From: Lama glama | Taxonomy: Eukaryota | NCBI GenBank assembly: GCA_028534125.1 | Contig: CM052848.1 | Coordinates: forward strand, 13,082,001 to 13,146,000 | DNA length: 64,000 bases | Direction of reading: 5' to 3' | Shown here: positions 1 through 64,000 of the stretch, piece by piece | How positions within the stretch are numbered: the first letter of the stretch is position 1 | How the letters are laid out: every line of letters begins with the position of its first letter | The notes under the pieces: generated by a model | Database searches by the model: none | What the model was told of the DNA's origin: nothing | The model's input: the letters and a program-made list of their open reading frames with translations, nothing else | Position numbers and translations under genes: made by a program

Positions 1-336
1 AGAGCCGCCGGGTGTCGTGCCCGCCCGGTGGCGCCGCTGGACCCCGTGCGGGGCGGACTCGCGGGAGGACAGGTGTAGCCTGCATACGCGGGCGGCGCGC
101 GCGGAAGAGCTGGGTGGGCTCGGCGGTCCGGAGGGGGCTTGCAGGGCTCGGAGCTCCGGTCCCTGCCACGCAGGAGGGTCGGCGCCACTTGGCGCGGCCA
201 GCCTCAGGGAAGGAAGTCGCGGCGTATCTCGGTCCCCCAGCGGCCGTCCGGGCGCGACCCTGGCGCCCACTGCCCGCAGCGGCTCCCGCAGCGGCCCTGG
301 GACCTAGAGGTGCGCGCGGCCGCCGGTGCCGCCCCC

Positions 337-870
337 ATGCTACTCGGAGCGCCCAGGCTGTGCGCGTCCAGGGCGGCCGCCGCTGCGCAGAGCGAGGGCG
401 ACGGCGACAGGCTGGGCAGGGACATGGACGAGTCGTCGCTGCTGGACCTGCTGGAGTGCTCCGTGTGTCTGGAGCGCCTGGACACGACCGCCAAGGTGCT
501 GCCCTGCCAGCACACCTTCTGCCGCCGCTGCCTGGAGAGCATTGTGTGCTCGCGGCACGAGCTGCGCTGCCCGGAGTGCCGCATCCTGGTGGGCTGCGGC
601 GTGGACGAGCTGCCCGCCAACATCCTGCTGGTGCGCCTGCTGGACGGCATCCGCCAGCGTCCCCGCCCCGGCGCCAGCCCGGGCGGCAGCCCGCCCGCGC
701 GTCCTGGTCCCAGCCCGGGCCCGGGCCTCGGCTCCAGCCCGGAGGCGGCCTCGGCGCACGGGGATTGCGGGGGCAGCGCCCCTGGCTCTCCGGTCCTCCT
801 CTCCGCGGCGACCAGCGCCACCGCCAGCCTGCGCGAGCTGGCGACTGGCAGGAGCGCGCCCCTGGCGAAG
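337..870 (+). CDS. SH3RF3: SH3RF3/POSH2 coding exon 1 (178 codons): N-terminal extension, C3HC4 RING finger, Pro/Gly/Ser/Ala linker
   Basis: ATG at 337 gives [21 protein letters not shown]...[81 protein letters not shown], which I recognise as the SH3RF3 N-terminus (SH3RF1 has CPVC and lacks the MLLGA extension). It ends at AAG|GTGAGT, a consensus phase-0 donor at 871. Confidence 0.96.
457..579 (+). other. SH3RF3: RING-HC (C3HC4) zinc-finger coding segment
   Basis: CSVC...CQH..CRRC...CPEC; all eight metal ligands are intact. Confidence 0.95.
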
Positions 871-3800
871 GTGAGTATGAGCTTCACTGAGAGGGGTGGG
901 CAGTGAGGAAGGACAGGGGACCAGAAGTGCTCCACGGTGGCCTGTGCCTTGCTCTTCTTTTCGACTTGCTTTTCTCCAGGGCCTTGAGAGCGCAACCCTT
1001 CAAGCCCCACTTAACAATTCTAGGACGCTGCGTGCTCCCATCCTGCCCCCTCCCCTTTGCACTTCTAGTTGGCACCTGCTGCCCACCCGTCCTCTCCCTC
1101 TTGGAATCCCTTTCCCTCCACCTGCACCTGCTTGATGGTGGCCTGTAGTCCCAGAGAACCTTGCCATCTGTGTGTGTGGCTGCACCACATCCTCCCTCTG
1201 CCTCCCATCGCCCTCCTCCAGCCCCTCTCCGGGCTGGGCCTCTTTCTCCACCTTTTAACTTTGCTGGGCTTCCATCTCCCTGGGTGCAGCCTTCTTCTTC
1301 TGGACCCCTCCGGTGAACCCTCTGCACAAACCTTGCCCACTGGGACTGAAGTCAGTGCTCTCCCGGGTCTGGCCTTTGGGAAGAGCATGGGCCTCCTGCC
1401 TGGTGTCTGGGAAGGGAGATCAGGCAGGGAGGCAAGTGAGTGACTGGGGCTGCGGGAGGAAGGAGTTCACCTGGAGACCGGGAGTGTTTGGCTCAGCCCC
1501 TCTTGGACTTGGCCTGTCGGTCAGCCCTGCTCCTCCCTGGTCCTCCCCGGGCTCTCAGGCCCACTGCCTTCCCTCGCGGTTTTTATTTGAGGGTTTTTAT
1601 TGGTGTAGCCACATTGTACAGAGTAGACGGCTTCTGTTTCAGTCAAAGACCTTGTCTTGAGGGTTCTGGCGATTTGGTTTCAAAAGCTGGTTAGTGTGTC
1701 ATTTCACACCCTCTGCCACCTCAGGAGCTGTTGCTGGGGGAGGCAGGCCCACGGGGTGCTGGTGTAAGTGAGGTGAGAGGTGCTACTCATGTTTTGTGTT
1801 TTCTTTAAATGCAGAAAAGCTCATTTAAAGGGTTGCTGATTTATTGTAAAGTGCCATTCATTTTAGAAAGACAACCAGATTCCTCTCCTTTTGGCCTTTT
1901 AAAGCTTTCACGGTGCATTAACTGTTCAAATAATCCTTCCCCTATGGGTGGTGCCGAGATGAGGGACAGTTCTTCATCCGAATTGCTCAGCACTGCAGTG
2001 CCTCTGAGGTTAGAACTGAAGTCCTTGGGTGCTGTGTCAGAGGTAAAAGTCAGACTTTGCCAAACTGGGTTTTTCCTGTGGGCTGGGGAGACTAGACCGT
2101 CAAGAATAGTCAAGGAATATTTCTACTTGGGATCCCTGCTCAAGGGGAATTGTGTTCATTTGGTTTTCATTGTGATTCAGTCCAGTTACAAGTGTTCCTG
2201 TCACACATTTTCAAGTGTTTCTTTCCTCCCTTGCGTTATTATTTGAGGCGTTATAATTAAAGGTCTTTATTTGTAAAATAAGAAGGTTACCTCTTCCTGC
2301 TCGGAGAGCTGGATGGCCTTTGGCATGACGCTTCCAGGGAGGATGTTTGGTGAGTCAAATTGATCAGGAGGGTGGGAGGTAGCATCTGGCAGCTCCCAGA
2401 ATCTGTGACCTTTGTAGCGTTTAAAGAAATTTGGGAAGGGGTTGAATGTACAACTTTTAGTAATGATGCTTAGTAACAGGGAATTAGCTTTTGGTCGCCT
2501 GGATTTTGGCGTGATTGGTTGATGTTCTCTCTGGACACGGGTAGTGATCAGACTGTGCCCAGGGCTGTCTGAGCTTAGGTGACACTGGAGCACATTTCTT
2601 TTTTCCTGTTTGTTATCCTCTAAGTGTGACCCTTAATCTTCTTCACAGCATCCCCTGCCCCTCACTGGGACTAAGCTGGGGTCCTAGAAATTAAATCCAA
2701 TGTTATGTTTGATCATTTTCAGAGAAGAAAGAAAAAGGAGTGGAAGCGAGGACTGTAGCGTCACCTAGCCTTTCCGCTCTTTGATTTCTAGTAGTTGGTG
2801 GGAGTCTTCCGGGACAACCAGACATCCTCACAGAGGGCTGCCCCGTCAGCAGCCCTGGGAGTGTGGTAGGCAACGCCGTCAGCTGAACATCACCTCCAAA
2901 TTGGCTCTGGTCCTTGACCGCCCAGAGGAGTAACTGGGATTCACAGCAAGGACGGAGGCTGGATCTTGTTGCGTATTGTTTAATAGCCGGGCACTCGTTC
3001 TCAGTGAGGACCACATATGCCTTAGGAGTCGGTGACTGTAAACAGAAGACAGCCCCCGTTTCCCAGTAGGAAGCATCTCCAACCTTCCTTTGGACCTGTT
3101 GGGGCGTGTGGACTTTTCAGGTGGGTGATAAACATGTATCTGCTTGGATGGTTTGTTAGTTTAGTTACAGTAGCTGTTAGGGACACGTCTGCACAGAACG
3201 TATTCACTCCTGTTTGGTTCATGAAACACTTTTCCATACGCTTCACCTGTACCTTTTCCCCAAGTTTCATGGACCCTCCCACCTGCTTGGCAGAGCTGTG
3301 CTCTGAGCTGTACCGTTTGAGACAAGGCCTTTAGATTAGTTAATTATGCTGCCCTGGGACTTGTACGAACTCACAGTGCCCACGGCCCAAGGCTGTTAGG
3401 CCACTGGCCAGCACTGTGCTGCTGCTTAAAGCCTCCCAGAAGGCCTGTCTCACCCGCGACCATTGCAGTGGCTGAGTTTATCAGCCTCGCTTTTTTTGTT
3501 TTGCTTTACAATTTTGCAGGTGACCCTTTGAACACCCTAACTAGCCTCAAAGGAAGTCTTCAGGCCAGCTTGTCTTTCTAAGAGGGTCTGTGGTTCCCAG
3601 CTGAGTAATTTGAACGGTGCTTTCAGTGTGTCTGCATAGGGCTCTAATATCAGACAGTGCCAATTTGGGGAAGTGACTGTTTTGGGGAAATCCCTTGTCT
3701 TCTACCTGGGCATACACAGAACTTGCCGCATCCTACACGGCCGGACACCACCCTGGGTGAGCCAGACGGTGTGCCCCTGCTGGAGCTGGCGTTCAGGGTC

Positions 3801-6234
3801 GAAACCCTCTGCGGAGGAGGCTCCAGGCAGCACGAGGCTGGTGCCAGTCAGAGCCCTGGGAAGGTTAAAGGAAGGACGTCATCACAATTAAAGAACTGTA
3901 GAAAGCTCAGGAGGTACTTTTGCTGGTGTAAAACATAGGCACTAGAGCCTGATTAGTTCGTTGCAGGTACTTGGGGATGTATTTCAGTTGGAAACCTCTG
4001 TGTATCTTCAGCCAGTGTGCTGGGACCCAGTAATGGGAACAGTCAAATTATGTGGAGAATCACACAGACATCTATTACGTATTTTATCTCATAAACACAC
4101 ACACATGCATTTACCATTTTTTTGATGCAAGACTTTTCTTTGAGTTCCAAGTTGTCCTTCTAGTTTAAACCACAGTCAAAATTTATGATCTTCTATTTAT
4201 TTCTTTCAAATGGACTGAGAATGAACAGGCTCTTCAAAGAATTCTGAGTGGAGGGAGATTTTAAATAATTCCCCCTCGATATTTCCTGTTTTTGCTCTTG
4301 CCAATTTAACAGTTTGAAAAGAGGTCTCTTTGCTGAGTCGTTCCTAAGTGGGCACCATGGTTTTCCAAAGAGTGAGGCTTTTTTGCACTCAGACTTCTTT
4401 GCTCTACATAATATTTAATTAAAGTTTATATTTGTATATAAGTGTATAAAGTACACGTGCAGAAACGTGCTTGGGAATCCACACAGTGGATTCCTGGTGA
4501 ACGTGGGCCTCCCCTGGAGGGACAGGTCTGTGGGGATGGACACCCAGGCCGTCCTGGGGAGGCAGTGGGGCGGTGGCTGGCCCAGCTGCTCCGTGAGTCT
4601 GGAGGGCATCACCGTGTTCTGTCATCCACAGCTGGGCAGCTTGTGTAGAGATTCTCTGATTGACGGTGGCCAGGTGCTGCCACCGTCCTGAGAAGTGGTG
4701 GCCTCATGACTGCTCTGAGACCCAGAGAGACTGCTGTTTGGGCAAAGTCAGGGAGCCGGCGAGGCTCAGGCCCGGCCCCCCGTGTCCAGCTCTGCTGCGT
4801 CGGCAGGGCTGCTCCTGTGGTTTGGCCTTGGGTGTAACGGGGGCTCCAGAGAAAAGCTCCGGCCGCTCCTGGACAGGGGCGCAGGTGGCTGTGGTCCGAA
4901 CGCAAGGGCAGGTGCCTGCCCTTGTGATGGCAAAGTCGTCTGGGACGTGTCTGCAGAGGGCCCTGGGTGTGGCGCCGATCGCGCCCGCGGGTGTGGGGCC
5001 AGGTGGGCCGTGCGGGTGCCCGTTCTTCCTGACGAGCAGCTGGTCACGTGGATGCGGAGCCAAGGCTCTGAGACCCCTCGCTCAGGGGCCCCGGGCTTGG
5101 GGTAGACTCTGGACCCACTAGCTCCTGGCTGCCTGCTCAGAAGCCTCTCACGGCCACCACCAGTCAGTCAGCGCCCTGGCCGAGTCGTGGTGACTGGATT
5201 CTTGAGTGTTGACGTCTAACCCGAGGGCCTCAGTCTGTTTGTTTCACCTTTAACTTGCTTCCAAGTTCTATCTTTGTTGTTGGAGGCAGTGTTCTCGAGC
5301 CTTACAAGCGCCACTGGAGTGAAGGCAAGGCATCCGGGAGGAGTCCTGGTCTGCACCGCCTCACTGGCTGGGGCTCTGCTGAGGGGGACACCCTGCCTCG
5401 TCTGCAGGGCGGGCTGGCTTGTCCACGCCGCCCTCGCCTGCAGGACGGTCGCACATCCGCCGCCCCTCTGTTCCGCGTGTGCCAGTCGGTGGTGCTGGAG
5501 GGGGCTGTCAGTAGCACTGGGTTGTTTCTGATGTGCATTTCGGTTCAGTCTGCTTTGCATCTCTGTTTTGAGTTAACACGCTCTTTTCCGAGGTATGTTT
5601 TTGAAGTAAAACCTCAGCAAGGACTCCATTGCAGGGAAATGCTCTTGGTGACACTTTGAGAGGCCAAGGTCACTTTTCATCAGATTTGCCTTGCTGGGAA
5701 GATCTTGAGATCTGATGGATTAGAAACACGTGTGTGATGTGTGTCCTGTTGGAAATCTAACCAGCCTTAAAAGACGAGGGTATCGAACAGAGGATCAGCA
5801 GTGGTGAACAGTTTAAAACCCGTGACGTGGCCCCTCCTCCCTCCGAGCGAAATTGGAATAAAGCAGCGAATGAGGTGGCAGCCGTTTGAATTGTACTCAG
5901 CGGTCGCGGCTTCTTTGAGCTGGACTCCGGCCTTGGTGGCTCATGGACATTGAGAGATGCTGCCGTGTGTTTAGGTGTGACTGATCATGGTCATCACCTG
6001 CAAAGTAAGATATGATGAGCCTTGCATCGCTGCTTGATGGGATGTGTGTGCTGCTCATGTGAATTTATGTGCATTTAAGTGAATTAGAATTCGCTGCAGG
6101 GCTTTAGGTCCACAGGACAGTGAGAGGCATTTAAAAACACCCTGGCACCAGGAGCAGGTGTGGATTGTTGTGGAGCGCCGAGTGGGGCGGGGGTGTTGGG
6201 AACACTGGGTGGCAGTGGGGTCATCGTGCAGCAG

Positions 6235-6300
6235 CTCACTGAGTGCGTATATGAGTACCTCCTGTGTGCCAGGCCCTGCAGCCGGCACCAAGGTATTGGG
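6235..6300 (-). mobile_element. L2 LINE 3'-end remnant
   Basis: atgagtacctcctgtgtgccaggccctg resembles the antisense L2 3' motif ttgagcacctactatgtgccaggcactg. Confidence 0.45.
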
Positions 6301-9300
6301 ACAAGAAGTATTTAGGTCTCTGGAAGGTGGCACAGGACTTACTCGCCACCTTGCCAGCCAGTGGAGCACCAGGCTCGTTTTCAAAGCAGCTGCTGTGCTT
6401 TCCTTCCTTCTTCACGACATTGAGGCACCTCCACCTTATCCCTACGTGTGTTCTAGAAACTCCTCTATAGGAAATAAATCTCCACTGTTCGTGGATAAAC
6501 CACTGGACTCCTTAACACTTCGCAATCACACTCCCAATTCTCCGTAACTTAAAAATTGCACCCATTTCCTTTCCCAAGCAAATCTGAAGGTAATGAAAGC
6601 CAGTGTATTTGTGCGGTGTTGGGAACCGTGCAGGCAGGTGGCCTGTGCCAAACTAACATCACCTTGAGGTATGTAGCCTGGGAGCTCACCTTCGTCTGCC
6701 GTGGGTTTGCTCTGTCACCAGCAGTGATTGGACAGGTGCGGGATGACAGGTCGGTGCCCTTGCGGGTTCTGTGGCTGCGTTTGTACTGAAGGGTTCTTCT
6801 GGATTTGGGGACTGTCTGGTGTCGCTGTTGGGCGAGCCAGGCGCTGGTGGGGGGCTCCTGGACCGCAGGTGTTTCCCCTTGGAAACTTGTTTTATCCTGG
6901 AGTTAAGTTGTTGCCTCGACATCTCAAATGAGGGACGGGTCTTGGGTTCTGATGGAGCTAGAGCCCTGTCCTGGGACCTCACAGCCAGGAAACGCCAGGT
7001 GGCTCTTCAGGTCGTGGTGTGTCCTTCCATGAGGACGGTGTGTCCCTTCCTGGGTGTGGGACGCCTGGGGCTGTGGGCGAGGCCCCGCCATCCGCTCTTG
7101 GTGTGATCCATCGTCTGTGGAGGCTGCGTCTCAAACACAGCTGCTGTGAGGACGAGACAGTGACCGTCCACGCAGATGGTGCCCACATCTCAGAGGGGCC
7201 ACCCAGGCGCCTTCCCAGAAGAGCTGGCCAGTGTTCCCTGCGACAAAGCGTGGTTCCTGAAGACAGCCTTCATGCAGTGGGTCCGCGGTGGCCCCAGGTC
7301 AGCAGGCCCAGTCCCTTCCCAGGGGAGGAGCTGCCTCGGGCCGAGGTTCGGTTTCTGAAGGTTGGCTTTTGACCAGCCCTCTTGGGAAGCGATGGGGGTT
7401 GCTGCCGAGGGAAGGAAGCACCGAGGGTTTGTCCTGATGAGGGGAAGGGGCTGTCGGCAGAGGACACTCTGTCTAAACTTCAGGGGAATTCTGTCAGGTT
7501 GAGGCATTTCCAAGGGTGTCAATTTCCAAGGTGACAATTGCTGTGTTGACAGGCATGGGCAGGCGTGGCCTCCTGCTGGTGGAGTGTGACCTGGCGCGGA
7601 GACAAGTCCTCAGGGTGCTGGTGTTCCTGGTGGGGTTGCCATGGTGGCTGCGGTGTCCCCAGCAGCACCTGGTGGGGGATAAGCTTTATGTTAATGTCTG
7701 TTTATCTTAATGATCTATTTATGCCAAGTGGTCTATTAAAATAATATTATGGCAGTTACATGAGGTTTGATTTGGAGCAAAGTTAAATAAACAGTAAGTC
7801 GATTTAAAGAAACTTACTGAGTAAATGCTGTGAGGATGGGGCGTGGATGACGAGTTTGGGTAAAAACCGCCTGGAGTCCTGGAACAGGCAGACTTCATCT
7901 CCCCGAGCCTCTCGGCTTTGACCTTGTACCTTGATCCCTCAGGGCCTGGGCTGCCCTCGGGCTGAGTGAGGATCTGTGAGCTGGGAGGGTGGACGGGGGT
8001 TGGAGGGGGTGAACATGAGAAGCAGGGCGGCCTTTTGTGCTCAGAAGCCAGTTTTTGGAAATACTGCTTTTTGGTTTTTCAACCCAAATAGCAAGTGTGG
8101 AAACAGCCTTTGGGATTTGTTTGAGGCCAGAAATAAAAATGGGCAAGAAATTTCAAGAGTGACAAGTGTCTCTGGAGCCCTGCCTCCTGCGGCTGGTGCC
8201 CTCCTGGTTTGGGGCTGTCCTCGTACCCTGGACCTGGTCAAGTGCAGCCACAGCAGAAGCGGGCGTGAGGGTCAGGGGCACCGAGCGAAAGACACGGTCG
8301 AGCAGGTTCTCTGCTCCCCTTCGTCCCTGGAGTGAGGGCCGGAGGGGAAAGGGGAGGCGGGCCCTGGGCTGGTCCTGTGCTCACAGCAGGGCAGTGGGCC
8401 CCACGCTCTGGTTCCCTAGAGGCTCCAGGCAGGCTCCCGTCCTGGCAGGGCTGTCTGATGAGGGAGATGACGAGCCTGAGCTGGTGTTGCCACCCTGGGG
8501 CTGGGGGTCAGCTTTGATGTTCCCTCATCAGCCGTGTCTGGGTCATCACGGTCTAGCACGACTCTCTCCAGGGGACAGTTAACTCTATGACTTTCTGCTC
8601 TCGAGTCAGGACCTGAGTCAGCCAGGTCCGCGCCACACTCCCTGCCAGGATGGTGCTGCTCTGGCCTGTCCGCTGGGCCCCTCGCCAGGCGACTGTCCTG
8701 AGATTATGCTTGGGTCACAGGTCCCTTCTCTTCCCTCAGGCAGGTTCTCGGCCCCTCGTCCTGCACACTGGCCCTTGCTGCATGGCCAGTAACCGCCCTG
8801 CCCTTCATCCCCAATCATCACCTGCCCTTTGCTTACGTGAGACCCCGCCTTCGCCGCCAGTCTGTCTGAGCCTCCCTCCTGTGTCCTTGGGATGCTACAG
8901 AGCAGAGGCAGGCGTGGTGACCACCAAGCCTTGCTTCTTACACACCTGTGCCCCCACTGCCCTGCACTCACCCTCTGTCCCCCGTTTACCTCCCAGCACT
9001 GACCCGGTGTCGCTGACGTGACTGCCCTGTGCACCCGAGCCATACTATCCCCCATTCTCACAGGATGTCTGTGCTTCTCCGGAGCCTAGTCCCTGATTGC
9101 CTTTGGGGTCTGGGGTCTCCTCCCCTGTGCAGGTTGCAAGTTCATCAGGGTCAGGTCCATGCTGTCCCAGCATCTGTGCACGGGAGCAGGACTCCACAGC
9201 TGACCTGGTGATGGTCACGCCTGCGCCTGGAGGGCTGCATGGGCCTTGCCGTGTGCCCCGGCCAGTGCTGGGCACGGTGTGCCATCTGTGCTGCAGCATC

Positions 9301-12300
9301 CCCGCCTGCAAGGTGGCAGCTGAGCAGAGCACAGGCACCTCTGGGCTGTGGGCTGATGAGCCCCTGACGGAGGAGCTGGCTGTGCGGTAAGCGCGGGGGC
9401 CATGGGCTGGGGGCTGGCGTGACTCCTGAGCCTAGGGTTTTCATAATAATGAGCGTTGGAATGTGTGACCCCTGACAGTTGGGCTGGGACCCAAGGAGGG
9501 ACCTGGGGACAGGGTTGAGGCCCCCCAGAGCCTGCATCTGGAGAGCCTTTTTCACCCTTTCCTCTCCCCTTCGAGATGTCCCTTTCCTCTGGTTTCCACA
9601 TCACCCACGGGAGCCAGACACTCAGGGTGCTCGGGGTATATAACAACCCCCCTCAGCCCACTCGGTTCTCAGCATCCCCAGCACAGGGGGAGGGGGGACT
9701 GAAAGAGGCTCCTTGCGACCCCACAGCCACCCCTCAGTGGGGCTGCCCCTGTGTCTGCAGCCCCTCCGCCCTGACACCCTCCCCACCGTGTCTCCTGGCC
9801 CCTGTGCTGCAGGGTTCCCGTTCTAGGAGCCCCCGTCCTCACCCCATTCTTTAACCCCATTCCTCTCAAGGCCCTGCCCGCGAGCTCTTCTTGGCTCCCT
9901 GTCTGTCGTCTCTGCTCCTTGATCCTCTGGGGGCCTCCCCTCCAGCCCCGGCCTCCTGGAGGCTCTGGCCTCCCTGTGCATTGTTCAAGCATGTTGTCTC
10001 CCTCCCTGTCTCGTCTCTGGTCCTTTTCCCTCCTGCGGACCCTGCAGTGAGTCAGGGAGTGGGTTTTCTTCTTGTCCAAAAGACAGGTATGGACCGTGCC
10101 AGGACAAGGGGCCTGTCCTTGGACCACAGCATTGGCCTCCACTGCGAGGCTCACGAGCAGAGGTCAGTGCAGCCACCCTTGGGGAGCCCAGAGCGGGGGC
10201 ACCCTCGGGCAGCATGGTGGCCACGCACAGTGAGTGAGCACCCCGTCTGCATTATTTATTATTTCTGCCTGCTGCTTGGTGCACACGTCTGAGAAGAAGC
10301 CCATGTGGATGAGCTGTCTCCCTGCGCTGAGTGGAGTTCTAAACACAGGCCCACAGAGGTCCAGAGGAAGGTGCCACATCAGTTACTCAAGAGGGGCGTG
10401 CACGGTCTCCCACTAACACGAGTCCCAGGTCTTTCAAAAGGGATTTATTTCTTAACTGTCCACTAAGTGACCTTTCCAGTTGTAATTTTCTGCTCCTAGT
10501 TCTCAGGGCGCTTGGTTGAGTGAGTTGAGTTTTCTCCTAAGTGTGAGAAGTGTTAACTTGACATCAGTTGTTTAGGTGACACGTCCAGAATCAGAGCCTA
10601 ACTGGTTCATTTTCACTCAGTAATGAGGATGTGTCCGTGTATGTAAGTAGGTTTATGCAGGTACCTACACTCACACACAGAACACACATTCACATTGGTC
10701 TCTGTATACATTACGTGGTCACAGGTATTAATTTGGTCAGCAGTTCGTCCCTTTGAACAAGGTTTGGGGAGGTTCTTCTTTCTGCTGGCCTTAGTCTCAC
10801 CTGGCACCTCGCCCTGTGTCATCGGGGTGGACGGCCCTGTCCGTCCTGCAGGAGGGACGCTGGTTCCACCCCTGCAGCTGCACGATGCGGGCGGCAGCTG
10901 GCCTTCTGGGCACAGCTGGGCAGAGTGGGTGGCGTGAGGGCCGGGGATGTGAGAGCTGCCGGGTCAGGCCCAAGTGCCACTCACAGCTGCCCGGGACCCG
11001 GAGGAAAGCTGGCATCGTGGGGCAGTGTCTTCTGGACAGACTGGCACGATGCTGCGGCTGGAAGTGTGTGCGGATTTCTGCACGTGCAGGCGGGCGCGCG
11101 TGACCAGCGAAGGGAGGGTGAGATTGGCTCCTGGGAACACGGCTGCTGCCGGGGCCGCTGTGATGAGTAATAGACCCATTAGATTGCAGTGAAGTGCGTG
11201 ATGATGTGTAATTAGGGGTGGCATCAGTCAGGCAGGAACCACAGCATTAAAGATGTGCGCAGGATCGTTTCCCAGGCTGAAACGCTCCCCGTGACTTGAG
11301 CAGGACGTGGAGTGCGTGCATTTGACTCATGCATCTGCTGCTGTGGTTCCAGACCGGCTGCTGCTCGGCAGGACAGCTGGTGTCCTCTTAAGTCTCCAGT
11401 ATTTGTAGTGACAGTGGCCACCGTGGTTTTAAAAAGCTATTTTAGGCAACTCAACAGCTGGTAGAACGGTTCTGATTGGCGACTTCACCAAAAAAGCATC
11501 TATTTTTGTTCTTGTGGAGCAGGCAGAGCCCAGCTGAGCACTGGTCTGACACTGGTCTGCGCTTCCCAGCTTCGGCTCCAAGCCCCTCCCTCCCTCCCCT
11601 TCGTGGCTTGTTCAGCCGTGGGCTCTGGGCGGGGGCAGCGAACCCCCACCGGCCGCCGTCCACCTGACTGTTTAATCAGAATCCAGCGTCTGGCAGACAC
11701 TTCAGTTGTTAATCCGGCTGCTGTTGGTAGCTGTGTGAACAGTCACTTCGGACCCTCTCCTTGGCCCGGCCTCCTAGCATCTCGCAGACTCCAGATGGAG
11801 CGCTCCCTCCCCGGGACGGCACAGACAGGGGAGCTGGGCTCACTTGGTTTCAAGTGCTGTCTGGCCGCCTGTGCCCCTACCGGCGTCCACCGCCCGCTGT
11901 CTGGGTGGAAGGGGAGGACCATGCATACCCCAGGCGTCCGCAGCCCTGTGTGATGGGCTCGGGGCCACGGCCGAGACCTTGCAGAGGCGGAGTTGAGTCT
12001 CTGATCCCCGGAGGTCACGTCGTCAGGGTCAAGGTCAGGGTCGTGGGGATGCCGGCAGGGACTGTGAGTAAAGTGTGAGTTGACAGATTTCAGGTTCACC
12101 GGAGATGTAATCATAAAATTCTATGTTCTAATTGGATTAATTTAGGGTAAAAAAAGCCGTTGAGTTCTCGTTGTAATCCATAGACAATGTTTTTATACTA
12201 GACAATTGAAAGTCCTTGAGAAGACTGAGGCCTGTCCTTTATCAGCCCAGTGCCAGGTGGGCTGGAAGCCACTGTTCCCCTGAGAGGGATGTGGAACTCA

Positions 12301-12805
12301 GCTCTTCTGCTCTGGAAAGTTCCCACCGGGGACGTGGACTCAGGTGTGGGCCAGTTTTACACCCTTTAAAGCAGCTGTTAGGTTAAGGCCGTGGGCATGA
12401 GTCCGGGAGGCATGGAAACCCCGGTTTGGGCTGAATTGGACGAAACATCAACAGACAGACACAGAAACAGCGTGGCTCGTTCGACGCAGCGTCTCCCGGT
12501 CTCCCACAGGCGTGCGGTGCCCCCAGGGGCCCTCAGCACACGGCCGGGCCGCCAGCAAGAGGCTGTGGATGCCTAGCAGTTCCAGGAGTGGTGGACATTG
12601 TATGGTGTCTGTGACAGGCACCCAGGCGGAGAGGAGTGTCAGGTGCTTTGTTTTGGAGAAAGGAGACAAGGAGGAGACGGCCCTGTGCACAGCCAGGGTG
12701 CTGGATGTTTTCAATTTTAATTTCATCTCATTCCTGCCTTCGTAAAACCTCACTGCAGTTGGTGGCTGAGATCTGCACCTGAGGGCTGGGGTGCTGGGGT
12801 ACTTT

Positions 12806-12973
12806 TGTAAATAGTGCTCCTGTGAACACTGGGGTGCAAGTGTCTTTACAAATTAGAGTTTTTTTCTGGATATATGCCCAGGTGTGCGGTTGCTGGATAA
12901 TCTGGTAAGTCTATTTGTAGTTTTTTAAGGAACCGCCATACTGTCCTCCACAGTGGCTGCACTAGTTTTCATT
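12806..12973 (-). mobile_element. L1 fragment (ORF2 3' region, antisense)
   Basis: tgtaaatagtgct..tgaacactggggtgca...ggatatatgcccagg...tttttaaggaaccgccatactgtcctccacagtggctgcac is the typical antisense L1 ORF2 C-terminal sequence. Confidence 0.85.
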
Positions 12974-14214
12974 TGAGGTGGGAGATTCTACTGGCCGTTC
13001 AGAGGACAAGATGGGAACTTGGCGGCTGTGCAGGACGGCTCCCTGCCGGCAGGCTGGGCAGACTGTGAGGGCACAGCCCAGGCAGTGTCAGGACCCTCAA
13101 GGGCCTTGACATGCTCTCTCTCCGCATATTTTGGGCTGTCTTTTGGGCTCGTTCGGACTCATATCATCTGACAGCGAGGTTCCGTCCAGTTGCCTACAAG
13201 GGAAGCAGTTTCTGCCTCTTCCCGACACTTACTGCGCAGTTGTCTGTGGGCTATATTGAGTCTGACAATTTCAAAAACCCACACTCATGTGTTCTGAGAG
13301 GTGACCAGGAAGCGCGCTCCCAGTCGGTCCCATGGAAGCTCCAGACCTGTTCACACCCCGACTGGATCGGAATCCCCAGTTCCAGAGTCAGGGCTGAGGC
13401 CAGTTTGGCGCCTGCACGGTGGGACTTCCCTCCACGACCCTGGTGCTCACGCTTGACTACTTCCCCCTTTTGTGACCTGGCCTTGGTGTCACTTTGTCTT
13501 GACGGCTCTCTGAGGGGTCTGTACGTCACCCTGTCCAGGGAACAGAGGAGGTTGGCTTATGGAGACGTGAAGGCTGGTGAGGTTGGAGGGTTTCACCCCT
13601 GAGGTAGACAGAGTTCTCGGCTCTGGTCTGTTCGTCAGATTCGTGGACTGGCAGGTGTTTGCAAATTTGTTCACTAACCCAGCGTTTCCAGAGCGCAGAC
13701 AAGGTGGGCTCATGGCTCCTCTTCACAAGCCCAGTCCCCCGACTGCTCAGAGGGCAGCAGATAAGAAATCTTGGTTGTTGCTTTGACTTAAAAATGAGCT
13801 CTGAGCAAAAATTTATTTTTAAGGATCTCCAGAATCGGTAAAGGGACAAGGTTGCCTCCACTAGTGGATTTTTCCAGGTAGGTGAACTTTAGATTGAGGT
13901 GGGCAGTTTTGAACAGCACGACCTTAATTGGGGTTAATTCATTTTTCACCAGCTCTTAGCTGTCATGCCAGTAGACTAGTTTTTAACATGCATCTTAGTT
14001 TTGCGTTTTAATTATTTACGGGATAAGTGCTGATTTCTTTTTCCTGGGAGTTCTTTGAACATTTTATGCTAATACTTCACGTATCTGGATCACTTAGATT
14101 AAAGCGCTTCAGTGAGCAAGTCGGGGAGACGCATGAGGCCCCATGACCGTCTATATTTATATCCACGAGAGACCTCCCCCTACCCCGTCTCCTTCTACTT
14201 TTGGTTAACACGCT

Positions 14215-14480
14215 GGGAAAATTCACTTACCCAGCCTGCGTTCCCGGGTGCCTGCGTAGCGCTAAGTGCTGGGAATTCAAAGGGTGATAGCCTTTGAACA
14301 TACAATCTAGTCGGGAGGAAAACAGACTGTAGCATAGTTATTTTGCAAAGCTCGAGTTAAGTGGTCATTGTCAAAGTTCATAAAATACATGAGGTGCAGA
14401 GGAGGGAGCCAGTTATGGAAAGGTCACTTCAGGGAGGGCTGGACGGAGGTGCTTTGGAAGAAGAAGGATGAGTAACGGGA
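14215..14480 (-). mobile_element. L2 LINE remnant
   Basis: gcgctaagtgctgggaattcaaagggtga...tacaatctagtcgggaggaaaacagac...tcagggagggct resembles the antisense L2 3' end. Confidence 0.5.
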
Positions 14481-17400
14481 GAGGGTCTCCGACTAGGTGG
14501 AACTCCGCCTACAGAGGTATGTTGAGACCACGTGGTTCACAATTTCTGGGTCTAAAGGCTGGAGGGGTGTAGAAGCTGGTCAGCAGGCGCAACGTGGGTG
14601 GAAGCCAGGCTCGGCCTGGAACCTACGTCCCGGGATGGGCATTGCTGGATGGCTGTGGGCAGAGATGATGTGTGTTTGGGGGAGAAGGAGCCCTGTGGCT
14701 GGAGGTGGGGTGGGTCATTGGGGGTGAGGTCGCATAGAGGCTCTGTGTTTTGCCTGAGAGGGGACGGCCCCACCAGCACCATGGAGGTGGGAAGACGAGA
14801 GAACTGGGGGCCAGACCGAGGGGCAGAGCAGCGAGCCCTTCCCTGGGCGGGGGTCAGGCTTCTTCTAGCTCTGTCACCTGCCTGCCGGGTGACATTCTTA
14901 AATGTCCCCAAATCTGAGACAAGAAGTTCTCTTTACTGGGCATAGGGACCTACCTGTCAGCAATGGCAACATTCATCTTGGAGAGGTCTTTCCTTGGAGA
15001 CACTCCCAGCCCTGGGCTGGGATGAGGGGGACAGCTCCCTTATCTGGGGCCCCTTGGAGGGGTGCTAACAGGAAGGGTGCATGCTCAGCCCGGGGCTGGA
15101 GAACAGGAGGGCCGTGTGTGGCAGGCGCTTTCACGTCTATAGGGGCATTTGTGTGGGAAGCGGTGAATGTAACCAAGCAGGCAGGAATTCATTGGACGTG
15201 AAATGGTTGGGAAAAGGGTTTCTTAACTTGGGACCATGGCTCCCTAGAGGGTCCGTGGACAGACTTGGGGGCCCCGTGACCCCAGGACCGTGTGCGAAGT
15301 CGATGCTGTGATTACTTGTGGAGCTCCTGTTTTCCTGGGACTGTTGGATTCTCCTGGGGGGACGTGACCCCCATGGGTTAGAGTCAAGGTCTAGAGCAAG
15401 AACAGGGGTCCAGACGTGTTGGGGTGGGCGCGGGAGGAGGGCCGCCTGGGTGCCCAGACCTCGCCAAGACTCTGCTCCTGTAAAGGAGTCTAACCCTCTG
15501 AACAACTGGGGACAGGGATGCCCCAGGGGAAGGTCACAGGAGCCCCTCAGCTGGTCCTCTGCGAGTTTAGACGTGGGGCGTGTCACAGCCAGGAGACCAG
15601 GTTTGGTTTGTTTGGCTGAGTGCCTGATGACTTGTTTGTCTGATCCGTCCTTCTCCTTTGAGGTGGGGCTTCCTTCCTAAACAAGCAGTTTCTCGGGAGG
15701 AAGAGGCTTCTCTGATTGGTGCTTCTACCTCCCAGAGCACCTCGCATACTCAGAAAGGCAGCAGACCTAACCGCCCAGGTCCTTTCTCCTAACTGTCCAA
15801 ACATGTTTCCTCCTTGAGTATAAGCAAAGCAAACAATGCTCACCCTGCACTAAGGCGCTGCCCCTTCTGCCTGTCCCGCCACATGCAAACGGTCCAGGCG
15901 AGGCTCCACCGGCCCAGAGGAGCGCCCTCCCCAGCTTCCCGCTCCACAGCATCCTGTTGTGTAACTTTGACGACACGGGGCGTCCTTTCCTCCCTCCTGG
16001 AATCCTCATGGTGCATTCCTTGTGTTGCTCACTTAGATCTAATTAATATCTTTAATTGGCGTGTTCTGTAGCTCTGGGAGCCGCTTATTGGGTTTCATAG
16101 GTGTCTCTGGCAGCACAAAATGTTCAGTGAGCGAAATGATTGTTCCAGTGAAATGAACATGCACAGATTCACTGAGTTAACAAATGAGTTAAGTGATGAC
16201 TTCATGGAAACTCCTGAGACAGTGGTTTTGGATTATCTTCTCAGCGTAAGATATGGAAATGGACAATGTGTGTGGAGGTTTTGGGGGAGAGAAATGTGCC
16301 TCTTCTTTTAGATGGTAAAAAACACCGTGTGTCCGTGTGTGGTTTTCACCAGGAAGAGCATGTGTGTAAGCGGGTTTGCGTCCTTTGTGCCTGGAGGCCG
16401 CCGGGGCGACGGGAGGGCGGGTTGTGGGTGTCTCCGCCCAGGGGGTGGGTGTCACTGCGGGGACAGGGAAACAGCCACATTGGGCTTGAATTCCCTGCTC
16501 TGGTTCTGGACACGAGGCCCAGCACGTAGGCGGGTGGTGTGACTAGGTGGGTGAGAGACGGTTGGAGCTGCTGGGGCTCCGCCTGACTCCTTGTGCAGCT
16601 GGGGACATGGAATCCCGGTCCGGGCCGTTTTCATCATCTGCCGGCTGTGGGGACCAGTCAGCTCAGGGATGGGTAACTGGGCACAGCTGGACTAGACGGA
16701 GCCCTTTCCATCCTTAGTCTAAACCACCTTCCTTTCCTGGGCCTGGTGCCCAGTGTCCCCGGGGGACCCCCGCTCCTCACTCACCAGAGTTTCAGGTCCT
16801 GGTTTTCTCATCTGTAGGTGGAGACGCACATGTGTGGCCTGTGCTGTGCTGGGTGCCTGGTCGCTCTGGGACGTGGGGTCTGGCCCCAGGACAGTCACAT
16901 GTGACCCGAGTAGATTAGACCCACTGGTGACACTGCATTTGGAATGTTCTCTGATCGCTATTAGGGATGTGAGGGAGGTGGATTTTCTGTGAATCGACCA
17001 GAGTCATGGGACGGGGCAGGTTGTCAGGTCCCGACGTAAGAAGCTCCACGTAAGGCAAGCTCAGTGCGTGTGCGTTTGTTGCAGACAGAGGAGGACTCTG
17101 GCCATTAGGGCTTCAGAGGAGGGGGGCGACCGCTGTTTGTTTCTTTGGGAACGTGCTTCACATCCTTATCTGAAGAGGCCCGTTGGCTGGGCAGATTGGG
17201 GAGGAAGTCTCATTCATCTGGGGCACAGAGCGGCACAGACGCCCTGAGGCCAGGCATGCGGGTCTGAGGGTCGGGTGCGGGTCCCTGGCAGTGAGGCCTG
17301 GCAGAGCCTGGATGGGACAGCCCAGGACCCCGTTTGTTCCCGCACTCGGCTCTGGGGGGGAGAAGAGGAGCTGGCAGGAGGTGGGCAGCGTTGTGGACTT

Positions 17401-17601
17401 TAGGTGAACAAGACTCATCCGGGATGTGAAACTGCGATTTTATGTGATCAAGTTGGCTCGTTGCGTGATTAACTGCCTTGCCTCAGCGGGAGACAGGGCG
17501 ATGGCTCCCTAGGCCCTGGTAGGTGGAGGTGCACTCCCTGGAGGGCCCTGGGTTGGGCGAGCGGGAAAACAGGCGTGGTTACAGCAGTGGAGACCCAGAG
17601 A

Positions 17602-17678
17602 CTCTGAGACCCAGACCCCAGGGCCCTGGGGCTCCCGGCCACCCTCTGAGATCCAGACCCCAGGGCCCTGGGGCTCCC
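17602..17678. repeat. Local tandem duplication, 42-bp period, 2 copies
   Basis: ctctgagacccagaccccagggccctggggctccc (17602-17636) recurs at 17644-17678 with one mismatch. Confidence 0.9.
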
Positions 17679-17983
17679 TGCCGCCAGTGTCACAGCACCC
17701 CCGGCCCCCTGATTCTGGCTCTTGCTTCTGTAAGAGCTGGACGCAGAGAAGACCGTCTGGTCTGCAGTGTGTCTTGATCTGTCCCCCTCCTCCTCAGCTC
17801 CAGGGGCTGCTGTCCTTACGGGACGAGACACGTCTGCACCTCCGGGCTGCTGAGGGATCAGTGGTCCCCTCCTCTCTCGGGAGGGGAGGCCCCTCGTCCG
17901 GCTGCTGGGGGAGTGATTCCTTGCAGAGTGCTTCATTCAGCTTCAAATTTTCACCATCACAGCGCATGGTGCTGCTGTCAGTG

Positions 17984-18010
17984 TGGCTTTTGAGGCTTTT
18001 GAGGCTTTTG
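17984..18010. repeat. 9-bp tandem repeat (ggcttttga) x3
   Basis: ggcttttgaggcttttgaggcttttgg read directly. Confidence 0.85.
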
Positions 18011-20634
18011 GGGCGGCCCCATTGCAAAAGCAAAATACCGCAATTTGGCTATTTATCGACATCCATGAACACAATAGAAATGGCTCCTGCTTCCTGGCTG
18101 CTCCCTTAAGTGCAGTTGAAAGGGAGAAAGTGTTTGCTTTTCTGGGGCTTTTATTCTAGCACTTTTTGTATTTAATAAAAGAGTCAGAAAATATGTCTGA
18201 AGTGCTCTTTTCAATCTGAAGAACAGAGGCTGCCTTTGTGGGAGGGAGGCAGCTCCAGCCTCCCCGGGCCTGAGAGGGGACGTGGGGCGGGGGACCCCAG
18301 CTCCAGCCCAGACCCGGGGCTCCCACGCACCCGCAGAGGGCCCAGTGTCTCCTGGGTGGAAAGCTGCGTGCGATGCCGCAGTGACAGCCCGGCCTCGGGT
18401 GTCTCGGGAGGACTGGGGTGACGCCTGACTCTGGGGGGCCCGGCCGCGTACTTCACCCCCGGCGGGGGCGTGTTATGTGCTTGACCCTCCCCACTTTCTG
18501 TGTCGCTTCCGTGTGTCATCCCTCCTGGAGAAAAACGACCCTCGCAACCAGACTGTAGTTTCTGCACAAAGAGTTTTATTTAGAAAACAGAAGCGCCTTG
18601 TCATTTCTGTCAGTGTTCTCATCGTTCACATCTCCCACCAAATGACTTCCTAGTTTATCACACACGTAGTCCCTGGAAATACATTAACTCGGTCCTGTTA
18701 AATAACCAATGTTGAATCAAAAGCCCAGAAAATAGCTTTCGTGTTTGCATCACTCTTGGCTGCATGTCTGGAGAGCCGAGCGGTCTTGACCGTCTCTTCC
18801 AATCCCCCAGGAGGGCCCCCCACTTCAGGGCACAGGTACGGGTCCTCCCACCCCAGGGGTGCCCGGGTCGGCGTCAGGCCGGGAACAGACGTGCGCGCGA
18901 GGGCCTGGGGAGCAGACACGCTGGGAACCGGAGCCATGGTGCCCCGAGCGATCTGTCCGCCGCTGGGAAGGAGGGTGGCGGGACTGCGGTGGGCGGCTTC
19001 CCAGTGCTTCTGACGCTCACGGCCCTCGCTTTAAACCTTCCCGCAATGGGCTGGTTTTTGTCTGTGAGCTCTAACGGAAGCTGCGAAGAGAATCCCGCTC
19101 TTACGGTCACATGGGCACCTTGCTGTTACAGGTTGTGCTGATGGGTCGTAAACTTGCAGAACGTTGATCCTTGTCCTGTGGAGTTTTCGGCTCTGAGTGA
19201 GCAGGTGGCTGATGGAGACGGCAAACGGCCAACCTGTCGTTGCTCCTGATGCTCATGGTGACTGGGGCACATTTCTTGCACTGTTTTATTTCCACAGCCT
19301 GCGTGCACGTGAAGTTACCTGCAAACTGTTTGAAAAAATTCACCAAGTGTCTGGTGTCTCTTCCTTTTCCAGGCGGATGACCTGACCCTGGGACGGGGTG
19401 ACCAGTAGGTATAACACACAAGACTGAGGCTCAAATTAATTGTTTTCCCGAGAGTAACCAACTCAGAAAACATTTGATTGCAAAGCACTGTGCTGCACGT
19501 GATGGAAAACATACAGTGTACTGTTTTGCCCACCTGAAGTAAATGTTTCTGTGAGGGAGATAACTCCAGTTAATTCTGATAATTGCTTTAATATGAGAGC
19601 CAGCAACTCTTTTGTAAAAACCAGCTGAGAAATATTTTACGCTTTCCAGACATGTGCAGTCTGACCTGTGTGGCTGTAGCAAGAAGTGGCTGTGGTGAAA
19701 TCGGGGAGAAACGGGGGGAGGTGTTGAGGAGGCCTCGTGTGCCAAGGGCAGGGAGGAGGAGGTGGGGACGGTGGCCCTTGGTGGGCAACAGGGAGGGCGC
19801 ATGCTTAGGAAAGTGGGTGTGAAATGAAGGGGTGTCTACTGACCGACGGAGGCCTGGGTGAGGGTCTCTGGGGACTCGAGTGGCCCCGAGGGCGCAGGCA
19901 TTGGTTTTCTTGACCGTTGCGTCCCTACTGTGAATCCTGTTTGGACAAAAAGTAGGGTCAAGTGTGAATCAGTGGTTTGGGGCGACCCTGGCCCGTTGCT
20001 CAGCTGTTTCTGGTCATTCTGGGCAGCCTGGGCGTGGGGAGACCCACACCCTCCCTGGGTGCCCACTGACATGACGGAACGGGGCCAGTCCCTCTGGGCC
20101 TCCCCCGGCTGGGGCACCACGGTGCAGGTCTGCGCAGTGACCATGAGCTCCAACTCTGATGAATCTGAATGGACGTTGGAGTCACTTCAGCTCATCATGC
20201 AGGTACTGACACGTGCCTGTGTGTCCTGGTTTCATGAATTTTTAATTTATGACATTCTTCTGTGAGATGCCACGTACGTCTTCGGTGGCCGTGTTTAGTC
20301 AAGGGCAGTGCACAAAGTCGGGGGTAGTGACGAAGGCGCCTGTGACTTGGGGACGTGGAGCCCAGGGCAGCCGTGGTACCAGTGTACTGATGACTGAAAT
20401 GTCCGTGTGGGAAGAAATCACGTAGCCTGGCTCAGGGGTGAGTGAACAGAGGTAATAGATTCAAATTATGAAGAAAATTTTCTCAGTATTTCTAACGATG
20501 GTGTTTTGGACCCTCAAGGACATACCAGAGGCCTCCTGGTTTAAGAGATCTGGAATCAGGTTGAACAATCCGTGCTCCCCAGGAAGAGGGGCCGAGAGGG
20601 AGAAAATACAGCCCGGTCACTTCTCTGTCTGCAG

Positions 20635-21040
20635 TTTTTTCAGCGGCTTTATTGGGTTAGAAATTACATGCCATCCAGCTCACATGAAGTGTACAGTTCA
20701 GTGCTCCTTCGGAGACTTGTGCAGACACCACACAGTCGACATTAAAACGTTTCCATCACCTCCAGACCCCCTCCGTCCGCAGCCGTGGGCCACCACTTCC
20801 TGTGGCTGCAGACTTCCCTGTGCTGGGTTTCCGTGTGGATGGGCCCGTGTGGCAGGTGGCCTTCTGTGCCCAGCTTCTTCCACTTGGCTGAGGTTTTCAA
20901 GGCTCGTCCATTGTGGCAGGAACCACTCCTTTTCATGGCTGAGGAATATTCCTCTGTGTGGATGATGCCGCGTTGTGTTTATCCAACACCCAGTGATGGA
21001 CATTGGGTCGTTTCCACCTCTACGTTTGCTTGTAACCATT
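20635..21040 (-). mobile_element. Ancient L1M (L1MB/MC-like) 3' end, antisense
   Basis: ttttttcagcggctttattgggttagaaattacatgccat...aagtgtacagttcagtg...ttcatggctgaggaatattcctctgtgtggat...gatggacattgggtcgtttccac are L1M 3'UTR hallmarks. Confidence 0.8.
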
Positions 21041-24000
21041 GTACAGAAAGATAAATATTCACTCCGTTTTGAGACCGAAATCACTTTTTCTCCCATGAGA
21101 ACCAGCTGGCAATTCAGGGAAAATGTTGGGTCAAAGTCAGGGTCTGGCTAGTCCTAGGACTCTCCTGGGGTCGCGGCCAGTGGGTGACGATGCCTGGCCG
21201 GCCGTGTGGAGTCCAAGAGCCGCAGTCCTGCTGTGGCAGAGGAGGCCTGGTTCCTCCGTGAGCTCTGAGAGCTGCCTGAGTGTGAGTCCCCAGGTCAGGA
21301 TGTTCTAGTGATGTCCTTGGGCCCTGGGTTCCAGGAAAGGTGCTGGTGGTGAGCACGTGATGGGGGAGCCTCAAGACCCCGGCCCTCCCTCCCGCAGGAA
21401 GGTCCTGGGCTCAGGCTGGAACTCCTGACTGAGCCCCTCCTTGGTGAAGTTCCCCCCTGCCGTCCCCTCCTGGTCTCAAGGGGCAGCCACCCTATCCCAG
21501 GGCCCATCCTGATGCAGGCTCATATCCCTGCCCACTGGCTGATGGCCAGGCGGGGGCCAGGCTCCTCCAGCTCCCAGGCGGGTGGTCAGGGAGGAGGGGA
21601 GATGGGTGACCCGGCCTGCGGACCCCTGTCTGCTGCTTCTCCCAGTGTCCAGCGCGGGCACTCCGCTCCTTCCGCGCTGGCACTGAAGGAGCTGTTTCGC
21701 TTGGGAACCACGTTCCCTGGGGACCTGCTTAACTAAGTCCCCGTTCGCACGGAGCCCCAGCTCGTGTGGCGGGTTTCTCTCGCTGGAGCTATTTTTGGGT
21801 CCTTGTCTGGAAAGATGCCTCTCTCCCCGCAGGCAGCCTCTGACTGCGCCAGGTGGCTCCGTGTAGCGTCTTAGTTTTCAGAGCACTTGCTATTTTCGGT
21901 TTCTCAGGTACTCACTTGACCTGGAATTCTGATAAGGTGTTTAAAATAGCCTCTGGGCCGCCCGTGGGCTGTTGGACTTCTGAACTTACTGTGCTGCACT
22001 TGCTTGACTCTGAAACAGAGTAAGCCCGGTGACGGAAGCTTCCTCGGTTCCCTCCCTCCTCCGGGCGCTGACTCGCCTGGCTGCCAGCACCCGTCCCACA
22101 GTGGAAAGGGAGGGTGACGTGTCCATCTGCAGGCCTTCTGGAAGCTTCCTGGGACCTGTGTTTGCTGATCTGAGGACACGCGCTTTTCAAAAGCGGGAAT
22201 CCCTGTATGTTAACGGTGCACAGCTGCCATCTTCAGACCATCTTGTTCGAAGCCTCTCAGGGGCCAAGAAGGGCTGGGTCTCATTCAAGGTCACGAGCTG
22301 GTCTGGCGGGGGAGCCGGCTATCTGGAACCCCCGTCTACCCTGGAGGCATGTCAAGCGGCTGTAGGGGTGGTCTTTCCCGGGATATCGCAGGCCACCTCG
22401 GAGAGTGGGGGTGGAGGCTGACTGCGGGCCACACTGGGCCGCCCTCACCCTGTGGCCCAGCGTGTGGCCCTGGCCAGGGTCCTGCCCTGGTGTTTGCGGT
22501 CGTTTGACCCCTGCTGTGCCGCCCTCAGCCTGACCGTGGTTCCTGCTGCCTCCCTGGGGCAGCCAGGTTTGGTGGCACTAGACCAGCTCCTAGGGCGTGT
22601 GCTGGGAAGGCCCGGCTTTGCCCTGGGTGAGGGCGGCCCAGGTTGCCGGCCTGGATCTGGACGGTACTCCCAGGACCAGCCGCGCACCTGCGAGGCCGTC
22701 GCCGTGCTGTGGCCATGGACCCACCTGAACCCGCTGGGTCTGGGCAGTGACGTTGGTGGACCCTGGGATGACTTGTGCGGGGGGCGGGAGAGTCCCCGGC
22801 AGGACCTGCCCCCACCCTTTCAGGCCTCTTGGTGCCGGGGCTCAGCAGGGGGTCATACTGACGCCCATGGCCTGACTCTGACTTTTGGGGCCACACCCCT
22901 GGTGGGGCTCTTGCAGACAGGTGCAGGCGAGCCCGGAGTGTCCTCTGCTGCTCTGGACACAGCACAGTGGCCTCTGGGCCCCGGGCCCCGTAGTCCTGGT
23001 CACGGTTAGCTATCAGCCGTGCAGGGCACTGTCTCCTTGCAGAGGAGTCCACGGGCACAGAAAGACGGCCGCCGTGCCATCTGGAGGGGGAGCCAGACTG
23101 TCCTGCCTTGGCCACCTGCCAGCTTCCTGTCCTGAGGCAGGGGATGGCCTCTCGGGGGCCCATCTTCAGTGAAGGAGGAGGCCAGGCTCTTCCCTAGGAG
23201 CAAACAAGGCCCCGTTCCTGGAAGAGACTCGGGACTCAGACGCCCAGGTGCCCAGCAGGTAACAGAGCACCAGGGGCTCTCGAGGCCCCCAAGCTGGAGG
23301 TTTCACGCTCTTAATGATCCCTGATTTGTGTTTTTGGTGGACAGTGGACCTGCCGGAACCTGACGCCTGGGCTCCTATTGTGGTCCCCCGCCCAGCAGGG
23401 CTCCCCGGAGTCTTCAAGACTCTGCGCTGGCCCTTCCTGGACCTCCAGTCCCAGTGTGTGGGGTTCACCTCTCAGTCCCCCGAGCAGCCCCTTCGGAGGT
23501 CCCTCCTGGATGCAGGGTGAGTCGCTTCCGGGACCTTCTGCGACCGTGACATTGACTGAGTGTGTTGTAAATGAAAAGATAAAATAACTCCCCCATGATC
23601 TCACCCCATGAGATCACAGCTACAGTAGCGTATACGTGGTGGTAAAATTTATGGCCCCAAAGAATAGATTCTTCAACAATGCGAGACGAGGTGATTTAAA
23701 CATCCAGGGGACAAATGATCTAAAATCAGACTCTGAGCTGGCATGTGGGTAGAGGGGCAGGACGGGCTGTCTCACAGGGGTGGGGGCCCTTGCATGTGCC
23801 CCCCAGGGCTTTGTCAATGTCTGGAGATGGTTTGGTGGCCCCAGCCCAGGGAGGTGGACTGGCATCTGGTGGGTGGGACCAGGGTTCACAGCCAGAGCCG
23901 AGCTCAGACAGAGGTCCCCAGAGGGCAGGGGTGAGGCTCAGCATCGCCCTGTGTGCCCTGGCATGGCGGCCAGGTCCTCTCACTCGCCTGCTCTGACCCT

Positions 24001-27000
24001 GCACATCCCTCTCAGGAGGACCTCTGCCTCCTCCCTCGTGCATTTGGGCTGCACCAGGAGGGGCTAAAGCCTCCAGCCCGCCTGGCAGTGACCGCTCTGA
24101 GGACAACACACAGCTATCGACCTGGAAAGATGTTCTCTATGTGGAGTGGCAATATTACCGGTTCTAGGAAACCTCAGGAGGCTGTTAGCAATAGCCAGAC
24201 CTTCTGCCTCACACCAGCCCGACGGGAATGTTTTCAAACAAGGAGAAAAGATGAAAAAACCTAGTGAAGCCCTGTGCCCCGTCACTTGTATTCAACTGCT
24301 AATTTTGCCACGGTTTCTTTGTCTGTACGCCTGTCCATCTTGGTTGAACTGTGAAACAAGGCTTTCATTCTGCAGTGCGGTGTTGCTTCTGCCCCAGATG
24401 GTCCAGCGTCTCCGGAGTCGTCCCTGCACGAGAACCAGCGAGAACTTATCAGACCAACACCTGGTCCACTTTGGGTCTCCCCACTTGTCCCTTAAAAAAC
24501 CTCCTTGTGGGTTTTGTTGAAAGTAGGCCTGTTCTTTCTTTTCCTTCTTACACGGCTTTGAGGGCTCTGATCCAGGTAATCCCAGGCCTCTGACCCCTGG
24601 GACGCCAGGGCCACTGCCACCTGGGGACACCCCCGCCGTCCTGACCAGATGGAGCTGCCCTGTGTGGGACCCCAGATCGAGGACGTCTCCGCAACCCTGC
24701 TCTCTGAGGCCTCCACCCTCAGTGACACCAAGCCTCTTGTTTTGTGAAACGTCCCCGTTCTGGGTTTGTGGGTCATTTTGGTGGCATCTTTCTCTGAACT
24801 GGAGGTGGGGCCAAACCATAGGCTTTCTTATGTCCCAGGTAAATAACTGTGGAAGAGCGACACGTATGACTGTTTCTGCTCACGATGAAAATCACTTTTG
24901 TGGGTGAGAAAGCGGGTGCCTCATTTGTGGATGGACGGCCCCGACTGCGGGGCTCGCAGGCTTGTCTGCTGGCCGGGCCAGGCAGGGGTCCCCTCCGAGT
25001 CCCTCCCCAGCCCTCTGCAGAAGTGATACCTGTCTGTGCAGGTACCTCGGGCCTCGGCTGACGGCCCTCCTCTCCTCTGTTTTCCATGGAAACCACCTGC
25101 GGGTTATGGGTTGTTTGTTTACTTGGAGGAAATGTAGGCGGGTGACTCAGCTCCGAGCAGAGCTGAGATGGTATGTCTGGAGGCCTGCTGGCTGTTGGGA
25201 CCTCAGGGCATCACGTGGCCTCGGGTCCCTTGTGACTGAAAATGTGTGGGTGGAGGGTCCCCTCCGCACCGGATCCCACAGGGCATCGGAGGTTATTCCT
25301 GGGGCTTGTGGGCGTTCTGACTACGGTCCTGACCTGGGAGTTGCGGTCACCATTGTGAGCGCTGACCCTGTGCTGGTGGCCCCAGATCCCCCTCCAGCCC
25401 CGGGCTTGCGGTGGGTTCCGAAGGGCCCTATGTTTGGCTGAGCTCTGCCTCTGGAGGGCGGAGCTGCAGGTGAGCCCTTGGTGCTGGGGGGACGTCCTGG
25501 TCGCTAGGAGCGGGGGTGGGGGCTGAGGGTGAGGTGCAGGGGTGGAGGTCTGAGCCTCATGCCTGTGATCACACTGCAGTCCAGTGTGAACAGAGATCTG
25601 TTTACAGAGGCTCATTTTCACGCACTGCGGTGGTTATTTCTGGATCATTCTGGTGTATGGTAGTCATTAGGGTAAGCCGTGTATCTGATTAAATAAAGAA
25701 TTTGTCTCTAATTTATTCCAATTTAAAGATGTCTCCTGTGTTCTCTTGTCTCTGGGGGAGGGGAGGCAGGTTGCTATGGAGACAGCACAAGAAAAAGTGA
25801 CAGCAAGAAGGCTCGGCTTCGATGTTGGAAATATTTGTGATGCAGGTAATTGTACGTGTAACGGTGTCGTGCGGCAGTCATCCGCCTTGAAGTCGTGTGT
25901 CATGGAATTTTATGGTGAAGCAGTGTTGCCATGAGGAAGCAGAGACAGTTTGTGTTGTTAGGATGTTGCAGTCGTGAACGTTAAAGGTTTGAGGGAGACT
26001 GAAATTGTTGAGGGTTGGTGGGCGGCTGCCGCTCGAGGCAGTGTGACCCCCACAGAATTTGGAAATAAACCTGAGACTCGCCTGAGACTGACTTGCAGGT
26101 GGGATTTCGTCGGTGCCTGAAAGCAGCTTCACTCTGGGAGATGAGTGATTTTGACCCATTTTTCCTTCTATCTCATTTTAATCAAACTGTATCTCACGTT
26201 TTGGGGACCAATTAACAGTGACCCAAGCTGCTTCCGTCTGTCCTCATGTCTCCGGCGTTTCTTGTAGTTTTGCTCTAGTTTGGATTCTGCCTTTTGTCCA
26301 CAGCCCAGCCCATGTTGGAATTCTGATGCTCTTTAAGGGAAGGGGCGCTTCCTTGTGGACCAGGTTAACCTGACGGCTCAGTCGCTCGCCGAATGCCTGC
26401 GCCAGGCGCTCAGTCCATCTTCGTGGGGTTCACGCTCCAGGTCCAAGGTCGCTGGGACATGAGGTCACTGTCGGGGTGGGGGGTGTCTACCACACAGCCA
26501 TCGGTTCCCAGCCTGGCTTTTGTGGAACCTCTTGATTAATGATGCTGGAAGCCCAGGAAACAGCAATTTAATGAGATTCACAATGATGCTACTTTGGGGG
26601 TGTGGGAATTCAGCAGGGAGAGCATAGCCGTGTCCATGGGAAGCAGAGGACACTGCCGGCCGCTTGTGGTGTCCGGCCAGGTGCTGGGGGGGGCATCGGA
26701 CAGGTGGGGGCGGGCTAGCAGAGGACACCGTGGTGTAAGAGTGCTAAGGGGACAGCCGTGGGCTCCATCACGGCCCCTCTGTGCCTCTTCCTGGGCCTGA
26801 GCCAGGACCCTTGGATCCAAGACATGGGGGCCTGCGAGGGAGTCCAGGGGGAGTGGTATTCCGAGAGGGCAGAGGACGCAGCGGGAGAGCTCAGGGGAGC
26901 CCGGGGCCTGCTGAGTAGATGCATCGTGGAGATGCTCTTGGCTGCGAGTAGCAAAAACCAGCTGGACGTGGTTTGGGTCACAGGGAGACTCAGTCTCCCA

Positions 27001-27534
27001 GGCAAGGACTCTGGGAGCACGTGGTCCAGCACTGGTCCTGGGCTCAAGGACGTCTCCAAGGACAGGGCGTGCTGCAGGGTGTGTCCTTTGAGGACGAAGG
27101 GCTGACAGCCCAGGCGTTGTGTCCTGTGGTGACCAGGACTCGTGGTGGGAAGGCCGGGCAGGGGCTCTGGGAACGGCCCTCCATCCAGGCTCCGAGCGGA
27201 TCCCCCGTGGCCGGCTGCAGCCCCGAAACGTGTAGGGGGAGATTCTAGGCGTCAATCTCCGGCTCTAGGAAGCCCTGGAATTTGGGGCTGGAGGCCATGC
27301 TCCATATGGAGGTGGTTGGGCCCACTCGACAGAGGGGAAGTCAGGCCCCGGGAAGGGCAGATGCCCTGAGATGCCTGGTGTCCAGCCCAGACGGCCATCG
27401 AGATGCAGAAAGGGCAGAAATGACCCTGAAGCCTGCGGGGGTGGTTGAACTGGGGCTGCAGACTCTCTAGGGACTCCTGCCCTGGTCAGGTGTCCTCACC
27501 TGTGCCAGAGGTGGGCAGAGCTCTGTAGTCACAC

Positions 27535-27850
27535 GCTTACTTGACTGTCTGCAAAACTTTTTCCTCTTATAAAACTGAAACTCTGTCTCTATCACTTACT
27601 CACTCCTCTGCCCCCTCCCCCAGCCCCTGGCCCTACCACCTACTTTCTGTCTCTTGGGGGTTGACTCCTCTAGGTCCTCACATAATTGGAATCAGATAGG
27701 ATTCATCCTTCTGGTTTATTGCACCAAGCATAGTGTCCTCGCGGTCCACCTGCACCATGTGTCAGAATCTCCCTCCTTTTCAGGACTGACTAATATTCCG
27801 TTGTATGTTGGGACCACATTGCTGGGTTGCTTTTGCAAGCATTTTTGTAA
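27535..27850 (-). mobile_element. Ancient L1M (L1MA/MB-like) 3' fragment, antisense
   Basis: aaaactgaaactctgt...cccagcccctggc..ccacctactttctgtctct...gactcctctaggtcctcacataattggaatca...ggactgactaatattccgttgtatg. Confidence 0.8.
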
Positions 27851-30800
27851 GCTATTCCGGGAGCAGTAACTGGGTACAATTCTGTTTTTCCTTGAAGCTT
27901 CTGAGCATGTTTTATTCTTATTTTTAGTGTGCGGCATGTCCTTGGAGAACCCGGTACCATCTGTAGATGCAGAGCTGGGGCTGCAGTTACCGCACCACGA
28001 GTGTGGTGGCAGCCCGGGTTCCCACAAGTGTGTTATGTGCTCTTCTGGGTCACTGTCCAGTTCCAGGCCAGGCCCGGCGGCATCAGGCGTCCCGGTCCTG
28101 ACCTCACTCACTCTGACAGCTCCTCTCTCCGGGTGAAGGTTGGAGGCTTGACTGAGAGGCAGGCTCGTCCCCAGACCTCAAGTGTCTTGTCCCTCTGTCA
28201 GCCTCCCTCCACCAACTGCCCACACGGTGCAGTTTGGTGGACAGAACCAGTCCACGGAACGGGAACAGAAGCATGAGAGGGAGAGAAATGGACCAAGGGC
28301 GGGAGGAAGCCAGAGTTCCCAGGCCCTTGGGGAGGCGGGCTGTGTTTTAGCATCAAGTAACCAGGGGGATCAGTCATCACAGAAGACCGTGTGCCGGCTG
28401 GTGGAGGGCGGGCGGGGCCTGTTATGGCCCAACCCTGGGGGCTGAGTCTCTCCACCTGTGACCCAGACCCCACATGCACCCTCCGTGCCTCTGGCCGTGG
28501 CTTGGACCCAGCAGGGCCAGTGTTGTCACACCTGATGGTCTGGGCTACAAATGCAGCTGCGGCTTTAAGAAAAAAGTCTTTGTTTTTGGAAGAAAGCTGG
28601 GACCTTCAGCAAACAGGTCCCAAAGCCCTTCGACCTGGGCTGCCTCCTAATGGGGCTGGGCCTGACCTGACTGTCCCCAGGGTCATCCCAGGGACACTTA
28701 GGTGCTTATGTCTGTGAACCCTCTGAAAGTTCCTTTGAGCTCAGGGCCGGACAGGCCGCAGGGGGCGGGTTTTAAATGTGTGTATTGACTGCATTCATGT
28801 ATTTATCCTTGTCTTGTGCTGGTGACCCGCTGCTGAGGGCAGGGGTCCTAGGTGCTGACCCCTCCCCCAGACCCGCATCCCCTCTCCTGCTGCCTGACTC
28901 TAACAGTGGAGGGAGGTTGGTGTCACCCCAAGTCCTCTTCCAGCAGGACGGGTGGCACTTGTCACCCTTGGCCCCGCACAGCCCTTGTCCCACAGAAGTG
29001 GTCCTGCCGGCACACAGGTACCTCTGCAGAGGGTCCTGCATCCGTGATGCCGCTCGGGCGGGCCCCTCAGATGCCGCTGGGACCCCACTTCCCTCTGGCC
29101 TGGCCTGTCCGCCTGATGAGCTCTTGCACAGACATGGCTGTCTTGAGAGCTTCCTTCTCTGTACCTTAACCCGGTGTCACCCTGAAGCCTCTCACCAGGA
29201 GGGGATGCAGGGGCCACCCTGAGTAGGACCAAGGTTTCTGGAGGCCCCACATTGCTGTCCAGTGGACAGTCCTTCCCCCGGGGGCGGGGGCTGGGGCTGG
29301 TGGCCCCCGGCAGGAGCGTGGGTCAGGCCCTCCCGTCGAGGCTCTGCTGCCGCCGCGCCTGCTGCCTCCCGGGCTGCGACTGTGGAGGACTGGGCACTGT
29401 GGCTTGGTGACCACCACCTGGGGAGGAGGGACAGAGGCTTTGGGAAACTGGGTTGAGATGGAAAGGGTTTAATCTCCTTTTCTGCCCTGAACGAAACCAG
29501 CTTTCTGAGACGTGACGGGGTCATTCCTGTGATGGAGCGAAAAAGGCACATTTCAGTACTCGGGACGTTTTGTCTCTCCAGCCCTCATTTTTGGGTTTTA
29601 AAGAAGGTGTGGATTTCTTTGACTTCCTCGAAGTTGTCCTTCCTTTGATTTGAAATGTGAGCTTCTGAGTTGCTGGACGAAATGTTCTGGAAAAGTCTTT
29701 GAGTGAAAATGTTCTGTTCAACAAAACCAGCCTCAGTCCTACCTCCCTTCCGGTGTCTGAGCTCAGGAACCCAGGCGCAGACCAGAGGTGTGTGTAACCG
29801 GGCCTTCTGACCCAAATCGGACAGTGGACTTTCCTCTCCTGTCTTAGTTAGAAAGCAGCACAAAACTGCAGTCCTGCCGCCTGGTAGGGGTGAGTTCATG
29901 GTGGCCTCTGCTAGAAACAAATCTGAGGTTATTTGCTAAAGAAAACCCCATGATTACTGCAGTCAGAGAGTTGGAATGAAGAAGAGATTAGACCAAGGGG
30001 CACATGAGGCCCAAGAGCCCCTGCCGCCCGAGGTGGGAGGTGAGGACTTGTCACGTCTTCTGAGGTCTAAGCTCAGCGCATCACAGTGAGATGGGAGGGA
30101 GAGAGGGCTGCTGGTCCCAGGTGGATCCCAGAGCTGGATGAGGGCTGGGTTCTCTCGCTGAACGTGGCGAACAGGACGCACCGGAGGTGGAGGTGCAGGC
30201 AAGGCTCAGCTCCCCGTGGACGTTGATCGGGCTCGGTCCCCCGCAGCACTCTGGGGACTCGGATGTTATGTGTGACTTGTGTGTCCTCAGGACGCTCCCA
30301 GGGTGGGGCTGATGGGCCAGGTGGCAGCCCCCCCACGGACACAGGAAGCTGGGTGGCTGGGAGCTGGGCTCGGGTTCGGGTTCAGTGCGGACCCCACTCT
30401 GGCACCTCCACCGGCCCCCGTCCTGAACTGGGCTTCTCCGCCTGATGGTGATAGTGGGGCAGGTGTGGGGGTGGCATGGCCATCCTTCTGGGTGGGGAGG
30501 TCTCCATGCCGGCCTCTCCAGAGCCCGAGTGCGTCCACTCCACTGGCACCGGGGCTCTGCCTTCTCTGCCGGCACCGGAGCTCCGGGACCTACCTCTTCC
30601 TTTCTTCTCTGATTTTACACCCTTTAAGGGGATTGGCCCTTTCTTCTCGGGTGGGTGCTGTCTGGGACTCAGGTCCTTACGTAACTGACCTTGATCTGGG
30701 TGAATTCCCACTTGCTGTGTGGTGGGCCGTGGGGAGTCCCAGCCCTCATGTCCCATCCCCCGCCCACAGCAGGGCTGGGGGCCGTCGCCGGGAAAAGCAG

Positions 30801-31004
30801 ATGGCCTTGGGCTTTCTCGGAGATGCTCAGAACAGTCACTGACACACTTTGTTCTGACCAGTATTTGTTTTAGGTTCAGTATCTTGTCCAAAGATGATGT
30901 GTAACTACTTGGTTTGCACCTCTGCATTTTACCAAGTAAAATGTTAAAAAAAAATTTTCACCATCATTTAATAACGAACATTTTAATATCACTGAAGTAG
31001 AAAG

Positions 31005-32520
31005 AGTAACCACTTCTATTCAGTGTAGGAATGGACATTCTCGCCAGAGAAACTAGGCAAGAAAAAGAAATAAGAGGCATCCAAACTGGAAAGGAAGAAG
31101 TAAATTTATGTTTGCAGATGACGTGAATGATAGGAAGCCCTAAAGACACCTCAAAAGAAAATATTTAGGACTAATAAGTGAATTCAGCAAAGTTGCAGAA
31201 TATGAAATCAACCCTCAAAATTCAGTTGTATTTCTATACATTTGCAGTAAACAACCTGACAAAGAAATTTAAAAAGCAGTTCAATTTACAACAGCAGCAA
31301 AAAGAGTGAAATATACAGAAATAAATTTAAAGGAGGCAAGAGCTTGTCCGCTGAAAACCACAGAACATTTCTGAGACAAATACGTGGAAAGACATCACTT
31401 GCTCATGGACTGGAAAACGTAATAGTGTTAAGATGACACTAACTTCCCAAAGAGCAGTCGTTACCAAAATCCCAATGGTGTTTCTTTACAGAAATAGAAA
31501 AAGTTGCCCTAAGATTCATGTGGAATCTCAGGGGATCCTGAATAGCAAAAATAATCTTGAAAAAGAAGGAGAAAGTTGGAAGACTCACACTCCAGACTGC
31601 AGAGCACACCACGAGGCTTCAGGAATCACACCCGCGTGCGGTGCTGGCCGGAGGAGAGGACCAGGAGGGGCCAGGGGAGCGAGCTCTCACGTGTGGGTGC
31701 ATCGATCTTCAACGGGATGCAGACCATTCAGTGAGCAAAGGACCGTCTTTTCAACAGACGGTGCTTGGAAAGCTGAGGTCCACATGCACAAGAGGGAAGC
31801 TGGACCCTCACCTCACATCACGTGCAAACTCAGCCCACACTGGGTCAGAGACCTAAACATAGGGCCAAAACCAAAACGTAAGAGTTTTGTAAAACGCTTA
31901 GAAGAAAACATGGGTGATAATGGTCATGATCTTGGATTGGGCAGTGACTTTTTAGGTATGACACCAGAAGCACAGGCAGTAAATGGAAAAATAGGTAAAT
32001 TGGATGTTATCAAAATTAAAAACTTTTGTGCATCAAAGGACATGATAAAGTGAGTAAAAAGCCCACAGCAAGTGGGGACTATTTACAAACCATGAATCCG
32101 ACCAGGGATTACTATCCTGAGCACAGAAGCACCCCCTGCAGCGTGACAGCAGCAGCAGCGCGCCAGTCCAGGAACGGGCGGAGAGCTCAAGCAGACGCCC
32201 CTCCCCAGAACACACACACGCGGCCAGTGAGCACGTGGAGAGACGCTCCGTGTCGCTGATCGTTATGGAGATGCAAATCGAACCACAGCCAGACCCCACC
32301 TCACACCCGCCGGGATGGCCGCTGTCAAGAAACAGGAAACAGCAAATGCTGTTGAGGGTGTGGCGAGCTTGGAACCCTTGTTCAGACTGCTGGAATGAAA
32401 AATAGTGCAAAAAATTACCATGTGATCCAGCCATCCCCCCCTTATATGCAGGATCTGAGATCAGGGACTGGAAGAGATCCCTGGACACCACGTCACAGAG
32501 GCTGGTGCCCCTCCGTCCAC
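31005..32520 (+). mobile_element. Decayed L1 ORF2 (RT to C-terminal region), sense orientation
   Basis: Encodes remnants [16 protein letters not shown] and FADD (tttgcagatgac 31111-31122), and LEENMG...DLGLGSDFLGMTPEAQA...IKIKNFCASKD within ORF 31433-32053. Frameshifted relative to L1 ORF2. Confidence 0.92.
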
Positions 32521-33289
32521 GACAGGCCGGGCGATGTGGCCGCCGCCTTGGCTGTGTCGGGGGGAGTCCTGGAGGTGCGGGAACAGGGCAGAGGGAGGGC
32601 CCACAGCCGGATGTGGGGGACGCCGTGGCCACGGGCCTCCAGGGTTGCTGTTTGTTGGCTTTTGGTGTTTGGGGTATCAGTCGGAGGAGGGGTGGTGAGC
32701 GTGTCTGTCACTGGTGAAGCCCAGCGGACCTGGCACCTGAGCTTCTTCCCTCTCCGCCCGACAGGCCCCACGGTGCCCACCTGGGCCCCCTTTCCTGGGA
32801 CGCAGACGGGCCTGGGGCACGTTAGGGACTGAATGTTGTGCTTCACTGGTGGCTTCTCTGTGACATCTGGTGGAGGACGACAGGGTGAGGACTCTGCCTC
32901 GTGACAGGAGGGCCACACTGGCACCGGGAGAGGCTGCTCGCATGGGGAGTTGGAGGAGACCGAGAGGTCAAGTTGGGGAAGGGACCCCTGCTGGCCCCGG
33001 TGTTTACTTCCCGGCGCCCTTGGAGCTGTTTCCTGTTTGTGGCTGAAATGATGTGGATGGACCTGTGAGCCAAGGAAGCAGCCCATGTTGGGGCGGGTCT
33101 CACCCGAGGTCAAAACCACGGCTGCCTGGCAGGTGGGAGAAGCCCTCGGGGTCCTGTGCTTTTGGCCTGGGTGACCAGGCCAGACTGGAGCAGGGTGGGG
33201 GCCAGGGACTCGGCTCCTGTTTCAAGTACCCAGACTGGGAAGGAGGGGACGTGAGACCGTGCTGCCAGGCTGGCCTCACACAATGTTAG

Positions 33290-33960
33290 AAACAAGTTAA
33301 AAATCTCATTAAATTAAAATATAAGATACACACGGGGAAAGATGCTGACAGAGCGTATTTTAGCGGCTGATGTTCTTAATGTATGGAGAATTTGTTAAAA
33401 GCGGTTGTTTAAAAGTACTGAAAACATGATCATATAAAACAGCAAAGAGCACAAATAATTCCTAATAGAGGAAATGACAGTAGTGAACGTGGGAAAACAT
33501 TTGGTCTTGCTGATCTGAAAACGTGGAAAATGGTTGGTCTAAGTAATTAGCCAGACACACATTTGAAAAAAAAAAAAAAAAAACCAATGCGCTGTTTCCC
33601 AGCTGGATGACGAATGTGGGAAAAGGCATAGCCTCCCCGTGCTTGTTGGCCATCATCAGCGGGCGCCGCGTAGGGGACTACGACACAACCCTCAGAACAC
33701 ACACTAACCAAACACTGTTCACAGAACGTTCTCATTTCAGCGTCGTGGAAAATTGCAGGCAGCCAACAACAGCCTCCCTGTTGCTAAGAGCGAGGACTGC
33801 TAAACTCGGGTACGTGCAGTCAGTTCTGTGTTGCGCACCCAATTTAAATTGATTTGTACTAAGACTAATTCAGTGGAAAAGTGCTGGCTGTTAAAAAGAA
33901 ACAGGATGCCAACACAATGACATTGATATACACAGTGACAAGGGTAAAATTCATAAAAAT
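33290..33960 (+). mobile_element. Very old L1ME-like remnant with poly(A) run at 33566-33583
   Basis: A-rich segment with weak similarity to L1 3' sequence; heavily diverged. Confidence 0.35.
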
Positions 33961-36614
33961 GTTGATTGAAAGTCAGACACAGGGGTTAGGGAGTACAGCT
34001 CAGAGCACGCTTGGGGCCCCGAGGGTCCCAGCCTCCAGAAACTCGGCCGGCGACACGCACAGCCTCCACTCTCAGGCAGTGAGGTGGGCGGTGTGGCCCA
34101 GGATAGTCCCTCCTGCCGCCAGCCTCGCGGGGGCTGCAAGCAGAAGCCGCACACCCTGCCCTCTGTGGCCCGCACCGCTGGCCAGCGGTCCTGCTCAGCA
34201 TCCAGACGCGGCAGCCGGCCTGCGGACCATCTCCGCTGCAGCCCTCAGCGGTCCCTCGGTGGGCGCGTCTCTGTGGCTCGCAGAGGACGTAGGAGTCATT
34301 TTGAGGTGAGAGCCTCCCTCACAGGGGCTTCCCCCAGCCCGCGTGAGCCCAGGGGCGGGGAGCTGTCTGGCCCGGGTCAGGCACAGGTCGGACCTGCCAG
34401 GTGGGAGGCTCAGGCAAGGGAGCGCGTGACCCCTCCCCCTGGGGGGGGCCGTCTTACCAGCTCACCCCTCTGCACTTGGTTCACATGCTCTCTTGTTTCC
34501 GACAAGTGTCCACACTCCCTCCTGCACCAAACCCAGGGGATGGTCAGTCCCTGCCGCAGGTGGCCCTGTTCCCCTGGAGGGCTGAGTGGTCCCATCAGGA
34601 CATCGCTCCCACCAACACAGTCCCATTGGTCTCCCGCCCCCGAATGATCTGGTCGGCCCAAAGATGGGGCTACCATGAGGAGGCTTTGCACTTCTGTCCC
34701 CAGGAGGGACTCCAGCAATCTGGACACCCCTCACTCACAACCCTTCGGGCAAGAAAAGGACCCACATCCCAGCCTCATAGGAAAAGAAGGTTCGTCAGGG
34801 CAGCCGTCCTGACCTCCTGACCATAGGTGCTTTTGCAAACTCCAGTTGGAATCACAGGGCGGCCTGGAGTTCTTCACGAATTGGGGCCACAAACACACAG
34901 GTGTTCCCTCTGCAGACCAGCTCAGGAAGGAGCATGTAAACACGAAGACGCCAGCTCCCAAAATTGGACGAAGCCAGAATGTGTGTCACCTACAGAGGCG
35001 CCATTAAGGAAATGTACCCCTGTGCCATTGGCACCCAGGCATAAGGACAGAAGTCACTTTTGTCATTTGGCTGACGTGGAGGGGAGTTCTGCGTTTGCTG
35101 ACAGCTCACTGGGGGCTCTTCAGGGGGTGTCGTCCCCAGAGGTCTCTCTCTTTGGTGCCGTTTCCTTCCTTGCGTGTGGCGTCCCACTGGGGCGGGGAGA
35201 TGGCTGTCCCCAGACTTGCCCGGGGAGAGAGGACAAGGGTGAGGTGGCCAGTGGCCAGAGAGCTGCCCCTTGTTCAGTGGCTCCAGGGACTCTTCCTGCC
35301 CACGTGGGGGAAGGTGGACGCAGGACCACGGGCAGGCGGCGAGTGTCTGCCGGCACAGAGACATGCCTTGACCCGACCCTGTGAATAGACTGACAAACGT
35401 GGGCTCGTCGAGGACAGAAAGAAATCATCCTAGCTGGCGGATGAAACCGGCCTTGTGTTGTCACTGACATTCGTTTGTCAACTGCTCTTGGAGTAGGTGT
35501 TAAATTTTAACTGAGGAGCTGGCGTCGTGAAGCCAAACTGAGGTTTTCCAAGCTGTCAAATGAGAAGAATCCTTAACGATCCCTTCCCCTATTCTTCCTC
35601 TGCTCCCGGCACCGAGAGCCCGTCTCTGCTGCCCTGCGACTTGGCACGCAGCGCTCAGCACAGGGTGGTCCTGGTGCCGCGGTACCAGCCGGCTGCAGAG
35701 GAGCCTCCTCGCTGCTCACTCCTGACGGGAGCAGGACTTCGAATCTGCTTCTACACAAAGGAGCCGTAATGACAGCCGTCTCAGAGTCCCTGGACTAAGT
35801 GTCGTGTGTGCGTTCTGCAGAGCCACTGACGTCAGTGTGTGAGTTGGGATTTTCTGGACGGCAGGGGCCTCGGTGGCTGGACCTCAGACGTAGTGGAACC
35901 CGGCTCAGAGCTCGGTGACCGCAGTGACCACAGGCAGCGCTGGGAGGCGCCCTGCACCCTGAGGTCGTGTGTCCGGCCCTGAGGCGCATGGGGAGTTGTG
36001 CAGATTTCTGCCCCGCTGTGAATTCCCGTGACTGCATGGAAGATGAGTCACGGCGGGGTCCCTGACCCCCGGGAACCTGTGCGAGGGAGGCCGTGTGGCC
36101 ATGAAATGGCACCTTCCTGGTGAGGGTTTGGTTTTTTTAGCCACAAACTGAGTGATGATGAAATCTTAAGAGGTGGGGACCTGGGCACTTCCAGACCCTG
36201 GGTTGCTGGTCTGTCCGGCGCGTGGAGGTGAACTGGGGGACCGCTGGCTTCCTTCCAGCTCCTCCCAGAGGACTTGGGTCTGAGGCTTTCGGGGCTTTTC
36301 GACCTGGACCCGTGCTCCTCATCCAGGTGCTGCCAGCGCTGGGGGCCTCAGCAACAGGCAGATTCTGGCTCTGATCCTTGACGGAGACACCCAGCCATGA
36401 GGCCCCAGGGAGCCGGGTTCTCTCTTCATCTTCAGATTTTCGGAGCCTCTCACGTCACCCCTTTCGTTTGACAACAGAGAGAAACAAGGAAGGCAAAGTG
36501 AGAACTTCTTTCCAGAAACCAGATGTATTGCACCAGCCACTCAATCAGTGTTTATTATGGCGACCAAGCGGGAGAAGTGGGTGTATATCCAGGCCTCACA
36601 CACTTACGTATTCC

Positions 36615-36695
36615 CTGCACGTGAGAACACACACGTGCACAGGCACACATATGCACATGCACACTGCACACACATACACGTGCACACACGTGCAC
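36615..36695. repeat. Imperfect (CA)n/CACGTG low-complexity repeat
   Basis: cacgtgagaacacacacgtgcacaggcacacatatgcacatgcacactgcacacacatacacgtgcacacacgtgcac. Confidence 0.85.
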
Positions 36696-37689
36696 CCCAG
36701 CTCCCCCATATACACCCCTTGACCCCAGCGCCGCCCCATGACCTCAGTCTGCAGTACAGCCGCTGCATCCTCAGCGTCTTCTACACAGATGCCCACTCCC
36801 ACCCTCACCCCCACCCCCACCCCGTTGTTTCCAGATGAGCCCAGGCCCTGACTCCTCCTCACAGCTGCCTGGCTCCTCTGACCGTGGGTGGAGGGAGGGA
36901 TGCCTAGACCCCGTTGGCTGTGCCTTGCCCAGCTGTGCCCCGCTGTGGCTTGTACGCCCTCTCGGGCTCAGAGTCCTTCAAACCCAGGGCTCTGGGGCCT
37001 CTGGCCGCTGCTTGAAGCTCCTTCCTCGTCTGGCTTCGGGCTTAAATCCAACCTTCGTTCCCTGCGTGCGTGCTCTCTGCCTCTGTGGCATGTGGTGAAC
37101 TTGCTGGGTGTAGGGGTGGGTGTGCAGCTCCTTCCTTTGCTGCTGTGTCCCATTTCCCGGCGGGGCCTCCTGCAGAGGGCTGGGTGCGGTCGTGGTGACC
37201 TAACACAGTCTCCTGGGCCTGCCTGGCGCCCCCCGGAGCCCACGGTTCCCTGGCCTGGGAAGTGGCCAGAACCGTCCCTGAAACAGTCAGATGGGACCCA
37301 CCTGAGTCTTGTTCCCGTGATCCTGGGGGAGGGGGGAGGGTTCCGATGAACACGATTCCTTTGGAGATGCTGTCAAGATACTGTGGAGAGACGCCAGAAA
37401 AGCAGCAACAGAAGGCTGTCGGGAGGAAAAAGAAACAGACGTTTCTGGGTTTTGCATTCTGCTCAAGGGGGAGGGAAGCTGGTGGATTTTCAATGTTCTG
37501 CGTGCAGCTGCCCCCACCAGCCTTGGTTGGACGAGGCCCATCTGCTTAAAGGCGGGTGGGGCCACGTGTTCACTGCAGATGGTTGGGGGTGCTTGCCACA
37601 GGGTCAGTGGGGGGCTCAGGAGGCCTTGGTGGTGGGGAGCCCCCGTACTGTGGACCCTGCACTTTGACAGGCCTGGCAGAGGACAAGCC

Positions 37690-38150
37690 CTCATCCCTGA
37701 CGCTCATGGGCACACCTGTCAGCTCCCCCCACAAATCACCCTGGTCCCACTCTGCCCACCAGCCTCCACGTCTTCTTTCCTGGACGCCAGCCTCCTCCTG
37801 ACCCTCCTGCCTCTTCCCCTGCCCCACGTCTGCTGTCTCACTGCAGCAAGAGCCATCTCTTAAAACACAAGTCAGATCACCAAGTCCTGGACACAAACCC
37901 CCTGAGCCCCTGGTCACAGCCAGACAGATCAGGACCTGCCCTGCCCCACCCCCCACCACCGCATCCCTCGTGCTCAGGGTGGTGCCCAGCCCAGCACGGG
38001 CGATGCCCACCCACGGGGTAGCCCTGCTCCTCGGGTGGGCCCTGCCCCCTCCCTCCGTTACATTCTCTGAGGACTTCTCACCATCACCCTTCTCTGTATT
38101 TTACTGTGTCCCTTGTCCTACTGAGGCCTGAGGTCCTGGAGACCAGGGGG
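37690..38150 (+). mobile_element. L2 LINE remnant
   Basis: ctgcagcaagagccatctcttaaaacacaagtcagatca matches the L2 motif (cagccagagtgatctttttaaaacgcaaatctgatca); a pyrimidine-rich L2-like 3' segment follows. Confidence 0.55.
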
Positions 38151-39167
38151 GGTTTCCGTTTGGGCAGGAGGGCGGCCCTGGGGAGGCACCTCAGGGGAGG
38201 CCACAGGAACCACTGGGTCCCCAGCTCTCTTGCCTACACTTGATGAATCTGAAACTGGTTCTGCCTGGAATATTCTAAATAATCGGGATTAAAAAATACA
38301 AAAGAAGCCTGAAGCAAGGCTTCTCTTTGCTCGCTTGCTCCATTGTCAGCACCAGATGGAGGATGTGGCCATGGAGCAGGCTAATTTATTTATTGATTAA
38401 AATGCTTACAGAACCCAGCACGCACAGCCAGGCTGAACATTCAGTTAAAAAGCCTGAAATGAAAGTTTGGAACCGCTGGATGATGGTAGGGCGTGCAGGG
38501 CCCCTCCGCTTACTCTGCCTTTTCTTCACAACTTGGACCTGGAGCCCGTGGACCTCAGTGCCCTCCTGAGCACAGGAGTAGGGGAGACGTGCCCTGTGTT
38601 TGCAGGACTAGGAAGAGCTTGGCTGTGGGCACAGAGGCAGGTGCCCACAGGAAGGGGATGGCGACCCCCAGGCCTCCAGGGAAGGACAAGAGTGTGGCCC
38701 CCACGCAGGTGCTCCAGGAGCCACGTCCCCTCTGTTAGCCCTCCCACCCCCTGCAGGGAGCAGACTAGTCCAGAGAGCAGATGTCAGCAGGACAGTGTCC
38801 TCTGCCTCGGGGATGAGAGTGTGACCCCAGACCCACAGCCCCCCGCCTTCCTGCGAAACTGGACAAGAGCCTTGGCTCTGCCCTGGCCCCCGGGGGTGCT
38901 GGCGGCCTGCTGACCCTGCGTCCATCTCAGCCTCCTCGCCCATGAAAGCCCCTGGATGGGTGATGCAGTGAGGCCGTGTGTGCGGTGCCCAGCACCCTGA
39001 ATTCTCAGGGACTCACAGCTGCTGCCTTGGCCTGAGATGCTGGCCAGTCTGCAGCAGACCCTGAATCTGTCTAAAGACAACGGTAACTAAGCCGGAGGGG
39101 TCGTCCTGGTTCCTCTGCACGGGCCAGGCCGCAGGGCCGCACGGGAGCTCTGGCATCTCTGTGTGTG

Positions 39168-39203
39168 CGTGTGAGCATGGGTGTGAGCACGGGTGTGAGC
39201 ATG
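39168..39203. repeat. 12-bp tandem repeat (gtgtgagcaygg) x3
   Basis: gtgtgagcatgggtgtgagcacgggtgtgagcatg read directly. Confidence 0.8.
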
Positions 39204-41642
39204 CCGCCCCTCCCCGACCCTGGGTTGCTGCTGCCCCCGCTCGCACGGCCGGTGCCCAGGGGCGGCCCCCGGGAGGCCGGGGGAGGGCTGCAGTGGGGAC
39301 TTCTGGACACTGCTGGACCCAGCGTCCCCCACGCAGGCTGAGTAGGGCCACGCTGCTCACTGACCTCGCCTGGCGTGCAGCCGAGCATGCTGTTTCTGGG
39401 GGGGGGGGGGTAACTCCGCGCAGGCCTGACTGAGGCGTGTCTGCAGGCATACCCTCCCCTGGGGCACCTCTGCTTCCCTCTCAGAAGGTTTGACACGTTC
39501 GGGCCAAACAGTGGGAGATTGAGTCCAGGGCCCCCAAATTGCTGCTGAGTGAGTGTTGCCTCTTCCAGCTCCCGGCCTCCCTGGCCAGGGGTCAGCCTGT
39601 GACTTGAGCTCTTGATCCAGGTCCTGCCCAGAGGCTGCAAAGGTCCGGGTGTGTGGGTCCTGGTGACAGTGGGGCGTGCAGGTCTGCCTTGGGACCGCAG
39701 GGAGCCATGTGGCATGGAGGGTGCGCTCCGTCCTGGACAGGTTCTCCCGCTGCTGCTTGAGCCGCCCTTTCCACCACCAGGCTCACGCGGAGACTCACAT
39801 CCTACTGACACTGAGCATGAGGGGGCTGGCTTTTCCCTGAAACGTCCCAGGCCTGGGACGCGTTGGCGGTGCATTTGGTGGTGGAGAGGGGCTCCTGCTC
39901 CGCCCTGAGCATCGGGGCAGAGCCTTCCTGGTGCCGCATGTGAGATGGGTTGGGCCCCACCCATCCAGGGTACGTGGGGAGAGCAGAGCTGTGGTCAGGC
40001 TCGGGGCTGCCCACGCCGTCCAGGCGGTTGACGCATCCCCATCCTAGGGCTCTGAGTCCCCTGCCCCCCAACCCCTGTGCGTGGTCCCAGCCAAGACTCG
40101 AAGGACAGGTACCTGGAGTTCTCGCCCCGTGGAACAGCTGACGTCTTGTGAGTTCCTGCTGTTGACAGTGGCCCTGCCCAGTGCAGGAGGGATTTAAAGC
40201 AGCGAAAATTAGGTAACACTCAGTTTCTCAGTTGCAGCAGATGCTTTTCCAGTGCGTCAGAGCTGGTGACCTCTGTCCTGATGGCACAGCACAGACGTGG
40301 TCCAGCCCATCATCACCAGGAGCTCGGCCCAGGCCAGCCAGAGGGTCAGCCGTCCTCTCCCTGTGCCCCAGGCCTGGCCATCGCCATCGGGTGACCTTGG
40401 TGGGGCTGATTTTCAGAGAAGGGAGCAGCCGGGAGGCGACGGGCAGACACAGGCAAGGGGCCCAGCGGTCTCAGTCCTGCATCGTCAGTGTTGGGGACAC
40501 GGGTGGGTGACCAGCACAGGGCCACTCTGGGCTCAGTTGTCTGCCTGGGCACCCAGTGCGGGATTGGAGGCTCTGGGTCATGGAAGCATGTCTGTGGTGT
40601 GTAGATGGGGACTTTCCACGTGTATTTCCTGACTGTGTGATCAGCACAAGCCCCTTAGTTCTCTCTTAGAGTGACCTGAGATAGGAACTTCCCCGCCTGT
40701 CCTGTCGTTCACCAGACAACACTCATCTTCAGTTTCCGTTGCTCAGACACCTGTTTGGAAATCAGACAGACAGAAGAACCTTTTCACAAACTGAACTTCG
40801 GTGCAGGCAAACTGATGTCGTCCTTAAATCTGTGTTGTGACAGATGCCACTGAAGACACCCTGCTGGGGTTGCGGGGCGGGGGGCGCCCGGCAGGGGTGC
40901 GGGGCTCAGAGCTTCTCCACTCTGCGGCCCATGCTCTGCGCTGCACCTGGAGCAGGTGCGTTTGTACTTCAGTTCAGGCTCTTCCTGAAAGTCGTGATGG
41001 TTGAAGGGCGACTTAGACCTGCTGAGAGACTGGTCTTCGGAAACTCCTCTCTGATTGAGGGACCCAGTGGTGTGTGTCTTTTTCTTTTCTGGTTTCACTT
41101 TGGAAACAGCTCTAATTTTACGTGATGAGCAAGGCACATCAGGGAGAACCATGTGGCCGTTGATGAACTTGCCCCATTTTTTGTTACCATTTTCAACTGT
41201 AGCTTCGAGGATGTTTCTCATTCTCTGCCCAGAGGTATACGAGCTTCCAGTAGGTGGGACGGAGTCACACGGACGTCAGAGCTGGTGTTTTGCATGAGTC
41301 TCGGCCACACTTTCCACGATGGAGAGTCCAGGCCGTCTGTGGCGCTGACCTGGGCTCACGTGGCCGGTCCCGCAGGAGCTCAGCCAGGGAAATACTCGGG
41401 TCGGGGGTGGGGTGGGGAGGTGCCAGCTGGTTCAGAAACCCGACAGCTGTCCAGAACTGGCATCCTGGTTACGTCAAAGCTCAAAATCTTACAGAGAATC
41501 AGAGTTTAATAAATGAAGCACGGATGCCTCAGGGGCCAAGTGCATCACAGCTCAGGTCCAAGTTCTCTCCCTTTCCTGTGGGCAGAGCCCTCACTCAGTC
41601 AGCCTGCTCCTCTCTGTCGGAGTTCTGACAAGTTCAGTTCTT

Positions 41643-42180
41643 GGGTTTTTATTATTTTTTATTGTGGTAAAATAAAAAAAATATAAAATGTACCACTGTA
41701 ACCATTTTCAGGTTTATGCCCCCAGTTTTGTGCAACCATCACCTCTGTCTGGGTCCAGAACCTTTCCATCACCCGGAAGGGAACCCGTTCCCCACCCCGC
41801 CCCCAGCCCCTGGCTCCTGCCTCCTACTTTCTGTCTCTGAGTTCAGCTTCTCTGGGGACCTCACGTAGGTGGAATCATACAGGGTCTGTCCCTGGTGTCC
41901 GGCTTCTTTGACGCAGCGTGATGTATGCAGCTTTCATCTGCGACGTGGCTGTGTCAGGCTTTCCTTCCTTACGGCTGACTGATACTCCCTGTGTTTATGC
42001 TCATCTCGTTCGTCCGTCCGTCCTCTGATGGCCCCTGGGCTGCTGTGAGCAGGGCTGCCCTGCACTTCCTGCGTGGGGATTTGCTCAAGTATCTGTTTCC
42101 GGTTCTTTGGGGTGTATTCTTGGGAGTGCACTGTTGGGCCGTGTGGTAACTGGGTGTTTATCCTGTGATGAACCGCCCAC
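41643..42180 (-). mobile_element. Ancient L1MB-like 3' end, antisense
   Basis: tttttattgtggtaaaata...taaaatgtaccactgtaaccatttt...tgtgcaaccatcacctct...ccagaacctttccatcacc...ggtggaatcatacag...gccgtgtggtaact. Confidence 0.85.
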
Positions 42181-42544
42181 AGCTCTTGGGTTTTGTTTCC
42201 ATCTCCACTAAGGCGGAAGCAGGAGAGACTGACGGGTGGTCCGTCCGCAGCCTGGGAAGGGACGGAGACGGGTTGGCAACCATGTCTGCACCAGCATCCT
42301 TGACCTTGGCCTGATGTCAGGACCCGCCCTCCTCTGAACAAGGCCACACCTCACCCTGAACATCTCAGGGGAGCACCTGGCATCTCTGTTTCCTGCTGTT
42401 TGCTGTTAACACAGGCAGTCACGGAGCCGCCGGAGGTGGACCCACAGCTCAGTCCTCAAGGCGGGTGCGTGGGGCAGTGACGCTCACGTCAGGGGCCTGC
42501 CAGGCGCCGATGCCCCTACACCCTCCCCCGTGCTCATCTGGTGG

Positions 42545-42670
42545 GCCTGTGATAACCTGGGAGATCGGTGTCTCCATCACCACGTTTTGCAAAAGAGGAG
42601 ATTGAAGCCCAGAGAGATTCTCCCTTAGCCCAAGGCCACACAGCTGTGAGTGGACGACCGGGCTCCAGCT
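42545..42670 (-). mobile_element. MIR SINE remnant
   Basis: gttttgcaaaagaggagattgaagcccagagag...gcccaaggccacacagctgtgagtgg corresponds to the reverse-complement MIR core. Confidence 0.7.
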
Positions 42671-43874
42671 GGCGTGCGGCTGCCCCTCCCTCGAGCTGAA
42701 CGTGCACAGGAGGGTGAGAAGGAGCACTCTGGAGTTTGGTGGACAGAGAGCTCGAATCACTGGCTGAAGCAGGGACAGCTTTCCCTGTGGTATTTGCCTT
42801 AAGAGCTGAGCAAGACTGGCGGTCTGCCTGTGGAGATGGCGGGTCTGCAGCCTCGCACAGGTGGCAGGGGAGTCAAGGGGACGGGCTGGGCCTTCTTGGC
42901 ACGTGTGGGCTCGAGCAGGTGACGGCTCACCTGCAGCAGAGGGGTCTGGAGAGTAGTGGTGGGGAAGGCGTGGGTGGGGAGGGGCTTGAGGCCTGTGCGC
43001 GGGCTGAGGTCCGGACTCTGCTCTGTTGGGCGTGAGAGGGACAGTGGAGGTTTGGGAGGAGCAGAGTCGAAGGTGACCACCAGAAAGAGCCTGGGGACCC
43101 CTCCCCAAGACAGCCGGAGAGGGAAGGGGCTGTGGGGAGGGCAGGGGTCCAGAGGAATGGTCAGTGGTGGGTGTGGGACACCTAGGGGCAGAGAGTGGCG
43201 GGCCTGAGTGGTCACCCAGATGTGGGCGGAGGCAGAGACACAGGAGGGGCCCAGGAGTTGGAGGTACCCCGGCGACCCTGGCCCACGTATGTGATGCAGT
43301 CTGTTTGAGAACGTGGGGCTTGGAACACAGTTTAGGAGAATTATTTCCTGAAATGGTTGACTTGATAAATCCTCAGTCACCTTCCAGAGGCTCGGGATAT
43401 GAGGACAGTGGCAGGAGGGCAGAGACAGGGCCCCTGGGGAGGTGGCCCAGTGCTAGGTGGTCTGACCATGACGTCTCCTCCCTGCAGGAACAGGGTCCCC
43501 ACCGTAGGCACAAAGCCATTCGCTCACTCACCGTACTGTCGGGGCACCTGGTGAGTAACGTCTCCCTGGTAGTTTACACGCGTCTGCCACTCCGCATCAG
43601 CCCGATGCTGTGTATAAGTTTGTAAATGAACCTTTCTTTACATGCATAATACGAGCTTGCTCCCCAATGAATCATCTGATGAATGTTCATTAAAGGCAGT
43701 GACTTTCACTAGCCAGTTTCTTACTCTAAGTTCTTTCCCCATTTTGGTTTTATTTGATGCGGGGTTAACTGTGCTGGCGTCAGCGCTGTCAGAAATCTTT
43801 GCAGTTTGGACAAAAGACTCTGATACATTCTCATGAAATCTAATCTCAGACTAAAAAGCCTTCAAACGCATCTC

Positions 43875-44400
43875 AGAAAGTCCTGCTCTCCAGCACGACA
43901 GAGGGCAAGGGGCTGCCATCTCGGGGGCCAGGCGGGGAGGCAGAGAGTCGACCCCGAGTCCACAACCTGCATTGCTGTTCAGTCTTGGTGCTGGACAGCC
44001 TGCGGGGTTTGACACATACATGAGGACAGGCGTCCACTGCTACTGTGTCCCACGGAGCTGCCCGCAGCCCCCAGTCCTCGAGCTCCATCTGTTCACCCCT
44101 CCTCCCCCAGCCCTGCAACCACTGATCCTTTTTCCGTCTTCATGGTTCTGCCTTTTCTGAACGCCCTACCGTTGGAGGCGCAGTCTGGGCTTCTCTGGCT
44201 GACTCAGTCACGTGCACTACGGCTCCTCCGTGTCTTCTCAGGCCCGAGCGTCACCCCGCTGTGTGGACCGGCCCCCGTTGGTTTATCCTGCTGAGGTGCT
44301 TTTGTGGGTGGTGGCTGTGATGAAGCTGTGGGGAACGTCCGTGTGCGGGTTTCTGTGTGGACTTGGGTTTTCATCCTCCGTTTTTACGGTGTTGGGTACG
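43875..44400 (-). mobile_element. L1MC-like 3' end, antisense, strongly GC-shifted
   Basis: cacaacctgcattgctgttcagtcttggtgctggacagcctgcggggtttgacacatacatgaggacaggcgtccactgctact aligns by eye with the L1MC copy at about 61640-61740; it is followed by ccagccctgcaaccactgatccttttt. Confidence 0.7.
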
Positions 44401-47400
44401 TGAGGTCACAGCTGCACCCCCCACTCGAGTGACTTCCGTGGCAGGAGTGGCTCCTGGGGGCAGTTCTTGTTCAGGAGTTGACGGAGGTTCCAGGGAGGGT
44501 CTGGCCGTGGTCAGCACCCTTGACCAGCCCTGGGAGTTGATCCCAGGAGAGACAGAGCAGAAGAGGGAGAGGCTCAGGCCGGGGACTGCAGCCCCCCGCC
44601 GCCGCTGGTTCAGAGGGCACTGTGACGCGTGGCTCTGGGAAGTGGTCCCCGTGCCAGCGGGGGGACTCCGTGCTGCCCCGACGCCCCGTCTAAGGTAGGA
44701 CTTCCTGTGAACGGCTGTCCCCGGGAAGAGGGAGCTGCCTGTGTTGAAGGGACTTCAGATGCATAGTGTCAGTTACTGTTATTTTTATGTCACGGCGTTA
44801 AAATAAATGGGATGCCTGCCTTTTAGGAGGAATGTTTCACCAGCTGTAACTCCGCCTGTGCCTTCCTGGTGCCCTGGCGCTGGCCTGGCCTGGAGCCCCG
44901 TCTGCCTGGGTTTAGATTTCTCAGGGAGACACAGGGTCCCGCTCTGCCGCACTGGAAAGGGGGAGACCTGCACATGAGGGAGGGGACGCTCTGCAGGGGC
45001 GCCCCGACCCCCACTGTCCCTCTGTCTCACTGCACCACGAGCAGCTGAATTTCCGATGCAGGAAAGCTCCCTGTAAGCGGAAGCCCACTCCAGTGATGCT
45101 GAGAGCGGGGGCTGGAGTCCCGGCCTAGAGTCACTTTAAGCGAAACATAAGCACTTGGCAGGTGCCAGGCCTGTGAGCTGTGCGGCACAGAGTCCCGTCA
45201 GGACAGAAGTGCAGCCCCGGTGTTCGGAGTGCTGCCGCAGGTCTGTTCCTCTGGCGAGCCGGCCGCGCAGCCCCGGGTGCCGAGCCACCGGCCCTAGGGT
45301 CTGTGAGTCATAGGTGACCCCGCGCAGGGAGTGACTGAGAGGACCGTGTGGGGCCGGTCAGGGCTGCTCTCAGCCTTGTTTTTCAGAGCGATTGTGTCCC
45401 AGTGCCCTGAGCTCTTCAGCCTGTGGAGTCAAGGCCATCAGACAACAGCTCACTTGTGTGAGGCCCTGTTTCAAACTCGGGCTCAATGTGACCAGGGAGG
45501 GAACCACATGGTGCCGACGCCGGCTGGTGAGGTCGAGGCCCCGGTGAGGTCAGTGTGGGTGCATCTGCCCTGCAGTTAGGGTTTGGAAATCGCCCCGGTG
45601 GCACACACATGCGGTGGGAGGCAGTGATGGCGCGTCATCCTGGAGGCCCTGTCCCGGCGGCTTCCATTCTGAATCTTCAGGGAGTTTCTGCTCTGAGCCT
45701 GGCCTGTGACCAGGCCCGGCAGGGAGAGAGGACTTAGTGCTGACTTGGATTTCAGTTGGCCGCCGCCTCCAGGGCTGGCTGGGACAGCGGGGAGAGCCGT
45801 ACCTGGCAGCCCGTCGGGTCCCACAGGCGGCTGGCTGGGATGGCCCAGCAGGGCCTCTGCACCCCCACAAGTCAGTGACAGCCTCGGCCCGGTCTCTCTA
45901 AAAGGGAGCTGTTCTGCACCATCTGAACCACCATGGCCATAGTCTCTAGGGTCTGAGTCCTTCAGACCTGAGGGCCAGCCCATCCCCCCAGCTCTGCCCC
46001 GGCTTATGCCTGATGGTCAAGCTGCTGCTTCTGCTCCCCCCGCTCTGCCTGGCAACCTCCTCCTCCTCTTCTGAAGTCTGGACCGTCCCCACCCCATGAG
46101 GCCACCGTGACCCCCCGGCTGTCTGCCCCGCGGGGCTTTTGTCTCAGTCCTGACTTCGTGAAGGTGCCGCGTCCTTCTCGGGTGGGGTTTGCTGAGGCTG
46201 GAGGGATGTGGCCGTGACCCAGGGTGTGTGCACAGGGTGAGGGTGACTTGTCTTGCCTGCGTGACTGTCCATGGGGGACTTGGGGGAACAGGAGGAGAGC
46301 CCATCCGGGTCCCGATGCAGCTCCTGTTCCCCACCCCCCTCTGGAGAGCAGGGTCCAGGCTCTTGGCCTGGGCTCCACCCCCCTGAGGCAGCCCAGGAGG
46401 CACCAGGGGTGACCACAAGGAGAAAAAGCCTCCTTCCCACTGAGAACAGCCGAGTGCAGGTTCCTTCCGCAGGGGTCAATCCGGTGGGACCCACGCTCAT
46501 TATCAGGGAGCCGTCCAGGCCCCTCCCACTCTGCCCAACCCTCTGCTTCCACGGTCACCGGGCCTGTGTGAAGTCGCCTCTAACACGCAGTACTCGGGGC
46601 TGCCTTTCCTAAAACTCTCCTGTGGAACATCCACACAGAGGCAGGTGCTTCCAGCGGCTGAGCCGTGTCCCGCGTGCTCTGCTGGGCGTGTTTGGAGGGT
46701 GGGACGTCCAGCGGGTGACCAGCAACTGTGGACGGCGGGGCTAGACCCAGAGTCAGGTCCCAGCCCCACTCCGCCGTCCGTGTGCCCTTTCTGAACCACA
46801 CACTTGTGAAATGAGGGTAAGTTCGCATCTTGCAGTGTTTTAACCAGAATCAAGGCGCCCAGACGTGGCTGCGGGTGAGGACAAGTTACAGGAATGGGAG
46901 CCTGGTTACTCCCAAAGAGCACCACCGAGGGAAGCATGGACGTGAAAGGCGCCGGGGGACGTCTGTCGAGGACTTTGCTGCTCCACGCAGCCTCTTCGGT
47001 TAAGCCAGCAGTAACGGAGCAAACCTGACAGCCTCCGGTTCACAGTAATTAGGCTGTTCTCATTGACACACTGTCCCTTCTCTCTCTCGCCACTGAACTT
47101 AGTAAACTGGGAGAGCGGACGTGGCCTGCAAATTGCCCCTTCCTCCACAACATCCTTCACTGCCAGAGCTGCCCGAATTAGCAGCATTTGAAGCGGAAAT
47201 CTGTTGCGTCAGGGCACAGAGTTGTTGAATCTTGATTATCTGCTTATTGTATTTTAAAACTTAGATTATGCTTTGCTTCCATTTAACAAAGGAAGGAAAG
47301 TGTCGTTGGTGGCATTTTTATTAAAATAGAGATGTAACCCACACTCTTCAGTGGCTGGATGGATCACAGGAGCGGAGACTGATCAGCAGAGGACGAAATC

Positions 47401-50400
47401 CTGCAGCGCCGGGACGAAACCCTCTGTGCAGCAGGGGTCTGGTGAACATGAGTTCCTGGGTAGCGATGTCAGCCCTGGTCCCCGCCCTGCAGCATGGGGA
47501 GAGGCAGGTTTCGGGAGGGGAGAGGGCGAGGGTCTACTTCCAGTTGCCCACATGAACCCTGGACGATGTGGAAGAGGAGCCCGTCCACACGTGACATCAG
47601 AGGCCAGCCACCGAAGCCCACAGTTCTGACCAGACTCCAGGGGTTCCCCTGGTGTGGCCAGGACTTGCGGACTGTGTGACGTGGGCATGGGACCATCTCC
47701 TGCAGGTTGGAGCTTAGAAGATGGTCAGTCCTGATCATTCAGAACCAATGCAAATACCACATTTCAAGGAGTGGATGACTCTTAAAAAGATCACCTTGAC
47801 AACTGGAAGGCACAGCAAGGAGATGGGGGGTGGGGGGGGGAGGGGTGGGGCACAGACAGCCAGCCAGGACACCTGGCACTGCTTCTAACACCCTGGAACC
47901 CCCTTCTCCTTGGTGACAGAACCTTGTACCCCTGGCACCTGCTGAAGTCCTGAGTCCAGACCTGTGGGAAACCCTGGGGTCTGAGAGCAGCCATGCTGGG
48001 CAGAGGCCGTGCCACGCTTGTGACAGGAGCCCAGGGCACCGAGAGGAGAGGTCCTTTGCCCCGTGTCTTTGAATGAGCTGAAGTCAGCCAAGAGAATCGT
48101 CAGTCCCGAGGCGGCTTGGATTTCCGCACAGGGCCGTCCGTGCATGGTCTCCTGGTGGGGACCTGTGCTGTGTAGCAGTGTGCACTGATTTTTGAGAGCT
48201 GCTGCAAGAATAAATTTGCTGAATGAATAAATCTGCAGCAGCTGCCAGTCAGACATGAAAGGACAGCCTTGTGCAGAAATAACCTTTAAAAGGTACTGAG
48301 TGCAAAGGGGGTCCGTGGAAGGGATTTCCAGTCCATCAGGGAGAGACAGCAGCTCAGGCTCCGGCTTTCGGCAGACCAGGGTTCCAGCGAGGCCGCTCCC
48401 AGCTTGGCCGTCGCTTCTGGGGTCTGCATGCTCACGCACCCGGATCGGGGCAGACAGCCTCCCACCATCAATCAGGGCTGCGCGCGCAGACCTTGTGACG
48501 TTAACACAAGGCCCAGAGGGGGATGCTCCTTGGCTGGACTGGCTTTAATGAGCAGGCAGGCGTCATAAAGAGCTCAGTGCAGCTGTCAGTGCTACAGAAG
48601 ATTTTCTCAGACTGTGTCTGTGTCTCTATCGTCCTGCCCCCGAGGCGGTTCCATTAAACTGTCACAGCACGGCCTTCCTCATCCCCAGACCTCACGAGAA
48701 CCAGGGAGACTCACGGTCACTGCAGGGCAGGGGTGCGACAGCGCCTCGTGGGGGCATGAAGTCAGATGCGAGCTCCCAGGCGCTCCTCTGCCCTTGGCTG
48801 GGGTGGTGAGCGAGGCCTTCCCTCGGACACTGAGTTGTGGCTGTGCCACGCTCCCGGGTCCCAGCCAGCCTGAACTGTCCTCTTGGGTTTGGTCAGATGC
48901 CCCCAGAGCGAGCAGCCTGGACTGCTTCCCACGTTTCTCCAGGGGAGACTGACCTCTTTATGTTGAGTTGCTCTCGTTCAGAAAGCTGCCCCTCTCCTGC
49001 TTCACTGCTTCAATGGTGTCTCTCCACATCCATTTGCTCACCCCCACTCGGTGCCCCAGCATCCAGGCTGGGTCACTGGATCAGTCGGTCCACCCTGGAG
49101 GCTCCTGGGAGAGATAAGCTCTGGGGAAAGGCTCTGCATGGAGGGCAGGGCCCTGCGAGGCCTGCATGGTCAGTGGGTCAGCAGATGAGGGTGTGGCATG
49201 TGTTAGCGGCCACTACACACTCAGCAGATGAATGACTACTAATGACAGCTCTTTAAAGTTTCCCGTTTGTGGCTCCTGGCCCTCCCTGCGGCCTCATGGT
49301 GATGTGGACCTGAAGGACTTGGCCCGCCCAGCAGCACTGGGCCGGAACCCCTCGTGCTCCTTCTTGGGGGGAGCCCGTCTGCACTGAGCTGCAGCAGCCC
49401 AGGCTGGTTACCTCCCGCTCCGGCCGCGGTGGGAAGCGGCATGATTTCTGCTGATCTCCCGAGTGCTGCCATCTGGCCTGAGTGTCGGCCAAGTCTGACT
49501 GCAGCAGCAGCAGCAGGTCTTCACCCAAGAGGGCTTCAGCCTGGAGCCTCTCTCAGGCCTGCCTGAGGCCCCCCGGGCAGGTGTTCGTGGCCTCTCTGGG
49601 CTCCTCTCTCCTCTCCGGGACAGCCAACGGCCCGCTGTGTCCCTGTGCTGCCATTGCTGTCTCACAAGAGCACATACCCTAGAAAGCGGATTCCAGTCTC
49701 GCAGCAGGCGTTACGAAGGCTGAGACCTCGGCCGGGGCTGCCTCCCTCTCGCCGGCAGCTCAGCTCTGACAAAGGGCAGCTCCTCTAGCAGGTGTGGCAG
49801 GAAGCTTCTTAATGCTGCCTCTGACCCTGCTGCTCCCAAGACTGTGAGGGACCGAGGGCAGGACCTCCCCGCCTCTGCAGAGCACAGGGCCCCAAGCTCC
49901 CGCTGCGCAGGCCCTCCTGGATGGAGACTTCACGCCTTTGGTTGGGCTGGGATGCCCTTCTTGGCTCTCTCCACCCTGCTGAGCAGGCTGGGCTGCCCGT
50001 GGTGGGCAGGACCTGCTCTGACCTGCCGGCGGGAGGTGGGAGCGATGGTGTCTCTGCTGAGCGATTCTTACGAACTCCCGGGGCGTCAGTAGGCATCCGC
50101 TCAGTGCCAGTGTGGGCCATGAGGAATATCACGCTTTTGAATGTATGGGGTTGGTTAATCGTGTCCTTAGCAAATGTACTGAAGCATTTCCTGCTGCACA
50201 TAATAAATGATCAGAAACCAGTGAGTTCCTTTGAGCTTTCTGATGGGGCGTGAACAGTGAAGCCAGGCCTTGGCATGAGAGCGAGCGGGAGGCACTTCCC
50301 TCTCCTGCCGCATCTGCAGTGGGGTCGGGCTGAGGGCGGCCTGGGCCTCTGCAAGGTGAGCACAGCCAAGCCTGGGCAGCTGGAGCGGCCGCCTCCGCTG

Positions 50401-50869
50401 GGTCTGGTTCTGGCAGGCGCGCTGCAGGAAGCGGCCCCGGCCCCAGCCAGACATCTCCAAGGCGGTTCACGAAGTCACTGAGCGTGAAGGCGAGGAGAAT
50501 TCTCCTCCAAACTGGGTAAGCACAAACACAGGTCTGGACCCTCCTGGCCTAACGGGCAACGCCCCCCCTTCCCTTTCCTTTCCCCAGGAAATGGATAATT
50601 ATCAGAGCTCCATCCGGGCCCCTCCCTCCGCTCTAGGTGTTTGAGAGCTGGAAGGTGGCCCCTCTTACGGGCCCCATGACATTCAGGAGCTAACCGGCCT
50701 CTTAATCTTTGTCACTTACAGCATGGCAGGGTTCCTACTTCACAGGGTTCCTGTGAGCAGTAGTCGAGATACCCGCAGTGCGTGGCTCAGAGTAGCAGCA
50801 CGTAAACAGTCGTGTTCTTGTTTTCAGGAGCACAGTGGTGGGTGTGTGCACAGGCTCGGAAGGCAGGCC

Positions 50870-51035
50870 GCCTGCCACTCGCACCAGCTCTGGGATTCAG
50901 GCAGGTTACCGAACACCATCGTGCCTCACTTCTCTGTCTGCAGTGTCCATAACGTAAGGCCGGCCTCTTTGGATTGCTGTGAGCGCCCAGGGGGTCACAT
51001 AAGGAGAGTGTAGGACGCATCTGGGGTGCTCAGGA
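50870..51035 (+). mobile_element. MIR SINE remnant
   Basis: ggcaggttaccgaacaccatcgtgcctcacttctctgtctgcagt...ggattgctgtgag resembles the MIR core. Confidence 0.55.
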
Positions 51036-51714
51036 GAAAGCAGCCAGTCCTTCTGACGCTGGGGTGACAGTGACTAAGGATGTAGACTGTCCTTTGGAAG
51101 CAAAGGGTGAGCCCTCCTGGAACCCTGAGTCGGTGTGCACGGAGATGCAAGAGAGGAGACAGGGTGTCTCGCAAGGGTTGCACTTCTCTGATTTTACTTC
51201 CATCCACTGTGACCTTGATCCAGCCTGTGCAGGTGCCAGGCCGGGTGGTGTCTGCACGGTGCCCACTTGGCCTTTACTTCCCGTGAAGAGCTGGGTTTGC
51301 CATTGGCCATTTTCTGTACTTAGATGTGTCTGCCTTGTCCAAGAGTGTCCAAGCTTCTGGAATGTTTGTTTGCCTCAGCAAACAGCCTATGAGAATCAAA
51401 TTGTTTTATAGAGGCTTCTTCATTAGGAGACCAAAAACTCGCTAAGTATCGCCGGTTTTATTCTCCTGACATTCCCAGGAAATATGGAAGGACAGAGTTG
51501 ATCGTCTCCAGCGAGTGGGAGGACTGGTGCTCTGAGGAGAGGCCATCCCCCAGCTGGGGCTGCCCAGAGAACCACTGCTCTGACACGTGGCTGGTGGGGC
51601 CACTTGTGAGTGTAACACATGCCTGTTACAGAGACAGAGCTGCAGTCCCGTGTCCCTGCATTGCGGGAGACTGTGCCCGCCTGACCTGGTCTCTGCTCAC
51701 CTAGACCTTCTATT

Positions 51715-51920
51715 CAGGGCTTGGCAGGCATCTTGTGAAGGGCCAGACAGTAGGTGTTTTTGGCGTTGTGGCCCACATGGGCGCCACTGCAGCTCCTCAG
51801 CTCTGCTGCTGTGCAGGACGAGGCTGCATCTCCAAGAGGCTCAGCTGACTGAACAGGGGGCAGGACGGAGCTCCCCAGCACCTGACGGAACATCCACGCC
51901 GCTCCACCATCCTCGCTGAC
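51715..51920 (+). mobile_element. MER58A-like hAT-Charlie DNA transposon remnant
   Basis: cagggcttggcagg...tgtgaagggccagacagtaggtgtttttggcgttgtggcccacatgg...cagctcctcagctctgctgctgt parallels the MER58A consensus as I recall it (CAGGGGTCGGCAAAC..TGTAAAGGGCCAGATAGTAAATATTTTAGGC..). Confidence 0.7.
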
Positions 51921-53198
51921 TGAGCAGGGAACAGGGCACGCGGTGGGCAGGCTGTCTGGGGGTCGCGCTGGGCGCTGCACGTGCAGGTGCACTGTCCATA
52001 CACACCCTGTTCTGGATAGGCTACTGGAGACGGCGCAGGAGGCTGTTAGACTCCGTCTGCAGACCCACACCCACAGGACTTAAATGACCCACATCAAACC
52101 ACCTGCCCCAGGGTTCGACGCCTGCAGGCAGTTCTGACGCCCTCACGTCTTCACACGGGTCAGATTTCTGTTGTTAATGAGACCTTAGCGAGGACCCTTC
52201 ACCTGGGGTGGGTCGGTAGGTGGTGAAGTTTGGTTCCGAGCGCGGCAGGGACCCCGGTGCCATGGAGGCGGCGGCAGGCAGAAGTGCGAGCCAGGCCGCA
52301 GGCCCTGGGAACCGATGGTGTCAGAGGAGTGGGGGTGGCTCCGAAGCAGAGGCAGCCATGCTTAAACCCCGCTTCCCCTGTCAGTGTGGGCTGAGGGTAG
52401 CCCCACCGCCTTCCAGCAGAATCCCAGGAACATCAGTGAGTCTCCTGCCGAGAGAGTGGAGCTGCTAACTTGAGAAGAGTGCCTTTGACAAAGTCGGGGA
52501 AAACTTAAAAAAAAACGGAAAAAAAGAAAAAGGTACATTTACTCTTTAATCCTTCTTAATCTTGGTGAAACACGAGACTCAGCCAAAGGCAGCTTCTACC
52601 CTCACAGTCACATCACACGACAGGACTTGGCGGTGTCCTCGCCCCCCTGCATGGGGACACACCGTGCACCTGTCTGCAGTAGCATGTTTCCATGACCTTC
52701 TTAGTGAGAGATGTTCTACTCCTCACAGCGCAGGGCCTGGTGCAGGACCTGGTGTATCATACATTCTTAGAGAAACAGGTGTCCAAATATGAGGCAGAAA
52801 AAAAACCCATCAGAACAAAAGAATGAAAGAAAAACCAGGACCTAAATGTAGCTTTTAATGAGAAAAAGGGAAGAAGGAACTTGAAATAGAACACCAACGG
52901 TAAACCTGAAATCCTGGAGCTTCCCAGTGGAGTGTGAGATAGTGACAGCTCCGCTGCAGATGAAGTTTATAAACTAGAAGACAGGCCGCATTCTGGTTAA
53001 ATACATGATTAACACATGCCTTTTCAGGTAATTCTAAACTTGAGAGTGTCCTCGTTAGAAGAAAAGCATGTGTGTAGCAACTTTCACAGCAATGTTACAG
53101 TAAGTGCTTTGGCTTGAAAACTGTCTATGATTAAAGAAATGGTAAATCACACCTGAGATCCCCCAAGTTAGTCAGAATGTTGGCTAAGCTGCTAATGA

Positions 53199-53748
53199 TG
53201 TTGCGGAAAAATGTGTTACAGCTCAGTTGTGACAGCAACCTGGATCCGGGCAGCAGTCAGACAGTTGAAGAACTCAGGTTTATTACACCAGTAGCCCCAG
53301 ATAGGTTAGCACTTCAAGCTCTGCACGCCGTCCGTAGGTTTACACAGGCCTTTTATAGGCTGCGAGTTTTACACTTTGCAACATCATATGCAAATAAAGT
53401 ATAACAGAAGTTGACCAACCAGGAACAAGCTTTGTACAAATAGACCAATCAGGAGTGAGCTCCATGCAAATGAAGTACTACAAATGGACCAATCAGAAGT
53501 TAGGGAAGTGGACCAATCAGAAGTGAGAGTAGTAACCAATCAGGAGTGAGAGTAATAACCAATCAGAAGTAAAGGAAATAACCAATCAGAAGTGAACTCA
53601 GGGAACCAATAGAATTCTAGGTGTAAGTTAGCTACTTCAGAGGCAAAAAGTGAGATAGAGGCTCTGGGGGGAACCGGATGGTGCTGGGAGGAGAGCAGCG
53701 GCCCTGCCTAGGGGTCCTGCCGGTCTTTTTATGGGGCTTCCCGCCTCA
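53199..53748 (-). mobile_element. Solo LTR, ERV1/gammaretrovirus-like (550 bp), antisense to SH3RF3
   Basis: TG...CA termini with imperfect inverted ends (tgttgcggaaa / ttcccgcctca) and a 4-bp TSD ATGA at 53195-53198 and 53749-53752. On the - strand the order is CCAAT array (U3), TATAAAA (53357-53351), AATAAA (53284-53279). Confidence 0.88.
53443..53612. promoter_or_regulatory. Array of seven CCAAT (NF-Y) boxes in the LTR U3, plus octamer motifs
   Basis: CCAAT starts at 53445, 53489, 53513, 53536, 53559, 53582 and 53606, six of them in RACCAATCAG context. ATGCAAAT occurs at 53388-53395 and 53464-53471. Confidence 0.8.
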
Positions 53749-56161
53749 ATGAGAAGATCCCAAAATGCAGCTGCTCCATCAGGATAAAATACTGCTTTTT
53801 CACAGGACATGCAGGCTCTTCTCCACAAGGTCATCTGAGGACCCAGGTCCTTCCCTCCTTTGCTCAGAGTGTAATCCTTGTGGAAAAATCTGCCCCTATC
53901 ATGCTGTTCAGGCCATGGGAGGGGAGTTACAAGAAATGGAATTTCCTTCTAAATGTCATTACAAAACACAGCCCAGAATTGTCACGAGGCCCTCTTGCTT
54001 GCCTGCGTTGACTGGGATTTTGACACATGGCCAAGGCCCTTGTGAGCAAGGCTGGGAGGTGAAGTTGTTAGCTGCTGAGCTTGGCCGCAGTTGAAACTTG
54101 GAAGCTTCTCCCCTGCAGGAGGAGCTGGTGGACTCCGGGGATGACGGGCTGTCTCTGCCGCCGTCTCAGCCCTTGCTTTGCTTGACTGCGCTGGGCGTTC
54201 CCCCAAGGGGCTGCTCACCATCTGGGGAACTCCCTGGGATGTTTCTCCCCCATGAGGCAGGCCCAATGTCTCCAGCTCCAAGCCTTCGCTCAGCCTGGCT
54301 CCTGTTTGAGCGATCACTGGGATTTCCAGCCCTCTGGGCCCAGTATACAATAGGATTTGGGGCTACATGGACCCTGGACCTCCCATCCTGGGAACAGTCC
54401 TTCCAGCACAAGGCCCTTGGCCAGGCCCTAAGCCAGCGATTGGCGTGGCGGCCCACACGGTCATCCATTCGGTAGGTGTTTCGAGCATGTGGTCTGCCCA
54501 GGCCAGGGTCGGAAACGCAACATCCAGCAAAAGCAGGCCAGTGTCGTGCGGGGGGCAGGGAGTCTACAGGGAGCTCCACAGGTAGCATGTGCTACCTGGG
54601 GAGCACCGAGTAAGGAGAACCAGTGAGTCCTCTGTCCATGCTCTTCAGCCCAGCCTTCTAGGGGTTGGGCAGTGAGGCCTGGTCCCAGGGAAAGCACCCG
54701 GGAGCCTGGTGGGCAGCCCAGTGCACGCAGTGCATTTGTGAAGCTGGCCTACACGTTGACTGGGAGGTGATGGAGATGGGGCTGAGGTGCTGGCAGGGGG
54801 TCCCAGCGCTCCACGAGTAGGAAGTTGCACTGGCAAGACTGTGCAACATCTAAGTCATGCGCCGTGAGGTTGACACTGTCTTAATTATTACTAGTGCCCT
54901 GCAGGGTCTTGTGTTAATTATCCCACAGCATCCCTTTGTGTTTCCGTTTTGTCTCCCTTTTACTTCTTTTTCTGAGCGTCGTGAGCCTGCAGAGTGGGGC
55001 TCAGCGCAACATTTGACTCAGCAGTCCCTGCAAGGGGCGCACGCACAGTGAGCGCTCAGAGGACGGGCAGGGCCCTGCAGGCCTCCTGGGCTGGGCTGGG
55101 GACTGGGGTCAGGGGTCCTCTGACTGCTGCTGTATCATCCCAGGGGGGTCTTTCCCCATAAGAGTGTTCGCCTGCCCTGGGCCCTCGTCATGGACTAGTT
55201 AGTTAATCTCATAAAGGGCTTGAAGATGAAAGGGTGGAGGTGCTGAGAGCCACTGGCTCTGGGCGTTTCCTGGCAGTGAGATCTGGGTTCTCATGGCAGC
55301 TGCCCTCTCGGTGTCGTCTTTGCCCCCAGAATTGCGTTTTGGGTCGTAGAGGTTACTGCCCTCTCGGTTTTGCTCTGTGAGCAGCTGATGGTGGGGGTCT
55401 GGGGAGGCATTCGTGATCTGGGTGTACCCCGCTCTCCCGGCCCTGCTCCCCTTTCCCTCCTCTCGTCTCCTCCTTGTCCACCGAAGGGAGCAGACAAGCG
55501 TGGCTGCCTCCCAGATGTGGCTGGAGCCAGTGAGGTTGGTTGCTTGCTCCCAGCCCTGCACTTGGACCTTGAGGTCGGGCTCTGACCTCGGGGTCGGGGC
55601 CTGGCCACCCACTCGGTCCACCCCTGCCTGTGCTCAGAAGGCGTCTGTCCCCTCTCCAGGCTGGAACTCGTGGGAACTAGGGATGGCCTTTTCCCGGACC
55701 TCTGGGGGTGGGTTTACAGCGGTTGCCACTTCCCCACTGCCGTGCCCCAGGCCCCGTCTCAGAAATAACCTGAGCACACGGAATTAATGGGCACATCTCA
55801 GGCCCCTGCCATGTCAAGGGGTGGTTGAACAAGCACCTAGCTCTCTCTCCTGGGACCTCGATGTAACAGTGGCCATGCGGTTGGGGGACTGATGGACCAG
55901 AGGGTCCTGGGAGATGGGAGAGCGTGGGCCGTGGGCTGTGGTGGGAGGGGTGAGGGCAGGCGGCAGGGGTGGAGGAAGCAAGCGTGTGGTCTAGGGGAGT
56001 TACCGTGGTGGGCCCCTCTGCAGTGCCCTCCTCCAGCAGGGCTGTGGCCCTGTGTTCCTGTGACGGGCCCCCTCCTGGGCTCTCAGACACGGGCCCGCGG
56101 TCCGGGCACCAGGCAGGCCAGGTGGGCAGCCGCTGAGTAACCAGTCGTGTTCTGCTTTCAG

Positions 56162-56416
56162 AGCCTTCCCCAGCCGCCCTCCAGCAAAGTCCCGCACAGT
56201 CACGAGGGGAAGGAGCCCGGGGACCTCAGGTTCAGCAAGGGGGACGTCATTGTCCTGCGGCACCGGGTGGATGAGCACTGGTACCATGGCTTCCTGCCCA
56301 CCAGCTACGTCCCAGGCCTGCGGCCCCTGCCCCAGGCCCCACCCCAGGGCAAAGCGCTCTATGATTTCGAGATGAAAGACAGAGACCAGGACAAGGACTG
56401 TCTGACCTTCAGCAAG
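56162..56416 (+). CDS. SH3RF3: SH3RF3 coding exon 2 (85 codons): degenerate SH3 domain 1 and N-terminal half of SH3 domain 2
   Basis: [85 protein letters not shown] contains the POSH-family motifs [21 protein letters not shown] and [20 protein letters not shown]. Acceptor tttcAG, donor AAG|GTAAGG at 56417; 255 nt, no stops. Confidence 0.93.
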
Positions 56417-59400
56417 GTAAGGTGGGCTCCAAAGCAGCCGCCCCCCCCCACCGCCCAGCCGGGAGCCTGGGCCTCGCCGTCCCGGCAGATGTGACTCCCA
56501 GCCCTCCCTGAGCCTCCTCAGGGGAGAGCAGTGGTTTCTTCTTCCTGAGGGTCGGCTGGGTGGAAGGAGGGGGCACACAGCCAGCCAGACGCCTGCTGGT
56601 AACAGGGACAGGGCCCTCATTACCTGAGTCACAGTGTGTCCAGGGCTCATGGGCCCTGGAAGGGGGCTCTCTGGGGAAACTGCAGCAGCGACCCCCGTCA
56701 GGTCCTGGGGTGGGAGCTGGGCCCGGAAGCCAGCCTGTCATGGTCCCTCCTGGAGAGCACAGGGGTGGACACTTGTACTTGGGTCATTCAAAGTGGCCAG
56801 TGAGGCCACGGGACCTGGTTAGTGAGAAACCAGTAGCATTTACTGCGTGCTTGTCCTGGGGGTGCGTCAGGTGGAGGGGCCTGGTTTCTGGCCTCCCGGC
56901 CTCAGAGGCGTGAAGTGCAGAGGGGACAGAGGTGAACGTCCCTCCTCCCTGGCTTCCCCACCTCCTCCTGCTCCGCAGGCTTCTGCCTGGCAGCAGCCGT
57001 GAAGTTACCTTCATTAATTAGTTAATTGCCTCTAGGACCACCAGGGTCCCCAGGGAGAGGTGGGAGCCTGTCTGCCCACGGTCAAAGCTCTAAGAGGCTG
57101 TGTTGCCACCTGGGGCTCGCTGGGCCCCGCCCTCCCCCACCTCCCAGTCCTGTCTCCTCCCGCCTCTCCCGGGCTCCCATCTCACTGCCTCTCAGGCGGG
57201 TGGGCGCGCGGGTGTAAACAGAGCTGGACTGCAGCTCCATCTCCGACTTCAGAGCCCACGGCAGCTCACCGTGCTTCTCCCGTCTGCTCGGCGCAGAACC
57301 TGGCTGTGAGTCCCCAGCGCTCCGCTTTGAGCAAAACTGGCTGGTTCTGTGCAGGCCTCACGCCGGCTGCCACTTGTGTCTTGTTCCCATTGTTCAGCCT
57401 GACGGTGAATGGTCTGCTTTCACTCAGGGATTCAGCTCTTTCCTCCTCCCTTCCATCAAGGTGTTCTGGTGATAATTCCCATTGTCATCTGGCCCTGCAG
57501 CTCCCTGGAGCAGCACCAGCCTCCCCCTCCCTCCCCCCCCACTCCCCCCCCAGGAGGCCCTCATGCTCACTTCTCCGCCCAGCCCCCCGAGAGACCCCTG
57601 GGCCCTGGCACTCTGCTATCACTTGGGACCAAGAGCAGAAACTCCCACTGCCCCTTGGGGTCTGGTCAGGCCCTTGTAAGGAGACAGACCTGTCATGGGT
57701 CCAGGCACAGACGCAGGGCGCTCCTCACAGCCTTCATGGCAGGAGACCTCACCAAGCAGGCAGCTGGCCACAGAGCTGGGGCCTCCAGTGTCTCCTGGCA
57801 AAGCCTCCCTCCCTTCACCTCCATCACCTGCTCCACGTACGAGCCTCTGCTTGGGACTCTCATCACTGGGGTGAAGAACAGAGCCCACTGGACGAGAGGA
57901 CAGAGGGGCATGTGTCCACTTGTCAACCAAACGTGCCGGCCTGACCCTGCCCTGGCGCCTGATGCCTGGCGGGAGAGATGGGGACACCAGTCCAGGGTCA
58001 TGTGTCTGGAGGACAGTTCCCGAGCATGAAGGGCTTGCGGGTCTCCCAGGGGGCAGACAGGGGTCTCGTAAGCACTGCACAGTCACATGGTGTTTAATGT
58101 CTGGTATTTCCAAAGAAGTCTTAAAGCCGCCTTCGTGGGAAAAGCGGGAACTCGTCCTGTGGTGGCGCCACTTGAGCTTTGCATCCCGCGGGGTCTGGGT
58201 CCTGGCGCCCGGCTGTGATGGGGGCGACCCCGTGGGCGGGGGTGTGGCCAGGAGGGGCAGACTTGGCGGCTCCTCCATGGGCACCCAGTGCGGGTGAGGG
58301 TGCGGGGCGGGGCGCGGACCTCAGGCCACTCTTCCAGGGCTTTCTTTCCTTCAATCCGTGTATGAACGTGGGAAGTTGGAGACCCCCGGGTGAGACTTCG
58401 GTGGGGACAGTGCTGGGACTCCCCCACGTGTTCCCTGCCGTGCTCACCCAAGCTTTATACCAGCACCCCGTGGGCCCCCTGCTCAGATGAGGGCACAGCT
58501 CCCGCACCCAGGCACCTGCTCTTTCTCATCTCTCACCCCCAGGTGCCTCCAGACAGCCTCCAAGGGGCATGAGCGAGGCCTCCTGGCTCTCCTGGCGGGT
58601 TTGCTGCCCGCGGGGCCGCTGAAGTTTCCCTCCGCTTGCTGGAACGCTGCTCTGACAGCCTGTCACCTGAAGTGGCCACGTGGTTCAGGCAGCTCGGTTT
58701 TGCTTCCAGGGAATGTTTTGTTGTTCGGATATGTCCATTCTGGCCTCAGCAAGGAAAGAGGGGGCGTCTCAAGTCCGTGGAGGATGCCTTTACCTTTAAG
58801 GAGCCTTGCTGTGATGGAATCGATTCGGTTTAAGACGGCACGAGGCATGAGCACCAAGGCAAGGCTCGCCCTTAGTGGCAGCTTCCGAACAGTCCTATTA
58901 AACTGCATTGATTGAAGCCACTCGAAAACCAGTCTTCGTTTCGTTTAGGAGGGGAAAGAATAGTTGCTTCTTGTAAAGCAGCTATAAAAAGCGAGTTTCA
59001 TAATTTCTTAGCAGCCTCACTTCAAAAAAGCTGAGCACGTGCGAACAAAAAGACAAAAGGAAGCAGCGCAGCGTCCCCTCTGTCAGCAGTTCTTTCGAGC
59101 TCTCCGTAGGCCTCTGGGGCACTGCCCTCCACGTGGCAGGGAGAGGCTCCGGCATCAGGGGCCCTGGGTGCAGGGCCTTCATGGTTAGGGGTCCCCGTGT
59201 GAGCTCAGCCCTGTGGCGTCAGGAGCCCATGTGTGACTCATCTCAGAGGTACCGGCACCCGAGCCGCAGTGGGACCCAGGCCCACCATCGCAGCCCCTGC
59301 TCATCCTCATCTCATGCCCCCCCTCCCCACTCAGCCCTGCAGGGCCCGAGGTGAGCTCCGAGTCAGCAGAGAGCACTGTTAAAACACCTCTGGTTGTCCT

Positions 59401-59559
59401 GACTTCAGCAGGCTCCCCTCCTGCTGGCCTCGCCACGAGACCCTGCCCTGTGGTGTCTTACGCGGCTGAATGTTTAATCATCCTTCCCAAATGTGGGATT
59501 CTTCTTTGTGAATTCACCCAGCGTTGATCCCAAACTGTGTTCTGATAGGGGGACAGATG

Positions 59560-59730
59560 TAGTGGAGACGGAGCACATGGATTCAGAGACTGGGCTCTAG
59601 GGTGAGATAAGGATTCCAATTGTGACACCTTTACTTTTGTACGGTGACTTTGGGACATGTATTTCACCTTTGAGTCCTTTTTTTTTTTTGACTGTAAAAT
59701 GGGGGTGACAGTAGGACTCAATGGGCAAAG
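59560..59730 (+). mobile_element. MIR SINE remnant
   Basis: ggtgactttgggacatgtatttcacctttgagtcc...tgactgtaaaatgggggtgacagtag matches the MIR core. Confidence 0.7.
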
Positions 59731-61456
59731 GCATTTAGGGAACCGACCTCAAAACAGGCACTCAGCCGGCTCTCGCTTCCGCCCTCGCTGGCTCCCTGTT
59801 CTGTCAGGTGCACCTCGCTTCTTGTGTTGGCCCAGGGTGCTCCCGGGAGGGTGGGCCTCCACAGACACTCGCTGCGTGGAGCCGAGACTGCGGGCGGTCC
59901 CCTGTCCCCAATCACCCTGGGCCACACCTCGGAGGGGCTGCCGGGGGGTGTGGAGCCTCCTCAGCTCCTACGTCAAGGCTGCTGTGCCCATCGCTGGGCA
60001 TCCAAGGCCCACCGTGTGCCCTCCGTCCTGAGGGGCAGTCAGGATGCTCTCAGGGTGGGAAGACTCAGATCTTGCACCAGGGACCAAACAGGTGAGCCTG
60101 GGGGAGTGGGCGGCTCCGACTCACCTCTCCTTCCCCAGTGCTGTGTTCTGCTCGGGCTTCGTGGCTCCCGGACTGCCTTACAGCTGGGCAGCAGCTGCAG
60201 GCTCCGAGGGCGCAGCTTCCCCGAGGGGACCAGCTTTCTGAAACACGGCAGCAAGTCAGAGGCCTGACGGGAATCCGGTGTTGCTTTCTTGGTTCTGGTC
60301 AGTGGCGGGAGAAGTCGTGACTGTTTCCAGGGCACGTGGGATCTTATGCCGTAGCTCTGAGGTGCCGCCTGGCACTCAGTGGTCCTCGCTGAGGTGGCAT
60401 CAGAGCAGTGGGGAAGGAGGGAGGTCAGTCACCTGCCTGTGTGCGGGGACTGGTGGCCCCCTGCACAGCCCAGCCTCCCCCACATCCTCCAGCCCCGGCC
60501 GTGGACCCAGAACTGCTTTGCTGATATCTGAGCCGGATCAGGCACCTGCCACCAGGTGCCCCCAAATGCAGCTGGGACAGCCTGGATTTTCAGGTGAGGG
60601 GCAGGCGGCCTGTGCAGGCCCCACCTGCTGATGTCCTGGCCTCGCAGCAGAACTTAAACACGACTGCCCCATGCTAGGCTGTGCCAGACTCATGGGGTTG
60701 GATGAGGCCCCTGTGTTGTGAGTGGGCACCGAGCTCTCCCTGGGGAGGGACGTTTGCCTCCTCTGCCGGCCCCTGGGGGGTGTCAAGGGGATGCCCCCGA
60801 ACTGGGTGAGGAGCAGGTTGGCTGCGTGTGGCCCTTGGGAGACCAGCTCCCCCGCTTAAGTGATGGGGCTCTTTAGGGGCAGCTCTCCCTTTTATGGAGC
60901 TGTGTCTGCTGCTCAAGACCTGGGGACCCAGAGTGGAGGACCCCAAACCTCCCTGCCTGCAGGTTCCACGCCCCACTTCTCCAGTTTTCTGTGCTCGATT
61001 TCAGACTCTTCACTTCATGTTGGCTTCCTCAGGATGTGATGTCCCTTTTAGAGGTGTGTCAGGACCACAGGCAGGACTCAGGGCGCGCCATGGCTTGTCC
61101 ACACTGGAAAGATTGTTACTTTTAAAAAGGAGCTTTTTATCTAAGTACAGCACAATATACCGACCAGTCCACTGGTCAGAATGATGCAGCTTGGTGGTTG
61201 GAAAGAAAATGTCCTCAAATCACTACCCAGCGGAGGAGTGGTGGGTGCTGGGACCCCCGGCCCTCCACCTTCCCTCTGGGTCTTCCGGCACCGTGGAGAG
61301 CGAGTCTGTTCTTGAACGTCAGGTGGACAGAATATGCAGGATGAGCTTCCATGTCCAGCTTTGTTTTCTCCGCACGTTGTGTGTGTGTGAGCTGCACCTA
61401 TGTTGTGTGAGTGCTGCGGTCTGTTCATGTCCATCGCTCTGTGGTACTTTCAGCCT

Positions 61457-63898
61457 TTTTTAAAATTGACTTAATTTGTAGAGGAGTTTCAGGTTCATGC
61501 CTGAATTGAGCAGAAGGTACAAAGATTTTCCATACACCCTGCCCCGGCGTGCACAGCCTGCCCCGCTGTCAGCATTCCCAGCAGATGGAGCATTTGTTGC
61601 CGCTGATAAACCCACGTTAACATGTAGTCACCACCCAAAGCACATAGTGTACATTACTGTTCAGTCTGGGTGTTGTCTATCCTACGGGTTTGGACAAATG
61701 TATAACGACATGTACGCACCATTCTAGAGTATCATACAGATGGTTTCATGCCCTAAAACTCCTCTGTGCTCCACCTAAGCCTGCCTCCCTCCCCACAGCT
61801 CCTAGCGATCGCTGATGCTTTCCCTGTGTCCCCACAGTTTTGCCTTTTTCAGAACGTCATTTTGTTGNNNNNNNNNNNNNNNNNNNNNNNNNNNNNNNNN
61901 NNNNNNNNNNNNNNNNNNNNNNNNNNNNNNNNNNNNNNNNNNNNNNNNNNNNNNNNNNNNNNNNNNNNNNNNNNNNNNNNNNNNNNNNNNNNNNNNNNNN
62001 NNNNNNNNNNNNNNNNNNNNNNNNNNNNNNNNNNNNNNNNNNNTGTTGCTTCCAAGTTTGGTTGCTGTGAACCCCCACGTGCAGGTTTTCATATGGACAT
62101 GTTTTCAGCTCGTTCCAGTAAATACCAGGGAGTGTGACTGCTGGATTGCATGGCAAAAGTACATTTAGTTTTGTAAGAAACCTCCGAACTTTCTTCCAAG
62201 GTGGCCGTGCCATTTCCCTTCACACCAGCAGTGACAAGAGTTCCTGTTGCTCCACATCCTCACCAGCGCCTGGTGTTGTCAGGGTTTGGGTCTTGTCCAT
62301 TCTAATAAGGTGTGTAGTGGTGTCTCATTGTTGTTTTAGTTTGCACCTCCCTGGTGACATATGATGTGGAGTATTTGCCATCTGTGTGTCTCCTTTTGTG
62401 AGGTGTGTGTTAAGGGCTTTGGCCCATTNNNNNNNNNNNNNNNNNNNNNNNNNNNNNNNNNNNNNNNNNNNNNNNNNNNNNNNNNNNNNNNNNNNNNNNN
62501 NNNNNNNNNNNNNNNNNNNNNNNNNNNNNNNNNNNNNNNNNNNNNNNNNNNNNNNNNNNNNNNNNNNNNNNNNNNNNNNNNNNNNNNNNNNNNNNNNNNN
62601 NNNNNNNNNNNNNNNNNNNNNNNNNNNNNNNACCAGCCTTTGATGTTGTATTCAGAAGTCATCACCAAACCCAAGGGCATTTGGATTTCCTCCTGTCGTC
62701 TTCTGAGAGTTTTACAGTTCTGCGTTTTACACTTAGAGCTGTGGTCCATTGTAACTTTTGTGAAAGATGTAAGGTCTGTGTCTAGATTCTTTTTTTCCCC
62801 ATGTGGTCGTCCGGTTGTTCTGGCCCCATTTGTTGAGGAGCCTCTTTGCTCATCGTAGTGCCTTCACCCCTTCATCAAAGACAAGTGGACCACATTTATG
62901 TGGGCCGCTTTCTGGGTTCTCCATTCTGTTCCATTGATCTATTTTTATATTCCGTCACAGTCCCACACTGTCTTCAGCACCGTAGCTTTACAGTAAGTCT
63001 CGAAGCCAGACAGCGTCAGTCTTTGTTCTTTTCTTTCAGGGTTGAGTTGGCTGTCCTGACCTTTCGCCTCTCCAGATACAGTTCAGAGTCAGTTTGCCAG
63101 GATCCACAAAAAAGCCTGCTGAGACTTTGACTGGGATTGCACTGAATCTAGAAGTTGCGAAAAACTGACCTTGTGACAATATCGAGCCCTCCTACCCATG
63201 AACATTGAACATCTGTTTATTTAGTTCATATTCGATTTTGTTCATCTGAGTTTTGTAACTTTCCTCATAAAGGCCTTGTACTATTTTGTTAGATTTATAC
63301 CTAAATCTAGACATAATCTAGGTGTGTGTTTCATGTTTTCAGGTGCTAATGTGAATGGTATTGTACCTTTAATGTCAAATTCCACTTGTTCATTGCTAGT
63401 GTATAGAAAAGTATTTAATTTTTGTGTTAATCTATATCCTGAAACCTTGCTATAATTGCTTATTGGTTGTAGTTTTCTGTTGATTNNNNNNNNNNNNNNN
63501 NNNNNNNNNNNNNNNNNNNNNNNNNNNNNNNNNNNNNNNNNNNNNNNNNNNNNNNNNNNNNNNNNNNNNNNNNNNNNNNNNNNNNNNNNNNNNNNNNNNN
63601 NNNNNNNNNNNNNNNNNTGAAAGGCTTTGGTTAAAAAGGACATCTTTGCCTTGTTTTTGGTCTTAGGAAAAGCTTCACATTTCTCACCAATAAGAATGAT
63701 GTTAGCTGAAGGGTTTTGTAAATGTTCTTTTTCAAGTTGAGGAAGTTTCACTCTGTTTCGAATTTACTAATTACTATTTCTAATTTAAAAATCATGAATT
63801 GGTGTTTGATTTTTGTCAGATGCTTTTTCTGCATCTATTCATGTAAGGAGGTGATTTTTCTTCTTTAGCCCATTGATGTGATGGATTACATTCATTGA
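61457..63898 (-). mobile_element. L1MC-like element (3'UTR plus ORF2 part), antisense, interrupted by three N gaps
   Basis: ttttttaaaattgacttaatttgtagaggagtttcaggttca...gcagaaggtacaaagattttcc...gggtttggacaaatgtataacgacatg. The antisense ORF2 translation (63281-63751) includes ANIILIGEK..AFP and FLYTSNEQVE. Confidence 0.9.
61868..63617. other. Assembly gaps (N runs 61868-62043, 62429-62631, 63486-63617)
   Basis: Runs of n read directly; all lie inside L1 sequence. Confidence 0.98.
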
Positions 63899-64000
63899 TT
63901 TTTTTAAACATTTTTTTATTGAGTTATAGTCATTTTACAATGTTGTGTCAAATTCCAGTGTAGAGCAAATTTTTCAGTTATACATGAACATACATATATT
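63899..64000 (-). mobile_element. Young lineage-specific L1 3' end (camelid-type) nested in the L1MC; runs off the window
   Basis: T-tail followed by aaacatttttttattgagttatagtcattttacaatgttgtgtcaaattccagtgtagagc...tacatgaacatacatatatt, which I recognise from camelid L1 3' ends (recall). Confidence 0.75.

Follow-up and report, generated by a model that had tools for sequence, protein, structure and literature searches.

Introduction

The closest described systems to the gene studied here are human SH3RF3 and the related proteins SH3RF1 and SH3RF2. Human SH3RF3 is reported to have E3 ligase activity, to bind Rac1 and to act as a JNK scaffold (PMC7237486, PMC13557802), and in human cells its first and second SH3 domains bind JIP3 and JNK1, while the fourth binds MKK7 (PMC7237486). 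Published studies link the gene to breast cancer stem cells, to the age at onset of Alzheimer's disease and to autism-like traits in mice (PMC7237486, PMC13557802, PMC12999469). In the accessible parts of four papers (PMC12999469, PMC13557802, PMC12263621, PMC4389572), there is no mapping of the first SH3 domain (SH3-1) alone.

Here we analyze a 64,000-nt stretch of Lama glama DNA, hereafter the window, in which an earlier reading of the letters (the original prediction) had pointed to a deletion within SH3-1 of SH3RF3. Sequences carrying the deletion are public and annotated as ordinary SH3RF3, and the variant appears to be undescribed in the literature searched, where we found no published account of an artiodactyl SH3RF3 deletion (genome-wide indel tables in supplements lie outside this scope). 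Judged by title or the start of the abstract, none of the papers found on SH3RF3 in cattle concerns domain structure.

Gene and exon structure

Coding exons 1 and 2 of SH3RF3 lie within the window on the + strand, and all ten exons were located in the Lama glama genome, with GT-AG introns and no mismatch. The ten-exon translation is identical to the alpaca SH3RF3 record P0125 at 846/846 residues, placing the gene nearer to SH3RF3 than to SH3RF1 or SH3RF2; matches to SH3RF1-like and SH3RF2-like exons are found on other contigs, at 64% and 50%. The genome holds one SH3RF3 exon-2 match, and no older retrocopy of the exon is present among the five matches there. The gene is SH3RF3 (POSH2), an intact coding gene.

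Coding exon 1 (337..870) encodes residues 1-178, identical to P0125, and is directly followed by a GT donor. It contains the N-terminal C3HC4 RING finger (Pfam PF00097) at about 457-579, corresponding to residues 41-81 of P0125. Before the RING finger, at about 409-423, artiodactyls share the loss of a basic, arginine-rich stretch of about 11 residues that falls in two alignment blocks, and they also share four single-residue gaps elsewhere in SH3RF3.

Coding exon 2 (56162..56416) spans 255 nt, or 85 codons, is in phase 0 at both ends and encodes the SH3-1 remnant, a linker and the first part of SH3-2. Its AG acceptor is visible in the sequence at 56160..56161, where RNA contigs also start (56160-56161), and its GT donor lies at 56417..56418, with loose ends of RNA contigs at 56417 matching the start of exon 3. 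Comparison with SH3 profiles, solved structures and orthologs delimits an SH3-1 remnant of 47 residues (56183..56323), and the alignment places the conserved first 23 codons of SH3-2 at 56348..56416. The camels differ from the window by a single residue in exon 2.

We observed further variation around this exon. Another in-frame AG is found 12 nt into it (56162-56173), and the human, walrus, pika, some primate and several whale gene models carry a run of residues at the exon-2 start that is unlike that of close relatives. These odd starts perhaps reflect use of a different acceptor or annotation carry-over. The C-run in intron 2 (56440-56451) differs in length among camelid sequencing runs.

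The 21-nt deletion and its distribution

The codons for W-Y-H-G-F-L-P occupy 56279-56299 in the window. Relative to the first SH3 domain of human SH3RF1 (PDB 7NZC), the gap at this place is exactly seven residues, and the orthologous exon has 92 codons in donkey and horse, seven more than the 85 of camels, hippo and two whales. Both comparisons bear out the original prediction, which had claimed a 21-nt in-frame loss of seven codons from SH3-1 and an exon shortened from 92 codons to 85. Contigs from four genomic runs in four studies (one run being a possible source of this DNA) span the site with no inserted letters, and contigs from three RNA runs in three studies span the short exon, likewise with no inserted letters, and run on into exon 3; as contigs, these drop rare variants and do not allow expression level to be read. 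An eighth run (X24) contributed no reads at this stretch, and rows X20-X23, which had a small share or none, do not enter the comparison. The deletion is fixed and is not an assembly error.

The position of the joint is ambiguous. The junction originally given, 56290/56291, is one valid placement, at the right-hand limit of a set of equally good ones that slide left to about 56284/56285. This sliding is possible because outgroups have His-Gly at both ends of the lost stretch, where the window has a single His-Gly codon pair (56285..56290). The proposed collapse from Gly to Gly needs amending, as the repeat at the ends is His-Gly...His-Gly in 29/37 outgroup rows, including 3/3 horses and 6/6 carnivores. 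In human SH3RF3 the second His is replaced by Gln, so that the repeat is hidden from a human comparison. The SH3RF1 paralog in the same genome carries a 6-nt direct repeat exactly 21 nt apart at the matching codons. An exact-pattern scan of metagenome contigs returned no stretch of outgroup exon-2 DNA. The repeats fit a collapse of His-Gly to His-Gly, by slippage or microhomology-mediated joining, as the likely origin of the deletion.

To place the event, we fetched 445 records, 30 of which lack exon 2. The gap is present in 81/81 artiodactyl records holding the exon, whales included (77 assigned by name and four through their cluster or likeness, an assignment that is partly circular), and in 0/334 other vertebrate records (333 judged by pattern and one bat by eye); the records include isoforms and are not independent. 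The event is common to all sampled Artiodactyla rather than private to this genome, and orthologs in general do not lack the seven residues. Groups with the gap comprise camelids, suids, peccary, hippo, baleen and toothed whales, bovids and deer; carnivores, bats, horses and pangolins keep the residues, as does every more distant group. The pattern is most simply read as one event on the artiodactyl stem, roughly 60 million years ago or more. For the tree-based comparisons below, we used 30 artiodactyl and 37 other species on a species tree set beforehand rather than inferred from these data.

Effect on the SH3-1 domain

We mapped the gap onto a control model of a cat-family protein, in which strand 3 spans residues 231-236 and strand 4 spans residues 239-244. 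The gap covers residues 233-239, or up to 235-241 when slid, and so takes out the distal turn together with the larger part of strand 3 and the beginning of strand 4, in line with the earlier claim that the distal loop and parts of two strands are removed. The distal hairpin between strands 3 and 4 is missing from the SH3-1 remnant. A review places the distal hairpin in the transition state through which spectrin SH3 folds; it adds that a permutant cut in the distal loop still folds, along a different route (PMC3578095). Loss of the normal SH3-1 barrel, as originally proposed, is plausible.

Pfam SH3_9 finds three domains in 7/7 artiodactyl proteins and four in 3/3 outgroups; in the alpaca protein both SH3_1 and SH3_9 recover three stretches each (at E 1e-4), compared to four in cat, horse and pangolin, although SH3_1 still counts four domains in pig and hippo. 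The alpaca protein thus falls short of the four SH3 domains of SH3RF3, with its first SH3 recognizable as a remnant. Against a profile built from SH3-2, SH3-3 and SH3-4, the remnant in the window and alpaca scores 18.7 bits, compared to 38-51 for 32 background rows; the ruminant remnants score 11-16, and those of pig and warthog reach 32.8, above the full-length horse domain at 28.5. AlphaFold2 assigned SH3-1 a pLDDT of 28-35 in alpaca versus 88-90 in the cat-family control, a contrast to be read alongside the failure of the intact SH3-2 in alpaca and of the RING finger in both proteins; the full-length mean pLDDT is 41 in alpaca and 42 in the cat-family protein.

Besides the deletion, which is real, the domain carries further lesions: both the ALY motif and the Tyr after it are changed. 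The ALY-x-Y start motif is lost and reads V-P-H-S-H in camelids (56189..56203 in the window). Here, His codons at 56195 and 56201 stand in place of two tyrosines that bind peptides in SH3 domains. The first Tyr of the motif is changed in 30/30 artiodactyls on the tree. The Trp, Gly, Pro and Tyr of the conserved Trp and G-x-x-P-x-x-Y are all present in the window; ruminants and toothed whales have lost this Tyr. The Trp, the Pro and several residues of the core show no change in 30/30 artiodactyls.

Sequence change after the deletion

We compared SH3-1 with the rest of the protein, using as background mammals the carnivores, bats, primates, rodents and rabbits, afrotherians, armadillo, mole and shrew. 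Identity of the remnant to the outgroup majority is 52-74% in artiodactyls, compared to 85-92% for SH3-1 in the background groups. Across the RING finger and SH3-2, SH3-3 and SH3-4, identity is 89-100%, except for one mis-modeled peccary SH3-3, and changes in these domains relative to linker changes (22/391 versus 64/999 in the background, p 0.71) show no acceleration. SH3-3 (residues about 440-496 of P0125) has three stem substitutions and is otherwise nearly unchanged in the crown.

Change in the remnant is concentrated in particular sites and branches. Six peptide-face sites, picked after the alignment was seen, carry nine changes in artiodactyls and none in background mammals (p 9e-6), or five versus none without ruminants (p 8e-4); these are aromatic sites that bind peptides in SH3 domains. 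In the artiodactyl crown as a whole, remnant changes relative to linker changes number 51/367, compared to 48/999 in the background (p 7e-7), leaving out the peccary tip and one position with divergent whale gene models at the exon start (57/391 with them). This crown excess is due to the ruminants, at 30/73 or 4.3 times the linker rate (5.9 by likelihood), to which the stem adds a further share, with SH3-1 at 2.3-3.4 times the linker rate. The non-ruminant crown stands at 21/294, or 0.74 of the linker rate, compared to 0.50 in the background (p 0.14, not significant), and differs sharply from the ruminants (p 2e-8). SH3-1 is also the least conserved SH3 domain in background mammals, with primates at 1.1-1.2 times the linker rate.

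Judged from these sequences, the peptide face is released everywhere, and the rest of the remnant is held at about linker level outside ruminants. The slow non-ruminant change might come from splice enhancers, from some remaining packing or from the constraint usual for a disordered stretch. On the ruminant stem (P0206, P0282-P0295), we observed 15 changes in the remnant and 27 in the linkers, whose sites are ten times as numerous, a burst for which either neutral release or selection could account.

Horses (Equus P0208, P0297, P0302) and pangolins (Manis P0028, P0189) have each changed three peptide-face sites, to partly different residues and with no deletion. In the tree set, no SH3-1 change maps to the branch common to horses and artiodactyls, and no rhino or tapir SH3RF3 occurs among the 120 matches listed of 228 or among the cluster members listed, at most 15 per cluster. 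Relaxation could already have begun before horses and artiodactyls split.

Discussion

Lineage-specific decay of a domain under relaxed selection is a known phenomenon. The best explanation overall, and in our judgment a rather probable one, is that a single deletion on the artiodactyl stem left SH3-1 as a likely non-binding remnant within an intact gene. In the stem ancestor, slippage between the two His-Gly codon pairs would have removed the seven codons once. This would likely have ended normal proline-peptide binding by SH3-1, with the rest of the gene intact. Decay may then have been stepwise, starting with the deletion and six substitutions on the stem; camelids, pigs, hippos and whales would then have changed slowly, in a linker-like way, and the domain would have been released fast in ruminants. 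The remnant likely persists since the start of SH3-2 lies in exon 2 as well; the exon would have to stay in frame, and only in-frame decay would be tolerated. Annotated isoforms that skip exactly exon 2, and so lose SH3-1 together with the start of SH3-2, are found in the three camels, hippo, two whales and two horses checked. The scaffold would act through the RING finger, SH3-2, SH3-3 and SH3-4, giving artiodactyls three working SH3 domains instead of four, and SH3RF1 and SH3RF2, whose first SH3 is full-length in this genome, could serve as back-up for the lost function.

The alternative that fares best, less likely than the above but with a fair chance, is that the shortened SH3-1 still reaches a folded state, in which strands 3 and 4 would be merged or joined through a tight turn, and has a structural or non-canonical role outside ruminants, such as packing on SH3-2; ruminants alone would then have abandoned the domain. 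The non-ruminant rate, about six times slower than that of ruminants, points in this direction, as do the three changes in suids and the one in hippo below shared branches and the near invariance of the acidic RT-loop stretch and of Trp-Tyr-His-Gly and Leu-Pro. For the alpaca remnant, language-model features also point to SH3 clusters, at 0.88, which is below 0.9 and serves as a lead only. That fast decay falls mostly on the stem and in ruminants argues against a simple dead relic. However, the 21/47 remnant sites unchanged in the crown are fewer than in linkers (54-60%) and show no excess constraint; camelids carry the strand changes Ala-to-Val, Leu-to-Pro and Gln-to-Pro, a core Phe is changed in toothed whales, and the counts per lineage are small. 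A bolder form of this idea is that an SH3 without its hairpin, folded into a smaller unit, was of use to camels, pigs, hippos and whales over tens of millions of years until ruminants lost it, and that horses and pangolins lost the same face independently. We rate this slightly lower; if true, a JNK scaffold would have been naturally rewired three times.

It is improbable, in our view, that the loss was itself selected for, with JNK scaffolding rewired by the removal of SH3-1 and similar selection in horses and pangolins. The stem branch does show an excess, with six substitutions in the 47 remnant sites in addition to the deletion versus 18 in 478 linker sites (p 0.017), and the changes at three peptide-face sites in horses and in pangolins arose without a deletion. 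In human cells, moreover, SH3-1 and SH3-2 together bind JIP3 and JNK1 (PMC7237486). Relaxed selection nevertheless predicts the same pattern, as the linkers used for comparison are themselves constrained, and the replacement residues differ between lineages.

We give very little credence to GC-biased gene conversion, as opposed to loss of function, as the force behind the amino-acid decay of SH3-1. The GC3 of SH3RF3 is 0.85, and 18/20 polarizable changes on the artiodactyl stem are AT to GC. The bias is gene-wide, however, with SH3-1 (8:4) no different from the linkers (39:26, p 0.76), and we rejected it as an SH3-1-specific cause; remnant changes in the crown are balanced (20:21), and the conservation of the other SH3 domains would be left unexplained. 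As an observation in its own right, the AT-to-GC share on the stem compares to about a third in background mammals and suggests a gene-wide episode of GC-biased conversion there.

An assembly error, a private allele or a pseudogene copy can be set aside as next to impossible even in an assembly fragmented into 1,072,352 contigs, given that the 21 nt are absent from the contigs of all seven runs spanning the site, that the artiodactyl records agree without exception and that a single exon-2 match lies in an intact gene.

The preferred reading, a single stem deletion leaving a likely non-binding remnant, would make artiodactyl SH3RF3 a natural domain knock-out in a JNK scaffold. The human JIP3/JNK1 mapping lumps SH3-1 with SH3-2, and artiodactyl proteins offer a ready way to split them. 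Pig, sheep and cattle may model human SH3RF3 incompletely. Mammalian SH3-1 sequences further provide a graded natural series for SH3 folding, from intact through ligand face changed and hairpin deleted to fully decayed. The case should interest those who study SH3 folding, JNK scaffolds or the molecular evolution of mammals; it is not a novel type of system.

Comparison with known systems

Shared indels are rare genomic changes that serve as clade markers, and the clade of whales and even-toed ungulates is already well established. As such a marker, the deletion is a clean presence/absence character that unites whales with even-toed ungulates and confirms settled phylogeny only; what makes it of interest is its place inside a folded domain of a conserved gene.

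Compared to human and other vertebrate SH3RF3/POSH2 (NP_001092759.1, Q8TEJ3; P0319), the artiodactyl gene has the same RING finger, SH3-2, SH3-3, SH3-4 and ten exons, whereas its SH3-1 is seven residues short and the basic stretch before the RING finger is lost. The closest solved structures are the first SH3 domains of human SH3RF1/POSH (PDB 7NZC, E 3e-17) and SH3RF2 (PDB 2DJQ, E 1e-10); both have the distal hairpin, whereas the SH3-1 of the window is without it and its two N-terminal aromatics are gone. SH3RF2/POSHER has three SH3 domains, so a POSH-family scaffold can work with three (PMC7237486, PMC13557802). There the fourth SH3 is described as missing outright (PMC13557802), whereas here the first SH3 stays as an in-frame remnant.

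What the first reader, a model, noticed from the sequence alone, without database searches (positions are those of the whole stretch)
56162..56320. SH3 domain 1 of SH3RF3 appears degenerate while reading frame and splice sites are kept
Seen: exon 2 is open and phase-compatible, with good splice sites. The position of the SH3 ALYxY motif reads KVPHSHEG (VPHSH 56189-56203), whereas the second SH3 in the same exon keeps GKALYDFE and the RING in exon 1 is intact. Established: the aromatic residues of ALYxY form the PxxP-binding surface of SH3 domains; human SH3RF3 has GKALYSYEG here (recalled). Inference: this lineage may encode a POSH2 with an intact E3 ligase but a non-binding first SH3. That would be domain-selective loss of function in a JNK-pathway scaffold rather than pseudogenisation.
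Basis: partly seen in the sequence, partly recalled or inferred. Interest (0 to 1): 0.8.

Follow-up and report, generated by a model that had tools for sequence, protein, structure and literature searches.

The report
Vestigial first SH3 domain in SH3RF3
The first SH3 domain of the SH3RF3 (POSH2) scaffold gene really is eroded in this camelid while the gene stays expressed and otherwise intact, but the damage is at least as old as the order Artiodactyla: camels, pigs, ruminants, hippos and whales all share it.

Summary
**Observation confirmed.**
- Exon 2 (56162-56416) is open, phase 0/0, with good splice sites. The ALYxY position reads VPHSH at 56189-56203.
- RNA contigs from three studies join this exon to exon 1 and exon 3.
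- At least 14 DNA runs hold the stretch.
- A second, larger lesion lies in the same domain: seven residues that form most of strand c, the distal loop and the start of strand d are missing (WYHG|FLP).

**Interpretation only partly right.**
- The decay is domain-selective and this is not a pseudogene. The RING and SH3-2, SH3-3 and SH3-4 are nearly invariant, and a full-length dromedary protein is annotated.
- It is not private to this lineage. The deletion and the loss of the first Tyr occur in Camelus, pig, peccary, buffalo, deer, hippo, baleen whales and toothed whales.
- 220 other vertebrate SH3RF3 sequences keep the motif and the full length.
- Camelids add Ala-Leu to Val-Pro and the loss of the second Tyr.

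**Rate of change.** The remnant now changes at the rate of the protein's linkers. In ruminants it changes two to three times faster.

**Not shown.** Loss of ligand binding is inferred, not tested.

**Prior reports.** No paper in the searched library mentions SH3RF3 together with artiodactyls or camels.

The parts
337..870 (+). Coding part of SH3RF3 exon 1 (ATG to donor; gtgagt at 871)
   Evidence: ORF and sequence. Pfam RING hits. Aligns to the N-terminus of dromedary P0334 and other mammals. Its last 28 nt are seen joined to exon 2 in an RNA contig.
457..579 (+). C3HC4 RING finger, intact
   Evidence: Motif scan. Pfam zf-C3HC4 33.2 bits and zf-RING_UBOX 33.8 bits. 0/42 differences between camel and dog, pig, hippo or whale.
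56160..56161 (+). Acceptor ag of intron 1, preceded by the pyrimidine tract ttctgctttc
   Evidence: Sequence. The RNA contig of run X17 carries the exon 1 end directly before 56162 (table 7).
56162..56416 (+). Exon 2, 255 nt, phase 0/0, open
   Evidence: RNA contigs cover exactly 56160/61-56417 in runs X15, X16 and X17 (table 8).
56162..56320 (+). Remnant of SH3 domain 1 (53 codons)
   Evidence: Pfam SH3_1 25.5 bits over profile 7-38 of 48, against 48.8-53.8 bits over 1-48 for intact exon-2 ORFs of other mammals. Best PDB match is SH3RF1 SH3-1, 7nzc.
56189..56203 (+). Former ALYxY motif, now V-P-H-S-H (both Tyr lost; Pro in strand a)
   Evidence: Codons. Other artiodactyls read ALHSY, ALHSC, ALLNF or ALLNL. 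All other vertebrates read ALYSY or ALYNY.
56279..56299 (+). W-Y-H-G-F-L-P: site of the 21-nt (7-codon) in-frame deletion; Trp 56279-81 and Pro 56297-99 retained
   Evidence: Gap against 7nzc and against 15 non-artiodactyl mammals. In the dog model the missing residues are most of strand c, the distal turn and the first residue of strand d.
56321..56347 (+). Short linker RPLPQAPPQ between SH3-1 and SH3-2
   Evidence: Alignment.
56348..56416 (+). First 23 codons of SH3 domain 2 ([23 protein letters not shown]), conserved
   Evidence: SH3-2 diverges 0-7% among all mammals compared.
56417..56422 (+). Donor gtaagg of intron 2
   Evidence: Sequence. In three RNA runs the contig continues past 56416 with letters that read DEVLTVIRRV, the start of exon 3 in camel proteins.

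Best explanation
The window holds exons 1 and 2 of SH3RF3 (POSH2) of a camelid, probably a South American one. In other vertebrates exon 2 encodes SH3 domain 1 and the first strands of SH3 domain 2. Here SH3-1 is a vestige. It lacks both tyrosines of the ALYxY ligand-binding motif. It has a proline in strand a. It lacks seven residues that make up most of strand c, the distal loop and the start of strand d. The two main lesions (the deletion and the first Tyr to His) arose once, before the living artiodactyl suborders split, and every suborder sampled has them. Camelids later added AL to VP and the second Tyr to His. The gene went on working as a RING E3 ligase and scaffold with three sound SH3 domains. 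Exon 2 had to stay included and in frame because it also encodes the start of SH3-2. The remnant therefore persists as a linker-like segment under moderate constraint. Shown: the sequence lesions, their phylogenetic spread, expression and splicing, and conservation of the other domains. Inferred: the remnant no longer folds as an SH3 barrel or binds PxxP ligands, so the SH3-1/2-dependent contacts reported for human SH3RF3 (JIP3, JNK1) rest on SH3-2 alone or are weakened in artiodactyls.
For: Lesions. Pfam score halved and truncated (25.5 bits over profile 7-38/48, against 48.8-53.8 bits over the full profile). In buffalo SH3-1 is no longer detected (3 SH3 stretches against 4 in dog). The same deletion is in Camelus dromedarius, C. 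bactrianus, C. ferus, Sus, Catagonus, Bubalus, Muntiacus, Cervus, Hippopotamus, four whales and Logan ORFs. Census: 220 intact against 20 degenerate, all of the latter artiodactyl-type. The region is 84-95% identical from fish to mammals. Pairwise divergence of the remnant is 0.15-0.24 in non-ruminant artiodactyl pairs, equal to the linkers (0.17-0.19). It is 0.37-0.50 with ruminants and 0.09-0.13 in other mammals. RING and SH3-2/3/4 are 0-0.07 everywhere. The dromedary protein is full length with RING and C-terminal SH3-4. RNA contigs of three studies show exon 1-2 and exon 2-3 joints; 14 DNA-type runs under 4 organism labels hold the stretch. The dog model places the deleted residues in the strand c - distal loop - strand d hairpin. 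SH3 fold definition: PMC10453029. SH3-1 and SH3-2 of SH3RF3 bind JIP3 and JNK1: PMC7237486.
Against: The remnant is not neutral. The 26 residues [26 protein letters not shown] are identical in camel, pig and peccary. Between two camelid lineages exon 2 shows 1 difference where the intron rate predicts 7.7-8.6, and the SH3-1 part shows at most 1 where 4.8-5.4 are expected (P 0.03-0.05). The ligand-contacting Trp, Pro and the Tyr of the 3-10 turn are kept. Pfam SH3_1 still passes its cut-off (25.5 against 22.9). The structure prediction could not decide. The camel remnant has pLDDT 35-42, but the almost unchanged SH3-2 next to it also fell to about 30 in that model. No binding or folding data exist.
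Confidence: 0.7

Rival explanations
1. The remnant is not a vestige but a remodelled module. It could be a shortened SH3-like or beta-hairpin element that kept or gained a non-canonical binding or intramolecular role, and it is held by purifying selection.
For: The 26-residue core is identical in camel, pig and peccary. Exon 2 is about eight times more conserved than the flanking introns between camelid lineages. Trp, Pro and the 3-10 Tyr are retained. The camel model still draws a strand b - strand c hairpin at 207-223.
Against: The overall rate equals that of the disordered linkers. Ruminants changed 8 of the 26 core residues and 37-50% of the remnant without losing the gene. Whales and camelids each lost the second Tyr independently. 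Part of the nucleotide conservation may serve exon inclusion.
Confidence: 0.22
2. One reading: a loss of SH3-1 function specific to the camelid lineage.
For: AL to VP and the second Tyr to His are found only in camelids.
Against: The deletion and the first Tyr loss are present in all four artiodactyl suborders.
Confidence: 0.04
3. The whole gene is decaying (unitary pseudogene), or the exon is an assembly error.
For: None beyond the degenerate motif itself.
Against: The frame is open, the splice sites are used in RNA and the exon 3 sequence follows. Camel proteins are full length with conserved RING and SH3-2/3/4. The same sequence is in three Camelus assemblies and in 14 DNA-type runs of at least 6 studies.
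Confidence: 0.02

Closest known systems
SH3RF3 / POSH2 of other mammals (e.g. dog P0347, gibbon P0367, elephant P0217)
   Same: Orthologous gene. The RING is identical, exon 2 has the same boundaries, and SH3-2, SH3-3, SH3-4 and the linker motifs are conserved.
   Different: SH3-1 lacks ALYxY and seven residues of the distal hairpin. Its Pfam score is halved.
SH3RF3 of other artiodactyls (pig P0333, hippo P0275, whales P0330/P0332, buffalo P0353)
   Same: The same 7-residue deletion and loss of the first Tyr. The N-terminal region is also shortened in the same way.
   Different: Camelids alone have VP for AL and His for the second Tyr. Ruminants are far more diverged (ALLNF, 37-50% changed).
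SH3RF2 (POSHER), the family member with only three SH3 domains
   Same: A RING plus three working SH3 domains is a viable architecture in this family (PMC7237486).
   Different: SH3RF2 lacks the fourth SH3 (the one reported to bind MKK7). Here the first is the one lost, and as a remnant, not a clean absence.
SH3RF1 (POSH) SH3-1, PDB 7nzc
   Same: Best solved-structure match of exon 2 (E 3.3e-17).
   Different: 7nzc has ALYNY and the GEVNGIH segment that the window lacks.

Membership tests
SH3RF3 (POSH2) orthologue | N-terminal C3HC4 RING finger | tested here: met
   Window 457-579. Pfam RING models pass. Identical to other mammals.
SH3RF3 (POSH2) orthologue | Closest relatives are annotated SH3RF3, not SH3RF1 or SH3RF2 | tested here: met
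   Exon 2 is identical to P0335 and one residue from Camelus SH3RF3 (P0273, P0274, P0334). SH3RF1-type hits score lower.
SH3RF3 (POSH2) orthologue | Four SH3 domains | tested here: inconclusive
   Pfam counts 4 SH3_1 stretches in dromedary P0334 but only 3 SH3_2 stretches, and 3 in buffalo. SH3-1 is a truncated match. SH3-3 and SH3-4 lie outside the window.
SH3RF3 (POSH2) orthologue | Expressed and correctly spliced | tested here: met
   Exon 1-2 and exon 2-3 joints in RNA contigs of a closely related camelid.
Canonical SH3 domain (PF00018) | ALYxY motif with two aromatic residues | tested here: not met
   V-P-H-S-H at 56189-56203.
Canonical SH3 domain (PF00018) | Five strands including the strand c - distal loop - strand d hairpin | tested here: not met
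   Seven residues missing. Mapped on the strands of the dog model.
Canonical SH3 domain (PF00018) | Full-length profile match above the gathering score | tested here: inconclusive
   25.5 bits against cut-off 22.9, but only profile positions 7-38 of 48. SH3_9 scores 26.3, below its cut-off of 30.
Canonical SH3 domain (PF00018) | Conserved Trp at the start of strand c, and Pro/Tyr of the 3-10 turn | tested here: met
   W 56279-81, P 56297-99, Y 56306-08.
Canonical SH3 domain (PF00018) | Binds proline-rich ligands | not testable with these tools
   Needs peptide or partner binding assays.
Unitary pseudogene | Stops, frameshifts, lost splice sites or lost expression | tested here: not met
   None in exons 1-2. 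Spliced RNA. Full-length camel proteins.

The most novel reading that the evidence does not exclude
A single 21-nt deletion plus a Tyr to His change on the artiodactyl stem disabled one of four SH3 domains of a JNK-pathway scaffold. For some 60 million years the whole order (camels, pigs, ruminants, hippos, whales) has then run SH3RF3 with a remodelled N-terminal module. That module is still under selection in most lineages, so it would be a repurposed non-canonical element and a clean rare genomic change marking Artiodactyla.
Probability: 0.2. Interest if true: 0.6.

Novelty: new variant of a known kind. Interest (0 to 1): 0.42.

Why it matters
SH3RF3 is studied as a JNK/NF-kB scaffold in cancer, Alzheimer's disease and autism models. 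Its SH3-1/2 region is reported to hold JIP3 and JNK1. An entire mammalian order, including all major livestock, carries a natural version with a crippled SH3-1 and everything else conserved. That is a ready-made separation-of-function allele. It can show what SH3-1 contributes. It also warns against carrying domain-level annotation ('four SH3 domains') from human to pig, cattle or camel. The shared 7-codon deletion is also a simple marker for the order. It is not a new kind of biology, because erosion of one domain in a multidomain protein is a known pattern.

Tried and rejected
No DNA of other species could be fetched, so no codon-level dN/dS was run. Protein-level rates were used instead.
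2. The first word search used a fish query and returned mostly fish. It was useful only to show how conserved the region normally is.
3. Full-length AlphaFold2 runs were made on the dromedary (A1) and dog (A2) proteins with the same 51-sequence alignment.
 - The dog gives pLDDT about 90 for all four SH3 domains.
 - The camel model is poor in the whole N-terminal half, including the nearly unchanged SH3-2. The low confidence of the remnant therefore cannot be read as evidence.
4. Parsimony counts first showed an apparent burst in SH3-3. This came from a mis-annotated peccary model and was discarded.
5. Literature:
 - SH3RF3 with 'artiodactyl' or 'camel' gave no paper.
 - A broader search gave nothing relevant.
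 - PMC1369250 is not held.
6. The GC-biased-conversion idea of note s1-861254 was not tested, because ancestral codons are unavailable. Only GC3 of exon 2 (0.84) and flank GC (0.63-0.64) were measured.
 - N runs were left untouched.

Full report
**What is in the window**

On the + strand the window carries the first two coding exons of SH3RF3 (POSH2).
- Exon 1 runs from ATG 337 to 870, followed by gtgagt.
- Exon 1 encodes an intact C3HC4 RING at 457-579. Pfam RING models pass their cut-offs.
- Exon 2 runs 56162-56416. It follows ...ttctgctttcag and is followed by gtaagg.
- Exon 2 has 255 nt, 85 codons and no stop.
- The codons GTC CCG CAC AGT CAC at 56189-56203 read V-P-H-S-H, as the finding says.
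- The second SH3 starts with GKALYDFE at 56348.
- Exon 3 is not in the window.

**A second lesion**

Against the solved SH3-1 of SH3RF1 (7nzc, E 3.3e-17) exon 2 shows two differences. ALYNY is replaced by VPHSH, and there is a 7-residue gap between W-Y-H and G-F.

In the AlphaFold2 model of the dog orthologue, SH3-1 has pLDDT about 90. The missing residues there are most of strand c, the distal turn and the first residue of strand d. The SH3 fold is a five-stranded barrel joined by the RT, n-Src and distal loops and a 3-10 helix (PMC10453029). The remnant therefore lacks a core hairpin.

Pfam agrees:

| Sequence | Pfam SH3_1 result |
|---|---|
| Remnant alone | 25.5 bits, profile positions 7-38 of 48 |
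| Intact exon-2 ORFs of other mammals (P0011, P0009) | 53.8 and 48.8 bits, full profile |

The Trp of strand c and the Pro and Tyr of the 3-10 turn are kept.

**The sequence is real and the exon is expressed**
- 14 DNA-type runs under four organism labels, from at least six studies, hold 93-100% of the sampled words of exon 2 plus 100 nt on each side.
- A DNA contig of an independent study spans 54900-57161 with no difference inside the exon.
- Five RNA runs hold about the exon's share of the words.
- In three of them, from three studies, a contig covers exactly 56160/61-56417. Depth there is 24, 7 and 35, against 0-5 in the flanking introns.
- Each of these contigs runs on with letters that read DEVLTVIRRV together with the G at 56417. 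That is the start of exon 3 in the camel proteins.
- One contig is preceded by the last 28 nt of exon 1 (protein).
- These RNA contigs differ from the window by one letter in the exon and by 3.0-3.4% in intron pieces. They carry the dromedary's Val in APLVK, so they come from Camelus.

**Which species the window comes from**

The window differs from all three Camelus proteins at one residue: Ser at 56183-85 where they have Gly. It is identical to P0335. This points to a South American camelid. That is an inference, because organism names were coded.

**Who else has the lesions**

A full-library HMMER search with exon 2 found two 85-for-85 matches without the gap.
- One is from Camelus ferus (EPY87060.1).
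- The other is an unnamed ORF family that later proved to match toothed-whale sequences.

Word searches with the camel and hippo exon-2 regions and their sequences gave this picture:

| Group | Motif at the ALYxY position | 7-residue deletion |
|---|---|---|
| Camelus dromedarius, C. bactrianus, C. ferus | VPHSH | yes |
| Pig, peccary, hippo | ALHSY | yes |
| Gray, humpback and minke whales, orca, vaquita | ALHSC | yes |
| Buffalo, muntjac, deer | ALLNF / ALLNL | yes |
| Pangolin | ALHSY | no |

Dog, walrus, bats, mole, shrews, primates, rodents, afrotherians, marsupials, frogs and fish are intact.

Of 243 sequences with the SH3-2 anchor:
- 220 are intact.
- 20 have both lesions, and all 20 are artiodactyl or match artiodactyl sequences.
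- The other three are the pangolin, one conservative AIYTY variant and one fragment with a different internal gap.

The deletion and the first Tyr to His change therefore arose once, before the four living suborders split. Leu in ruminants is one step from His. Camelids added AL to VP and the second Tyr to His. Whales independently changed the second Tyr to Cys.

**The rest of the gene**

The full-length dromedary protein P0334 (846 aa) has the RING and ends with the conserved SH3-4. Divergence between camel and other artiodactyls:

| Region | Divergence |
|---|---|
| RING | 0-5% |
| SH3-2 | 0-5% |
| SH3-3 | 4% (excluding a mis-annotated peccary segment) |
| SH3-4 | 0% (excluding the truncated hippo isoform) |

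This is not a pseudogene.

**How the remnant evolves**

Pairwise amino-acid divergence:

| Comparison | SH3-1 or remnant | Linkers |
|---|---|---|
| Non-ruminant artiodactyl pairs at suborder depth | 0.15-0.24 | 0.17-0.19 |
| Pairs including a ruminant | 0.37-0.50 | 0.13-0.19 |
| Other mammals (intact SH3-1), excluding dog-pangolin and dog-walrus | 0.09-0.13 | 0.13-0.22 |

Constraint on the remnant has dropped to the linker level. In ruminants it is lower still. It is not zero, for two reasons.
- A 26-residue core is identical in camel, pig and peccary.
- Between the two camelid lineages the SH3-1 part shows at most one difference where the intron rate predicts about five (P 0.03-0.05).

Part of this may reflect the need to keep the exon included, because it also encodes the first strands of SH3-2.

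**Reading**

Artiodactyl SH3RF3 is best read as a RING ligase and scaffold with three sound SH3 domains and a vestigial first one. Human SH3RF3 needs SH3-1 and SH3-2 for JIP3 and JNK1, and SH3-4 for MKK7 (PMC7237486). The likely consequence is a weakened or SH3-2-only contact with JIP3 and JNK1. This is an inference.

The main rival is that the remnant is a remodelled element that still does something. The conserved core supports it. The free divergence in ruminants argues against it.

**Limits**
- The camel AlphaFold2 model was poor across the whole N-terminal half, including SH3-2. It therefore says nothing reliable about the remnant.
Exons were searched by reference, one at a time.
- No paper in the searched library links SH3RF3 with artiodactyls or camels.

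Noticed in passing
window 403-425 (exon 1...[14 protein letters not shown]): All artiodactyl SH3RF3 proteins, and the window, lack a stretch of about 12-19 residues (PGERRRRR-AAATAAGAGE-like) that other mammals have just before [12 protein letters not shown]. This is a second shared indel of the order in the same gene.
   Followed up: partly
window 55200-55722: RNA run X17 has a 523-nt contig here at depth 13.8, above the intron background of 4-5. It overlaps the ORF 55370-55585, pieces of which form the RING-less N-terminus of the NCBI dromedary model P0273. It may be an alternative 5' exon or promoter, or a retained intron. No splice joint was seen.
   Followed up: no
window 57100-57309: An intronic ORF. 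Its translation appears as a false exon in the Camelus ferus model P0002, a sign of mis-annotation downstream of exon 2. P0273 shares a different extra segment with P0002 (EPTCDSS...SAPFQ, just before exon 3), which does not lie in this window. P0274 and P0335 carry a false segment in place of SH3-3.
   Followed up: partly
Protein P0336 (Manis javanica): Pangolin SH3RF3 has ALHSY (the same first Tyr to His) but no deletion. Its SH3-1 differs from dog at 10/53 positions, about the linker rate (0.19 against 0.17). This may be an independent relaxation of the same domain.
   Followed up: partly
Protein P0337 (unnamed Logan assembly, 874 aa): An intact SH3-1 that already shows artiodactyl-like states ([18 protein letters not shown]). 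It may be from a close outgroup such as a perissodactyl. The species is unknown.
   Followed up: no
window 56430-56450: A poly-C run just after the exon 2 donor. An independent DNA run has two extra C after 56440, a length polymorphism or homopolymer error in the intron.
   Followed up: no
window 61868-63617 and 62001-64000: Three N runs (176, 203 and 132 nt) lie inside an AT-rich stretch (GC 0.32, against 0.56 for the whole window). It looks like a repeat-rich piece of intron 2. It was left untouched.
   Followed up: no
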